Shown: piece after piece, positions 1 through 64,000 of the stretch
How the letters are laid out: the number at the start of each line of letters is the position of its first letter
How positions within the stretch are numbered: position 1 is the first letter of the stretch
Assembly: GCA_965261735.1 (NCBI GenBank)
Contig: OZ253470.1
Span: 1,600,001 to 1,664,000 of the forward strand
DNA from: Alphaproteobacteria bacterium
GTDB lineage: Bacteria > Pseudomonadota > Alphaproteobacteria > SHVV01
Direction: 5' to 3'
Length of the DNA stretch: 64,000 bases
Notes under the pieces: model-generated
The model's database searches: none
Told to the model about the DNA's origin: nothing
The model's input: the letters and a program-made list of their open reading frames with translations, nothing else
Position numbers and translations under genes: made by a program

Positions 1-864
<864 letters not shown>

Positions 865-884
865 TCAGCGACAAGCCCAAAGTG

Positions 885-932
885 AGAAATTTTGGGTCGT
901 TACAAATGGGAAATTTACGGTCGCTACCAACA
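885..932 (-). mobile_element. IS21-family left end
   Basis: Minus strand reads TGTTGGTAGCGACCGTAAATTTCCCATTTGTAACGACCCAAAATTTCTCA: TGT terminus with an internal repeat, upstream of istA. Confidence 0.75.
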
Positions 933-1002
933 CAGGCGGGTTTTTTGGATCTTCGGACCGGCGGATAAAGGCCATTCCGATCTGAGGGTCTCGGATGCTG
1001 CG

Positions 1003-1140
1003 CTATTCCGCTGCGTCGAGGTCTCGGTCGATGCTGTCTCCGATGCGCGCGGCGGAAGCCTTGACGGTGTCGCGGGCAAGATGGGCGTAACGGGCGGCCG
1101 TCTAGACCTGCGTGTGTCCCAGCAATTTGCCAATCATGGG
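1003..1140 (-). pseudogene. Tyrosine integrase C-terminal remnant
   Basis: PMIGKLLGHTQV*TAARYAHLARDTVKASAARIGDSI, close to the C-terminus of the integrase at 50998-52224; in-frame stop; cut at 1141. Confidence 0.8.
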
Positions 1141-1232
1141 TGTTGACCGGCGTCGAATGTTGACCCCTCATAGTCACGTAATATCAAAACATTAGCGCGC
1201 CGATCGGCGTCGAATGGGCGCGCCGATCAACA
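1141..1232. mobile_element. 92-bp IS21-end-derived miniature element
   Basis: TGTTGACCGGCG...CGCCGATCAACA terminal inverted repeats (11/12 match), internal CGGCGTCGAATG repeats; same motif as the IS21-type end at 5261. Confidence 0.7.
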
Positions 1233-1253
1233 GCCGGGAGGAGGCGGTTCCCC

Positions 1254-2279
1254 ATGTTCGAGAAACTGGGGTTCGAGGAACTGACACCGATCACAGCCTC
1301 GGTCGTGCTGGGTCTGGTGCTTGGCTGCGCCTATGGCGCCTTGGCGCAGCGCAGCGCTCTCTGCCTGCGCCGCGGCCTGGTCGGACGGTGGAGCGATTGT
1401 CTGCCGGCGCTGGGCGCCTGGGCGATGGCACTGGCGTGTGCGATTGCCGGAACCCGGCTGGCCGTTGCCACCGACCTGATCTCCTTCGAGGCGCACCGAT
1501 TTCTCGCGTCCGACGTGCCGGTCGCTTCCGCGCTGTTGGGCGGCGCGCTATTCGGCGCCGGAATGGTGCTGACGGGAGGCTGCGTTTCGCGCCTTACGGT
1601 GCTGCTCGGCACAGGTAATTTGCGCGCCCTGTTCGTCCTGCTCGTCTTCGCCGTCACCGCCCATGCGGTGATGAAAGGTGCGTTGGCGCCAGTGCGTGAG
1701 GCGCTCGGCGCCGCAACCATTCATGGTGGAGAGGCAACAGCGCTCACGGTACTGCCCGGCGGCGAGGTCTGGCCGCTCGTCCTTGCGGCCGCAGCAGCAA
1801 CTCTTGCCTTCTTCTCCGGCGCTCGAATCTCCCATCTGGCAATGACGGGCGCGATCGGGTTGCTGGTACCGCTTGGCTGGATCGGCACGGGGTTTCTGCT
1901 GCTGGACGATTTCGACCCGATTCCCGTGCAGTCGATGGGCTTCACGGGACCGATGGCCGACACGCTGTTCTGGACCGTGGCGGCGACGTCGATTCCGGCC
2001 GGCTTCGGCACAGGCCTTGCTGCGGGCGTCTTAGTCGGCAGCTTGGTCGCGGCTCTGGCGGCCGGCGAGTTCCGCTGGCAGAGCCTGGAAGGGCCGCGGC
2101 AGACCGGGCGCTACCTTGCCGGCGCCGTGATGATGGGCGTGGGCGGCGTGCTGGCGGGCGGCTGCACTGTCGGCGCCGGACTTTCCGGCGTTTCGACGGC
2201 AAGTTTCGCCGCCTTGCTCGCGCTCGCCGCAATGGCGGCTTCGGCGAGAGCCGTCGGGGTGCTCCTCGCCGCTCGGTAG
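1254..2279 (+). CDS. YeeE/YedE (SoxT/TsuA-like) sulfur-compound transporter
   Basis: Very hydrophobic 341 aa; RSALCLR, LFGAGMVLTGGC and MMGVGGVLAGGCTVGAG motifs; GGAGG RBS; adjacent to sox genes. Confidence 0.88.
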   Translation: MFEKLGFEELTPITASVVLGLVLGCAYGALAQRSALCLRRGLVGRWSDCLPALGAWAMALACAIAGTRLAVATDLISFEAHRFLASDVPVASALLGGALFGAGMVLTGGCVSRLTVLLGTGNLRALFVLLVFAVTAHAVMKGALAPVREALGAATIHGGEATALTVLPGGEVWPLVLAAAAATLAFFSGARISHLAMTGAIGLLVPLGWIGTGFLLLDDFDPIPVQSMGFTGPMADTLFWTVAATSIPAGFGTGLAAGVLVGSLVAALAAGEFRWQSLEGPRQTGRYLAGAVMMGVGGVLAGGCTVGAGLSGVSTASFAALLALAAMAASARAVGVLLAAR

Positions 2280-2333
2280 CGCGGTGCAGCCGCTACAGCG
2301 CTTTCGACCGGAGCGGAAACCTTGTCCCCGGGA

Positions 2334-3641
2334 TCAGCTAAACATGTCCCCGGTAATGGCGGCGTACCAGCCGAGCGACTCCTCATAGGTCGCCTTGCGC
2401 AGCTCCGCGCTTTCCCCGGTCTGGGAAATGAAGCCGTCGGTCTTGGCGATCTTCTCGTCGGTCGCTTCGTAGGAGGCACCGACCTTGACGCCGTCATCGG
2501 TGCCGATGAGCGACCAGCACGTGTTGGAGTAGCGCGGTGGGAACACCGTGGATCCGGTGAGCGCCCCGCGCACCGCCATGGCGCAGACCTTCGCCTGACT
2601 GTTGGCCGAGAAGCCCGACTTCGGCATATCGCCCTGCAGCGCCGCGTCGCCCAGCACATAGATATTGGCGTCCGCCCGGCTCTGCATGGTGTGCGGCACG
2701 ATCGGCGCCCAGCCGGAGTCGTCGGTGATGTCCGCAAGGGCTGCGATGCGTCCCGCCCGCTGCGCGGGGATGACGTTGCAGACATCCACCTTCATCGCCT
2801 CGCCGTCCACCACGACTTCCATGGTGTCGGGCCGCACCTCGACCTTATCGCCGCCGAAGTCCGGCCCGATGCGCTCGACCATGCCGGGGTAGTGGCGCTG
2901 CCAGCCGTCCTCGAACAACCCTTGCTTGGAGAACTTCTCCTTGGGGTCGACGATCAGGATCTTCGCCGTCGGATTGGCCTGTTTCAGAACATGGGCCACC
3001 ATCGAGATGCGCTCATAGGGCCCCGGCGGGCAGCGGAAGGGGTTCGGCGGCGCCACCATGCAATAAGTGCCGCCTTGCGGCAGGGCCTCGATCTGCGCCT
3101 TGAGAAGCTGGGTTTGCGAGCCGGCCTTGTAAGCGTGCGGCATGCGGTTCTGCTGCGACAGGTCCCATCCGGGAACGGACCCCGGCCGGAAGTCGATGCC
3201 CGGCGACAGGACGAGGCGGTCGTAAGCGAGGCTGGCCCCGCCCGCGAGCCCCACGCTCCGCTTGTCGCGGTCGATGGAGACCGCCCAGTCGTGCACGACG
3301 TTGATCCCATGCCGTGCGGCGAGGGCGCCGTAACTGTGACCGATTGAAGCGAATTCGCGGAAGCCGCCCAGATAGAGGTTCGAGAAGAAGCAGGTGTAGT
3401 AGGCTCGGCTCGGCTCCACGAGCGTTACATCCACAGCGCCCTTCGAATCCTTGGCGATATAGCGTGCCGCCGTCGTACCACCCGCGCCGCCGCCCACGAC
3501 CACGACGCGCGGGCGCCCCTGTGCGAGCACCGTCGGCGCCCAGAGCGCCGTCGTCGCCACGGCCGCTGACGCAAGGAAATGCCGTCGGCTCAGGCCGCCT
3601 TTTCTGTTTCGCTGGTTCATGACGTGTTTCCCTTGGTTCAC
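2334..3641 (-). CDS. soxF: Flavocytochrome c sulfide dehydrogenase flavoprotein (SoxF/FccB)
   Basis: Tat signal SRRHFL, GGGAGG FAD motif, YYTCFFSN, FRCPPGPYER, MPKSGFSANSQAK, NTCWS; start may be ATG at 3620. Confidence 0.93.
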   Translation of the reverse strand: MNQGKHVMNQRNRKGGLSRRHFLASAAVATTALWAPTVLAQGRPRVVVVGGGAGGTTAARYIAKDSKGAVDVTLVEPSRAYYTCFFSNLYLGGFREFASIGHSYGALAARHGINVVHDWAVSIDRDKRSVGLAGGASLAYDRLVLSPGIDFRPGSVPGWDLSQQNRMPHAYKAGSQTQLLKAQIEALPQGGTYCMVAPPNPFRCPPGPYERISMVAHVLKQANPTAKILIVDPKEKFSKQGLFEDGWQRHYPGMVERIGPDFGGDKVEVRPDTMEVVVDGEAMKVDVCNVIPAQRAGRIAALADITDDSGWAPIVPHTMQSRADANIYVLGDAALQGDMPKSGFSANSQAKVCAMAVRGALTGSTVFPPRYSNTCWSLIGTDDGVKVGASYEATDEKIAKTDGFISQTGESAELRKATYEESLGWYAAITGDMFS

Positions 3642-4399
3642 GGGTCGTCTTCCGCCCTCTGGAAGTGCGCGGCGAGAGCGGCGATCTCCTCGTCCGACAA
3701 GCGCCCGGCTACAAGCTGCATGATGGGATGGACCCTCTTTCCGCGCTTGTAGGCGTGCAATGCTATCACGAAGTCATCAGGTGGCCATCCCACGATTGAG
3801 GGGATTCCCTCGTCCGCCGCGTCGCTCTGGTGGCAGATGGTGCATTCGCCCGCGAGATAGGCGCCGTACTCGGGGTCACCCCGGATGGTGAGGAGCTGAG
3901 GGTCGAGGCCGTATTCCTCGGGCGTGGCGGTCGGCTCCGCCGGCGAAAGATCAGGGCGGGTGCCGGAGAAGCCGCGCAGCCATGCCAGCAGGTCCGTTCT
4001 GTCGTTCGTTCCCGGCATGCCGTCGAAACTCATGCGCGAGCGAGGCACGAGAGCGGGCGGGTCGGAGAGAAATGCGTCGAGGGTCGTCGCGGTCCAGACG
4101 AGGCCGCCGGACCCGGCAGCCTTCATCGCTGCGGAATAGCGAAAATCCGCGAGCGAGCCGGCCGCGCGACCGAAGACATCGTTGAGCTGCGGCCCGATCC
4201 GATGCTCCGCGCCGCCGCCCACCTGATGGCAGCGTTTGCATTGGCCGAAGAGCGCCTTGCCGAGCTCGTCATCGGCGCTCCATGCGCTGTTGGCCGGGAG
4301 AATCAGCAGCAGTGCCGCGGCGAGCAGCCCGAAGGCGAGACATGCCGCAAGGCCGGCCGGCCGGGATCGGTGTCGCCCGAAGGCTCTAGTCGACCTCAA
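3638..4399 (-). CDS. soxE: Di-heme cytochrome c (SoxE-like)
   Basis: Two CxxCH motifs (CKRCH, CTICH); TTG at 4399 yields a clean signal peptide MRSTRAF...SAWSA overlapping the soxZ stop; 4-bp overlap with soxF. Confidence 0.85.
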   Translation of the reverse strand: MRSTRAFGRHRSRPAGLAACLAFGLLAAALLLILPANSAWSADDELGKALFGQCKRCHQVGGGAEHRIGPQLNDVFGRAAGSLADFRYSAAMKAAGSGGLVWTATTLDAFLSDPPALVPRSRMSFDGMPGTNDRTDLLAWLRGFSGTRPDLSPAEPTATPEEYGLDPQLLTIRGDPEYGAYLAGECTICHQSDAADEGIPSIVGWPPDDFVIALHAYKRGKRVHPIMQLVAGRLSDEEIAALAAHFQRAEDDP

Positions 4400-4712
4400 T
4401 CCGTTTGCTGAGGTTGTACACGGAGCCGTCATCGTCGATCCATTGGAACTCCAGAAGGCCCGACTTCGGGACGGCCATCTCGAACTGGATGTAGGGATCG
4501 GCCGAGACCGCCGGTTCCAGATCGACAGAAATCGCCACCTCGCCGTTATAGCTTACCACGAAGCGGTTGATGATCTGGCGGGGCACGAGCTCGCCCTCGC
4601 TGTCGTGGCGCTGCCCCGTATGCATCGGATGGGTGATCCGGGTCTTGACCGTGAAGGGAACGCCCGCCGCCACCGACTTCGGCAGCTTCACGCGCGGCTT
4701 GGGTTCCGCCAT
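4386..4712 (-). CDS. soxZ: Sulfur carrier subunit SoxZ
   Basis: KTRITHPMHTGQRHD...PRQIINRF...AVSADPYIQF...WIDDDG. Confidence 0.92.
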   Translation of the reverse strand: MAEPKPRVKLPKSVAAGVPFTVKTRITHPMHTGQRHDSEGELVPRQIINRFVVSYNGEVAISVDLEPAVSADPYIQFEMAVPKSGLLEFQWIDDDGSVYNLSKRIEVD

Positions 4713-4722
4713 CGCCCGCTCC

Positions 4723-5142
4723 TCAGCCGCAGCCGCCGACCGTCACCGCAATCTTCTGGGAGGCCTGGCGGAACGTGCCGTCCGCCATCTCCGCCACCGC
4801 ATACACGTTCTGGCTCCCGGCAAGCCGGATGCGGATCGTGGCTTCTGGTGGCACCAGCCTCCCGAACTTGAAAACGGCGACGCCCGGATTCGGGTTTCCG
4901 TCGTTGAAGAGCGCGATGCGCCTGGCGCCCTCGGCAACGACCCGGATCGGCACAGCGCCGCCGTTGTCGAAGATCTCCGGCGCATCGAGAAGCACACCGC
5001 CTTCCAGGCGCAATGCGCCCCCTGTGAATTCATCGATGGCCTGCCAAACGCCGTTCGAGGCCTCGGCCGTACCGGCAGGAAGCAGCGCGGCCGCGGTGGC
5101 GGAGGCACCGAGCAGCAATACATCCCTGCGTGTTGGAGCCAT
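4723..5142 (-). CDS. soxY: Sulfur carrier subunit SoxY
   Basis: ATG 5142 with GGAGGAG RBS, Tat-like TRRDVL, APEIFDNGGAVP, TIRIRLAGSQ, C-terminal swinging arm VTVGGCG. Confidence 0.92.
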   Translation of the reverse strand: MAPTRRDVLLLGASATAAALLPAGTAEASNGVWQAIDEFTGGALRLEGGVLLDAPEIFDNGGAVPIRVVAEGARRIALFNDGNPNPGVAVFKFGRLVPPEATIRIRLAGSQNVYAVAEMADGTFRQASQKIAVTVGGCG

Positions 5143-5260
5143 GACACGGCCTCCTCCCGCTCGCCAGGCAACTAGCGATATTGCTCCCCGTGGCGGGCCC
5201 GTCAAGCCCCCCGTTGCGCGCGTATCGGTAACACAAGATATGTCCGGTCCATGTACCAGA

Positions 5261-5315
5261 TGTTGATCGGCGTGGAACATTGACCCCCTATCGGGGGTGA
5301 TCGGCGTCCAATATT
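5261..5315 (+). mobile_element. Isolated IS21-family end
   Basis: TGTTGATCGGCGTGGAACATTGACCCCCTATCGGGGGTGATCGGCGTCCAATATTG with repeated GATCGGCGT; cut by an ISL3 end. Confidence 0.7.
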
Positions 5316-5526
5316 GGGTCTGACTCACTTTCGATGACGTTTCGTCATGCAGCGGCGACGAGGCGTGCTCGCAGCAGGTCGAGGTTGGCGCGTCCATACA
5401 TCTGGCGCTTGAGGGCCTTCAGCATGTTGATCTGGCCTTCTGTTTGCCCGTTGGACCACGGCTCGCGAAGGGCAGCTAGAACGGCATGCTTGTCGGCGTT
5501 CAGACCACGGGCGAGGGATGCGAGAA
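5316..5526 (-). pseudogene. ISL3-family transposase 3' remnant with right end
   Basis: LLASLARGLNADKHAVLAALREPWSNGQTEGQINMLKALKRQMYGRANLDLLRARL*, then AAAGTGAGTCAGACCC terminus. Confidence 0.8.
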
Positions 5527-6615
5527 GGCTTTGGTGCATGGACCTGAGGATTAGTATATCTGGCTCCGCTTCCGTCTTTGAGAGTTTGTCATGCCTTTCA
5601 AGTTCCACGCATCGCGTCGCCACCATATCCCCAGAGCCAAGTACCGGGTCATGAACTGGCCGGATTATGACCGTGGTTTGGTTCGGCGCGGCGACATTCG
5701 TTTCTGGATTGATGAGAGCGCTCTGGAGCAATGGGACGCAGCCAAGCGGCGAACTCCTGGTGGCCAGCGGCGGTTTTCAGAGTTGGCGATTTCCACGACA
5801 CTGATGCTGGGGGTGGTCTTCAGACTGCCGCTGCGCGAGACGGAAGGCTTTGTGCGTTCCCTCGTGGACTTGATGGGGTGCGATCTGCCGGTGCCGGATC
5901 ACACCACGCTGTCGCGGCGGCGGCGAACGGTGGATGTCGTTGTGGAAACCAGCACGAACAAGCGGTCTACGGATATCGTGCTGGATTCCACGGGCCTGAA
6001 ATTCTTTAGCGCTGGCGAGTGGGCTCGCGCCAAGCACGGTGAAACGCGGCGCTCGTGGCGCAAGCTGCATATCTCGGTTGACCCGGCCAGCAGCGAGATC
6101 CGGACGCATGAACTGACCGGTGACGACACGGCCGATGCGACGATGGCGGGACCGCTGGTCGCCGGTTCCGGTGGGATGATCCGGCGCGTGTTTGCCGACG
6201 GCGCCTATGACGGGGAGCCCGTGACAAAAGCGATCCGAGAAGCTCGGCCACCGAATTCACCACCTGAAATCATCATCCCGCCACGCGCCACATCCATTCC
6301 TCCCCCGGACACGCCTCATGGCGGATCGGAACGGGAGCACCATGCGGCGGAGATCGCGTCGAAGGGAAGGATGAACTGGCAGAAACGACAGGGCTACGGA
6401 TTGAGAGCGCTTGGCGAAACAGCCATGGCTCGCGTCAAGAGGCTCAACGGCGGCAAGCTCAACGCTCGCACATTCCAATACCAACAAACCGAAATCGCCA
6501 TGCAGATCGACGTACTCAATCGCTCTATCCGTGCGGCGAAACCAAACACAATCAGGATCCGCTAACCAACCGGGGAATGGGCGATCACACCATTGCGGCT
6601 CCATGCACCAAAGCC
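5527..6615 (+). mobile_element. IS5-family (IS903 group) element
   Basis: Perfect 16-bp IR GGCTTTGGTGCATGGA / TCCATGCACCAAAGCC; no TSD seen. Confidence 0.9.
5591..6565 (+). CDS. IS903-group DDE transposase
   Basis: YRVMNWPDYDRGLVRRGDI, VPDHTTLSRR, LDSTGLKF, RSWRKLH, ADGAYD, GYGLRALGETAM. Confidence 0.92.
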   Translation: MPFKFHASRRHHIPRAKYRVMNWPDYDRGLVRRGDIRFWIDESALEQWDAAKRRTPGGQRRFSELAISTTLMLGVVFRLPLRETEGFVRSLVDLMGCDLPVPDHTTLSRRRRTVDVVVETSTNKRSTDIVLDSTGLKFFSAGEWARAKHGETRRSWRKLHISVDPASSEIRTHELTGDDTADATMAGPLVAGSGGMIRRVFADGAYDGEPVTKAIREARPPNSPPEIIIPPRATSIPPPDTPHGGSEREHHAAEIASKGRMNWQKRQGYGLRALGETAMARVKRLNGGKLNARTFQYQQTEIAMQIDVLNRSIRAAKPNTIRIR

Positions 6616-7118
6616 TCTCCTACGCCTTCGGCGAAGATGTCCTTGTTGGCGTATTTGAACCTTTCGCCCGCTTGAACCTTAATTGATTTCGTCCCTGGCT
6701 CCGTGCCCGCAATGACCTTGGCATACCGATTCCAATCCTCTTCCCTATATCCCCCGTAATTGCTGAAATCCGGCTTTTTCTTCTTTGCACCAGAGTCCCA
6801 GAAATGCAACACCATAAAATGGTCTATGAGTGCATTGAAGCCGTCGAGGTGATCCATATCAGGGTGAGAGAGGATGAAACGCCAAATCTCTTGGTGCCCC
6901 AATTTGACCAGATAGTCGAGAGGGTTGGTCGGATGATCGCACATCCGAAAATTCCCCTTTGCAAGAGCAATTTCGTGTTTGGCGAGGGCTTCCATTAGCG
7001 TCCCTTGAGTCCTTGCGGTGTTTCCAGCCGATATGTCGAACACAGTTACTCGCCCAGAAAGGTGTTCGAGAATGATGCAATCGCCTTGATTGACGTTTAG
7101 AAGGTGAACTTTCGGCAT
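6616..7118 (-). pseudogene. ComEC-type metallo-beta-lactamase-fold hydrolase, 3'-truncated by IS
   Basis: HLLNVNQGDCIIL and ILSHPDMDHLDG motifs; lower GC; reads into the IS inverted repeat. Confidence 0.8.
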
Positions 7119-7141
7119 TTCCTATCTCGCTCTACTTCTTC

Positions 7142-8246
7142 CTTACCTATCCGGTTTACACCCACACCCACTAGGGCTAGGATGGGCGCAACCCGGATAT
7201 AGGGGAGCGCGCCATGGATGTTCTCGACCGCGCCGGTCTCCCATTCCCGCATTCGCTACCCGAGTTCCAGCGACTTTTCCCCGATGATGCGGCCTGCGCC
7301 GCCTACCTGGAGAAAGCCCGCTGGGGAGACGGCTTTGCCTGCCCGCACTGCGGCACGGCGGGAGAGCCGTTCCACTTTGAAAACCGCCCTGGCGTCCTGC
7401 GCTGCCGCAAGTGCCGCCAGAACACCGGGCTGACGGTGGGAACAGTGATGGAGCGTAGCCACACTCCGCTGAACGTCTGGTTCTGGGCCGCTTATCTGGT
7501 CGCCAGTCAGACGCCCGGCATGTCCGCCGTGCAGTTTCAGCGGCAACTTGGTCTTTCGCGCTACGAGACGGCCTTTCAAATTCTCCACAAGCTCCGCTCG
7601 GGCATGGTGCGGCCCAACCAAGACAGGATCGGTGGACAGCCCAAGAACCATGTTGAGGTGGACGAAACCTGGGTTGGCGGGCGAACGCGTGGGGAAGGCC
7701 GTGGTGTTCACCACAAGGTTCCCGTCTCCTGTGCCATCGAGGTGCGTCATCGAAAGCCGGGCACCAAGCTCGACAACCGGAAAGACGGACGCTATGCCGG
7801 ACGCGTTCGGCTCGCCGTCGTGCTCGACCGTAGCGCCGAGTCGCTCTGTGGGTTCGTCGAGAGCACCGTCGCGCCGCGATCGCTGATCGTTACTGACGAT
7901 TGGAGCGGCTATGCTGGCCTCGGGAAGCGCGGCTATGAGCACTTCGCTGTTGCCGAGTGTGGTGATCCAGAGGTTGCCGAGCAATACCTGCCGATCATCC
8001 ATCTGGTTTTCGCCAACCTGAAGACGTGGCTGATCGGTATCCACCACGGCGTTAGCCACCAGCACCTACAAGCCTACCTCAACGAGTTCACCTTCCGCTT
8101 CAACAGGCGGTTCTACCCGTTCAACGCCTTCCGCTCATTGCTCGGCATCGCGGGCGACACCTCTGCTCCAACCTATGCCGAGCTTTACTCGGGAGAGTGG
8201 CGGCACCCTACATGTAGCGGTCATGGGCGTTAACCGGATAGGCAAG
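7142..8246 (+). mobile_element. IS1595-family element, copy 1 (transposase 7214-8233, apparently intact)
   Basis: IR CTT(A/G)CCTATCCGGTT; Zn ribbon CPHC/CRKC, VEVDETWVGG, IVTDDWSGY, HLQAYLNEFTFRFNRR. Confidence 0.92.
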
Positions 8247-8341
8247 GTTTCTTCATGTACTGCGGGACTTATTTCCACATCCGATGCTACGACCAAAACA
8301 GTGCGCAAAAAAACGTACGCAGTAGTGCGGGGGCTGAAGTC

Positions 8342-9735
8342 GGTTGTGTCTCGAAAGTGGTGGAAATTGGTTTTGGCGCCTCTCCGAGCGGGTTGAGTTT
8401 TGCGGCGGTCAGGCTGCGCGGTCAAGGGTTTCGTCGGCGATTAGCTGATCGAGGGTTTCCCATCCATCGACTTTGCGCATCTGGATTTGGCCGGAAGCGA
8501 GGAGTGCCCAGAGGAGCATCGGCACTGTTTCGGGACACGGCAGCACGGTCTGTGTTTTGATCCGGCGCTTGAACTCCTCGTTGAGACGCTCAATGGCGTT
8601 GGTCGTTCGGGCTGATTTCCATTGGCTCTTGGACAGGCGCGTGAAGGTAAAGAGCTTGTCGCCCGCTTCTGCGAGGCTGTCCGCGACGGCCCTGCATTTC
8701 AGCCGCCACTTGCGGACAAACGCCTTGCGGCGGGTTTCCACCTCGGAGGCAGTGTCGGCATAGATCATATCGCGGTAATCTTCGCTCAGCTCGTCATGCA
8801 TGTGTTTGGGAGCATGACCCAGAAGGTTGCGGTGCTTGTGCACGGTGCAGCGTTGAACGGGAAGGTCATCGCCCCAAAGCGCCGACAGAGCCGCCTCCAG
8901 TCCCGGCGCGCCATCGACGATGACAAACCCGGGCCGTTTCAGTCCACGCGCATCAAGGTCGTCGAGGAACTGGCGCCACGCCGCCTGGCTTTCTCCGCCC
9001 ATATTCCCGATCGAAAGCAAGACCTTCTGGCCATCCCGGCGCACCCCTATAGCCGCGAGAACCGAGATGTTGGTGGCCTTGCGGTCCAGTCGGGTCTTGA
9101 TCACAGTGCCGTCAAGGATCAGCCGAACGATATCCTCATCCGCGAGGCCACGGCTGCACCAGGCGTCCCAATCGACCTTCACCTTGCGCCACGCCCGGCT
9201 CACAACGTCCTTGCTCACAGCACCCCGGAAGAGCCCGAACAGCGCGCGTTTCACCCGCCGCGTGTTGGTTCCGGACAGATACACCGAAGCGATCAGCGCC
9301 TCGGCCTTTCTGGTCAGCCGCTGGTAGCGCGGCAGCGCCCGCGAACGCCATTCCGACGCCCGACCGTCTTCCTCAACGATCCGCGCACGCGGCACGCTCA
9401 CCCTCTCGGTCCCGAATGTCCCCGTCAGTTGCCGCTCCCGGTGCCCGTTCCGATACCCTTGCCGAAGCGCGTCCTCTCGACCGTATCGGCAGCGCCCGAG
9501 AAACTGCGCAAGTTCCTCCTCAAAAACGGCCTCGATCGTGGATCTGATGTTCTCCCGCAGCCGGTCCTCGAGCGGATCATAGCCGGCGTCATTGGCCAGT
9601 AGCGAAAGCGCGGAAGTCTCGGTAGTGTTCTTCATGGCGTGATCTCCTTGGCGGTGCTAGCCGCCGATTGGGTGGTTGTCTTGTCACCCGGAGATTACGC
9701 CATCCTCAAATTTCCACCACTTTCGAGACACAGCC
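8342..9735 (-). mobile_element. IS256-family element (transposase 8409-9635)
   Basis: 27-bp IR GG(T/C)TGTGTCTCGAAAGTGGTGGAAATT; 8-bp TSD CTGAAGTC at 8334-8341 and 9736-9743; LILDGT, QRCTVHK, TTNAIERLNEEFKRR. Confidence 0.95.
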
Positions 9736-9770
9736 CTGAAGTCATCAATAGCGGTCTCAATTCAGCGAGC

Positions 9771-10151
9771 TCACAAGCTGGAATAGTTGCGGAGCCTAGC
9801 GCGGATTTCTACCTGGGGCAGCCGGCAGCGAGGATGTTCGGCGATTCGCCGGAGGCCCTCGGTCAAGGCGTCCTGGTCAAGCATCCGATTCCCATGCAGG
9901 TGATCGACCAGCCATAGGACGCCGTGGCATTCGACGTTTTCTTCGAGTGCCAGGGCGCGCAGCGAGCCGTCTCCGGAAAGCAGCGTCCACGAACGTGTCT
10001 TGGAGAGGGCGAGCGCGAAGCTGTCGGGAAGCGAAAGACTGCGCCGCGCGCGGCGGTACGCCAGCGCGAGGGTGACTCCTGCGCCATCCAGTTCTTCCAA
10101 GCGGAGCCCCAGGTCGATTAGTGTGGGCCCACCGTGATCCCTGAGTTCGCG
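9771..10151 (-). pseudogene. PIN-like domain protein, C-terminal remnant
   Basis: LSLPDSFALAL...LLSGDGSLRALA...ECHGVLWL...CRLP; 5' end replaced by IS1595. Confidence 0.65.
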
Positions 10152-10372
10152 CTTGCCTATCCGGTTAACGCCCATGACCGCTACATGTAGGGTGCCGCCA
10201 CTCTCCCGAGTAAAGCTCGGCATAGGTTGGAGCAGAGGTGTCGCCCGCGATGCCGAGCAATGAGCGGAAGGCGTTGAACGGGTAGAACCGCCTGTTGAAG
10301 CGGAAGGTGAACTCGTTGAGGTAGGCTTGTAGGTGCTGGTGGCTAACGTCGTGGTGGATACCGATCAGCCGA
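10152..10372 (-). mobile_element. IS1595 3' remnant with right IR
   Basis: Near-identical reverse complement of about 8027-8246. Confidence 0.92.
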
Positions 10373-11118
10373 TCGGCGCGCCGCCCATCTCCTGGCGCCA
10401 GTAGACCCAGGCGCCCAGGGGATCGCGGTCGCGCACGAAGGCGAGATAACCGGCGTCGGGACGGATGGTCTCGGCAATCGCCATCTGTTCGATGTAGCCG
10501 TTCCAGGCCCGGGCGGCGACAGCGCCGCCACCCTCGCGCCGGCACCGGGGACAGCCCCAGGGGTTGCGGTAGCGGACCGCCCCGTTGCCGCGCAGACGTG
10601 CGGCCAGATTTTCCGGGGCAACGCGTCCCTCGGCGTTCCGCTCGAGCGCGCAGTCCGGGCACAGGAGCGGCAGCAGGGTCTGCTTCATCAGCAGCGCGAC
10701 ATTGCCGGGCTTGGTCACCTCGGCCACGCCGACGCCCATGTCGATCAGCCGGAACAGGATGGCATTGGCCGAATGGACGTGGATCGTGGTCCACACCTGG
10801 TGGCCGGTATCGATGAACTGCATCACCTGGCGGGCGGCGTCGGCGTCGCGGATCTCGGAGACCATGCCGCTGGCCGGGTGGACCCGGCAGAAATGCATCA
10901 GCGCTTCCTTGAAATGCCCGGCCCGCTCATCGCCCAGGGCCGACGTCGGCACGGCGATCTGCACCGCGCCAGGGATGCGGTATTCGACCGGGTCCTCGAT
11001 GGTCACGAGATTGAGCTGGCCGTCGAACTCCGCCATCTGCAGGGCGAGATTGGCCGCCAGTGTGGTTGACTTGCCGTCGCCCGCGGTGCCGCCGATGAAG
11101 ACGCCGCCATGGGGCGCC
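10365..11118 (-). pseudogene. Type II/IV secretion (PilB/GspE-like) ATPase fragment
   Basis: GGVFIGGTAGDGKSTTL (Walker A), VTIEDPVEY, SEIRD, TGHQVWTTIH, CPDC...GCPRC. Confidence 0.8.
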
Positions 11119-11240
11119 CAGATAGGCTTCCTGGAAGAGCTCGAAGAACTGCGCCGGCTTGCCGTTCAGCGACGGAATGTCGGCCGACAGCACCCGCGAG
11201 ACCGCGCCCGCGCTGTTCAATGCCCGCACCGTCGCTGACA
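11119..11240 (-). pseudogene. Probable pilus secretin fragment
   Basis: LSATVRALNSAGAVSRVLSADIPSLNGKPAQFFELFQEAYL resembles the secretin conserved segment; lies beside the pilus ATPase fragment. Confidence 0.5.
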
Positions 11241-11832
11241 GTGCAGGAACATGTTCATCCGCGCCAGCGCCCAAGTAGCGACGTCCATTTCCTGGCCGTA
11301 GACTGTGATGCCGCGCGGCGCTTGGTCGGCAGCCTTGAGGAGTAGCGAGCCGGAACCGCAGGTGGGATCGTAGATGGTCTGGTCTTGGCGTGTGTCGGAG
11401 CCGATGCCGACCACCTGCGCCATGATGCGCGAGACCTCCGCCGGAGGTGTAGAATTGTCCCTTGCTCTTGCCGCTCTCGGTCGCGAAATGGCGCATCAGA
11501 TATTCGTAGGCATCGCCCAGGAGGTCGTCGCCTTCGGCACTGTTGGCGCTGAAGTCGAGGCCGTCGAAGATGGCGACCAGTTTCGAGAGCCGATCCTGCA
11601 TCTCCTTGCCCGTACCGAGCTTGCTCTCGTCATTGAAGTCGGCTTGGTCGATGACGCCCTTGAGATCGTTGGCCTCGGCGAGGAGGCCGATGATCTTATT
11701 GATCCTGTCGCCGATCTCCTTGTCGCCCTTGGACTTCACCATGTCCGCAAAGCCGCCGCCGGCGGGTACTTCGATCAACGCTCCGGGCTTGCCGGCGTAC
11801 TTGTCTGATACGTATTTCGTGAACAAGATCAT
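11241..11832 (-). pseudogene. hsdM: Type I R-M methyltransferase HsdM internal fragment, frameshifted
   Basis: LFTKYVSDK, DLLGDAYEYLMRHFATESGKSKGQFYT, then +1 shift to IYDPTCGSGSLL, YGQEMD, LARMNMFLH. Confidence 0.9.
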
Positions 11833-12232
11833 TCACACGCTTCACCACGCCCTGCGCAACCCGCAGCAACGCGGCGACGAGTTGTTCGTCTACGTCCATC
11901 GCGCCTTCGTACTCGGCAAGATTGCGCTTGCGGTGGGCCTGGTCCAGCACTCGCCACTGTTCCTGAGGCAGGCCGATGGTGTGCTGCAGGCATTGAAAGA
12001 CCAGATAGCGCGAATCGGAGCGATAGCCTTGCGCCCGCAAGGCCGCGAGCGCCAGCGCATGGGCCGCGTTGTAGCCGAGGTCGAAGCGGCTCTCCAGGCT
12101 CAACTCCTTGCGCTCGGCATCTTCCAGACGGCGCTCGCCCGAGCGCAACAGGCCCTCGATCTCCCCCTCCGCGGCCGGCTCCGTCTTGAGTTGGCCGATG
12201 CGCACCAGGTTATCGAGCTGCGGATGCGTCAT
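11696..12232 (-). CDS. HEPN-like protein (partner of MNT); natural stop lost, reads into hsdM remnant
   Basis: SRFDLGYNAAHALALAAL...GYRS...HRKRNLAEYEG; overlaps the MNT gene. Confidence 0.65.
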   Translation of the reverse strand: MTHPQLDNLVRIGQLKTEPAAEGEIEGLLRSGERRLEDAERKELSLESRFDLGYNAAHALALAALRAQGYRSDSRYLVFQCLQHTIGLPQEQWRVLDQAHRKRNLAEYEGAMDVDEQLVAALLRVAQGVVKRVNDLVHEIRIRQVRRQARSVDRSTRRRRLCGHGEVQGRQGDRRQDQ

Positions 12233-12884
12233 CTTCTCTTCCAATGAGGACCAGATGTTCGCCAGCGAGCACGCGGCTCAGGAATGTGTTTCCGGCCGAT
12301 CGACGCGCGTTGAACTCCTGCACCGTGTAAAGCGTGGGGCTGATCTTGCGGTCCAGGTTCGTCTCCACCGGCGCGAGCGCTGTGTAGAGTTCTTCCAGCA
12401 TCACGCCGTCGGCGGTGACGAGCAGATCGATGTCGCTGGCTGCCGTATCCGTACCATGCACGACAGAACCGTAGATCATGGCCAGCTCGATGCGGTCGGC
12501 GAGCGGGTCCAGCGCCTGCCGGATCGGCTCAACCATGGCGACTGTCTTGCGTACGATGCCGATTAGTTCGTGATACACGGGACAATCGGGATTGGCCTGG
12601 TAATGCTTCTGCGTTCCGATATAGGTAACGCTCACCAGACCGCTCGACGCGAAGCGCTGGAGTTCGCGCTGCACGGCCCCGGAACCGGATCCGGTCAGCC
12701 CGATCAACTCGCTGGCAAAAAAGCTTCGGTTGGGCTGGCCGAACAGTAGGGCTAGAACCCGCTGCTGGGTTGTGGTGAAAAGCGCATCGGCGAGACCGGT
12801 GGGTGTGCCGACATGCTTGGCCGCCGCCTTGCGGCGGGCCGGTCGAGACAGGCGTGTTGGAGTTTGTGTACTCATAACAGGCAT
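12210..12884 (-). CDS. HTH plus minimal nucleotidyltransferase (MNT) antitoxin-like protein
   Basis: LADALFTTTQQRVLALLFGQP HTH region; IYGSVVHGTDTAASDIDLL nucleotidyltransferase motif. Confidence 0.82.
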   Translation of the reverse strand: MPVMSTQTPTRLSRPARRKAAAKHVGTPTGLADALFTTTQQRVLALLFGQPNRSFFASELIGLTGSGSGAVQRELQRFASSGLVSVTYIGTQKHYQANPDCPVYHELIGIVRKTVAMVEPIRQALDPLADRIELAMIYGSVVHGTDTAASDIDLLVTADGVMLEELYTALAPVETNLDRKISPTLYTVQEFNARRSAGNTFLSRVLAGEHLVLIGREDDASAAR

Positions 12885-12976
12885 TTTAATGCTCGATTTG
12901 GGTAATGTGCAATGATGATTCCGGTTTTGCCTGTGCTCCGGGACCCCGCGACCATTGGTGACGATCGCCGCCGCCT

Positions 12977-13380
12977 TCACATCCGCCTCAAGGTCCAGAG
13001 GACCTTTCCGACGATGTGGGCGTCCTGGGCGAGGCATGTGTAGGGCTCGTACGCGGGGTTGGCGGAGATTAGCCTGAGCCTGGGCGGCTCGGTGTTGGGC
13101 AGAACTTCGACCCGCTTGACCACGAGGCCGGTGCCGTCCCACAGCACCGCCGTCTCGCCGGTGCCGGGGGCGCGGCGGGTAACGTCGACCAGCAGCCGGT
13201 CGCCGTCGGAGACCAGAGGCTCCATGGAGTCGCCGCGCGCGCGCAGGACACGGAGATTGCCGGGTTCGGCGTCGCCCTCGTGACGGATCATGCCCTCGGG
13301 CAGGTACCAGCGCGCTTTCTCGGTGGCGAATTCCTCGCCTGCCGCCCCCGCCCCGGCGGCGGCCTCGACCGCCATCTCGG
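12977..13380 (-). pseudogene. S24 peptidase domain of a phage-repressor-like regulator (N-terminus lost)
   Basis: AIPEMAVEAAAGAG, ARGDSMEPLVSDGDRLLVD, LVVKRV, LISANPAYEP. Confidence 0.8.
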
Positions 13381-13534
13381 GGATAGCGGCGAGTGGAGCG
13401 CCGGGAAGAGCGGCCGGCGGGGTGCGCCGCCCACAGTCATCATCCGGGAGTTTGCCGGCGCGGCAAACTCCTCCTTGTCCCCGATCATAGTCAACCCGTC
13501 GAAGCGATGGCAAATTTGACGCAGTCGCCGACCG

Positions 13535-13708
13535 GGGATGAGGAATGGGCTGTCCAGAGAGCCGGTTACATGACACTCGAATCCATTGCTCCGGTGAGCG
13601 ACATTGACTCCATAGAGCTGCCCGCAGTGGGAGACTGAGCGTCCGAGCCCAGACCGCCGGAAACCTTGTAGAGTGCAACGCTCCCACACCACTCCCGGGG
13701 ACACGATC
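13535..13708 (+). mobile_element. IS256-family 3' remnant with IR
   Basis: [22 protein letters not shown]...LPAVGD*, then CACCACTCCCGGGGACACGATC. Confidence 0.8.
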
Positions 13709-13874
13709 CCGTCGTATGGCGAGACAAAGTCAGCGGACACTAGAAATCTACAGCCAGCATAGGGAACTTCGAAGAATATTGCCGGTGACCTGTCCTCTTC
13801 ATCGCCCTCTCGCCCAAGAATCCAATCAATCCAGGCAACCACACTCGGCGTACCCATAAGGGCGAAGTTGGAAC

Positions 13875-14904
13875 CTTGCCTATCCGGTTTACACCCACAC
13901 CCACTAGGGCTAGAATGGGCGCAACCCGGATATAGGGGAGCGCGCCATGGATGTTCTCGACCGCGCCGATCTCCCATTCCCGCATTCGCTACCCGAGTTC
14001 CAGCGACTTTTCCCCGATGATGCGGCCTGCGCCGCCTACCTGGAGAAAGCCCGCTGGGGAGACGGCTTTGCCTGCCCGCACTGCGGCACGGCGGGAGAGC
14101 CGTTCCACTTTGAAAACCGCCCTGGCGTCCTGCGCTGCCGCAAGTGCCGCCAGAACACCGGGCTGACGGTGGGAACAGTGATGGAGCGTAGCCACACTCC
14201 GCTGAACGTCTGGTTCTGGGCCGCTTATCTGGTCGCCAGTCAGACGCCCGGCATGTCCGCCGTGCAGTTTCAGCGGCAACTTGGTCTTTCGCGCTACGAG
14301 ACGGCCTTTCAAATTCTCCACAAGCTCCGCTCGGGCATGGTGCGGCCCAACCAAGACAGGATCGGTGGACAGCCCAAGAACCATGTTGAGGTGGACGAAA
14401 CCTGGGTTGGCGGGCGAACGCGTGGGGAAGGCCGTGGTGTTCACCACAAGGTTCCCGTCTCCTGTGCCATCGACGTCGTGCTCGACCGTAGCGCCGAGTC
14501 GCTCTGTGGGTTCGTCGAGAGCACCGTCGCGCCAGGATCGCTGATCGTTACTGACGATTGGAGCGGCTATGCTGGCCTCGGTAAGCGCGGCTATGAGCAC
14601 TTCGCTGTTGCCGAGTGTGGTGATCCAGAGGTTGCCGAGCAATACCTGCCGATCATCCATCTGGTTTTCGCCAACCTGAAGACGTGGCTGATCGGTATCC
14701 ACCACGGCGTTAGCCACCAGCACCTACAAGCCTACCTCAACGAGTTCACCTTCCGCTTCAACAGGCGGTTCTACCCGTTCAACGCCTTCCGCTCATTGCT
14801 CGGCATCGCGGGCGACACCTCTGCTCCAACCTATGCCGAGCTTTACTCGGGAGAGTGGCGGCACCCTACATGTAGCGGTCATGGGCGTTAACCGGATAGG
14901 CAAG
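13875..14904 (+). mobile_element. IS1595 copy 2 (transposase 13947-14891 with 75-bp in-frame deletion)
   Basis: Both IRs present; 8-bp TSD GTTGGAAC at 13867-13874 and 14905-14912. Confidence 0.95.
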
Positions 14905-14999
14905 GTTGGAACGATGACTTGCCAACGCGAGTGAAGTTGGCGTTGCCTCCGGGTTGTATTGTCGGTCCCGATCCAGAAGTACCTTTTTTCGTTCCGCTC

Positions 15000-15047
15000 G
15001 GCTTTGCGCGAAAAGCTCGTCAAGATCGGCGCGAAGATCGTCCGCCA
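15000..15047 (+). pseudogene. Tiny IS1380-like transposase remnant
   Basis: LREKLVKIGAKIVRH, matching the remnant at 63022-63200. Confidence 0.55.
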
Positions 15048-15909
15048 CTGGCAACTGCGTCCCCTTGACAGCATCACCCGGCGGGACGTGGAGGATCGTT
15101 TCAGCCGCCTCACGGAAGATCACGGCTGGGCCTGCGCCAACCGGGGAATATCGCTCCTGGGTTCGATATACCGTCGGCCATGCGTCGATTTCGAGGGCCT
15201 GCGCAACCCGGTCGAGCTGTGGCGCGCCGGAGGCGGCAAGTATCATCGCCCGAAACGGCGCAAGATCTCCGCACCCGCCGAGGTGCTGCCGCGCTGGCGG
15301 GCGGGCATCGAAGCGGTGGTGGCGACGCCGAAGGTCCGGGATGCATTCTGGTTCGGGCTCTATACGGGAATGCGCCTCAACGAGGTGCTGTCCCTGCAGT
15401 GGGAACGAGTGGACATGGCGGGGCTTGTCTTCCGGGTCGAGGAGACCAAAACCGGTGAGCCCCTGGAACTGCCCATCACCCGGCAACTGGCGGCCATCCT
15501 CGAACGCCGCAACCGGGAGAGCGAAACGCTACCGGGCGATCTTCGCGGCTGGGTGTTCCCGTCCTCAGCCAGAGCAGGCCACATCTCTGACCTCAGTCAA
15601 TTCTATGCGCGAATCGGAACGGCGGGCGGTGCGAAGTTCTGGTACCACGCACTGCGGAATTGTTTCATTACCGTCGCCGAGCGCGACCTGCTGCTGCCGC
15701 TGTCCTTGACCAAACGGCTTGTCAACCACGCCCGGCCCAACGACGTCACCGAGGGCTACGCCGCCGACTGGATAATCGGGCAACTGCGGGAACCGGCGCA
15801 GCGCATCGCGGATCGGATCGAGGCACTGATGAACGATTGCCCGGCCAAATCGGCCACGGCAAGCTCCATCGGCAGGCCCCGCGTGCCGCACTGGATCAGT
15901 CCGGAATGA
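15048..15909 (+). pseudogene. Tyrosine recombinase, 5'-truncated paralog of the next gene
   Basis: YTGMRLNE, ETKTG, YHALRNCF, LVNHARP, VTEGY catalytic motifs. Confidence 0.85.
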
Positions 15910-17189
15910 CGAAACCCTCCGGAAAACGTATCGCGCTGAACAAGCTGTCCTTGACCAAACGCACTGTCGAGGCGCTGAAGCCCGCCGCCAAGTCCTGGAT
16001 CGCCTGGGATGACACCTTGACCGGGTTCGGGGTCCGGGTGCAGCCCACAGGCCTCAAATCCTACATCGTCAACTACCGCGCAGGCGACGGTGGACGAAAG
16101 GCGCCCAACAAGCGCGTCGTTCTTGGCCGCCACGGCGGGATAACGGCAGCGCAAGCCCGGCATATGGCGCAGCGGGTGTTGCGTGAAGCCGCCACCGGCG
16201 ACGGTCCGGCGGGCGGGCGCGCCGAGGCGGGCGGCATGCCACTGCTCGAGCAAGCCTTCGATGACTATATGGCGGTCAATCCCAAACGAACCACGCGCAC
16301 CAATAAGCACTATCGCAACATATTCGGCTATCTCGCCGACTGGCGCATGCGTCCGCTCGACGCCATCGGCCGCCGGGATGTAGAGGACCGTTTCAACAGC
16401 CTCACCCGGAATAACGGTTGGGCGCCGGCCAACATGTCGATATCGCTCCTGGGTTCAATCTATCGCCGGCCCTGCGTCGATCTCGAGGGCCTGCGCAACC
16501 CGGTCGAGCTGTGGCGCGCCGGCGGCGGCAAGTATCATCCCCCGAAGCGGCGCAAGATCTCCGCTCCGGCGGAGGTGCTGCCGCGCTGGAAGAAAGGCAT
16601 CGAGGCGGAGGCCATCGCGCCGGTTGCCCGGGACGCGTTCCGGTTCGGGCTGTATACCGGCATGCGCCTGAACGAGGTGTTGCCGCTTAGGTGGGAGCGC
16701 GTGGACATGACGGAGCTTGTCTTCCGCGTTGACGAGACCAAGACCGGGGCGCCCCTGGAACTGCCTATTACCCGGCAACTGGCCGCCATCCTCGAACGCC
16801 GCCGGGCAGAGATCGGGACCCTGCCGGGCGGGCTTCGGGACTGGGTGTTCCCGTCCTCCGCAAGCGCCTCGGGCCATGTCGTCGACCTGGCTCATTTCTA
16901 CGGGCTGATCGGCGAGACGGGCGGCACGAAGTTCTGGTACCACGCTTTGCGGAATTGTTTCATCACGGTGGCAGAGCGCGACCTGCTGCTGCCGCGCACT
17001 TTGACCAAGCGGCTGGTCAACCACGTCCGGCCCAACGACATCACCGAGGGATACGCGGCCGACTGGACCATCGGGCAACTGCGCGAACCCGCGCAGGGCA
17101 TCGCCGACCAGATCGATGCCTTGATGAACGCACCCGTAGCGGCTGCTCCGGCAAACTCGCTAAAGGTGGGAACAAATCATCAAATGTAG
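15906..17189 (+). CDS. Tyrosine integrase with N-terminal arm-binding domain
   Basis: ATG 15906 (ATGA overlap); LTKRTVEAL...WDDTLTGFGVRV; R-K-HxxR-H-Y motifs intact. Confidence 0.9.
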   Translation: MTKPSGKRIALNKLSLTKRTVEALKPAAKSWIAWDDTLTGFGVRVQPTGLKSYIVNYRAGDGGRKAPNKRVVLGRHGGITAAQARHMAQRVLREAATGDGPAGGRAEAGGMPLLEQAFDDYMAVNPKRTTRTNKHYRNIFGYLADWRMRPLDAIGRRDVEDRFNSLTRNNGWAPANMSISLLGSIYRRPCVDLEGLRNPVELWRAGGGKYHPPKRRKISAPAEVLPRWKKGIEAEAIAPVARDAFRFGLYTGMRLNEVLPLRWERVDMTELVFRVDETKTGAPLELPITRQLAAILERRRAEIGTLPGGLRDWVFPSSASASGHVVDLAHFYGLIGETGGTKFWYHALRNCFITVAERDLLLPRTLTKRLVNHVRPNDITEGYAADWTIGQLREPAQGIADQIDALMNAPVAAAPANSLKVGTNHQM

Positions 17190-17289
17190 CGCGAGTTCCA
17201 CTTCGGCGAGGCCCTGGCTCGGGGCGCCGAGACGGTGCCGGTCACGGGGCTGGAAGTTCTGGCCTCGGCCAAGCGCGTCGAGGGCAATC

Positions 17290-17577
17290 CACATGTCATA
17301 GTTGGGACCGCCGAGGGGGGCGCATCTTACAGACCTTAAAGAGCCCTGGCGGCGCGTGCGGAAGGCGGCGGAGCTCGACGATGTGCGGATCCACGATTTA
17401 AGGCATTCGTTTGCCTCGGAGGCGGTGATGGGGGGCGAGAGCCTGCCGATGGTGGGTCGAATCCTCTGCCACACCCAGGCTCAGACCACCGCCCGGTACG
17501 CCCATCTCGCGGACGATCCCCTGCAGAGGGCGTCGGAACGCATCGCGTCCTCTCTCAAGCAAGCCATGGATGGGTGA
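17290..17577 (+). pseudogene. Tyrosine integrase C-terminal remnant
   Basis: PWRRVRKAAELDDVRIHDLRHSFASEA...LCHTQAQTTARYAHL. Confidence 0.85.
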
Positions 17578-17704
17578 AGAGCGAGGCCACCCGGGCTCCG
17601 AAACGAGACTTGTTGTTCGGAGCTCGGCATGACATCGCGGCATAACCTGCACGGCCATTCATCGTGCACGCCGTGAGACTTCATCGCAAGGCGCGCATCC
17701 GGCC

Positions 17705-18511
17705 TCAGAACCCGTAGCGCAGAGACAGGCGGAGACCATGGCTCCTCAACTTTGCCCGCGTCGGGGCGAGCTTGAGCGGCAGCGGCTCCCGGCTCCCGTC
17801 CCGCCAGACGACCCGGCCTCTGCCTTCGCCGGTCTCGACCGGGCCGAGATCCGTGTAACGCCAAGCGAGTTCGAGCGTCGTGTTGTCACCCAGAGATGTC
17901 GCGACCCCCGCCGTCAGCATCCAGGCGAGGTTGACACGACGCGCGCCCGGAACGATGGTCGTCGTCCTCGGAAACGCCATGCGGGTTTCTCCGATCTCGA
18001 CCCGGACGGCTCCGGCGCCGCCTCCGAGAAACGGGCTGAAACGACCCAGCCTCGGCACGCCCAGTTCCGGCAAGTCCACGTAAGCGGCCAGCATGCCCGA
18101 CAGGGAGGACAGGTCCGCCGAGACCGACTGTCGACGCGCGGGATCCAGGAAATTGGCGCGGCCATCGAAAGCGAAGCGCGGCCGGTATCCGACTAGGACT
18201 TCGACCCGCGTGGCGCGCGTGAGTATATGGCCGACCCCGAACTCAACGCCGGCCACCGTCCCAAAATCGCCTAGCGAACGCAGAGGCGCACCGTCGCCGC
18301 CCGTGCCGCAGCCATACAGTGCCGCCCGAGAAACGCTTGAACAATCCTTGTCCATGAACCGGGTCTCGGCGGGGCGGTCGAAACCAATCCCGGCTCGCAG
18401 ATAGACGTCGTCCGCGATCCCGACCCCTGGGACCATGGTTGCCGCGATACCGACCAGGGTCGCCGCCAAATGGAGGCATTTCACCCGCAACGGCGCCGTG
18501 CATGCCAGCAT
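17705..18511 (-). CDS. Outer-membrane beta-barrel protein (opacity/Ail-like); start uncertain
   Basis: Signal-like LAATLVGIAATMVPGVGIA, amphipathic strands (YLRAGIG, AYVDL, PFLGGGAG, LELAWRYTDLG), terminal LRYGF. Confidence 0.75.
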   Translation of the reverse strand: MLACTAPLRVKCLHLAATLVGIAATMVPGVGIADDVYLRAGIGFDRPAETRFMDKDCSSVSRAALYGCGTGGDGAPLRSLGDFGTVAGVEFGVGHILTRATRVEVLVGYRPRFAFDGRANFLDPARRQSVSADLSSLSGMLAAYVDLPELGVPRLGRFSPFLGGGAGAVRVEIGETRMAFPRTTTIVPGARRVNLAWMLTAGVATSLGDNTTLELAWRYTDLGPVETGEGRGRVVWRDGSREPLPLKLAPTRAKLRSHGLRLSLRYGF

Positions 18512-19081
18512 GGCAGATGGAGAGCCGGTACTGTCTTTCATGCTCGACGGGCAATCGCGACCGCCAGCTCGCATCGATCTGCTTTGCATGATCGTGGTGA
18601 GTGCCTTCGGCATTCGCCTGTGGCGCAATTCAGGCAATTCCTGGTGATTGTTCAAATTGGCTCGGCGCACGGCCATCCTTTCCAGTCTGCTGACTTCTTC
18701 CGATTTGCACCCGCAAGCTTGTTCGATTCCTACGGGCGCAGTTTCGTGACGCGGCCTCTATCTAGCGCGGCGGATCATCGCGGGGATATAGAGAATATTG
18801 TTCGGTTCGTCACGTCTAACGACGGCGTCGGGGCCGAAGACGGAATTCTGGCCCGTGACACGCCCGCAAGCTGCTCAAAGCGCTCTGGCGGTTCTCGAGA
18901 CCGGCCTCGTGCCGACTGGCGCCACGCTCGCCTGATCGCGAGACCGCGCTGTTCCAGACCGGCCGGACGCGGTCGGGGCTGGGCCGGGTGGCGTGTGGCC
19001 GAGCCTCTGACGGGCAGAAAGACGCCGACTGAGAGATGGGCCCCGCCTCCGGAACGCTGCGCCCGCAGCAAGCGGGATCGG

Positions 19082-19371
19082 TGTAGGTGACGGTCAAAAA
19101 CTGCGCTTATTTGCTGAAACTAGATGTGGCACTGGACAAGGGAGATTCGGTTGATCCTGCGAATCTGGTCGCGACAGCCGGAAGTCCCCTTCCGGCCATG
19201 GAAAGCCCATTGCACCTGGGGTTGCGGCGCGTCACCCGAAGGGCCGTAGCGAAGCGAAGAAGCCGCGAAGCGGCTTGGCGCGTCGTGGCGCCAGGTGCCC
19301 AGTCATACATCTAGTGGCTGGCGGCCCAGCGGACTTCAGCAAATAAGCGCACTTTTGCACCGTCGCTAACA
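19082..19371. mobile_element. 290-bp non-coding element with long TGT...ACA inverted repeats
   Basis: TGTAGGTGACGGTCAAAAACTGCGCTTATTTGCTGAA versus rc TGTTAGCGACGGTGCAAAAGTGCGCTTATTTGCTGAA. Confidence 0.7.
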
Positions 19372-19413
19372 CGAGGGATGGTTCCGGCGCTCCGTCGCCG
19401 AAAAACCTCCCGG

Positions 19414-19573
19414 ATAAGAGTTGGGTATGCGCACAAGCGCGACCGATGCGAAAAGCGTTCCGACCTGGCCACAAGGCAAACCAACCGTCAATCCGACCAA
19501 CCCAGAAAGCGAGTTCGCCATGCAGTAAACCCAACCAACTTCTCCGCTTGACTGCGTGTGCCCTCATAAGAGT
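19414..19573. repeat. ATAAGAGT direct repeats enclosing sub-terminal inverted repeats (IS110/IS1111-like mini element)
   Basis: DR at 19414-19421 and 19566-19573; GGGTATGCGCACAAGCG / CGCTTGACTGCGTGTGCCC. Confidence 0.5.
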
Positions 19574-20067
19574 CCGAGCTTGGCCGGGAGGCGGGCGGCG
19601 GATGGACACCCGAGAGAGCGCCCCCGCCGTTCGCAACCACAGACCCACGGGAGACGGCACAAATGCAGATGGCCACAATGCTACGCCGCAGCACGCGCAC
19701 TTTCCTCACACACTTATTCGGCCCGGGCCTCAATGACGACCGCTACGTGATTGAGCGGTTCCAGTCGAAGGCCGACGGCGAGATCCTCCCCCGGCACGGC
19801 AAAGGGGCCTCGAAGAAGGGCCGGGGCAAGGCTTCCCGCGAGATCGTCTCCCTGAGCACCGTCCAGCGGATGAGGCCCGAGCGCGACGAGATCATCATCT
19901 GCACGGGCCTCAACTGCTCCAACCTCGGCGTTCAATATTGGGGTAATCGAGCGGTGGGCCTGTTCGTAAACGCCAAATATCGCTGACCTGCGGTCGCCGG
20001 GGACGTCCGGCAGGGCTTCGCCGGCCGGACGTCCTTCGCCGGGACTACAACCGCGGAAGGAAGGAAC

Positions 20068-20179
20068 ATGCCATACAAAGATCCCGAGAAAGAACGCGCA
20101 TGCGGGCGTCGGCGTTATGAACGCATCACCGCCGAGCGGATCGCCCGCGGCATGTGTCCGAGGTGCGGGAAGTCGAGGC
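20068..20179 (+). pseudogene. N-terminus of a CxxC-containing hypothetical protein cut by IS256
   Basis: AAGGAA RBS; MPYKDPEKERACGRRRYERITAERIARGMCPRCGKSR. Confidence 0.55.
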
Positions 20180-21613
20180 GATCGTGTCCCGCGGAGTGGT
20201 GTAAGAGCGTTGCGCTCTACGCGGCTCCCGGCGGGTAGGGCCGGGACGTTCAGGCTGCCACGGTGGGCAGCGTGATGGGGACACCATCGCTCAGCGGAGC
20301 GATGGATTCCAGCGTCATGTATCTCCTTGAGACGGCCCACTCGTCGTTCTGCTCGAGAAGGATGGCGCCGACGAGCCGTGTGATGGCGGCTTCGTTGGGA
20401 AAGATACCGACGACGTTGGTGCGACGCTTGACCTCGGCATGGAGCCGTTCGATCGGGTTTGTGGAGTGCAATTTCTGGCGGTGCTCCCTGGGGAAGCTCA
20501 TGTAGGCGAGGACGTCGTGCTCGGCTTCGTCCATGAGAACTGCCAGCTTGGGCACCTTGGGCCTGAGCTGGTCGGCGACCTGGCGCCACTGGACCTTCGC
20601 GCTGTCGGCGTCCTCCTGGGCGAAGGCGGAGACGACGCGCCGGCCCTGGCGGCCGGCATGGGCCAGCAGGTTGCGGGCGAAGTGCACGCGGCAGCGCTGC
20701 CATGTGGCGCCGAGGATCCGGGTCGCGGCGGCCTTCAGGCCCTTGTGGTCGTCGGAGATCACCAGCTTCACGCCGCGCAGCCCGCGCCGGGCCAGCGAGC
20801 GCAGGAACTCGGTCCAGAAGGTCTCGGCCTCCGACGCGCCGATCGCCACGCCCAGGACCTCGCGGCGGCCTTGGTCGTTGACGGCCACAGCCACGGTCAC
20901 CGCGACCGAGACGATGCGTCCGGTCTGGCGCACCTTCACGTAGGTGGCGTCGAGCCACAGATAGGGCCAGTCGCCCTCCAGCGGTCGATCGAGGAAGCCG
21001 GTGACCTTATCGTCGATCTCGCCGCACAGCCTGGAGACCTGGCTCTTGGAGGCGCCCGACATCCCCATCGCCTGAACCAGATCGTCGACCGAGCGGGTCG
21101 ACACCCCCTGGATGTAGGCCTCCTGGATCACCGCAGCCAGCGCCTTCTCGGCCATCCGCCGCGGCTCCAGGAAGCCCGGGAAGTAGCTTCCCTTCCTCAG
21201 CTTCGGGATCTTCAGCTCGACCGTGCCGGCCCGCGTCTCCCAGGACCGGTCGCGGTAGCCGTTGCGATGGGTGATACGATCCGCCGAGCGCTCGCCGTGC
21301 CCGGCGCCGGTCAGGCCCTCAACCTCCAGTGCCATCAGCCGCTCGGCCGTGAAGCCGATCATCTCGCAAAGCAGATCGGCATCGGAGCTCTTCTCCAAAA
21401 GCGCGCGCAGGGTCATCATGTCCTGGGTCATCGTGGTTCTCCTTCGGGTCAGGTTGGTTTGCACTAGCCCAACCCTAAACCGGAACCGCGATGGCCTCCG
21501 CTGTGGATAGCCGGCTTGCCTACGCCAGACTCTCGGCGGTCGCTACGGCAAGCCGCCTACCCACAGCTACCAGAGGCTCCAACAACTCCTACACCACGTC
21601 CTGGGACACGACC
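20180..21613 (-). mobile_element. IS256-family element (transposase 20250-21431/21464)
   Basis: IR GATCGTGTCCC / GGGACACGACC; [37 protein letters not shown]; no TSD. Confidence 0.92.
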
Positions 21614-22412
21614 GCTTCGCGTTCCGCCGTGCCCGACGCAATGGTCACGCCGCCGCCGGCTGCCAGACCATGGCGGTTCTCCGTCAGCGCATGGCCCATG
21701 TAACACAGCTTGCTTTCCCGGCCATTACCCTTGCGATAAAGCCGGGCGTCCGGATCAGTGGTGCTTGCATGGGTCGCGTTCGAGCGTTTCTCGCCATGAA
21801 AATCCCGCGCGGCGTTGCGCCCCGATCCCCCGTCGCCATCGTCCTCACCTTTGGGACGAAAGCTCTTCATCGACGCCCAGGCCTCGATCAATGTTCCGTC
21901 TACCGAAAAATGATCCCGGCTCAATAGTCCCCCTACCTTGTGGTGCTGGATAACCCCCGCAAGCAGCTGCCCCGAAACCTCCGCCTCCAGAAGACGGTCC
22001 CGGTTGTGGCAGAACGCGCTGGCGTCCCACACGCCATCGTCCAGCCCAAGCCCCACAAACCAGCAAAACAGCATGTTGAAGTTTAGCTGCTCCATCAGCT
22101 GACGCTCCGAGCGGATCGAATAAAACGCCTGCAACAGTAACGCTCGAAGAAGCTTCTCCGGCGGGATCGATGGGCGACCCATGTGGGAATAAAGCGTCTC
22201 GAACTCCGAAGATAGAGACCCCAATACGTCGTTCACGATCTCACGGATCAGACGCAGCGGATGATCATCCGGAACACGCTCTTCCAAGTCTACGTAGCTG
22301 AATAAATTGCCACTGCTTTGATCTCGACCCCGCATGCCATCCTCCATCACTCGAAGGAATCACAGAATCATGTCACAACTGCAAAGGCGAGGACTTTTTC
22401 AGTAGCCTGCTA
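21614..22412 (-). mobile_element. IS5-family element (DUF772-type), 5' half; 3' half removed at the IS256
   Basis: MRGRDQSSGNLFSYVDLEERVPDDHPLR...SIRSERQL...FSVDGTLIEAWAS; end CTAGCAGGCTACTGAAAAAGTC; shares sequence with 63851-64000. Confidence 0.88.
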
Positions 22413-22650
22413 GATCAATTTGATGTTCGTTCCGGAGAACCGAGCCGTCGTTGGGAGGGCCGATGCAATAAATAGAAGGGACAACTGGCCGCGTCAGCAC
22501 GAATGGTTAGCCGCACATCTCAATGACCTGCATCGGGTTTTCGCGAACCGGGTCCGGGTACTCGATGCCGATGCTTGGCAGGACAACGACGACATAGAGG
22601 TGCTGCCGGAGCATCCAAAAGACCGGGGGAAAGAGAACGAGGCCGAGTGA
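22413..22650 (+). pseudogene. DUF4268-like C-terminal remnant
   Basis: NRRDNWPRQHEWLAAHLNDLHRVFANRVRVL pattern. Confidence 0.55.
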
Positions 22651-22874
22651 GTAAGGCATTCTTCTTTTGTCTCACTAGTCGGCCGCGCACCGCGAGGGCC
22701 GCATAACTCCCGGCAAGGTCGCGCACCGCGCGGCCCGCCTGGCGGCCGCCGGAAGGTGGTGTTGCAGGGGGAAACGGCCCCGGGCGCGGATCCGAGGCCA
22801 GCGGTTTCATTGAGCTTCGTCCGGGTGCATGGCGGAGGGTATCGTCCGCTGGCCTGATCCCGGGGGGCATTGCC

Positions 22875-23189
22875 ATGAAACAGTCGGCGGCCGGGTCTCG
22901 CGGCGAATGGCCGCTCAGACAGCGAGGGCGCAATTCGGGTGCGGTCCGGTTGTGCGGCCTGGACCCCGCAGCCGGGATGCTCATACTCGACTGCGAGCCG
23001 TGCGGCCGCCATGGCCGCTACCGGCTGAAGGCGCTGATCGAGGTTTATGGACCCCGGGCCGGGCTTCCCGACATACGCCGCGTCCTCGTATCCAGGGGCG
23101 AATGCCATGGCTCCACCGATCCGCCGCGGCCATGTCATGCGTGCTTCAAGGGTCTTCATGATGCCCGCAGGCCGAGCCCATCCTGTTGA
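22875..23189 (+). CDS. Small Cys-rich hypothetical protein (possible Zn-binding)
   Basis: CEPCGRHGRYRLKALIEVYGPRAGLPD...C...PCHAC; GGGGG RBS. Confidence 0.6.
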   Translation: MKQSAAGSRGEWPLRQRGRNSGAVRLCGLDPAAGMLILDCEPCGRHGRYRLKALIEVYGPRAGLPDIRRVLVSRGECHGSTDPPRPCHACFKGLHDARRPSPSC

Positions 23190-23507
23190 GACAGACGGAC
23201 TCTCCAGCCCCCGCCCGGCCGCCCGCACGGCGTTGGCGCCGACGCCGTCGGCCACGCGCCCGTGGCTCACGGTGGCGCCGCCGTGCGTTGCCACGGTCGC
23301 CAACGCCGTGCGGGCGGGCGGCGGGGGTCGATCCCGGCCTCAATGCCGCGTGCACCGCGAGCTCCGCAGACGCCCGGCGGCCGCATAACTCCTGCTGTTC
23401 CTGCTTGACCGGAATTGCCCTCTATCCCAACCGCCGGGTCTGGAAGAATCGCGCGTCCCGCGGCGGTGCCGCGTGCCCGCCCTCGCAATCGTCACAAGGA
23501 CACGGTC

Positions 23508-24362
23508 ATGATCGAAGTGATTCCCAACGGCAAGGCGCTAGGGGCCGAGATTCGCGGCGCGGATCTCTCCCGGGGGCTCGGCCCCGCGGACGTCCGCACG
23601 ATGCTGGACGCCTGGTCCCAACACCTCGTCCTGCTGTTCCGCGATCAGTTCATCTCCGACCCGGAACTGATCGGTTTAAGCCGCTCCTTCGGCGACCTGG
23701 ACCTCTGTCCGCCCAACGCGACGGGAAAACAGTACTCGGCGGAGCATCCGGAACTCATCATCGTTTCCAACGTCGTCGTCGACGGCGAGCCCCTGGGCAG
23801 CTTGGGCGACCGAGAGCTGCGCTGGCACACGGACATGTCCAACCACGCCGTGCCGCCCCAGGCCAGCATCCTGCATGCCCTGGAAGTGTCGTCGGAGGGC
23901 GGCGAGACCGAATTCTGCAACATGTACGCGGCCACGGCGGATTTGCCCGGGCGCTTGCGGGCGGCGGTCGAAGGCAAATGGGCACGTCAGGACGGCACGT
24001 ACGACAGCGCCGGCGCCCCTCAACGCGCGGTAGAGGTGGTGGGGGTGCGGACAGAGTCGCCGCACGCGCGGCATCCGCTGATGCGCAGGCATCCCGACAC
24101 GGCCCGGACGGTTCTCTATCTGGGGCGCCGTCCCAAGCAGTACGTGGTCGGCCTGGACCCGGAGGACAGCGAGGAACTGCTCGACGCGCTGTGGGCCCAT
24201 GCCACCCAACGGAAGTACGTGTGGACCCATGAGTGGCGGGTAGGCGACCTGATCGTCTGGGACAACCGCTGTGTCATGCACCGCCGGAATGCGTTTCCCG
24301 CGCACTCGCGCCGGACGATGCACCGAACTCAAGTGACCGGAAGCGCGATCGTCGCCGCCTGA
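23508..24362 (+). CDS. TauD/TfdA-family Fe(II)/2-oxoglutarate dioxygenase
   Basis: LGAEIRGADL, WHTDM (HxD), GGETEF, HPLMRRHPDT, WDNRCVMHRR. Confidence 0.92.
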   Translation: MIEVIPNGKALGAEIRGADLSRGLGPADVRTMLDAWSQHLVLLFRDQFISDPELIGLSRSFGDLDLCPPNATGKQYSAEHPELIIVSNVVVDGEPLGSLGDRELRWHTDMSNHAVPPQASILHALEVSSEGGETEFCNMYAATADLPGRLRAAVEGKWARQDGTYDSAGAPQRAVEVVGVRTESPHARHPLMRRHPDTARTVLYLGRRPKQYVVGLDPEDSEELLDALWAHATQRKYVWTHEWRVGDLIVWDNRCVMHRRNAFPAHSRRTMHRTQVTGSAIVAA

Positions 24363-24814
24363 GACGGCCGTCCCCGCGGCCCGCCGTGCAGATCTACAAC
24401 GCCAACCTGCCGCGTGGTTTCCAGCTCTCCGTCGACCCCGCCCCGTCCCGGCCGCCGCCTCCTGGGCCGGGGACGCCGTGGACACCCTGCCTCCCGGCCA
24501 GATCCTGATCCAATACGCCGCCCGCGCGGACTGGCACGGCATCTCCAACCCCAGTCCGACCGCCCAGGGCCAGGCGAGGCTCTTAATATCTCGATACCGC
24601 TGGCGAGATCTTCACGACCCGGGTCTGGGTCGACTCCACCCGGCACCCCCGCGGCGACACCCTCGATAACGGGCTGGGTGTACCCCAGGTCAGGCCGCGT
24701 TGCGGCCCCTCATTGCCTCGCGCAGATCAGAGAGGTAGGGCCTGAAGGAACTGGGGACAACGTATCGAACTTTCATCCGCCTTTACGGTTCAATCTGCCC
24801 AGCCCGCCGATGGG

Positions 24815-25501
24815 TCAGCCCGAGAGTCTCACGTTCTGCGGGAACATGTTGCGCCGGGCCTCGTCATCCATCTCCGCCTTGAACGCGTGGCGGTCCTTCA
24901 GGGCGATCGCCCGCTCGGCTGCGGGACGCGCACTGATGTGATCCACCAGCCGTTTGAGGTTAGGCATTTTGGGAAAGGCGTCCTCGCCCAGGACAACAGG
25001 CACCAAGCGAGCCCAGCCCCACACCGCCATGTCGACAATCGTGTACGTCTCGCCCAGCATGTAGGAATTCTCTCCGAGATGCCGGTCGAGAATTCCGTAA
25101 TGACGTTCCGCTTCGAAGTTGTAGCGATTGATGGCGTAGGGAAGTTTCTCCGGCGCGTGATTCTTGAAATGAACGGCCTGTCCCGAATAGGGACCCACGC
25201 CCGTGGCTACGAACATCAGCCAGGACAGTAGCCGCGCCCGCATTTCCGACGTGTCTTCCGGCAGGAATTTTCCCGTCTTCTCGGCCAGATACAGAAGGAT
25301 GGCGTTGCTGTCGAACACAGTAACGCCGTCATCGACGATAGCTGGCGCCTTCGCATTCGGGTTGATTGCAAGGTATTCTGGCTGGTGCTGATCGCCGAGC
25401 CGGGTGTCGAGCGGGACCGGCTCATAGGCCAAGCCCGACTCTTCGAGGAACAAGGCCACCTTCATCGGATTGGGAGCGGCGTTATAGTAGAATTTCAGCA
25501 T
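24815..25501 (-). CDS. Glutathione S-transferase (YfcG/Nu-class-like)
   Basis: APNPMKVALFLEE, INPNAKAPAI, FDSNAILLYLAEK, YTIVDMAVWGW. Confidence 0.92.
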   Translation of the reverse strand: MLKFYYNAAPNPMKVALFLEESGLAYEPVPLDTRLGDQHQPEYLAINPNAKAPAIVDDGVTVFDSNAILLYLAEKTGKFLPEDTSEMRARLLSWLMFVATGVGPYSGQAVHFKNHAPEKLPYAINRYNFEAERHYGILDRHLGENSYMLGETYTIVDMAVWGWARLVPVVLGEDAFPKMPNLKRLVDHISARPAAERAIALKDRHAFKAEMDDEARRNMFPQNVRLSG

Positions 25502-25635
25502 GTCTAACCTTTCATTTTTTCTGGCTCGTTTGAAAGAACCCGGCGGGTTTCTCCGGATGCATCTTGGATAATACAACCTACTGTCGGTGGGACATCGATG
25601 TCAGTGATTCCACCAAGGCATGTCGGAGGACTTGA

Positions 25636-25911
25636 ATGTCAGAAATTGAATACTCCTGCTCAGCCCGTTCAGCGTATGCCTATCTCGGCTCAGCGCGCTT
25701 CATGGAGATCGCCCGCGCGGCGGGACGATGCATCGTCCATAAGCCCGTCGATTTGGACAAGGTTCTAGAGGGTGTTGGATATGCACCCTTTGTGAAACGC
25801 AAACCCAATCAGCGCGCCTACTTCTTCGCGGACGCGATCGCGGCGGCGGGCGTCGAACCGCTCACGCCCGCCCAGCTCAAGCTGGGCTACGGCGCGGCGA
25901 TCGCAGATTGA
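25636..25911 (+). pseudogene. HCCA-isomerase/DsbA-like N-terminus fused to an unrelated tail
   Basis: IEYSCSARSAYAYLGSARF...HKPVDL; only 91 aa. Confidence 0.65.
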
Positions 25912-25913
25912 CC

Positions 25914-27062
25914 ATGACGCTCTCGACGCCGCCGTTCACGATCGGTATTGAAGAGGAATACTTCCTCGTCGATCCTGTCACGCGCGACTTGGCGACCGGG
26001 GTACAGCAAGCGGTCATCGAAGACTGCACGGACAGCCTCGACAGCGAAGTCGGCGGGATCGTCCCGGAGTTCCTACGTAGCCAGGTCGAGGTGGGAACGG
26101 CCGTCTGCCGATCCATGGCCGAAGCGCGCGAGAAGCTTTCCGCGCTTCGTCGCGCGGTCGCGGTAGCTGCCCGCAATAATGGCGTGGAACTGCTGGCCGC
26201 ATCGACCCACCCGATCGCAGACTGGAACAGGCAGGACCATACCGACAAGGAGCGTTACAACGTTCTGGCCGAGAACTTCCAGACGCTCGCGCAGCGCCTT
26301 CTCATCTGTGGAATGCATGTCCATGTCGGTGTCGAGGACAACGATCTGCGCATGGATCTGCTTGGCCAGATCACCTATTTCCTTCCGCATCTTCTGGCCC
26401 TGAGCACATCGTCGCCGTTCTGGCGGGGCCGAAACACCGGCCTGTTGTGTTACCGCCTGGCGGTGTTCGACGAACTGCCGCGCACCGGGCCGCCGGAGCG
26501 GTTCGAGAGCTGGGGCGAATACGAACGCCACGTCGGCATTCTTGTGAACGCGGCGCTGATCGAGGACGCCACAAGGATCTGGTGGGACATCAGGCCGCAT
26601 CCCATCTTTCCGACGCTGGAGATGCGGATTGCGGACATCGGAACGCGGATCGACGACACACTGACCGTCGCAGCCCTGTATGCGTGCGTGATCTCGGCGC
26701 TCCGGCGCCTTCGGCGCGGCAATCAACGCTGGCGGCAATACAGCAACATGCTGATTCGGGAGAACCGCTGGCTGGCCCAGCGCTACGGGTTCTCGCGCGG
26801 ATTGGTCGATTTCGGGATCGGCAGGGTCGTACCCTATGCGGACTTGTTGGAAGAGCTCATCGATCTGGTCCGCGAGGACGCCGAGGAGCTCGGTTGCATC
26901 GACGAAGTGCTGAACGCGCGCGAGATACTCGTGCGGGGAACCAGCGCGCACATGCAGGTGCAGGCCTACAACGAGGCGTTGTCACAGGGTGCGAGCGAGG
27001 CAGAAGCATTGCGCGGGGTCGTCGACCTTCTGCTCAAGGAGACCCTGAGGGGGCTCGAATAA
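25914..27062 (+). CDS. Carboxylate-amine ligase (YbdK/GCS2 glutamate-cysteine ligase family)
   Basis: FTIGIEEEYFLVD, SQVEVGT, ICGMHVHVG, SSPFWRG, WWDIRPH, TLEMRIAD. Confidence 0.93.
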   Translation: MTLSTPPFTIGIEEEYFLVDPVTRDLATGVQQAVIEDCTDSLDSEVGGIVPEFLRSQVEVGTAVCRSMAEAREKLSALRRAVAVAARNNGVELLAASTHPIADWNRQDHTDKERYNVLAENFQTLAQRLLICGMHVHVGVEDNDLRMDLLGQITYFLPHLLALSTSSPFWRGRNTGLLCYRLAVFDELPRTGPPERFESWGEYERHVGILVNAALIEDATRIWWDIRPHPIFPTLEMRIADIGTRIDDTLTVAALYACVISALRRLRRGNQRWRQYSNMLIRENRWLAQRYGFSRGLVDFGIGRVVPYADLLEELIDLVREDAEELGCIDEVLNAREILVRGTSAHMQVQAYNEALSQGASEAEALRGVVDLLLKETLRGLE

Positions 27063-27275
27063 ACCGCACGCTTGCCCGGCGGAGATCATGACCATCCATC
27101 CCGTGAGCACCCTCGTTAACAAGCCCACGAACGACGACCGCCGATGCGTCGAGCCCGTCGCCGCCTGAAGCCGGACGACGAGGCAGCTCACATGAGTTTG
27201 GTGAATCGCTGCCTGTCCGTGCTGATGTTGACCCTCCTTGCTGTGCCGCTGGCTCGGGCTGAACCACTGGCGCTA

Positions 27276-28424
27276 GTGGATTGATCGGAACGAAAGAGTC
27301 CGATTTGAGATTCCGTATTGTGCGGTGTCATGCGAGTCTGTGCTATGCGCACCGGCATCCATTTTACTGTCACGTCTGGCGACCGTCAGCGATTGCAAGC
27401 TATCGTCGCGGACCCGAAGAGCTCGCAGAAACATGTCTGGCGGGCGCGGATCATCCTGAAGAGCGACGAGGGGCTCGGGAACTCGTCGATCATGGCCGAG
27501 ACCGGCAAGTCCAAGACCTGTGTCTGGCGCTGGCAGGAGCGGTTCATGCACGAGGGTGTCAACGGCTTGCTTCGCGACAGGTCCCGTCCGCCTGGCAAAG
27601 CGCCGATCCCGCCGGAGCGCGTCGCCGAGATCGTCCGCCTGACCCAGCAAGCGCCGCCGCACGAGGCGACCCACTGGACGCTGCGCGCGATGGCGAAGGT
27701 TGCTGGCGTCGCGGCGTCGACGGTCCAAGCGATCTGGAAGGCCCATGGCCTCAGCCCGCACCGCTGGCGGCACTTCAAGCTCTCCAATGATCCCGCCTTC
27801 GCCGAGAAGCTCACAGATATCGTCGGCTTGTATGTCGATCCGCCGGCCCATGCCGTGGTGCTGTCGGTTGATGAGAAATCACAGATCCAGGCGCTCGACC
27901 GCACCCAACCCGGCTTGCCGATGAAGAAGGGCCGCGCCGGTACGATGACCTATGATTACAAACGGCATGGCACGACGACGCTGTTCGCCGCGCTCAACGT
28001 GCTGGACGGTACGGTCATCGCACAGAACATGCAGCGCCACCGCCATCAGGAGTTCATCCGCTTCCTCAACCGCATCGAGCGCGAGGTGCCGACGGACAAG
28101 GCCGTCCACGTCATCCTCGACAACTACGCCGCGCACAAGAAGGACAAGGTCCGCGCCTGGCTCGCCCGCCATCCACGCTGGACCTTCCACTTCACGCCAA
28201 CCTCGTGCTCGTGGCTCAATGCCGTCGAGGGCTTCTTCGCCAAACTAACGCGGCGCAGGCTCAAATACGGCGTCTTCCAATCCGTCGTCGACCTTCAGGC
28301 CGCCATCAACCGATTTGTCCGCGAATACAATGACGCAAACCCAAAACCCTTCATCTGGAAAGCCGACCCCGATCATATCATCGCCGCACGAAACAGAGGG
28401 TTCCAAACGTTGGAATCAATCCAC
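27276..28424 (+). mobile_element. IS630-family element (transposase 27345-28427)
   Basis: CTAGTGGATTGAT...ATCAATCCACTAG ends with TA duplication; VDEKSQIQAL, YKRHGTTTL, ILDNY, SWLNAVEGFF. Confidence 0.95.
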
Positions 28425-28607
28425 TAGGCCGGTTCTCAGCCGGCATCACCGAAGGCTGGCAAACGCGTGAATTCGAGGTGAGACCAGCTACCGGATCATG
28501 AAGCTGGACGGGCGGCGAGTGCTTGAGGGCGACAGCGTTTCTTCTGCCTCGAGCTTCTACCTCGAACGGGAAATCGATCTCGCGGCGACAAACAGGTGAC
28601 CCAGACC

Positions 28608-28805
28608 ATGCCCGACGCCAAGCCCAAGCGACACTCGGCATTTGTGCCAGCGAAGGACCGGCCCACAGTAGATGTTGTCGATTACGGCTACCAGCCGTCA
28701 AAAACCGAACTTTCAAAAGACTTGCGGTTTGAAGGGTCGTTGGAGAAAGCGGCCAAGGCTCTAGTGCAGCCCGTGAACGTCCGCCGGATCACGAGGCCGC
28801 GCTAG
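28608..28805 (+). CDS. Small hypothetical protein preceding an IS1595-type right end
   Basis: MPDAKPKRH...YQPSKTELSKDLRFEGSLEKAAKALVQPVNVRR; followed by CGTATATAAGCCCC (28826-28839). Confidence 0.5.
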   Translation: MPDAKPKRHSAFVPAKDRPTVDVVDYGYQPSKTELSKDLRFEGSLEKAAKALVQPVNVRRITRPR

Positions 28806-29027
28806 GTAGAAAGTTTCGTCACTTTCGTATATAAGCCCCTTTTGATAACATCTACGCCACTATGTTGTCGGTCGCAGCCCTCGCTGATGAAAATACAACC
28901 ATTGTGCAAATGGTCGCGTTCTCGGATCATTCTTGGCAACTCGAACGTAACTACCCAGGTCTGATTGGCCCGAGCGTTTGTATGTGAGGGATCGTGGGGG
29001 TCCGGGCTGGTAGCGGTGCCGGTGTTC

Positions 29028-30566
29028 TCAGAGGCGCAGTTGGGGGATTAGTTGCATCGGATCGGGATGCACCAGGGTCTGGAGGACGTTCCAGCCTTGC
29101 TTTCGGGCGGTGGCGATGACGGCACGCATTCTGGCGAAGTTGCAGGCACCCCTCTCGGAGCGGAAGCCACCGGAGATCTTCTGGCGCAGCTTGGCCATTC
29201 GGAGGTCACGTTCGGCCTCATTGTTCGTAAACGGCGTGCGCGGGTCGGTGAGGAATCGCAGGCATCCCTCCTTGTGCTTGCGGAGGCGGAGCGCGAGGTT
29301 ATGACCGATGCGGCGTTTCTTTCGTCCGCGCTTGCCGGTCCGGAGCGGCGGCTGCGCCTCGTGGAAGGCGATGGCGTGGTCGAGGATGCGGGCCCAGGCC
29401 CGCGAGATCCGGGCCACCAGGGAGGCGGGCGCGTCGCGGCCGTTCTCACGGGAGAAGCGGGTAGCCCTGTGTGCGCGCTCAAGGAGGCGGTGCATGCTCT
29501 TTGCCCAGTCTTCCTTCTCGATGTCGATCAGGGCCTGGAGTTCGCGCAGGTGATGGGCGTTGCAGGCGCCGTGGCGCACGCCCTTGAGGGTGAAGTAGGC
29601 GGCGTAATCGTCATGGATGAGGATGCCTTCGAGGTCCTTTTCGACATCGCCGCGTCCCGCGCCGATGCGCAGGACGGTCAGGAATGGGGTGCACAGCACG
29701 TGGAGCCAGCGGGTACGGGCGGCGATCCGCAGGCCGGTTTCGTCGAGGTGCTTGACCGGGACCGCTGTGCGGATCACGTCTGCGACATGGGCGAGGAAGG
29801 GCTCGAAGCGCCTGGCGGTTCGCCGGCCCATGGCGGTGATCGTGGCTGTGGAGATGGACACTGCGAAGAGGTCGCTCATGAGTTCGGCCAAGCGCTTCTC
29901 GGGAACGAACTGGGCGTACAGCAGGTAGCTCACCCAGGCGGTGATGCGTGGCCCGTACTGGACCGGGGCGGTCACGCCGTCCGCGAAGACGGCTCCTGTC
30001 ACGGTGGCGCAGGCGCCGCAGAGGCAGCGATGGGCGCGGTGTTCGGTGACCTCCAGGGGGCGTGGCTCGGGCACATCGAAGACCTGTCGACAGACGGGCG
30101 CGCGGTGACGGTCGGCGTCCGACAGCGGTGCGCCGCAGCCCGAACAGGCGGAGGGGTCATGATCCACAACATGGTCCGGGCTCTCGGTCCGCGCCAGCGT
30201 CGTTCCCTTGTGGCCCGGCTGGCCGCCGCTTGGCCTGCCGGACTTGCCGCGCTGGCTTCGGGTGCGCCTCTGGGTTCGGCTCTTCTTGCGCAGGCCGTCG
30301 CTGGCGGGCGGCTTGCTGCTGGTGGTGCTGTCAAGCGCCGCGCTCCGCTCGAGCTCGGCGATGCGGTCCCGCAGGGTCGCGTTCTCCCGCTCGAGCGCGG
30401 CATTCTCCCGGACGAGCGCCGTGGCCAGGCGCAACAGCCCCTGGCCCCATTCCCCGAAGGCCTTGACGACTGTGGTTGCGAAGGATGAGGGGTCAAGAAG
30501 ATCTTGCAGGCACGCGAAGGCCTCGTCATGGGCGGCGAGGTCCTCGTGCCAGCGCGACAGCGTCAC
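29028..30566 (-). CDS. tnpC: IS66 transposase TnpC
   Basis: Leucine zipper, STTSSKPPASD, GGQPGHKG, CSGC/CGAC zinc finger, HLDETG, IHDDY, CNAHHLREL, TNNEAERDLR. Confidence 0.95.
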   Translation of the reverse strand: MTLSRWHEDLAAHDEAFACLQDLLDPSSFATTVVKAFGEWGQGLLRLATALVRENAALERENATLRDRIAELERSAALDSTTSSKPPASDGLRKKSRTQRRTRSQRGKSGRPSGGQPGHKGTTLARTESPDHVVDHDPSACSGCGAPLSDADRHRAPVCRQVFDVPEPRPLEVTEHRAHRCLCGACATVTGAVFADGVTAPVQYGPRITAWVSYLLYAQFVPEKRLAELMSDLFAVSISTATITAMGRRTARRFEPFLAHVADVIRTAVPVKHLDETGLRIAARTRWLHVLCTPFLTVLRIGAGRGDVEKDLEGILIHDDYAAYFTLKGVRHGACNAHHLRELQALIDIEKEDWAKSMHRLLERAHRATRFSRENGRDAPASLVARISRAWARILDHAIAFHEAQPPLRTGKRGRKKRRIGHNLALRLRKHKEGCLRFLTDPRTPFTNNEAERDLRMAKLRQKISGGFRSERGACNFARMRAVIATARKQGWNVLQTLVHPDPMQLIPQLRL

Positions 30567-31228
30567 GGGTCCTCGGCATCGACGGCCATCATGGCGGCCA
30601 GCACCGCGAGGCGTTCGCCCGCCGGCAAGGCCTTGTAACGCCGGCCCCAGTTGGCCGCCTTACGCTTGATGCGCTGGCGGTCGGTGAAGTTCCGGCCTGC
30701 GTAGCTCGCCCAATGCACCCGGTCGGGCGCGAAGTTGAACCACACGACCTCGGTCCGCACCTGGGCCTGGGTCGTCACCTGCAGCGCCAGACTGCGCCAG
30801 CCCGCCAGCATCTCGTCATAGAGCGCCGAGGGATGGCCCGAGACCATCACCTGGCAGGGCAGATCCTTGAGCAGGTCCAGGAGCGCGACATGGTCGACCT
30901 CCTCGAAGTCGAAGCGATAGCGCCGTGCCGAACGGCGGGTCGCGTGCAGATAGGGGGGATCGCTGTAGACCAGCTCCGGGCCCAGAAACGGGAACGAGGC
31001 CAAAAAGGCATGGGCACAGCCATGCACCAACTCGACCGGGTAGTCACAGGCAAAGGCCTCGAGCGCCTGCGCATCGCGGTCGATGCCGATCGAGCGCACG
31101 CCCGTTGGCTTGCGCTTCATCAGCGCACCGCCCCCCAGGTGGCTCTCGATGTAAACGCTGTGCGGCGGCATCAGCGCAATCAGCGCCTGGCACAGACCGC
31201 TCGTCGCCTTCGACCCGAAATATCCCAC
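30563..31228 (-). CDS. Small Dam/D12-like DNA adenine methyltransferase
   Basis: YFGSK (motif X), YIESHLGGGA (motif I), GIDRD, YSDPPY (motif IV), VMVSG, RTEVVWFNF; GTG start with GGGAG RBS. Confidence 0.85.
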   Translation of the reverse strand: MGYFGSKATSGLCQALIALMPPHSVYIESHLGGGALMKRKPTGVRSIGIDRDAQALEAFACDYPVELVHGCAHAFLASFPFLGPELVYSDPPYLHATRRSARRYRFDFEEVDHVALLDLLKDLPCQVMVSGHPSALYDEMLAGWRSLALQVTTQAQVRTEVVWFNFAPDRVHWASYAGRNFTDRQRIKRKAANWGRRYKALPAGERLAVLAAMMAVDAEDP

Positions 31229-31565
31229 GCGCCGCTCCCGTCACACGAGAGCGCAACCCATAGACGCCCGATTCTATGGAGTCAAGAGACGATCAACGAC
31301 GCGGCGGCGGAAACCCGGCCCCGGCGACCACCTACATCATCCTCTCGCGGTCAGGAGCGGGGTACCTGGGTAGTTACACTCGAACGCTACCTCGAAACCA
31401 TGGCGGAGGCCGGTCTGTCGGAGGTCCTGCTGCCGACCCTGCGGGGCGAGGCCGACGGTCGGCTATGGCGTTCGGTGCCAAACCGGCGTTGGTATTCCAA
31501 GCAACGGGGCGAGACGCCTGGCAGCCACGAGGTCGTGCTGATCCACCGCAAGACGGAGGATGCCG

Positions 31566-33600
31566 TTACGCAGCCTCGCCAGCAGTCGCGGACAGAGGCT
31601 CGGCCATCCCAGTGATCCGAGAGAGGCTGTCGACGAGCGGCAGCAGGAACGGAGCGATTGCGCTCGTCACCTCTGCCACCATTTCCCGCACATCCGGCCT
31701 CTGATCCTCCTCCTGTTTGTCTTCGGCCGGCTGCTCCTGCTTGCGGGCCTCGAGGTCGTGCCGGATCACCGCAAGCGCAATCAGCGTCATACCGAACTTG
31801 TAGCGGTCGCGGATCTCGTGCACCCGCCGCGGTTTCTCCTTTACCGCCTGCTCGATGAAGACGTTGTTCATGTTGATCGCATAGTCGAACCTTGCCGGTT
31901 AACGCCCATGACCGCTACATGTAGGGTGCCGCCACTCTCCCGAGTAAAGCTCGGCATAGGTTGGAGCAGAGGTGTCGCCCGCGATGCCGAGCAATGAGCG
32001 GAAGGCGTTGAACGGGTAGAACCGCCTGTTGAATAGGTGCTGGTGGCTAACGCCGTGGTGAGATACCGATCAGCCACGTCTTCAGGTTGGCGAAAACCAG
32101 ATGGATGATCGGCAGGTATTGCTCGGCAACCTCTGGATCACCACACTCGGCAACAGCGAAGTGCTCATAGCCGCGCTTACCGAGGCCAGCATAGCCGCTC
32201 CAATCGTCAGTAACGATCAGCGATCGCGGCGCGACGGTGCTCTCGACGAACCCACAGAGCGACTCGGCGCTACGGTCGAGCACGACGGCGAGCCGAACGC
32301 GTCCGGCATAGCGTCCGTCTTTCCGGTTGTCGAGCTTGGTGCCCGGCTTTCGATGACGCACCTCGATGGCACAGGAGACGGGAACCTTGTGGTGAACACC
32401 ACGGCCTTCCCCACGCGTTCGCCCGCCAACCCAGGTTTCGTCCACCTCAACATGGTTCTTGGGCTGTCCACCGATCCTGTCTTGGTTGGGCCGCACCATG
32501 CCCGAGCGGAGCTTGTGGAGAATTTGAAAGGCCGTCTCGTAGCGCGAAAGACCAAGTTGCCGCTGAAACTGCACGGCGGACATGCCGGGCGTCTGACTGG
32601 CGACCAGATAAGCGGCCCAGAACCAGACGTTCAGCGGAGTGTGGCTACGCTCCATCACTGTTCCCACCGTCAGCCCGGTGTTCTGGCGGCACTTGCGGCA
32701 GCGCAGGACGCCAGGGCGGTTTTCAAAGTGGAACGGCTCTCCCGCCGTGCCGCAGTGCGGGCAGGCAAAGCCGTCTCCCCAGCGGGCTTTCTCCAGGTAG
32801 GCGGCGCAGGCCGCATCATCGGGGAAAAGTCGCTGGAACTCGGGTAGCGAATGCGGGAATGGGAGATCGGCGCGGTCGAGAACATCCATGGCGCGCTCCC
32901 CTATATCCGGGTTGCGCCCATTCTAGCCCTAGTGGGTGTGGGTGTAAACCGGATAGGCAAGCGCCGAACACCGCCGAGTTCTCGTCGGTGCCAGGTGGCC
33001 GCTTGATCCACATTGCGGTGAACTTGTCGAAGACTGGGTCCCGGGTGCCCCAGTCCTTCTCCCAGACCTCAACCGGGGTGGGCACAGCCAAACGCGTGTC
33101 GTCCTGCGCGTCCTTGCCGGTATCCGATCCCGGCTTATCCGGCTTAGGCAGCGGTGGCTTCGGCGTCGGCGGCTGCGCCTCGCGTTTCGCCTTCACCGCC
33201 AGCATAAAGCGATTGACGAACGGCTCGATACGGCTCGGGTCCATGACGTACGCTTCGTACACCATGATATCGTCGATCTCCGCTTCCGGCGGCAGGGACA
33301 TCGACAGCGTGAATTTGCCCTCGAACAGGGTGGGGCTGCGCCAGTTCTTGGCCGGCATGAACTCGCCATCGACCACTTGGAACAGTTTCATCTGGCCGGG
33401 TTGCTCGTCGCGCTTGAAGTAGTCGTTCTCGGCGTCGGTGACAAATGCGATGCGGGTCTGCGAATTGATGTGCGCATCACGCTGCAATCCCTTTCCGGGC
33501 TCACGGTCCTTGAAGTGGAATTTGCTCGGGAACCGTACGCCCTCCCATTCCTTCTCGACCGCTTCGACGGCGTAGGGCTTGGATGGGTTGGCGATGCGGA
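31566..33600 (-). pseudogene. C-terminal part of a large hypothetical protein split by IS1595
   Basis: ...KRPPGTDENSAVF | DYAINMNNVFIEQAVKE...RYKFGMTLIALA...VTSAIAPFLLPLVDSL continues across the IS. Confidence 0.7.
31891..32961 (-). mobile_element. IS1595 copy 4, degenerate
   Basis: Reverse complement of copy 1 with a frameshift near 32060, a ~30-bp deletion near 32033 and a 5-bp deletion in the right IR. Confidence 0.93.
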
Positions 33601-33778
33601 AGCCTCCACGATCCTTTAGGTACACTGCCGCAGAACAGAACCGCGAGAATAGCCGAGCAGTCGTCTCATCGAGATCCTTCAAAATACCTAGCGTTCGCAT
33701 CGACGTCGTTTCGGGCTCTCGCACCTGTCCTGCCAGCACTCGAGTCCACAAGGCCTGCATCTCCTCAGACGACACATC
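33601..33778 (-). pseudogene. DUF2806-like internal fragment
   Basis: DVSSEEMQALWTRVLAGQVREPETTSMRTLGILKDLDETTARLFSRFC. Confidence 0.7.
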
Positions 33779-35908
33779 CGGCCAGGGCACCTACGAGGTC
33801 GAGGTGATGGACACCTCGCCGCCGATCGTGGCGCCGGACCCGGATCCCGAGGATCCGCCGGTCACGCAGGAGCAGGTTCAGCAGCAGCCTCCGGCATTTG
33901 GCTCTCAGTTGTACGGTTTCGAACTCCCGGAGAACACGGACGGCAGCGCGAACCGGATATCGCTGGGCACGGTCCTGGCGACGGATCCGGACGGCGGTTC
34001 GGTGACCTACAGCATCGAAGGCGGCAACGCGGCGGGGCTGTTCGAGATCGACGCGGCCAGCGGCGAGCTGTTCTACACGGGCGGGGGCGAGGACTACGAC
34101 ACCGGTTCCACCAGCTTCGAGCTGACTGTCCGGGCGAGCGACGGGGATCAGACGACCGACACCACCGTGGCAGTCAACGTCACTGACGTGGATGAGCCGG
34201 TGGTGGTCGATCCGCCGGTTACGCAACCGGATCAGAGTACGCCGCAGACGGTATCGGAACCTTCCGGAGAGGACTTCTCGGCGGGTACCTCCGCTAGCGG
34301 GCGGGTGGCGGTCGGCGACACGGCCACGGGCAACATCGGGAGCAATGGCGACCGCGACTGGTTTGCGGTCGAGCTGGTGGCGGGCCGGACCTACGTCATC
34401 GATCTGAGAGGCAGCCCCACGGACGACGGCACGCTGAGCGATCCCTATCTGCGCGGCGTCTACGATGCAGACGGCAATCTCATTCCGCGTACGACGAACG
34501 ACGACGGGGGCCAGGGCTACAACAGCCGGGTGACCTTCACGGCAACCGAGAGCGGGACCCACTACATCGCGGCGGGGGCCTATTTCGGCCAGGGCACCTA
34601 CGAGGTCGAGGTGACGGACACCTCGCCGCCGATCATGGCGCCGGACCCGGATCCCGAGGATCCGCCGGACAGGCAGGAGCAGGTTCAGCAGCAGCCACCG
34701 GCATTCGGCTCTCAGTTCTACGCCTTCGATCTGGCGGAGAACACGGACGGCAGCGCGGACCGGATGTCGCTGGGCACGGTTTCGGCGACGGATCCGGACG
34801 GCGGTTCGGTGACCTACAGCATCGAGGGCGGCAACGGGTCGGGGCAGTTCGAGATCGACGCGGCCAGCGGCGAGCTGTTCTACACGGGGGGGGCGAGGAC
34901 TACGAGACCGGTTCTACCAGCTTCGAGTTGACCGTCCGGGCGAGCGACGGGGATCAGACGACCGCCACGTCCGTGACCGTCAATGTCACGGACGTGGCGG
35001 AAGCACCGGCATTTGGGCAGGCGGGCCACGCCTTCGATCTGGCCGAGGACACGGACGGCAGCACGAACCGAATATCGCTGGGCACGGTCTCGGCGACGGA
35101 TCCGGACGGCGGGTCTGTGACCTACAGCATCGAGGGCGGCAACGCGGCGGGGCTGTTCGAGATCGACGCGGCCAGCGGCGAGCTGTTCTACACGGGCGGG
35201 GGCGAGGACTACGAGACCGGTTCCACCAGCTTCGAGCTGACTGTCCGGGCGAGTGACGGCGATCAGACGACCGACACCACCGCGACCGTCAGCGTCACCG
35301 ACGTGGATGAGCCGGTGGAGGTCGATCCACCTGTTGCGCAACCGGATCAGAGTACGCCGCAGACGGTCTCGGAACCTGCCGGAGAGGACTTCTCGGCGGG
35401 CACCTCCGCGAGCGGGCGGGTGACGGTCGGCGACACGGCCACGGGCAACATCGGGAGCAACGGCGACCGCGACTGGTTCGCGGTCGAACTGGTGGCGGGC
35501 CGGACCTACGTCATCGATCTGAGAGGCAGCCCCACGGACGACGGCACGCTGAGCGATCCCTATCTGGGCGGCATCCACGATTCCGACGGCAATCTCATTC
35601 CGCATACGACGAACGACGACGGGGGCCAAGGCTACAACAGCCGGGTGACCTTCACGGCAACCGAGAGCGGGACCCACTACATCGCGGCGGGCGCGGCGGG
35701 GGTCTTTTCCGGCCGGGGCACCTACGAGGTCGAGGTGACGGACACCTCGCCTCCGATCGTGAGGCTGGACGCGTATGCCGGGGATCCGCCGGGCACTAGG
35801 GATTCGGACGCGGTGCGCGAAGGTGCGGTCGACTACTACCGATACGGGGTGACGGCAGCCGACCCCGCGGCCGTCCAGTCCCTGGAAGAAGTGATTGATG
35901 TGATCTGA
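33779..35908 (+). pseudogene. Repetitive surface protein with cadherin-like and PPC domains; 5' end lost, frameshift at ~34890
   Basis: Three cadherin-like repeats (F.L.E.TDGS...ATDPDGGSVTYSI...FEIDAASGEL...LTVRASDG) and two PPC-like repeats (GDRDWFAVELVAGRTYVIDL...NDDGG...GTHYIAAGA). Confidence 0.85.
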
Positions 35909-35954
35909 GGCCGAAGGTTGGCGGCGGTTGTCACCGGACTCTTCTGTGGGCGAT

Positions 35955-37388
35955 CTGCACCATCTCGCTCCTGATCTGGATGCGCTTCGAAGATGACTCG
36001 CTCGATTTCTCGCAACAACTCGTCGGTCATGCCGCCCGACGAGCACAGCTCCTCAACAAACTGTTGCGACAGGTATTGCACGCGAGCATAGCTCATCGGT
36101 CCATTAGCATCGGAGCCGTTGAGGCATCGGGTAATCGGATCGCCAGCCGCCCATGTGATCTTCACTTTACCGTCGGCGAGCAACGACTGTGCTCTGACGA
36201 GGAACGAAGGGTTTGCGGCTTCAACGCCCGCCCACGCCTCCTCCGATATGGAATCGCCGCCGGCCGCGGTCACGTCTGCGAGCGCCGTCTTGCCCGATCC
36301 CCTAGCCCCAATGATTGCGACCAGGCCGGCATTGAGTGGGTTACGGGTGTCTGCATCCAAGGCGAGTCGATTACTTCGATTTCAGAAATGACCTGCGAAG
36401 GTGTCGCCAAGGACGGTGGCTCCGCGCCGACATAGGACCGGCCGCGAGGATCGATGCAAGCCTGTCGGAGCGAGTCAAATTCCAGCTCATCCTTTATCCA
36501 AGAGAACCGGTCGCCGAACGGCATTGCGACATCGTCCAGCATGTGAGCGTCGCTGCCGTGCAGGCAGGGCTTCAAGCCCCCATAACGGGTGCGGATTTCC
36601 TCCGGGTTCAAATCCCGCCCTCCGAGCCAGAAGTCGCGCTGCGCCTGACTGCTCGCGAAGATCACGTCCGCGAAGCTTTCGATCTCTCTACGCAATGTTT
36701 GGTCGGCGGCTTCCCTGACGCCGGACGTCCCGTCGTTTGCGCCTCCTGCAACGGGATCGTGTCCCGCGGAGTGGTGTAAGAGCGTTGCGCTCTACGCGGC
36801 TCCCGGCGGGTAGGGCCGGGACGTTCAGGCTGCCACGGTGGGCAGCGTGATGGGGACACCATCGCTCAGCGGAGCGATGGATTCCAGCGTCATGTATCTC
36901 CTTGAGACGGCCCACTCGTCGTTCTGCTCGAGAAGGATGGCGTCGACGATCGTCGGATCGGCTTTCTTGCTGAGGCGTATGAGCTCCGCACGCGTACAGT
37001 CGAAGCGATCCTGCTGTACGGTGAAGTGTAGGCGCGACAAGAGACGTTGCAGCTCAGCAACATGGTCCGGATCTTCGGGACTGACAATCAGGTGCAGGTT
37101 TACGAAACTACCCTTCGCCGTTGCCACGTCGACTCTAACTTCGACGTTTGGAAAGATGAGTCTCGCCGACGGCAACCGTCCAGCCCGTTTGTAGTCTAAA
37201 ACCCGCTCATACGTTTATGTAACGTAATAGTCGGTAACCGCGATTGCCTCGATGTGGGGTATCGCCGCTTCGAGCGCCGATAGATAGTCCTCCCACGCTG
37301 TGGGCCCCTTGAACTGATTGTTCATCACCGTACCTGGCGCGTGAATATGCGGCTCCCAACGGCACCATTCGGATCCTCAGCTAATCAT
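35955..37388 (-). pseudogene. PHP-domain plus ABC-type ATPase (TrlF/Ppl-like) pseudogene
   Basis: MIS*GSEWCRWEPHIHAPGT...AVTDYY...NVEVR...NLHL...KPCLHGSDAH...FSWIK...VAIIGARGSGKTALAD...YLSQQFVE; two stops, a frameshift, an IS scar and 3' truncation. Confidence 0.85.
36755..36945 (-). mobile_element. IS256 3' remnant identical to 20180-20365
   Basis: Direct sequence identity including the IR GATCGTGTCCCGCGGAGTGGTGTAA. Confidence 0.92.
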
Positions 37389-37528
37389 GTTTCCCCTTTA
37401 TCCGCCTTCCCTTAGTCGACAAGTCGATGGAGAGCCACGAAGTCGCTCGTGCTATAGTTTACGAGCCAGCCTTTCGCGCATACCGGTGTCAATGTCCGCT
37501 GCAGCAAGCATGACGGTCGGCGCCTTTG

Positions 37529-38392
37529 TCACCATGAAATCTCGAAGCGTTCCTTTATGACCGGCATCCTGCCCCAGGGCTCGCCGGGCAACCGATCGAC
37601 AAGGATCGTGAACACTCGGCGAAACGAAGCCGCTGTCGACTCTTCGGTCAGGGCTTCCGCCTGGGCGGCCGGCAGCAACGGGCGGATGTCGAACAAGAAG
37701 CGCGGATTGGCGAGCTTGGCGAACATGCGCTCCTGGGCTTGGGCTCGAGAGATGGTCTGGCCGGAAAGGCCGAGATACCGCGCGAACATTTCGATGATGC
37801 GGTCGACATTGAGGTCCTCGAAGACCTCCAGAGCGTGCGCGAGGTCATAGAGGTCGCGCCCCTTGTCGCGTTGCAGCAGCGCGCGAAGCTTGGTCGCCAG
37901 CATCTCCTCGCGAGAAAATGTCGAAATGTCCGCCTTACCCGAAAACCACGGATTCTCGATCTCCAGCGGCAACGACGCTGAACCATCGAAAGCTTGGATC
38001 TCGCGGGTGTTGATCTCGATCTTTAGCCGGATCGGTACGCCGCTGCCGTCCTCGGCCTCTACCCGGAAGCGAAACTTCGGTGCCACAGGACTCTGATCGA
38101 ACTGCGCGCGCCCCAGCCAAGGTTCCAGAATGACGCGCAACCGATCGAGGATCGAACCGATCGGCCCGGCCGACGTGCGCACCAGGTCGATATCCTCCGA
38201 ATAGCGCAGCGGCGCCGGAAAGTGCAGCTTGTTGAGCGCCGTTCCACCACGAATTCGCAACGCGTCGCGCAACACTTCGTCCGAGAAGATATCCACCACA
38301 GCACGGCCGATGATGAGGTCCTGCTCTACCTGTCGCTGGTCGGCCCAGGGAACGGCATTGCCCCAGGCCACGATGTTCTGCGCCGGAATCAT
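37529..38392 (-). CDS. abiEii: AbiEii/AbiGii-family nucleotidyltransferase toxin
   Basis: QVEQDLII, RGGTALNKLH, RYSEDIDL, LKIEIN, ATKLRALLQRDKGRDLYDL. Confidence 0.92.
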   Translation of the reverse strand: MIPAQNIVAWGNAVPWADQRQVEQDLIIGRAVVDIFSDEVLRDALRIRGGTALNKLHFPAPLRYSEDIDLVRTSAGPIGSILDRLRVILEPWLGRAQFDQSPVAPKFRFRVEAEDGSGVPIRLKIEINTREIQAFDGSASLPLEIENPWFSGKADISTFSREEMLATKLRALLQRDKGRDLYDLAHALEVFEDLNVDRIIEMFARYLGLSGQTISRAQAQERMFAKLANPRFLFDIRPLLPAAQAEALTEESTAASFRRVFTILVDRLPGEPWGRMPVIKERFEISW

Positions 38393-39216
38393 GCGTCGAC
38401 CTGCGGCACGCGTCGCACGATGATGCACCATCGCAGATCGCGCTGGCGCGGCTCAGGCGCGAAGTCAGGATCCCGTGCCTCCTGCCGGTCGAGCTCAGTC
38501 CAGGGTAGCGATCCTCGTGTCCGCAGCGTGTCCAGCATCGGTCCCGTCAGGGCGTCATGGCCGAGATGCTCCAGCAGATACCCAAGACGCTGCACGACCG
38601 GCCGCTCCGCCCGAGCCGACAGGGTGGCGAGTTGCTCCGGGTCGATCTTCTGCCCGAGGTCCGAGAGGACCGTAGCGACATTGTCGATGCCGGCCGATGC
38701 CTGCGGATAGCGTAGCAGGTCAAGGGCGGTCAAAGCGGCCGACGAGATCTTCATCGTACCGGTATCGGTCTTGCGGTCCTCGACCCCCGCCCTCACCGCT
38801 TCCATGTCCTTGCGGAAATAAAAGACGATCAGGCTGCGGCCGGCGCGGATCCTTGGCAGGCGCTTCGCCGTGACGACCTGAAACTCCATGACGGCCTGAT
38901 GCGTCGCACCGTGTAGCTCCGCAGCCTTCAGAAGCCCCACGTAATAGGCCGGATCCTCACGGAGCATGAGCGCATCGATGTACCAAGTCGGTGGCGGCGC
39001 CCCCCATGACGCATATTGCGGCGGGACGACGACATAGAAGCCTTGCCGCGGGTTCAGCAGCGCTTCGCGGCGTTGCAACCTTTCAGCGGCATCCAGGAAC
39101 GCGCCGTGCCCGACGCCAAGCGCCTGCTCGGCCTCCTCGGCGGTGAAAACCGTCCTACCAGCGGAGAGCAGACCGCTGACATAGCTTGACAGGGCGGATC
39201 GCCGATCATGAATCAT
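38389..39216 (-). CDS. abiEi: AbiEi-family antitoxin
   Basis: GRTVFT, GFYVVVPPQY, YYVGLLKAAELHGATHQAVMEFQV, TALDL, QRLGYLLE; ATGA overlap with the toxin gene. Confidence 0.9.
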   Translation of the reverse strand: MIHDRRSALSSYVSGLLSAGRTVFTAEEAEQALGVGHGAFLDAAERLQRREALLNPRQGFYVVVPPQYASWGAPPPTWYIDALMLREDPAYYVGLLKAAELHGATHQAVMEFQVVTAKRLPRIRAGRSLIVFYFRKDMEAVRAGVEDRKTDTGTMKISSAALTALDLLRYPQASAGIDNVATVLSDLGQKIDPEQLATLSARAERPVVQRLGYLLEHLGHDALTGPMLDTLRTRGSLPWTELDRQEARDPDFAPEPRQRDLRWCIIVRRVPQVDA

Positions 39217-39223
39217 ATCCCAC

Positions 39224-39305
39224 TATCCGCTTAGTATACGGATATATCAACATATATTACATATAATCTGGTCTAGTGACGAACTATCCGAATATAGTAC
39301 GGACA
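39224..39305. promoter_or_regulatory. Two palindromic operator-like sites in the AT-rich abiE promoter
   Basis: TATCCG-N9-CGGATA (39224-39244) and TATCCG-N9-CGGACA (39285-39305). Confidence 0.65.
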
Positions 39306-39624
39306 ATACAGCACGATTTGCCCATCTAAACATCGTGGCTTCATCGACCGCTGATGTCATCAGTTCTCCGCTTCGGTCAGGTCCGTCTTGTTGACCGGAG
39401 TCGAGTGTCGCCCTTGGACGGTCGGGTGGAGTCAAAGCATTAGCGTGCCGATCGGCATCGATCCGGCACTCAGATCAATACGCCGGTCTGGCGCACACTA
39501 CCAATCACCGTGCCATAAGCGCCTCGGGTACGCCGGGACTAGTTCCTCAGAATACCAACGGGCTCAACAAGGAGGTGGCCCGGCGAAACAAGGCGATCGG
39601 CGAACTACCAGCAAGAGGCGCCCG

Positions 39625-39752
39625 AGCGCTGCTGCCTGATCACCACCGCCGCCGCCCGGCAGCGGCCCGAGCTGCGGGCGTTCCGGGCATGGATCCTGCG
39701 CGAGGCCGCGCTGCCGCCGCCCGCCGCCGCCGGCTTCCCGAGCCAGCCCTGA
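39625..39752 (+). pseudogene. LysR-type regulator C-terminal remnant
   Basis: LITTAAARQRPELRAFRAWILREAA*. Confidence 0.5.
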
Positions 39753-39771
39753 CCCGGGGCGCCGCGTTCCT

Positions 39772-40149
39772 TCAGCGCGCCGGTCCGTCCGGCGCTTCCG
39801 AGAGCCATGGCCCCAGGCTGTCGCCATAGGCAAAGAGCGCCGGCTGGCCGCCGGTGTGGATGAACAGCACCCGGCTGCCCGCCGCGATCCGCCCCGAACG
39901 CACATGCGCAATCAGCCCCGCCATCGCCTTCCCCGTGTAGACCGGGTCGAGCAGCAGCCCCTCCTGGCGCGCCGCCACGGCCATTGCCTCGCCCACGGCG
40001 TCGTTGAGTCTGCCATAGCCCGGCCCGAGCACCGCGTCGGAGACCTCGACGCCGCCCGCATCGAACGCATCCGGGCGTTCGATCATCGCCGCGAGCGCGG
40101 TCGCCACCCGCGCCACCCGGGCGGCCTGGCCCACAGCATCACGGCGCAC
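39772..40149 (-). pseudogene. D-cysteine desulfhydrase/ACC deaminase family C-terminal remnant
   Basis: LGPGYG, ARQEGLLLDPVYTGKAMAGL, VLFIHTGGQPALFAY. Confidence 0.88.
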
Positions 40150-40203
40150 GCCCCGCCGGTATGGAGCCGGCGGGGCGTTGTTGTGAGGGAAGAACGCGGT
40201 GGA

Positions 40204-42729
40204 TCAGCCGCGGCGCAGGAAAGCCGGTATCTCCAGCAACCCCGCATTGTCGTCGCGGCCGTTGCCACGCGGCGGGGCCAGGACCTGTTCCCGCTCTACG
40301 GACACGTCATGGTCACCCGCGCCCGCGTCGCCGGCGGGCGGGTCGGCCGCTTCCGGTGAGGACGCCGCGACCGGGGGCGTTGCATCCGCGTTCATGCCCG
40401 AGGCGAGTGCGGCGGCGCGGCATTCGGCCACGGCGGGAGCATCGATGCTCTCGACGACGGAATGAACGCGTGCGTTCATGGGCTGCTGTGCCTCCACCGG
40501 AGTGGGTGCGGCGGCGGCGGCCGGCAGTGCATCGGCTTCCATAGCGTCGTCTTGCGGGGCTTCGCCATCCGCGGCCGATGGGTCGACACTGCTGTGTTCC
40601 AGCGCATCGACCGATGGCGTATCGATCTTCGACGGTTGCGGTTCGGGGGCGGTTGTCCCTTCGTCATCAGCCGAGGCGCTGTCGTCGACGGTGCCGGTAT
40701 CGAAGGCGCGGAAGCCGGGCGGCGTCCAGGCGATGGCCGCGGCGCGGCCCTCGGCCGTGACCCCGGCGGGCACATCGCCGCAGTGGGCGAAGGCGTCCTG
40801 CATCGCCTTGGCGATCTCCGCTTTCTTCTGTTTCGCCTCGGCTTGCGCCCAGGCCTCGCCCAGCGTTTCGCGGGCGATGGCGAGGATGCGGTCCTTGCGC
40901 AGCCGCGACCACAGCAGATCGGCGGTCCAGAGCTGATCGCTGTTGCCCCGGACGGCGGCTGCGAAATCGGTGTCGAGCCGGGCCACGGTCGCTTCGACCT
41001 CGGGCCGGGCTTTGGGTTCGAACGCCAGTTGACCTTTCAGCGTGCGCGCGACACAGGACGCGAACAGGGTCCGTTTGTCCCGCTCGGGAAGCGCCCGCAG
41101 CTCGGCGAAGGCCTCGGTATCGGACAGGCCGGTCCAGTCGAGCTTTTGTGCGGCACTGTCGATCTCGAGGTGCTTCTCGCCGATATTAATGTCGCCGAAA
41201 GCATCGTCGTTGACTCGCATGGCCGGACGGTCCGGGGTCTCAACTGCTCTTATGTCGAGCGCGTCGTCATGGTAGCCGTTGGTGAACACGCTGCGGGCAA
41301 GCTGGAACAGCAGCAGATCGAAGGCCGCCTCGAAGTCGCAGGCGAGCTGGCTCTTGACGATGGCCGTGCGGATGGCCCGCAAGTCGTCGGCAAGGCCGAT
41401 GCCGACGCCCGCTTCCTTGCGCGCCTCGGCTTCCGCATCGCCGGGCGAAGCGAGGGGAGCCGCAAGTGTGGGAGCCTCGATGTTGGAACTGGCGCTCTCC
41501 CCGTCGCCGGTATCGTCTTGTCCGGCCATGTTCGCATCGCCTGCATCGCGCGCGGGCATGTCCTCGGGCCGGACCAGGCCCTGGATCAGTTTGAGTTCGC
41601 CATCGTTGCCGATGGTGGCGATGCACCCGGCGATGGCGATATCCTCGCGACGGTAGACCGCGCGGGCCCCGATCACGGCTTCGATCTCGTCCAGGCGCGT
41701 CTCGTTGGCTTCGGCTTCTTCGACCAGCTCTTCGGTCCAGTCCTCGTCGTCCATGCTGGCGAGTTCGTCGTTGCGGGTCCTCAAGCGTTCGATCTCGGCC
41801 TTCTCCTCGTCCGTCGGCTCGGCCGGTTGCGGACGCACCCGCCCGAAGGCGGCGGTGGCGCTCCAGTCCATGTCGAGCCGCGCCTCGGCCCATTTCCAGC
41901 GCGTCTCCAGTTCCCTCGCCGCCACTTGTAGACTGTCCATGGCGAGCTTGTTCAAGAGATCGGGATCGTCGAACCAGATCCCCCGCTCGTCCTCCTCGGC
42001 GAACAGGTCGCGGTCGATCTTGCCGCCCGCCGCCTCGTAAGCCTCGATGCCGACGAAACGCGCGATGGCGGAGGTGGCCGGAACCCGGTCCTCGGTCAGC
42101 AGGCGCTTGATCTGCCAGGCGCCGGGCCGGTAGCCCTGCTGGCCCACCGTCTCCCAGACCGCGCTCTGGCGCGCCTGATCCGTGGTGACGGCGAAGGCCA
42201 TCAATGTTTCCAGATCGATCTCGCCCGCCCGGTAGGCTTCGAGCAGCACCGGTGCGGCGTTGCCGAGCCGCAGCCGTTTCTCCACGGTGCGTTCCGAGAC
42301 CCCGAAGCGCGCTGCGATGGCCGCGGCCGTGCTGCCCGCATCGGCCAGGCGGCGGAATGCCTCGACCTGATCGGCCGGGTGCATGGCGGCGCGGACACTG
42401 TTCTCGGCCAGTGAAACTTCTTCGGCCGCCACGATAGCGCCGATCATGCGGCAGGGCACGGGGTGGTCCTCTTCCAGCGCGCCCTCGGCGGCCAGCGCCT
42501 GCATTGCGGCCAACCGCCGTCCGCCGGCGATCACCGCGTAGCGCCCGATACCATCCGGGCCGGGTCCCATGGAACGGGCAATCAGGTTCTCGAGCAGCCC
42601 GTGGGCAGCGATCGAGGCCTTGAGCTCGGTGAAGGCTGAAGCATCGGCTGGCGTCTTGCGCACATTGCCGGTCGAGAGTTCGAGTTGGGACAGCGGGATG
42701 TCGCGGATATCGCGTTCGGGGTCGTGCAT
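40204..42729 (-). CDS. Large ParB/Spo0J-like protein of conjugative elements
   Basis: IPLSQLELSTGNVRK, LKASIAAHGLLENL, IAGGRRL, SLAENSVRAAMHPADQ, HTH IAARFGVSERTVEKRLRL; GGAG RBS before ATG 42729. Confidence 0.88.
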   Translation of the reverse strand: MHDPERDIRDIPLSQLELSTGNVRKTPADASAFTELKASIAAHGLLENLIARSMGPGPDGIGRYAVIAGGRRLAAMQALAAEGALEEDHPVPCRMIGAIVAAEEVSLAENSVRAAMHPADQVEAFRRLADAGSTAAAIAARFGVSERTVEKRLRLGNAAPVLLEAYRAGEIDLETLMAFAVTTDQARQSAVWETVGQQGYRPGAWQIKRLLTEDRVPATSAIARFVGIEAYEAAGGKIDRDLFAEEDERGIWFDDPDLLNKLAMDSLQVAARELETRWKWAEARLDMDWSATAAFGRVRPQPAEPTDEEKAEIERLRTRNDELASMDDEDWTEELVEEAEANETRLDEIEAVIGARAVYRREDIAIAGCIATIGNDGELKLIQGLVRPEDMPARDAGDANMAGQDDTGDGESASSNIEAPTLAAPLASPGDAEAEARKEAGVGIGLADDLRAIRTAIVKSQLACDFEAAFDLLLFQLARSVFTNGYHDDALDIRAVETPDRPAMRVNDDAFGDINIGEKHLEIDSAAQKLDWTGLSDTEAFAELRALPERDKRTLFASCVARTLKGQLAFEPKARPEVEATVARLDTDFAAAVRGNSDQLWTADLLWSRLRKDRILAIARETLGEAWAQAEAKQKKAEIAKAMQDAFAHCGDVPAGVTAEGRAAAIAWTPPGFRAFDTGTVDDSASADDEGTTAPEPQPSKIDTPSVDALEHSSVDPSAADGEAPQDDAMEADALPAAAAAPTPVEAQQPMNARVHSVVESIDAPAVAECRAAALASGMNADATPPVAASSPEAADPPAGDAGAGDHDVSVEREQVLAPPRGNGRDDNAGLLEIPAFLRRG

Positions 42730-42899
42730 GTCGGTCTCCGGGATTGCGTGAATGCGGAACCGGGCGGGGACACCCTCTTCGGTATCCGCCCTCGCCCGCC
42801 TTCGGCTCAAGCTCTCGCTCTCGCCGGCGTAACGGAACCGGATGGACCCGGAACGGTTGGACCGTGCAAGGACAGCTGGATCGATCGCCGCCGTTCCAG

Positions 42900-43414
42900 C
42901 GCCGGGCAGGCCGCCATGGGCAGGCGCGGTGCTGGTTCGATACCCGCCACGAGCCGTCGGGCTGGCGGCAGGCGCTGCCGTGGGCTTGCCCGGTGCGCCC
43001 GCCGGCGGTCGCGGTGAGTTGGTATTCCCTACAGTAGATTCCGGCGGCCGATCTGTCGGTGCGGGTCGGGGTAATCGCCCCTACGTTGCCGGTGTTGCGA
43101 TTGCGCCAGCGCAAGGGCACCACGCTTGGACCGGTCTCCAGCGCCGCTTGCTGTGTGCGGGCCGCACACAGCTTGTCGAGCGAGGCGCCGATCCCGCTAC
43201 CGGGAAACAGCCCCGCCATGGTTCCAGCTACGGTGGCCGCGATCCCGTGCTTGCCGCTTCCGGCTGTGGACCTGGGCAACCCCCGGCGATGTCGCCGAGC
43301 CCGCGCGCCGTCCATCCGCTTCACCCCATGACCGCCGGACATGCAACCGGCCCGAAACAGGGACGCGATTATCGCGATCGCCGTCCTGGTCGCCGCCGTC
43401 TTCGAATGGGTCAA
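42900..43414 (-). pseudogene. 17-kDa surface antigen / RT0821-Lpp0805-like lipoprotein, degenerate
   Basis: Lipobox-like RAGC, glycine zipper GSGIGASLD, WRNRNTGNVG, YCREYQ, GSACRQPDGSWR; natural stop apparently lost. Confidence 0.75.
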
Positions 43415-43590
43415 TCGAGACCTCCCGGCGGGGCGGCGAGAGCCGTTCTCTCTCCCTCATCCCCGCCGCCCGAAAGGCCCCGGCCTCATTCTCTCGCCGG
43501 CGCGCCAGGTTCTGGCGGAGGCAGTGCGCCCGTAGTGTAACTTTCTGCTTGTGGACCGCTGCCCGGATCGACGCCCGGGTCTGCCGAGGC

Positions 43591-44850
43591 TCAGGTTTTA
43601 ACCTTCGGGATGTCTTCCCAACGGGTTGTGTAGTTGGGCGAGCGGAACGCGCTGCTCGATCGCCAGGCCGCGGCCTGCGCCGCGGGGCCGAATTGGATCG
43701 CTCCCGGCCCCAGCCGGTCGTTGATGGCGTCGAACGCTTCGATCAGCTTGTCGTCCCTTGGATCCTGCGTATCGAATAGCGAGATTGGCGCCCGGCCGGC
43801 TTCTACGAGGTCGAGCAGCATCACCCCGGCGCGTTTGTACGCCAGCCCCTCGCGGTAGATGTGCTTCAGAGCGGCCAGCGCGGCTCGCACGACATGCTTC
43901 GTGTTATTGGTCGCGGGCGACAGTGCTTCCGAGCAGGAGGGAGCGTGGTGCGGGCTCTTGCCGAAACGGTTGGTCTCGATGAACACGCTCACCGAGGTTG
44001 AGACGAGATTGGCCCTGCGGATCGATCGTGCCGCATCGGTCGCGAACATGGCGATCGCATTGGCCAACTCGTCGTAGTCGCGCACTTCCGCGCCGAAGGA
44101 CCGGGAGACCATCGTCGTCTGCTTGGGCTGGGGCATGTCATCGAAGCCTATACAGTCCTCGCCGCGTAATTCCCGTACCGTCTTCAGCCCGCCGACGCCC
44201 ATCTCCTTGCGGATCCAGCCATCGGGCCGCCGCGCGAGATCGAGAGCCGTCATGACGCCGTTGCGGTTGAGTTTCTTGGCGTACTGCCTGCCGATGCCCC
44301 AGACATCGCCGACTTCAGTTGACGCCAGCGCCCTGTCGCGCCAGCGCTCACCGGTGAGATCGAGAACGCCGTCCGTTTTGGCGGAGGTCTTCGCGAGGCG
44401 ATTGGCGATCTTGGCAAGGGTCTTGGTCTCGGCGATGCCGATGCTGATCGGCAGCCCGGTCCATTGCCGCACGGTATGTTTCAGTCCCTGGCAGAACGCC
44501 GTGAGGTTTTCCGGTATTCCCGTGAGATCGAGAAAGCATTCGTCGATCGAGTATTTCTCCACCGCCGGGACCAGTTCCCCGAACACCTGCATCACCCGAT
44601 TGCTCATGTCGGTATAGAACTGGAGGTTGCCGCTGATGACGGCAATGCTGTGCCGCTCGATGAGGTCTTTCGCCTGGAACGCCGGCTGCGCCATCTTGAC
44701 GCCGAGCGCCTTGGCCTCGTCACTGCGCGCGACGATGCAGCCGTCGTTCGACGACAGGACGACGGCGGGACGGCCTTCGAGTGTAGGACGGAAGACCCTT
44801 TCGCAGGAGACGAAGAAGTTATTGCAATCGGCCAGTCCGTAGATGCTCAT
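43591..44850 (-). CDS. umuC: Y-family DNA polymerase (Pol V UmuC-like)
   Basis: LADCNNFFVSCERVFRP, VVLSSNDGC, YSIDECF, TKTLAKIAN, VWGIG, SRSFG, YKRAGV, SPNYTTRW. Confidence 0.93.
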   Translation of the reverse strand: MSIYGLADCNNFFVSCERVFRPTLEGRPAVVLSSNDGCIVARSDEAKALGVKMAQPAFQAKDLIERHSIAVISGNLQFYTDMSNRVMQVFGELVPAVEKYSIDECFLDLTGIPENLTAFCQGLKHTVRQWTGLPISIGIAETKTLAKIANRLAKTSAKTDGVLDLTGERWRDRALASTEVGDVWGIGRQYAKKLNRNGVMTALDLARRPDGWIRKEMGVGGLKTVRELRGEDCIGFDDMPQPKQTTMVSRSFGAEVRDYDELANAIAMFATDAARSIRRANLVSTSVSVFIETNRFGKSPHHAPSCSEALSPATNNTKHVVRAALAALKHIYREGLAYKRAGVMLLDLVEAGRAPISLFDTQDPRDDKLIEAFDAINDRLGPGAIQFGPAAQAAAWRSSSAFRSPNYTTRWEDIPKVKT

Positions 44851-45131
44851 GGCAGGCTCCGCACCACCCCGGCAACGACGCCCCAGACGTGGGCCTCCTC
44901 GCCATCGAGGGCGGCGAACGGACGCGCGGTCAACTCGCCCTCGATTGCCGCGATGACGATGGAACCCGTGCTTGGTGTACGCGAGCGGTCGACGATCAAG
45001 GTGTCGCCGGCAAGGATCCCGTGTTCGGCCATGCCGCCGCCCTCGGCCGTGACAAAGAATGTCGCCGCAGGACGCTTTATGAAATGATCGTCGAGGCTAA
45101 GACTCGTCGTGGGGGTGACTACGGTGAACAT
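44847..45131 (-). CDS. UmuD'-like S24-fold protein lacking catalytic Ser/Lys
   Basis: SLDDHFIKRPAATFFVTAEGGGM...GILAGDTLIVDRS...IVIAAIEGELTAR...VWGVV; ATGA overlap with umuC. Confidence 0.8.
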   Translation of the reverse strand: MFTVVTPTTSLSLDDHFIKRPAATFFVTAEGGGMAEHGILAGDTLIVDRSRTPSTGSIVIAAIEGELTARPFAALDGEEAHVWGVVAGVVRSLP

Positions 45132-45327
45132 CAGGCAATGCCTGTAAATTTACCTTGTCGGCGCCGGCGGCGGTTAACTTGGTTTGGCGGTAGAATACAT
45201 CCAGCACGTCGGTTCAAGTAGAACGACGTGAAAAGGGAAACGGCAAGCTGGCGTGTAACAGGGGCAATCAGTTGCACCAGCCGGGCCACGCGGCAGTATA
45301 AGAGGCTTGGAATGAGGGGTTCAGGAA

Positions 45328-45663
45328 ATGGCTATCGATGAGAGCGGGCTCACCAAAGGTCTGGTGAGAAAATTGACCGCGCTTAGGAAATCTGTCGGCG
45401 ACGACCTCGCCGAAGAGGTCTTCGCAAGGTGGCTGGAGCGGGAGGCTGCCTCACAAGCCAGGAGCAAGCCGGATCCCGTGGCGATGAAGATCGTCGAGGC
45501 TCTCGCGGGCTTTGAGAATGACCCGAAGTTCAATCTCGGAAATTATGGCTACACACTGCGCCGCGCCAAAGGCAAGGGTGCGTCGGGCTTCATCGCATAC
45601 AAGAATGAAAAGGCGGATAAAGCGCCGACCCCGTTTTCTGAAGTTGAGAAGCTCAGTCGATGA
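45328..45663 (+). CDS. Hypothetical basic protein
   Basis: AGGA RBS, 111 aa ORF with protein-like composition; overlaps the next gene. Confidence 0.7.
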   Translation: MAIDESGLTKGLVRKLTALRKSVGDDLAEEVFARWLEREAASQARSKPDPVAMKIVEALAGFENDPKFNLGNYGYTLRRAKGKGASGFIAYKNEKADKAPTPFSEVEKLSR

Positions 45664-45980
45664 CCGCCTTTGATGACCGCAAAACAGCCACCGAAGCCAA
45701 GTTCACGCATGATCAGGAGTTCCAGTTCAAGACCATCGCGCGGCGCAACAAGCTGCTCGGCCTGTGGGCAGCGGAGCAAATGGGCATTTCAGGCGCGGAT
45801 GCCGAAGCCTACGCCAAGCAGGTCGTGATCGCCGATTTTGAAGAGCCGGGAGATGCCGATGTGTTGCGGAAGGTGCTCGGCGACCTGACTGACAAAGGGA
45901 TCGCGACCGACGAGCACAAGGTGCGTCACGAGATGACCCACCTGCTGGAGGAAGCCAAAACGCAGGTTTCGACCGAATAG
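45660..45980 (+). CDS. F1Fo-ATPase inhibitor zeta subunit (DUF1476)
   Basis: MTAFDDRKTATEAKFTHDQEFQFKTIARRNKLLGLWAA...ADFEEPGDADVLRKV. Confidence 0.92.
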   Translation: MTAFDDRKTATEAKFTHDQEFQFKTIARRNKLLGLWAAEQMGISGADAEAYAKQVVIADFEEPGDADVLRKVLGDLTDKGIATDEHKVRHEMTHLLEEAKTQVSTE

Positions 45981-46011
45981 AACGCGATCATTGGGTTAAA
46001 TCAACAGGCTG

Positions 46012-46031
46012 GCACCGCGGGATCCCGGTGC
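46012..46031 (+). terminator. Hairpin downstream of zeta, possible terminator
   Basis: GCACCG-CGGGATCC-CGGTGC stem; no U tract. Confidence 0.35.
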
Positions 46032-46511
46032 GTCAGCAACGCAATGCTATGCAACCTCTGCAGCATAGATTAGTAGTTTCTCTGAATCGCACCGACAGTG
46101 AGATTCGGGACATGACCATCGGTCAGGCCGCATAGGTGAAGAACGACCTTATCTGGATTTCGGAGGCAATGTTAGGTCAAGGCTAGTTACAACAGTTGGA
46201 GGTCACCAGCCCAGCAGCTCACCTGAAGGGCAAGCTTTGCTACGCCTTTCGTCGCCTTCAGCGGTCAGGGTATCGATTTCCGGAGATTCCCATCCGATTC
46301 CCAGCACGCTAAGGCAATCCCGGTGCGCCCCTGGCTATGAGGCGCGCAAACGCAAGATTAAAGGGCGGTCCAGCCTGGATCGGGTGTCTGCGCTCGAACT
46401 GAGGACAGGAAGTTTGAGGGTCTGAGGGTTTGGCCCCTTTCAGGCAGTCCACGAGATTTTTGGCTTCCTCGAACGCTCTCTTCAGCGGTACCGTTCTTCC
46501 AAACAGCTCTT

Positions 46512-48064
46512 CTAGTCCCCTCCAGTGGGGTACATAGAATCGTTATGCTGCAAACCTTGAATTGCTTCACTAGCTACACTCTGCGCAGTAAGGGGTCCCG
46601 TCATCCTCTCAAAAGGCAAGCCGCTTGTTTCCTGATCCCAAACTACACACATTCCTGCAAGGGCGTGGGTTGCAGCGGAGAGATTAGGCATAAATTGTTC
46701 CAGTGCACTGCTCCCGTGCGCTCTAGCATTTCTGATCTTTTGCGTGGGGCCGAGAATGATTTCGTACTCGCGCGGCACCAGCGATGCGATAGCGGCCGCG
46801 AGAGCCTTTACGCGGCGCGGCAGATTCTCTTTTCTTAGGGACCCCAATAATCCTCTGAGCCGGTCGACTTCCACTTCGATACCTGCTGCTACAGCACCGG
46901 CGGCGGCTCCCTCCACCATCTTCGCGATATCTTCCTTCGAGTACGGGGATGCTGAATCGAATTCCCCCACACTCTCGATCCCTGCACAAAGTAATACGAT
47001 ATGATCCGGCGATGCCACATCGTTCATATCCGCAATCACGCTTTCCAGGTTCGCTCGGAACGTTCGACGTTCCTCCTGTTTGGTCAACCACCCCTGCATT
47101 ACCCGAGCAAGTTCGCGTCTTTCCTTCCATCCATTGAGCGGTGCTAAGCTTCCATGGGGCAGGTACCGGTCTTTCTTTACGGGCCTTTCTCTCAAATTGG
47201 GAAGGTACAGAGGCGCGTATCCTCTTGGACGCCTCTTGGAACGAGCGCAAATGCTTCGAAAAGGCAGCTGATCCATCGTGATTTGGGAGAAGAATCGCCG
47301 CCAGTCCAAGACGTGAGTGATGGCATGATCGATAGTGGTTGGTTTATCGAAATGTATGAAGGCTAGTGGCATGAATTTGATTTGAGGATTGCTCCAAGAT
47401 AGAGATTCCTCCATGCCCATATGGACTTCGTAGATTCGGTCTTCAACTCGGAAGCTTAGGACTCGAGGCAACCGGTGCAACAGCCAGACTTCGTGTGGGC
47501 GAAAAAGATCATATGCTCTTCGGTATTGCTTCCTCAAGCGACGAAGTTTCTTTAGCTTACTCAGAATATCCTGTGGTGTCTTATAAAGAGAATGCCGCTC
47601 AATTACTTCAAAATGAAAAAATTATCTAAGCCTTGCAGTGAAAAGCCGATCGTAGTTAGTTGCCCAGTGTCTGAAAGATGATCAGCTCCAAACGCAATAT
47701 AATTTGGAAAGATAGTCGTTTCGAAATGCAATACATCCGTTCCGTATGACGTCATACCTGATTGAAGTGCGTTGTGTAGAAAGAGTTTGTCACCATTCCC
47801 CGATTGCAGCGCTAGATCAAACCAGCCATTATCATCCGTGTCGAAATTGCAGAACTGCGACGTTGACAATTTAACGACTGTATCTTTACCAGCAACCGTT
47901 AGAACGCCCGCACCCCCGAATCCAAGATACGAAAATCTTACATTTGTCCGGCTATTCTCTTCTTCAAGTTCACTAAAGGATTGCATATCACCTTCCTCGT
48001 CAATCTCTTGTGCCTGATCGAGACAGAGCTTATCGCATGGCAACGGGTGTCTTTCTTCAGCCAT
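46512..48064 (-). pseudogene. ApeA-like HEPN protein with a single frameshift
   Basis: Adding one T to the T6 tract (47616-47621) joins both ORFs (DNFF-HFEVIERHSLYK...RKQYRR); C-terminal GIES...RNARAH Rx4H motif; low GC. Confidence 0.65.
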
Positions 48065-48308
48065 TTTCCGTTTGTCGTCACCTGACGATTAACAAGATCC
48101 ATGCTAGAAGGTCATGTTCGTCATCCGCTGCATGGTCGTACTGGCTCCGCTCAGTACACTCCAGACAACCGACCACCGGTTAGTCTCGCCCGTACGGCTT
48201 CCGATATTGCTCGATACGAGCCACATAAAGTGGGCTAGAGGTGTGATCTGAACATTGGAGCTCGTAACGGCAGTCGCCCCGACACCTCCTCTCCACTACA
48301 GACGATCA

Positions 48309-48830
48309 CTATGGTCGTACTGCCGCATGCTCGTGTATCTGGACGGGATTCCAGGCTCGACCGGCTTTGGGCAACGGTATCCCCGTTTCGTGGAATTCTC
48401 CGTGGAACCCCGGCAGGCTAATCTCTGTCCCTTGGAATTCCCCTCCGCAGATTATCTTGTATTCTGGGACGGCCTCGCCGCTCATCCCGAGGAAGTGGCC
48501 CCATAGCTCCGCGTTCCCCGTCCGGCTAGCTCGGTACCGTTCCAGCACGTGGGAGGCGGCAAGCACGGCGACCAACTGAGGATATGTGGTGAGCCCGAAG
48601 TGCACTCGCTCCATATCCCTCGACTGCTCGTCCCTGTCGACATCCACATGCACGGCTTCCGTGTTGGCAACGAACTTGAGTGCATCTCGGAGGCTGTACA
48701 CGCGCTCATCCACCCGGAACAGCCGCTGGTTCAGCCAAGTTGCGAGTGACACTGGTTGCGCCTGCGCGTCGAACAACTGTTCAAATACCCAACGCTTAGA
48801 CCTGGAGTCGAACCGTAGGCCGTGCAGGGG
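48309..48830 (-). pseudogene. Hypothetical protein C-terminal remnant cut by IS3
   Basis: WLNQRLF...YSLRDALKFVANTEAVHVD; no good start codon, abuts the IS. Confidence 0.5.
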
Positions 48831-50341
48831 TGTCCGACGTCAGCGCCTTTGGGACAAATTGAGGTAATTGCATAACGGAGGATTTCTGGCTCATCGTAGT
48901 GACCGAAGGGAACGAAGATGAGGCAGAAATCAATGAGCAAGAACGACCGGCGGAGAGAACGGTTCGCGATATTCGGCGCAAGACACGCAAGCAGTATACG
49001 GCTGAGGAGAAGATCCGGATCGTGGTGTCGGGCCTGCGCGGCGAGGAGAGCATCGCCGCCTTGTGCCGCCGCGAGGGCATCGCCGAGGGTCTGTATTACA
49101 GCTGGTCGAAAGAGTTTTTGGAAGCGGGCAAGAAGCAGCTCGCCGGCGACACCGGGCGCCAAGCGACCTCGGGCGAGGTTAAAGTTCTGCGCCAGGAGAT
49201 GCGCGACTTGAAGGAGTTGGTCGCCGAACTTTCGCTTGAGAACCGGCTTTTCAAAAAAAGCATGATCGCGGATGGGGGAGACGAGGAATGAGGTATCCCG
49301 CATCCGAGAAGCTGGAGATCATCCGCCTGGTCGAGCAGTCCCACCTGGGCGTCGGGTCCACTTTGGACAAGCTGGGCATTCCGAAGACCACCTTTTATCG
49401 CTGGTACGATCGCTTTCTGGCCTTTGGCGACGCCGGTCTTAAGGATCGCAACAGCAGCCCAGGCCGGGTGTGGAACCGTATCCCGGATGATGTCCGGGGG
49501 CAGATCATCGATCTTGCCCTGGAGGAGACGCAACTGTCGCCCCGGGAACTGGCCGTCAGGTTTACGGACACCAGGGGCTATTTTGTCTCGGAAGCCTCGG
49601 TTTACCGGCTTCTCAAGGCCCACGACCTGATCACCAGCCCCGCTTTCGTGGTCATCAAGGCAGCCGATGAGTTCCGCGACAAGACCACGGCGCCGAACCA
49701 GCTGTGGCAGACCGACTTCACCTATCTCAAGGTCATCGGCTGGGGCTGGTTTTACCTGTCGACCATCCTGGACGACTATTCCCGCTACATCATTGCTTGG
49801 AAGCTCTGCACCAACATGACGGCGGACGATGTGACGGCAACACTGAAGTTAGCGCTAGAAGCCTCAGGCTGCAATCGCGCCAATGTCGTCCACAAGCCGA
49901 GGCTGCTCAGCGACAACGGCTCGTCCTATATCTCCGGCGATCTGGCTGAATGGCTCGAGGACCACGGTATGGATCACGTTCGCGGCGCACCGTATCACCC
50001 GCAAACCCAGGGCAAGATCGAGCGCTGGCATCAAACCCTGAAGAACCGGATCCTGCTTGAAAATTATTATCTACCCGGCGATCTCGAAAACCAGATCAGC
50101 GCTTTCGTCGATCACTACAACAACCAACGCTACCACGAGAGCATCGGCAACGTAACTCCAGCCGACACCTACTTTGGACGCCACACCGCCATCATCCAAA
50201 AGAGAAAAAAGATCAAAAAACTGACCACCCAAAACCGCCGCTTGAACCATCAACGCCAAGCGGCTTGACATCAAACAAAGATGAGCCAGATCCTCCCTTA
50301 TGAAACACGCTCAACAGTCCCATTTGTTTTGATGACGGACA
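48831..50341 (+). mobile_element. IS3-family element copy 1 (orfA ~48918-49291, orfB 49288-50268)
   Basis: TGTCCG...CGGACA ends, A7G frameshift window at 49253-49260, WQTDFTY, LSDNG, QGKIERWH. Confidence 0.93.
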
Positions 50342-50594
50342 TTGTTGACTGCGCCTCTTTTGGTTCCGCAACCTAGGGCTTCGCGGCCGCCCTTCAGGTT
50401 ATGAAACTTTGGGGTGACCGTCGCCACCGGCCGCCACGCGTTTGGTCCGTTGCTCACAAGCAGGAGCGCCGCCCTTCGCTCCGCGACGACCGCCGTGCGA
50501 GTTTCGGCCCACCGGTGAATCGGCGACCCTCACTTCGCGCCACGTCGGCGCGGCGGCCCGATCCTTCGGTCTTCGCCACCCGCCACCCGCCACC

Positions 50595-50628
50595 GTAAGC
50601 GTTCCGTCAGGCCTGACGGAACGCTTAC
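50595..50628. repeat. Perfect 34-bp palindrome
   Basis: GTAAGCGTTCCGTCAGGCCTGACGGAACGCTTAC; arm repeated at 50711-50724. Confidence 0.9.
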
Positions 50629-50793
50629 CGCCATACCGCCACCGACCCCCACCGCGGGTCAACCCGGGTCAGAAGATGTCTGGATCCTAGATTTAGAATG
50701 AATCCGCTTTCGGAACGCTTACGGTTGACAAAATCAGATTTGCCGCAGATAAAAGAAACTCCCGAAAAGACTAATGTTTACGGGGGTTTATCT

Positions 50794-50838
50794 TGGTTGC
50801 GGGGGTTGGATTTGAACCAACGACCTTCAGGTTATGAG
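50794..50838 (-). other. att site: 3' half of tRNA-Met(CAT), not a full tRNA
   Basis: rc CTCATAACCTGAAGGTCGTTGGTTCAAATCCAACCCCCGCAACCA (anticodon loop, T arm, CCA); 5' half absent; integrase adjacent. Confidence 0.88.
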
Positions 50839-50997
50839 TTTCGATACATATGGTAGACAGAGGTGCGCACACGTGCGCAGGAGTACGATAAATAGCAGGA
50901 TTACGTTGGATTCAGTGATTCTTTCTACGACAGACGTACACAGGGATGCGCTCTGGTTTACCTGAAAGTGTTTGCCAATAGTTAGCCATGGTGATAC

Positions 50998-52224
50998 ATG
51001 CTCCCTCCCCCGTCAAGGAGCAATGCCGTGGCAAACCGCATCCCCCGTATCACCAAGCGCTCCGTCGATGCCATAAAGGTCGGTGGGACGGATACGGTCT
51101 ATTGGGATGGAGAACTCACAGGCTTCGGCCTGCGTGTTCGGCGCTCGGGACGCAAGAGCTACGTCGTCCAGACCCGCATTGCCCGGAAACTGTGCTGGTT
51201 CACCATCGGCCCTCACGGACCGCTGAACCCGGATCAGGCGCGTGCCCGTGCGCTGGAGATATTGGCTTGTGCGAAGAAAGGCATCGATCCACGCGACGCA
51301 AACGCCCGACGCGAGGCCGAGCCGAGCATGGCTGATCTCGGGCGCAGGTTCCTGGAGGAATATGTCCCGGTCCATTGCAAGCCGAGCACCCGGGAAGAGT
51401 ACCGCCGTTCGGTGAGGCTGTTTGTCGACCCCGTGATCGGGGAGTTGCGGGTTCCAGAGGTGCAGCGCAAGAACATTGCCGCACTGCATCACGGCCTGCG
51501 GGACAAGCCCTATCAGGCCAACCGGACGCTCGGGGTGCTGTCCAAGATGTTTTCCCTTGCCGAAGTCTGGGGCTGGCGCCCCGACGGCTCCAATCCTTGC
51601 CGGCATGTCAAGCGCTACAAGGAGCATAAGCGGGAGCGGTTCCTGTCGCCGGAAGAGACCGAGCGGCTGGGCCAGATCCTGCGTGAGGCCGAGGAAGAGA
51701 TGCCCTCGGCCGTGGCCGCCTTCCGCCTGCTTCTGCTAACCGGCTGCCGGATGTCGGAGATACGGGATCTCCGCTGGGACTATGTGAAGGACGACTGTAT
51801 CGAGCTTCCCGATGCCAAGACCGGCGGACGGGTGGTGCCGCTCGGTCCCGAGGCCCGCACGGTGTTGTCAGCCATTTCCCGTGACGAGGACAATCCCTGG
51901 GTCATCGCGGGCCGCCTCCCCGGCTCTCACCTCACCGATCTGCAACGCCCTTGGCGGCGCATCCGCAAGCAGGCGGGCCTTGAGGACGTGCGGATCCACG
52001 ACTTGCGCCACAGCTTTGCCTCGCGCGCGCTGGCTCTCGGCGAAAGCTTGACTATGATTGGGAAACTGCTCGGGCACACCCAGGTGCAAACGACGGCCCG
52101 CTATGCCCATCTCGCCCGTGACTCTATCCAGACCGCCGCCGCCCGCATCACTGAAAGCATCGGGGGGAACCTATTGGGCGAGCGAGAAGATGATATTGCT
52201 CAGCCTGCACACTCAAGAAATTGA
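50998..52224 (+). CDS. int: Tyrosine integrase with arm-binding domain
   Basis: ITKRSVDA, WDGELTGFGLRV, LTGCRMSEI, DAKTG, IHDLRHSFAS, LGHTQVQTTARYAHL; GTG 51028 is an alternative start. Confidence 0.93.
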   Translation: MLPPPSRSNAVANRIPRITKRSVDAIKVGGTDTVYWDGELTGFGLRVRRSGRKSYVVQTRIARKLCWFTIGPHGPLNPDQARARALEILACAKKGIDPRDANARREAEPSMADLGRRFLEEYVPVHCKPSTREEYRRSVRLFVDPVIGELRVPEVQRKNIAALHHGLRDKPYQANRTLGVLSKMFSLAEVWGWRPDGSNPCRHVKRYKEHKRERFLSPEETERLGQILREAEEEMPSAVAAFRLLLLTGCRMSEIRDLRWDYVKDDCIELPDAKTGGRVVPLGPEARTVLSAISRDEDNPWVIAGRLPGSHLTDLQRPWRRIRKQAGLEDVRIHDLRHSFASRALALGESLTMIGKLLGHTQVQTTARYAHLARDSIQTAAARITESIGGNLLGEREDDIAQPAHSRN

Positions 52225-52293
52225 CGCTATTGATCGATAGGCGATAACTTGGGCGCATAGCCGCGTATGCACCTGTGCCGGGAGATTTAACCC

Positions 52294-52530
52294 ATGACCC
52301 GATGGAACCTTTCCATCCCTGAAAAAACAGACAGAGTGGTCCGCACTTTTCTTGCCCGCACCGGCGGCAAGAAGGGCGACCTGTCCCGGTTCGTCGATGA
52401 AGCCGTGCGCCGTCGCGTGCTGGATCTCACCGTTCGCCAAGTCAAGGATCGCAATAACGGAAATGGCCAACAGGAGATACTCGACCTGATCGACGATGAG
52501 GTGGACGCCGCACGTGCGGGTGGTTCTTGA
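52294..52530 (+). CDS. Ribbon-helix-helix antitoxin
   Basis: TRWNLSIPEKTDRVVRTFLA...KGDLSRFVDEAV; overlaps the PIN gene. Confidence 0.8.
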   Translation: MTRWNLSIPEKTDRVVRTFLARTGGKKGDLSRFVDEAVRRRVLDLTVRQVKDRNNGNGQQEILDLIDDEVDAARAGGS

Positions 52531-52930
52531 TACCAACATCTTGATCGGCGCCCTTATCACCAAAGGCACTCCGCCGGACAGGCTGTATCAGGCATGGCTG
52601 CGCGGCGAAATCGAGCTTGTAACGTCCACCACGCAAATAGCTGAGATGGCCGATGTTCTCGCCCGGCCCCGTTTGCAGAGGTTTCTCGACGCGGATGAAG
52701 CCAAGGCCATTGTCGAGATCATCGGCACGCGCGCTCTCATCCTCGACGAGCCGCCCGCTGTGAATCTATCCCCCGATCCAAAGGACAACCCGATCTTGGC
52801 TGCGGCAATCGCCGGGAAGGCCGACTTGATCGTCTCCGGTGACAAGAAACATATGCTCGCACTCGGAACGGTCGAAGGCGTTCCTGTCGTAACCGCCCGC
52901 GAAGCAATGGGACGTCTCAGCAATGCATAA
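52514..52930 (+). CDS. PIN-domain toxin
   Basis: RVVLDTNILI, AEMADVL, DPKDNPIL, IVSGDKKH. Confidence 0.9.
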   Translation: MRVVLDTNILIGALITKGTPPDRLYQAWLRGEIELVTSTTQIAEMADVLARPRLQRFLDADEAKAIVEIIGTRALILDEPPAVNLSPDPKDNPILAAAIAGKADLIVSGDKKHMLALGTVEGVPVVTAREAMGRLSNA

Positions 52931-53064
52931 TGCGGAAACACCAATAACCGCTTGTCAGGACCGACTTCACCACTCCAAGGCTGCGGTTAGCCGGCTGCGC
53001 AGCGCGTCGCTGTATTGGTGTTCGCGTGACAGTCCTGACCTTCGGCGGCTGCCAGGCGCGGAGG

Positions 53065-53835
53065 TCAACGCAGTCGGTTCTCGCCCCAGCCGCCCGACCG
53101 GGCCTTGGCGATGAGTTCCTTTAGGCGGACGCCGTCGACGGCGCCTGGCACCAGGCTGTCGCCGATCACGAAGGCAGGAGTCCCGCGGATGCCGAGGACC
53201 TGGGCCAGGCGGATCGTTTCGTCGAGGTAGTTCTCGATGGCGGGATCTTCCATGTCGCGGCGAAGGCGTTGGACGTCGAGACCGACGCTGCCGGCAATGG
53301 CCATGACCCTGTCTTCCGTCAGCTTTCCGCGCGAGCCCATGACGGCGACATGGAATTCGAGGTACCGGCCCTGCTGCTCGGAGGCCATCGCCGCCCGGGC
53401 CGCGAACCGCGAGACCGGACCGAGGATGGGAAACTCCTTCCAGACGACGCGCAGCTGCCTGTCGGTCTCCAGCAGGTCCCTCACGGGCTTCAGCGACCGT
53501 TTGCAATAGCCGCACTGGTAGTCAAAGAACTCGACGAGGGTGACATCGCCCTTCGGGTTGCCCGAGACCGGCGACATCGGGTGGGACCGCAACGCCTTGT
53601 CGTGCTCGCGGAGCGCGGCGCGGACGCGGTCCTGCTCCCGCGATCCCCGCTTCGCCTGCAGAACCTGGATGGCTTCTTCGATGACTTCGGGATGTTCGAG
53701 CAGATATTCCCTGACGATCTTGCGGACCGCCTCCCTGTCGAGGTTCGGGGTAGCTGGAGACTCTGCGCGGCTGTCCGGGATGAATGCCGCAGCGGCGGCG
53801 ATCGCCAGCAGCGGCAGCAATATCCTGACTGTCAT
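53065..53835 (-). CDS. DsbA-family (ScsC/Com1-like) thiol-disulfide oxidoreductase
   Basis: Signal peptide, VREYLLEHPEVI, EFFDYQCGYCK, KEFPILG, GTPAF. Confidence 0.92.
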   Translation of the reverse strand: MTVRILLPLLAIAAAAAFIPDSRAESPATPNLDREAVRKIVREYLLEHPEVIEEAIQVLQAKRGSREQDRVRAALREHDKALRSHPMSPVSGNPKGDVTLVEFFDYQCGYCKRSLKPVRDLLETDRQLRVVWKEFPILGPVSRFAARAAMASEQQGRYLEFHVAVMGSRGKLTEDRVMAIAGSVGLDVQRLRRDMEDPAIENYLDETIRLAQVLGIRGTPAFVIGDSLVPGAVDGVRLKELIAKARSGGWGENRLR

Positions 53836-53846
53836 GAATGGCGCTC

Positions 53847-54880
53847 CTAGTGGATCGACTCTAACACTTGATGCCCTCGTTTGACGGCGGCGATGATTTT
53901 GTCTGGATCGGCGGTCCAGGTGAAGGGCTTTGGGTTGTCGTTGGTCTCGTCGAGGAAGCGGTTGATGGCGACCTGGAGGTCGACAATGGAGCGGAAGACG
54001 CCGCGTTTCAGGCGCCGCTTCGAGAGCTTCGCGAAGAAGCCCTCGACGGCATTGAGCCAGGAGCAGGAGGTCGGCACGAAGTGGAAGGTGAAGCGCTCGT
54101 GGCGGCCGAGCCAGGCGCGCACCTTGGCATGCTTGTGGGCGGCGTAGTTGTCGAGGATCACATGGACGCCCTTGCCGGCCGGGATATCGGCCTCGATGGC
54201 GTTGAGGAAGCGGATGAACTCCTGGTGGCGGTGGCGCTGCATGCAGCGCCCGATGACCTTGCCCTCGAGCACGTTGAGGGCGGCGAACAGGGTGGTCGTG
54301 CCATGCCGCTTGCAGTCGTGGGTCATGGTGCCAAGACGGCCCTTTTTCATCGGCAGGCCGGGCTGGGTGCGGTCGAGCGCCTGGATCTGCGACTTTTCGT
54401 CGACCGAGAGCACGATGGCGTGGGCTGGCGGGTCGACGTAGAGCCCGACCACATCGCGCAGTTTGGCGACGAAGTCGGGATCGTTCGAAAGCTCGAATTG
54501 CCGCACCCGATGGGGCCGAAGCCCGTGTGCGCGCCAGATGCGCCGCACCGAGCTGACGCTGATGCCGGTCGCCTTGTCCATCATGGCGGCGACCCAGTGG
54601 GTCGCCTCGGCGGGCGGGTCGCTCAGCGTCAGGGCGACCACCCGCTCGACCACCTCCGGGCCGAGCGGCGGGATGCGCGATGGCCGTGTCTTGTCGCGCA
54701 GCAGACCGTCGTAGCCCTCTTGGGCGAAGCGCTCCTGCCAGCGCCAGACGCAGGTCTTCGACTTGCCGGTCCGGCGCATGATCCCATTGGTGCCGATGCC
54801 ATCAGCGCTGTGCAGTACGATCCGTGCGCGCCAAACATGCTTCTGGGCGACGTTGCGGTCCTCGACGAGCGCCTCCAGAC
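53847..54880 (-). mobile_element. IS630-family element, 5'-damaged
   Basis: Homolog of the 27345-28427 transposase; ends ATCCACTAG; N-terminus (PQKHVWRARIVL) out of frame and left end missing. Confidence 0.88.
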
Positions 54881-55133
54881 GACGAAGCGCACGATGCGTA
54901 CGAAGCCAGATTAGGCCGCGAGCATGGCAGGAACATCCGCGGTGATGCTGTTGGCGAGTTCCTCCAGATCGAACGGGCAGGCGTCGGCGATGTCCTGGGC
55001 GCGCGCGGACGGCCTATCGCAAGCAATGTTGCAGACGGGCTAAGTTGTCGGGCTGCCGGGACAGATCCAAGGGCAATCCGGAGCGGTGTGCAAGATCGAT
55101 CCCCTGATTGTGCTGGGGCCAGGAATTGGCGGC

Positions 55134-55568
55134 TTACTTGCCGCCTTTCAGCAGGGATAGGCCCATCACACCTGAAAGCAGTGGCAGGGCGGCGTCTATG
55201 AAGGCCCACACAAGGGAGACCGCATCTGTCCCCACTGCGGTAAAACCCGGACTCAACGAACTGAACCAGTTCCAAAAGAACAGGATGCCCACAAACAGGA
55301 AGCCGTAGAACAGCGTGTTGGCCGACAGAAACTCGCGGGTAATCGGCGCCCCGCCGCCCTCCTGGTCCACACCTCTCTTGCGGATATAGCCGAAGATCAC
55401 ACCCAGCACGACCGCCAACGCCATGAATGGGTTGATGATGCTCCAAATAGGGTTGTGCGGACTGGCTTCGCTGGGAGCGTCATACAGCGGCTGGGCAATC
55501 ATATGGACTGCGACCACGGCCCCGATGACAATGAGCACTACGCCGACGATACGTCGAATCATATCCAT
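55134..55568 (-). CDS. Four-helix membrane protein of unknown function
   Basis: Four hydrophobic segments, AAGG RBS. Confidence 0.75.
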   Translation of the reverse strand: MDMIRRIVGVVLIVIGAVVAVHMIAQPLYDAPSEASPHNPIWSIINPFMALAVVLGVIFGYIRKRGVDQEGGGAPITREFLSANTLFYGFLFVGILFFWNWFSSLSPGFTAVGTDAVSLVWAFIDAALPLLSGVMGLSLLKGGK

Positions 55569-55638
55569 AACCTTATTCCCCGCTCGTTATCTCCAATTCT
55601 GCATCTCCTGTTGCTCCATGTCGATGCTGTCTGACGTT

Positions 55639-56441
55639 GGCATTGACGCGTTAATTCGGTGGCCGGATCGGGCAGGGGCCGCTACCGTCGGCGTATGACG
55701 CCAATTTCTTTCAAGCGACATCGTTTTTCGCCAGAGATCATCCAGCATGCGGTCTGGCTCTATGCTCGGTTCACGCTGTCATTTCGCGATGTCGAGGACC
55801 TGCTGGCCGAGCGCGGTATCGATGTCTCGAACGAGACGGTGCGACGCTGGTTTCTGAAATTCGGGCGCCTGATCTCAGGCAATCTTCGCCGCAGCCGTCC
55901 ACGTGCCAGTGCTCGTTGGCACCTTGACGAAATGGTCATCAGGATCCGCGGCCGAAGACATTGGCTGTGGCGGGCGGTCGACGACGAAGGTGAAGTTCTC
56001 GACTTCCTGGTCCAGCCACGACGCTGCGCCCGATCGGCGCAGAGGTTGCTGCGGAAGCTGCTGAAGAAGCAGGGCTTTGCGCCGAAGCGTATTACCACGG
56101 ACAAGCTCAAATCCTACGCTGTTGCGATCCGCAAAGAGCGACTTACCGCTATTCACGATCAGGGATTGCGGGCGAACAATCGAGCCGAGAATTCACACCA
56201 GCCGGTACGTCGACGCGAACGAAAACAAAAGCGGTTCAATTCACCGGGATCCGCCCAACGGTTCCTTTCAATCCACGCCGCCGTCTACAACGCTTTCTAC
56301 GTCCAGCGCCATCTTTTACCCCGCCGCATTTTCAAGGCGTTTCGAGCCGAGACGTTCGCTGTCTGGAATCAAGGCTGGTGTGCTGCCTGATCCAGATCAC
56401 GATCCAATCGTGCCGAACGCGGCAGCTAACGTGTCAATGCC
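55639..56441 (+). mobile_element. IS6-family element (transposase 55695-56390)
   Basis: IR GGCATTGAC(G/A)CGTTA; FKRHRF...WHLDE...TTDKLKSY...NNRAENSH; no TSD. Confidence 0.93.
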
Positions 56442-57559
56442 CTGCATGCCCCAGCCACGGACGATCATGGCGCCGGCGCGCAGGCGCTTTCCGACTATAT
56501 CGATGCCCTGCGGCAAATCCTGACGCGGGAGATGGTCGAACTCGGCATTGAGAAGCTGCCGACGCAGGCCGCAGCCGAAACCGCATTGCGGGACACGGTA
56601 GAGCATGCCGACGAGGCGCGCGGCGCTGTAAATAGCGCGCGAGCTGCGCTTGGCGGTCCGGAGAACCTTTTAAGCCGGCTCCAAACCGAACTTGGCACCG
56701 TCAAGGCGCGGTATGACGACAGCAAGGAGGGGTTGGAAAAGCGCCCGAGTCAGCTTGCGGACGCCAAAAAGGCATTCTCTGACGATGAGCTTCAGGCAAG
56801 GATAGATGCCGCGCAGGCCGAATTGTCTGGGCAGGGATCGGCCGTCGCCAATCTGGAGGCGCAGCGCACGGACGAGACAATCCCGCAACTGGAGGCCCGC
56901 ATCGCCCGTCTTGACAAGGCCATACAGGACAGGCGCGAAAAGCGCGGTAATCTCAAGGAGAAGATCGCCGGGCTCCGGTCGCATGTGGAAGCGCTGGAAG
57001 GCGCCGGCTTTGATGAGGCCATTCAGCAAAAAAAGCGCGTGAGCTGGAATTCAGCGAGGAAGAACGTCGCCGCTCAGCGCGCGAGGCGCAAGTTCTCAGC
57101 CTCTTGCTGTCAACGTTGCGTGCTGCCGAGCAGGACGCCAAGGAACGGTATCTATCGCCGGTACTCAAGCGCGTCCGGCCGTATTTGCAGCTCCTGTTTC
57201 CGGGCGCGGAAATCACGATCGATGAAAACCTGCACATCGTCGGCGTGGTCAGGGAGGCGGGCTACGAGGAAGCCTTTCATCATCTCAGCATGGGAACCCA
57301 GGAACAGATCGCCGTTCTGATCCGGCTCGCCTTTGAGGAAATGCTGGTCGAACAGGGTCATCCGGCGACAGTGATACTCGATGATGCGCTTGTGTTTTCG
57401 GACGACCGGCGGATGAGCCGCATGTTCGACATCCTCAATATGGCGGCCCGGAACGCCCAGGTGGTTATTTTTACGTGCAGGGAGCAACTGTTCGAAGAGC
57501 TTGGTGGCCGCCAGTTGTCGTTGCAGCCTGGAAGCAGCGAAGAACTGGTATCGGCATGA
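56442..57559 (+). pseudogene. YhaN/Rad50-like coiled-coil ATPase C-terminal part
   Basis: Coiled coil, LSMGTQEQIAVLIRLA signature, ILDDALVFSDDRR, QVVIFTC; frameshift in A7 at 57028-57034; 5' end cut by IS6. Confidence 0.82.
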
Positions 57560-57644
57560 TCATGAAAGGGGGGTATTGAGTCATGAAGAATACTTCAGCC
57601 ATTACCCCAGGCCTGATTTTTTGTCGTCGAATTATGCACCGCAC

Positions 57645-60355
57645 ATGGGGAGCGAACTGATGACATTTGAACAATTGCTTGAATGGACGTCCAACCGGCC
57701 CGAATGGCAGCAGGATGCCTTGCGCCGGTTCGCCCAATCCGGCGAACTCACAGAAGATGACCTCTCGGAATTGCGGCTTCAGATCGAGAATTCTGCCGGG
57801 TTGCCTGTTGATAACGTGCCGGCGCCGATCCCCCTTGCAGCAGAACATTTAAGCGAGGCGGCGAGCAATCAGCCAAAAACCGTACTCGCCTCACTCGGCC
57901 CTGTTCAACGTGTTGATCGTCTTGCCGGCGACCAGCCCCCGCTGCGTTTCGCCGTTAACGGCGTCACACTTATCTACGGCGCCAATGCTTCCGGAAAGAG
58001 CGGGTACTGCCGTATCACGAAGCAGTTGTGCCGTTCACTGAGTCCCGGCGAACTCCGCGGCAATGTTTATGACGAGAACCAGGGCGAACCGCCTGAAATC
58101 GCAGTGGCATTCCGCGTCGGAGATGATGATCAGCCAAAGCAGGACAGGATTTGGGCGGGTGATGCGAAGGCCCCGGCAGAACTTGCCCGTATTTCTGTTT
58201 TCGACACGGCGAGCGCCAGAGTCTATGTAGACAAGGAACGGAAGATCGAGTTTCTGCCATATGAACTCGACCTGTTGAACAAGCTCGGGCTTGGGTGCCG
58301 CGCCCTCGATCAAGGATTCAGAGAGCGGGAGGCGGCGGTAAATGCCGCTTTCAACACGCCCTTGCCAACCGGCTATACGGAAGGAACGACCGTTTACGCG
58401 GCCATTGCCAAGCTCGTTACAGCGACCGCTCTCGACCAGCTTCCAAGCGAACAGGAGTTGCGTACGCTCGGGACATGGACGGAAGAAAAACAGGCCGAAC
58501 TCGACCGCGTAGCGGAAACGCTTAGCAATGACCCGGCGGCCTTGATGCGGCTGCGGACTACCGCGAAACAAGCACTTGAAACGATCAAAGAAGAAGTCTC
58601 AAAAGCCGCCAATAATATTGGCGATCTCGCCATTCTAAATATCCGTAATAAACAGCAGAACGCGCAAACAAAGGCGACGGCCGCCGAAGCAGCGGCACGA
58701 GACATGTTTCGCGATCAGCCGATTCCCGAACTGGGATCGGAAGTCTGGCGGCAGTTGCTGTTATATGCGCGCGATTTCGCAACATCCGTCTTTACCGATA
58801 AGGAACCGCCACAGCTTGCCACCGGTGGTATTTGCGTTCTGTGCCAGCAAGATTTGGACGAGGAAGCCGTCCAGCGTATGACAGCGTTCGATGGCTACAT
58901 TGCAGGACGCGCAGCAGAAGAAAGCGCCGCCGCCACACGCATCTTCGAGGATCTTCGAGGGACGGTTTTAGCACTCGCCCTAAGAGGGAAACGTGAGGTA
59001 GACACGCTGCTCGCCGGATACGCGGCCTTTAGCGATGCCACAAAGCAAAACGTGACCGTTATCTCAGCCTTTAACGAAAAGGCCGGGGAAAGGCTGGAAA
59101 CGGTCAAACGTATCCTAAGGGACAACACCTATGACGGGCTAGACGCTCTGGAGCCGTTGTCCGCTTCCCCGACGCAGCTCATTGATGATGAAATCGTCCG
59201 CCTTGAGCAGGAAATAGCCGAACTGAAAGACGTCGAGGGGACGAAAATGCGATCGCCGCGCTCAGGGTGCGGCACGCCGAACTGTCCGACCAGAAGCGCC
59301 TGAGCGAAGAGATCGAAATCATTGCTGAACGGCGGAACAAGCTTGAAGAGCGCCATCGCTTGGTTACATGTCGCAGTGAATGCCGGCTTACGGCAATCAC
59401 CCGCCGTATCACCGACCGGCGACGCGAAATCCTCACCCCCGCACTCAAAACCGCATTAAATGACGAGTTGAAGACGCTGCGGCTCACGCATATTCCGCTC
59501 AATCTGGCGGATCGCGGCGATGCCGCCGAAAGCGTCGTCGAAGTCGCCCTGACCGCGCAGCAGCGCATTGCCAATAACAGCGACGTGCTGAGCGAAGGGG
59601 AGCAGCGTGCCTTGGCGCTCGCCTGTTTTCTGGCCGAGTTAGGGGAACTCGGCCGCGATCACGGGATCATTGTCGATGATCCCGTTTCTTCCCTGGACCA
59701 TGGGCGCATGCAGGCTGTTGCCGAACGGCTGGCCGAAGAGGCAGCGAAGGGGCGGCAGGTCATTGTGCTCACGCACAACATTCTTTTTCACCACATGCTG
59801 CGGACGGAAACTCGGCGCGCCCGTATTGCCTGTCACACCGAATGGATGAGCAGTTTGGGCAATGACCAGTTTGGTATTATTGACGACTCACGCAAACCGC
59901 GTCAGATGAAAAGCGTTCCTGAGCGGCTACAGGAGATCGACCGGGACCTTCAGGCATTGATCGATGCCGGATACGACCATGCCGACGAAAATTTTCGTTC
60001 GCCTGTTGTCGCCCTCTATACGCAAATGCGGGACACATGGGAGCGCGTCGTTGAAGATATCCTGTTCAATCGGGTTGTTCAGCGCTTTCGCCCGGAGATC
60101 ATGACGCAGCGCCTCGAAGAAGCCTGCATCGATCCCGAAAACGACTATCCGGCTCTCTTTGAGGGCATGAAGCGCTGTTCTCACTATTCGGCCCATGATC
60201 CGGCGGAAGACTTGCCGCCCGAACTACCCGAGCCGGAACATGTGCGTCGTGACTTTGACGAACTGAAGAGGTTTTTCGACGCGGCGAACGTGCGCCGGAG
60301 AAAGCTGAGAAAAGCACGGCCATATGAGGAAGGCCTGGAACCGGTACTCCTTTAG
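57645..60355 (+). pseudogene. RloC-like/AAA_13 zinc-hook ABC ATPase, one frameshift at ~59240
   Basis: YGANASGKS, CVLCQQ hook, LSEGEQRALAL, VDDPVSSLD, QVIVLTH, C-terminal RCSHYSAHD. Confidence 0.78.
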
Positions 60356-60365
60356 GCGCGACAGA

Positions 60366-61875
60366 TGTCCGTCATCAAAACAAATGGGACTGTTGAGCGT
60401 GTTTCATAAGGGAGGATCTGGCTCATCTTTGTTTGATGTTAAGCCGCTTGGCTTTGATGGTTCAAGCGGCGGTTTTGTGTGTTCAGTTTTTTGATCTTTT
60501 TTCTCTTTTCGATGATGGCGGTGTAGCGTCCAAAGTAGGCGTCGGCTGGAGTTACGTTGCCGACGCTCTCGTGGTAGCGTTGGTTGTTGTAGTGATCGAC
60601 GAAGGCGCTGATCTGGTTTTCGAGATCGCCGGGTAGATAATAATTTTCAAGCAGGATCCGGTTCTTCAGCGTTTGATGCCAGCGCTCGATCTTGCCCTGG
60701 GTTTGCGGGTGATACGGTGCGCCCCGAACGTGATCCATACCGTGGTCCTCGAGCCATTCCGCGAGATCACCGGAGATATAGGACGAGCCGTTGTCGCTGA
60801 GCAGCCTCGGCTTGTGGACGACATTGGCGCGATTGCAGCCTGAGCTTCTAGCGCCAACTTCAGTGTTGCCGTCACATCGTCCGCCGTCATGTTGGTGCAG
60901 AGCTTCCAAGCAATGATGTAGCGGGAATAGTCGTCCAGGATGGTCGACAGATAAAACCAGCCCCAGCCGATGACCTTGAGATAGGTGAAGTCGGTCTGCC
61001 ACAGCTGGTTCGGCGCCGTGGTCTTGTCGCGGAACTCATCGGCTGCCTTGATGACCACGAAAGCGGGGCTGGTGATCAGGTCGTGGGCCTTGAGAAGCCG
61101 GTAAACCGAGGCTTCCGAGACAAAATAGCCCCTGGTGTCCGTAAACCTGACGGCCAGTTCCCGGGGCGACAGTTGCGTCTCCTCCAGGGCAAGATCGATG
61201 ATCTGCCCCCGGACATCATCCGGGATACGGTTCCACACCCGGCCTGGGCTGCTGTTGCGATCCTTAAGACCGGCGTCGCCAAAGGCCAGAAAGCGATCGT
61301 ACCAGCGATAAAAGGTGGTCTTCGGAATGCCCAGCTTGTCCAAAGTGGACCCGACGCCCAGGTGGGACTGCTCGACCAGGCGGATGATCTCCAGCTTCTC
61401 GGATGCGGGATACCTCATTCCTCGTCTCCCCCATCCGCGATCATGCTTTTTTTGAAAAGCCGGTTCTCAAGCGAAAGTTCGGCGACCAACTCCTTCAAGT
61501 CGCGCATCTCCTGGCGCAGAACTTTAACCTCGCCCGAGGTCGCTTGGCGCCCGGTGTCGCCGGCGAGCTGCTTCTTGCCCGCTTCCAAAAACTCTTTCGA
61601 CCAGCTGTAATACAGACCCTCGGCGATGCCCTCGCGGCGGCACAAGGCGGCGATGCTCTCCTCGCCGCGCAGGCCGACACCACGATCCGGATCTTCTCCT
61701 CAGCCGTATACTGCTTGCGTGTCTTGCGGCGAATATCCCGAACCGTTCCCTCCGTCGGGTCGTACTTGCTCATTGATTTCTGTCTCATCTTCGTTCCCTT
61801 CGGTCACTACGATGAGCCAGAAATCCTCCGTCATGCACTTACCTCAATTTGTCCCAAAGGCGCTGATGTTAGACA
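60366..61875 (-). mobile_element. IS3-family element copy 2, inverted, frameshifted
   Basis: Near-identical reverse complement of 48831-50341; 1-bp losses near 60845 and 61672. Confidence 0.93.
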
Positions 61876-62122
61876 CTACCTGTACCAACTCTATGCGTAT
61901 TTACGATCACAAGTTGGGCGCGGAGATACATTCGCGGACAATGGCGAAGGCCTGCTCTTACATCCGTCAGCCGGCGAATGTGTCGACGAAGCAGTTGTTA
62001 TCCAGGGGCATCGGATCCGGTTCGCCACCGTCGACTTAATGTCGTCCATATTGACTATTCGAACTCAGCTCCTCGCATTGGTCCAACCATCGCCACCCGC
62101 TGCCATGATCGATCCCCATTAA
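61876..62122 (+). pseudogene. mcrC: McrC-like restriction component C-terminal remnant
   Basis: YLYQLYAYL...GLLLHP...IQGHRIRFATVDL. Confidence 0.75.
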
Positions 62123-62187
62123 TCCTCCCTCCCACAGAATGCGCATGAACAACCCAAAGCCGCGCGTCGTCGGGGTGTGAAAATGCA

Positions 62188-62817
62188 TCACAGAGCGTTT
62201 TCCAGAATCAACGCGGCCGCGAACGCCATCAGGATTACGCCGGTGACCCACGACAGGATGCGCTGGATGCGCGGAACGGCGAGCCACTGGCGTGCGGCTT
62301 CGGCGCCCAGCGCAAGCGCCCCTTGCCAAATCGCACTGACCACGATCAGAGCAAGACCCAGCGTCGCGAACTGCAGCGAAACATCACCAGCCTCAGGCAC
62401 CACAAAATTCGGCATCATCGCGAGAAACAGAAATATCACTTTTGGATTGAGCACGTTGGTGATTGCTGCGTCGCGCAGCCCTTTGGCAGAACTCACGACC
62501 AAGCCGTCCATGTTATCGAGCGATACGACACCGGCACGAATGCTTTGAAATCCCAGCCATGCCAGATAAAGGGCGCCAACGATCGCAATCGCGCCATACA
62601 GAACGGGCACCGTGACGATGATCAAGGACAGACCGACGACGGCCGCGGTCGTGTGGATGACCAACCCCAACTGCACCCCCGTCACCGTCGCCAACCCGAC
62701 ACGACGGCCGGAAGCCAGCGTGTAGCGGAGGATTAACAGGGTGTCGGGCCCAGGAGAAATCACGACGACAAGTGCGGCGCCGATAAACGCGATAAAGGCG
62801 CTCACGTCGACGGGCAT
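62188..62817 (-). CDS. LysE/RhtB-family translocator
   Basis: ISPGPDTLLIL, GALYLAWLG, TNVLNPKVIFLF. Confidence 0.92.
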   Translation of the reverse strand: MPVDVSAFIAFIGAALVVVISPGPDTLLILRYTLASGRRVGLATVTGVQLGLVIHTTAAVVGLSLIIVTVPVLYGAIAIVGALYLAWLGFQSIRAGVVSLDNMDGLVVSSAKGLRDAAITNVLNPKVIFLFLAMMPNFVVPEAGDVSLQFATLGLALIVVSAIWQGALALGAEAARQWLAVPRIQRILSWVTGVILMAFAAALILENAL

Positions 62818-63021
62818 TTCAGCCCTAACATTCCCCAGATGGCGATCATATCGTAGACAATCGAAGACACCCCCCATCACCGATGGAAGAAGTTTTGTTT
62901 TGCGGCCATCCGACAGCCCAGATTTGATGATTTGGCCATCGTTGGAAGCCTATTTGACCAATTTTCTTGTCATCCGGACACACCTTTCCCGTCGATTTCA
63001 CCGCGTCGTTGATTCCTCGGC

Positions 63022-63200
63022 CTACGCCGGAACGGGTCTTCGTCGCAGATCATTGATCAGTTCCAGAATCTGCTGGAACAAGCTTCGTGACACGGTAACC
63101 TCGGCCAATTGGAACGTGGCGTATCGGCCATCGCGGACAACTTTGGCCCCGATCCTCACCATCTTTTCCCACGGTGTAGTCAACGGCCAGTGTTCACCTG
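63022..63200 (-). pseudogene. IS1380-like transposase 3' remnant
   Basis: HWPLTTPWEKMVRIGAKVVRDGRYATFQLAEVTVSRSLFQQIL*. Confidence 0.72.
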
Positions 63201-63269
63201 TCCCTTCTATTTATTACATCGGCCCTGCCAACGACGGCTCGGTTTTCCGGAACGGGCATCAAATTGATT

Positions 63270-64000
63270 TAGCAGGCTGCTGAAAAAGTCATCATTGCCG
63301 GGCCTTGAACTCGGATTCATCGCCGAAATGAAATGAGATTTCGTGTCTTAGGGTGAAACCGTCTTCAATCTCGACCGATCCGATGCCCTGGGCTTCGTCC
63401 AGTTCGATGATCTACCACTTTGCGGTCAGCGGCGTGCCGGCATCGCCCGTCATGTTGGCGCCTCCGCCAGCAGTCTGGGTAGTCGGACGAGGTTGTAGGC
63501 GGCCAAGGCCAGGGTGAACGAAGCGTCGACCCGGTGGCGGCCCCGGAATTTGGTCTTGCTCAATCCCGCGCTCGTCTTGACCCAGCCGAAGACCTCCTCG
63601 ATGCGCTTGCGGCAACGTTGGCTGACGCCGTAACCGGGATGGCGCGTCGTGCGCCCGTCTATCTTGGTCTTGCGCCGCTTGCCGGTCTTGGTGACGTGGT
63701 CCTGGACGGCGATATGGGGGGTCACCTTGCGGTGCCGCAGTTCCTCGACAAAATCCGCGACGTCAAAACCCTTGTCCCCGCCCACCGTGATCCGACGCCG
63801 CCCGCCTCTACTCTCCACCGGGCGATGCCTGTCGATCAGATCAAGGGCGGCTTCGCGTTCCGCCGTGCCCGACGCAATGGTCACGCCGCCGCCGACTGCC
63901 AGACCATGGCGGTTCTCCGTCAGCGCATGGCCCATGTAACACAGCTTGCTTTCCCGGCCATTACCCTTGCGATAAAGCCGGGCGTCCGGATCAGTGGTGC
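63270..64000 (-). mobile_element. IS5-family element, 3' part (transposase stop 63450; runs off the window end)
   Basis: End TAGCAGGCTGCTGAAAAAGTC; MGHALTENRHGL, GDKGFD, SQRCRKRIEEVFGW, AAYNLVRL. Confidence 0.9.

Follow-up and report, generated by a model that had tools for sequence, protein, structure and literature searches.

An IS66-family insertion sequence with a putatively autoregulatory cassette encoding an Upf31-family, Dam-fold protein

Upf31 (upf31.0), encoded by the IncP-1beta plasmids pBP136 and R751, is the only studied homologue of the small protein described here. In the available text of Elg et al. [quoted passage not shown] The same text reports that Upf31 represses its own promoter (0.09 vs 4.76 XylE units), that the C-terminal domain is required, and that this autorepression was shown with a hybrid Upf31. 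Among insertion sequences, the portion of PMC9296519 at hand gives Dam-dependent repression of IS10, IS50 and IS903 as established, and an IS with a methyltransferase passenger, IS220 of the IS1380 family, is on record (PMC11891212, citing Siguier et al., as described there). Searches of the full-text literature turned up no account of an IS66-type element that carries a Dam-like or Upf31-like gene. Here we describe such an element in a 64,000-nucleotide stretch of DNA (the window). The positions of its features are given in Table 1.

Table 1. Features of the insertion sequence and its target site, in window coordinates.
Feature	Position	Strand	Basis
8-bp target-site duplication, left copy ACTCGAAC	28939..28946	.	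Empty-site contig joins 28938 to 31378
Terminal inverted repeat, tnpC end, GTAACTACCCAGGT	28947..28960	.	Repeat search pairs both ends
tnpC, IS66-family DDE transposase, 512 aa	29028..30566	-	PF03050, DUF6444 and NF033517 matches
Upf31-family Dam-fold protein without recognition domain, 221 aa	30563..31228	-	Motifs, profile, predicted structure
Leader hairpin, between -10 box and start codon	31231..31254	-	Folding -18.1 kcal/mol, z -2.78
Promoter-like TTGACT-17-TATGGG, putative operator between/over boxes	31257..31285	-	Comparison of upstream regions
Palindrome CATAG-N10-CTATG	31259-31278	-	Within promoter-like region
Terminal inverted repeat, methylase-gene end (reverse complement of GTAACTACCCAGGT, 14/14 bases)	31364..31377	.	
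8-bp target-site duplication, right copy ACTCGAAC	31378..31385	.	

The original prediction of an IS66 element with perfect inverted repeats, an 8-bp duplication and exactly two genes joined by a GTGA overlap held throughout. The IS measures 2431 bp (28947-31377), ends in 14-bp perfect inverted repeats and encloses exactly two long ORFs, both on the minus strand. These share 4 nt: TCAC at 30563-30566 of the plus strand reads GTGA on the coding strand, so that TnpC starts at a GTG that shares bases with the stop codon of the preceding gene. The genome holds three full copies with 100% mutual identity, each flanked by a different 8-bp duplication (GATAATTC, ACTCGAAC and CCTCCTGG), and a fourth, truncated one with its final 56 bp missing. 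The empty site is represented by one contig from a sponge-metagenome run, which skips the 2439 bp that make up the element and one copy of the duplication. In addition, contigs of four runs, from RNA-library and DNA sequencing, have an end exactly at 28947, with differing flanks. RNA-library contigs covered the IS in 23-26 of 30 bins, a coverage from which transcription, strand and level cannot be read. With the terminal repeats and 8-bp duplications of the IS66 family at all three copies, and because these identical copies have differing duplications and an empty site exists, the element is an active, mobile IS66-family insertion sequence of a sponge-associated bacterium.

TnpC matched PF03050 (E 2e-41, 142.7 bits, cut-off 23.1 bits), DUF6444 (4.3e-10) and NF033517 (5.6e-85, 285.7 bits, cut-off 180). 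Its nearest relatives, at 44-54% identity, are encoded by one-gene IS of 1547-1605 bp that generate 8-bp duplications and have terminal repeats (GTAACTGCCCAGGT or GTAACTCCCAAG) almost equal to that of this IS; none of these nearest relatives contained a tnpA/tnpB or methylase match. Both the repeats and the similarity of the transposase place the origin of the element in the tnpC-only branch of IS66 (the ISBst12 group of ISfinder), of which the transposase is a member. Since the nearest TnpC relatives come from one-gene elements with nearly the same repeats, the extra gene is an addition and not a substitute for tnpA/tnpB, and the proposal that a methylase had taken their place is not supported. 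The coding strand inside the repeats has only two ORFs of at least 50 aa, which departs from the canonical three-gene IS66 layout, and a conserved second gene ahead of tnpC sets the element apart from a strictly tnpC-only organization. TnpC also has a lineage-specific N-terminal extension of ~45 aa that is 60-82% conserved among diverged copies and is absent from the tnpC-only relatives.

The small protein combines a Dam-like core with a short span between its motifs, much as had been predicted. GxG occupies residues 32-34 (G32, G34) and DPPY residues 90-93, a separation of about 56 aa against the ~55 aa first proposed, and the basic C-terminal tail corresponds to a helical pair at 181-219 that includes W194. 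An AF2 model (pLDDT 92.3) had DpnM, E. coli Dam, Mcbe1 and T4 Dam as its best fold matches; GxG and D90-P91-P92-Y93 on this Rossmann fold are the hallmarks of the D12 class. The anticipated lack of a target-recognition domain was borne out as well. The family profile covers only residues 16-80 and 183-266 of DpnM, leaving ~100 aa of DpnM over, and with 56 aa from GxG to DPPY no such domain was found between motifs I-III and IV. At an E-value cut-off of 0.01 the window protein had no Pfam match, and it scored 25.3 bits against TIGR00571 (cut-off 114.85), while 50 of 57 aligned relatives matched PF02086 at E 0.01 or better. A full-length alignment with Upf31 of pBP136 (record NC_008459) gave 43% identity across 222 aligned residues (E 5e-64), and W194, a Trp in 48 of the 57 relatives, aligns with Upf31 W198. 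On the basis of this end-to-end sequence similarity, which includes the C-terminal domain with its conserved Trp, the small protein is a member of the Upf31 family. Complex prediction for TnpC and the small protein returned a score of 0.00, which speaks neither for nor against binding.

The catalytic motifs are strongly conserved. D90, P91 and P92 are invariant in 57/57 family members, and among unique IS-borne proteins DPPY is present in 102/102 and GxG in 101/102. Conservation of the SAM and DPPY motifs suggests that a methyl-transfer step may be kept. A pure repressor would not be expected to keep invariant catalytic motifs, an observation that counts against reading the protein as an autorepressor. 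Together with the Dam-class fold, the motifs would suit an active orphan adenine methyltransferase whose specificity is relaxed for want of a recognition domain, and which would guard newly transferred carrier DNA (plasmid, phage or chromosome) against restriction. The distribution of relatives is consistent with this role. Of the 191 plasmid records with a relative, 134 are conjugative; a Xanthomonas MOBF plasmid has the gene close to traD/stbB, and further relatives lie on viral contigs of about 35 kb. Sponge communities rich in restriction systems have yielded near-identical elements as well, in MAGs that bear the labels of four phyla. Against this stands the absence of a methylation signal for Upf31, by SMRT or at GATC, in the available account. 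Self-protection alone would, moreover, bring little to a 2.4-kb IS, and at position 71, a putative SAM-contact position, the acidic residue (D in 37 of the 57 relatives) is replaced by Cys in the IS clade. We consider an active methyltransferase that protects carrier DNA unlikely.

Upstream of the gene, the cassette comprises a promoter with the CATAG-N10-CTATG palindrome and a leader hairpin. A simple consensus promoter scan called no sigma-70 site in the element, and the promoter reading therefore rests on a comparison of 94 unique upstream regions. In 88 of these 94 regions we found TTGACA-N-CATAG-N10-CTATG, compared with 1.3% of shuffles; conservation is 83-100% in the palindrome arms against 27-60% in the spacer. 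The right arm coincides with the -10 box, and part of this conservation could reflect promoter function alone. In its own genome the pattern occurs at the four IS copies only, with no match to a control pattern, and within the window it has a single match, at the promoter, and none in the terminal repeats. It also precedes the Xanthomonas plasmid gene (55% identical) and one viral-contig gene (51% identical). By analogy, we regard the palindrome as a putative operator. We refer to the TnpC type of this IS as T1 and to other TnpC types bearing the same cassette as T2 and T3. At the hairpin position, T2 elements have an inverted repeat that is 85% paired with compensatory changes. RNAalifold over mixed T1 and T2 leaders yielded no consensus structure, and the hairpin was thereafter counted on T2 rows only and folded for T1.

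Adenines are present in both half-sites of the palindrome, and these overlap the -10 box. Such an arrangement could serve a control of the type known from IS10 and IS50, here self-encoded: the protein would methylate adenines of the palindrome or of the element ends, and making the transposase, or using the ends, would be restricted to DNA that is still unmethylated or hemimethylated just after entry or replication. The conserved catalytic motifs, the precedent of Dam-dependent repression, and the uptake of the cassette by several transposase lineages (see below) all fit. Several points tell against it, namely that methylation is not known for the Upf31 family in the available text of PMC11997246, that the palindrome is confined to the promoter and missing from the terminal repeats, and that the scheme is conjectural at every step. 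We regard it as decidedly improbable.

The cassette is found with four TnpC types whose mutual identity is 20-32%; where IS lineages differ so far that their transposases are 20-31% identical, their cassettes still share about 70%. Nucleotides 137-812 of the T1 element are 70-74% identical to T2 elements, and nucleotides 1006-2293 are 65% identical to a tnpC-only IS. In a quick tree the IS-borne genes form one clade (SH-aLRT 100), with several weak inner forks (T3 within T2, 88). The pairing that had been predicted recurs elsewhere: tnpC lies downstream on the same strand in 80/80 of the best genome loci, with the GTGA overlap in T1 and gaps of 4-68 nt across 60 T2 loci. The ORF is intact in 78/80 T1 loci and 79/80 metagenome loci, these loci having been picked by similarity to the gene. 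The cassette gene has a dN/dS of 0.12-0.30 and tnpC one of 0.15-0.51, and in the genome that carries the window each of the four T1 tnpC copies is still accompanied by the gene. T2 8-bp duplications are perfect in 4 of 29 loci with both ends found (L124, L130, L142 and L155) and match at 7/8 positions in L168; the remaining T2 loci are on short metagenome contigs with non-matching flanks. We also considered common descent of the gene in T1 and T2 with many losses. The distance ratio of gene to tnpC is ~0.56 within T1 and ~0.30 between T1 and T2, and because of these ratios and the nearer tnpC-only relatives, cassette transfer is favoured instead. Collectively, the comparisons indicate that the cassette is modular in origin and its gene under purifying selection, and that it was recruited by at least 3-4 transposase lineages.

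These data also bear on whether the gene is a neutral or host-directed passenger, picked up by chance and without part in the life cycle of the element. IS220 provides a precedent for a methyltransferase passenger, and tnpC-only relatives transpose without the gene. A passenger would, however, hardly be expected in the same cassette beside four such divergent TnpC types, nor to stay intact, at low dN/dS and in every own-genome copy, as described above. That the gene is conserved from one transposase lineage to the next, with a low dN/dS, speaks for its involvement in the life cycle of the element and leaves a chance pick-up very improbable. As the same cassette is present in several unrelated branches of the transposon family, its gene is probably a built-in control gene and not chance cargo.

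The reading that we prefer, at about an even chance, is that an IS of the tnpC-only branch has acquired a cassette whose autoregulatory accessory gene throttles the transposase operon. A tnpC-only IS66 element has taken up a self-contained unit of promoter with palindromic operator, leader hairpin and Upf31-family gene, and tnpC, directly behind this gene, would be read from the cassette promoter. By analogy with Upf31, the Dam-fold protein may act as a repressor at its own promoter, with CATAG-N10-CTATG as the most likely binding site. Strong transposase synthesis would in that case be limited to entry into a repressor-free cell, with throttling afterwards. A rather improbable extension of this autoregulatory scheme is that Upf31-type proteins are methyltransferases which have lost a recognition domain of their own and are aimed by an operator or partner, and that the protein here methylates its own palindrome as a self-contained epigenetic switch. 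If so, the transposase would fire only on fresh, unmarked DNA, newly arrived or replicated, and the cassette would be a portable transposition-control module across IS66 lineages. This could also explain the missing methylation when Upf31 was expressed outside its plasmid context.

The element represents a large, widespread IS66-type subgroup defined by a fixed accessory gene, and connects this gene with Upf31, a plasmid protein on which functional work has only begun. Relatives number 462 among species-representative genomes, and metagenome contigs add at least 498. Spread of the cassette over transposase lineages amounts to a natural experiment in which a Dam-like protein is useful to a transposon. 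With one promoter, one palindrome and two genes, the system is compact enough for asking whether methyltransferases that lack a recognition domain act as regulators, as enzymes or in both ways. Surveys of methylomes and of restriction-modification systems, those of sponge symbionts in particular, may be misled where such genes are automatically labelled 'DNA adenine methylase'.

Compared with known systems, the protein is closest to Upf31, with which it shares its length class (221 vs 224 aa), the Dam-like core without recognition domain and the basic C-terminal helices with a conserved Trp, as far as these are described in the available text (PMC11997246). Upf31 differs in standing alone on a plasmid backbone, where it is predicted to act via KorB, and in having a different promoter sequence, without the CATAG palindrome in pBP136, whereas in this IS the gene heads the transposase operon. 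With the D12-class enzymes Dam, DpnM and T4 Dam, the top fold and profile matches, the window protein has in common the Rossmann core, an N-terminal GxK motif, GxG and DPPY, but it is without their recognition domain of ~100 aa and any Pfam match at the threshold given above.

ISBst12-like elements (e.g. ISGst1 and ISGka4, names per plasmid annotation) resemble this IS in their DDE_Tnp_IS66 transposase with a DUF6444 N-terminal region, the lack of tnpA/tnpB, 8-bp duplications and GTAAC... termini. They are 1.55-1.78 kb long with one gene, whereas this IS is 2.43 kb, adds a promoter-gene cassette between repeat and tnpC and has the 45-aa extension on its TnpC. In IS10, IS50 and IS903, adenine methylation at the transposase promoter is tied to transposition timing (PMC9296519), as it possibly is here; the methylation is by host Dam at GATC in those elements and would be by a putative own enzyme in this one. 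Finally, passenger-carrying IS (tIS), with IS220 of IS1380 as the example, likewise enclose a methyltransferase-like gene and a transposase between repeats (PMC11891212). IS220, compared here through its description in that citing paper, is of another IS family, and the gene in the present element differs from such passengers in being a conserved, selected cassette common to several transposase lineages.

One promoter region heads a Upf31-family gene with a transposase gene directly behind it, and the whole is carried in a mobile insertion sequence (IS). The original prediction had inverted repeats and an 8-bp target duplication enclosing exactly a methyltransferase-like gene and an intact tnpC that share a GTGA overlap; both repeats, the two genes and the stop/start overlap were found, and the two minus-strand genes fill the element. 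TnpC matched DDE_Tnp_IS66 (2e-41), DUF6444 (4.3e-10) and the NCBIfam IS66 transposase (285.7 bits, cut-off 180). The neighborhood is dense in IS, with genes at 27318-28427 (+) and 32047-32889 (-) flanking the element, an IS630-type transposase on one side (DDE_3 2.5e-21 and HTH domains) and an IS1595/ISXO2-type transposase on the other (PF12762 2.5e-23, zinc ribbon 5.5e-14).

Table. Features of the element and of the small protein
Feature	Position	Strand	Details
IS	28947-31377		2431 bp
Terminal inverted repeats	28947-28960 and 31364-31377		14 bp, perfect, GTAACTACCCAGGT
Direct repeat (target duplication)	28939-28946 and 31378-31385		8 bp, ACTCGAAC
Small gene	31228..30563	minus	221 aa
tnpC	30566..29028	minus	512 aa
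Palindrome CATAG-N10-CTATG	31259-31278		sole match in 64 kb (expected 0.00)
Leader inverted repeat	31231-31254		between -10 box and start codon; window fold -18.1 kcal/mol, z -2.78
Two basic C-terminal helices	residues 181-199, 203-219		behind the core

The element is mobile. A count of genomic copies, proposed with the original prediction, gave three full copies at 100% identity and one truncated copy in the element's own genome (5.03 Mb, one contig). The 8-bp duplications of the full copies all differ (GATAATTC, ACTCGAAC and CCTCCTGG). The fourth copy (positions 2583885-2586259 of the genome contig) retains the promoter and both genes; it lacks the last 56 bp at the small-gene end and hence one inverted repeat, and is presumably immobile. 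Every tnpC of this type in the genome, four in total, is preceded by the small gene. In an index of public runs, the element was present in 20 of the 24 runs among those listed, from 8 studies, several labelled sponge metagenome. Contigs of four runs break off exactly at 28947 and 31377 with differing flanks, and one contig of a sponge-metagenome run joins 28938 to 31378; the skipped 2439 bp correspond to the element together with a single duplication copy, identifying an empty site. Three RNA libraries gave contigs over 23-26 of 30 bins, a coverage that cannot prove transcription.

Pairing of the small gene with tnpC holds elsewhere. Species-representative genomes contain 462 stretches encoding a relative of the small protein. 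The best 80 of these, picked by match to the small gene (85-100% identity), all carry the window's TnpC type downstream on the same strand; the small ORF is intact in 78, and an intact adjacent tnpC accompanies it in 67. These loci lie in long-read MAGs, often in tens of copies, labelled Alphaproteobacteria, Dehalococcoidia, Longimicrobiales and Tectimicrobiota, labels that are open to binning error. Copies in MAGs labelled Alphaproteobacteria and Dehalococcoidia are 99% identical in nucleotides (loci L020, L050-L055 and L085 versus L006-L049), while those in Longimicrobiales and Tectimicrobiota MAGs are 84-90% identical. Either the element moved recently between phyla with a common sponge host or contigs were mis-binned. 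The element was absent from all 7 genomes of the window's own family and from 40 of 40 relatives overall, and a 400-genome sample of the phylum held a full-length family member in only 2, at 43% identity.

Other transposases follow the same gene in metagenomes, where at least 498 stretches encode relatives. We kept 80 of these loci, with genes 64-73% identical to that of the window. Downstream lies T2, a 483-aa IS66-type transposase 30-32% identical to the window's TnpC, in 60 loci, T3 (about 23% identical) in two, T4 in one and a DDE_5 gene in one. Four loci (L135, L141, L146, L173) have a nested IS1634-like gene with a DUF4277 N-terminus, which in L141 comes after a truncated T2 tnpC; nine reach the contig end behind the small gene, and three have no recognizable downstream gene although room is present. 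T2 elements measure 2247-2340 bp with repeats GTAACTACTCACCC, and 4 of the 29 loci with both ends found show perfect 8-bp duplications. A T2-like relative, L210, is tnpC-only and 52% identical.

The window element is a nucleotide mosaic. Its positions 137-812, the cassette of promoter, leader hairpin and small gene, are 70-74% identical to T2 elements, and a tnpC-only element of genome G402 matches positions 1006-2293 at 65%. A quick maximum-likelihood tree of 74 family members placed all IS-borne genes in one clade (SH-aLRT 100), beside a group with a Xanthomonas plasmid gene; Upf31 of plasmid pBP136 fell in the other half. Genes of T1, the lineage with the window's TnpC type, formed a clade at 99, and T3 lay inside T2 with weak support (88). 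The simplest reading would be that a plasmid- or phage-type gene was captured once and that the cassette then passed between IS66-type lineages; common descent of the cassette with many losses is a possible alternative to transfer.

The transposase itself points to one-gene ancestors. Five others among 400 genomes of the same class had a TnpC match at E 1e-30 or better, and among the best plasmid matches (identity up to 48%) are Geobacillus elements with the annotations ISGst1 and ISGka4; the two highest-ranking ones, from Bradyrhizobium and Octadecabacter, lack tnpA/tnpB. The closest relatives (G402 54%, genome G540 49%, the elements on the Bradyrhizobium and Octadecabacter plasmids 44-48%) measure 1547-1605 bp and have repeats GTAACTGCCCAGGT or GTAACTCCCAAG and a perfect 8-bp duplication in each, and none contains a match to the small protein. 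The original prediction had the small gene in place of tnpA/tnpB. Since the nearest relatives are one-gene IS devoid of tnpA/tnpB and of the small gene, such replacement is not this element's history; judging from these relatives, the small gene is an addition to a one-gene IS. Their TnpC alignments begin at residue 42-47 of the window's TnpC, which makes the first 45 residues specific to the gene-carrying lineage, and these are 60-82% conserved among its diverged members. Another tnpC-only relative, L205 (1775 bp, repeats GTAACTGGTCAGGTAGT), has flanks that agree only at a one-base shift (CCACCACG / CACCACGG), so the ends called for it may be off by one base.

The small protein alone matched no Pfam family at E 0.01 or better and TIGR00571 (Dam) only weakly (1.1e-5, residues 85-155). 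Of 4383 candidates from a word-indexed search, 3790 were relatives at E 1e-3 or better; among 50%-identity representatives, 530, 2400 and 5608 matched at E up to 1e-30, 1e-10 and 1e-3, respectively. In an alignment of 57 relatives, 50 of which match PF02086, G5, H23, D90, P91, P92 and H113 are invariant and K7, E28, G32, G34 and Y93 nearly so. One member also matches DDE_Tnp_IS66 (1.2e-09), perhaps a fusion product or a case of the small gene read through into tnpC. The family profile aligned with DpnM in two pieces (2-68 with 16-80, 81-159 with 183-266; E 2.8e-9), leaving the DpnM recognition domain of ~100 residues with no counterpart. The AlphaFold model is confident (pLDDT 92.3) and in fold most resembles DpnM, E. 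coli Dam, Mcbe1 and T4 Dam (TM about 0.5). Together, profile and model make "minimal Dam-class enzyme" correct as a description of fold. Among 102 unique IS-borne proteins, DPPY is present in all and GxG in 101. Asp occupies position 71, a candidate SAM-contact position of motif III, in 37 of 57 relatives; the IS clade has Cys there. Diverged T1 copies compared in pairs gave dN/dS values of 0.12-0.30 (small gene) and 0.15-0.51 (tnpC). The cassette is under purifying selection and common to several transposase lineages.

By sequence, the small protein belongs to the family of Upf31, a protein of IncP-1beta plasmids. The pBP136 gene (675 bp, L202:25336-26010), which adjoins the plasmid's resolvase-type parA, encodes a product 43% identical over 222 aligned residues (E 5e-64), with W194 of the small protein aligned to W198 of Upf31. 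Plasmid-borne relatives at 40-55% identity number 191 records, 134 of them conjugative, and in a Xanthomonas MOBF plasmid the relative adjoins traD/stbB; 30 viral contigs, many about 35 kb, carry relatives at up to 51% identity. Elg et al. 2025 (PMC11997246) report that GATC methylation was not restored by Upf31, which also gave no SMRT-detectable modification in methylase-free ER2796; it represses its own promoter (0.09 versus 4.76 XylE units), and its plasmid-destabilizing phenotype depends on a C-terminal domain predicted to contact KorB. That the SAM and DPPY motifs are conserved without a break is an argument for some retained methyl transfer by the small protein, which may be aimed by an operator or a partner; the negative result for Upf31 counts against it.

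Of 94 unique sequences from the region upstream of the gene, 88 contain TTGACA-N-CATAG-N10-CTATG(CT). The distance of 17 nt from TTGACA (-35) to TATGCT (-10; TATGGG in the window) puts the palindrome inside the promoter. Its arms are 83-100% conserved while the 10-nt spacer drifts (27-60%), and mononucleotide shuffles yielded such a palindrome in 1.3%. Genome-wide, the longer pattern is confined to the four IS copies, and a control pattern occurs 0 times. This palindrome is shared by the upstream regions of the 55%-identical Xanthomonas plasmid gene, where CTATGCTGCAG also occurs twice, and of one 51%-identical viral-contig gene; it is absent upstream of pBP136 upf31 and the remaining prophage genes checked. 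Prophage-borne members (viral contigs L215-L238, 40-48% identical) instead have GTGCTG(C/G) repeats upstream and lack the CATAG palindrome. In the leader, pairing is kept while sequence changes (GATCC...GGATC in the T2 leaders of L115-L193, GCTCTCG...CGGGAGC in T1): across 46 T2 leaders, pairing in an 8-pair helix amounts to 85%, two positions show compensatory and G-U changes, and 0 of 500 shuffles reached the covariation score of the helix. The hairpin may serve translational control or be a second protein site.

By analogy with Upf31, the small protein would repress its own promoter, probably as a dimer acting at the palindrome. Entry into a cell lacking the small protein would then produce a burst of transposase, which would afterwards be held low.

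Searches of the full-text literature turned up no paper on a Dam-like or Upf31-like gene in an IS66-type element. IS that carry methyltransferase passengers are known, such as IS220 of the IS1380 family (PMC11891212), and PMC9296519 describes control of IS10, IS50 and IS903 by host Dam, which is classical. The element described here is a tnpC-only IS66-type IS with a fixed, portable Upf31-type cassette.
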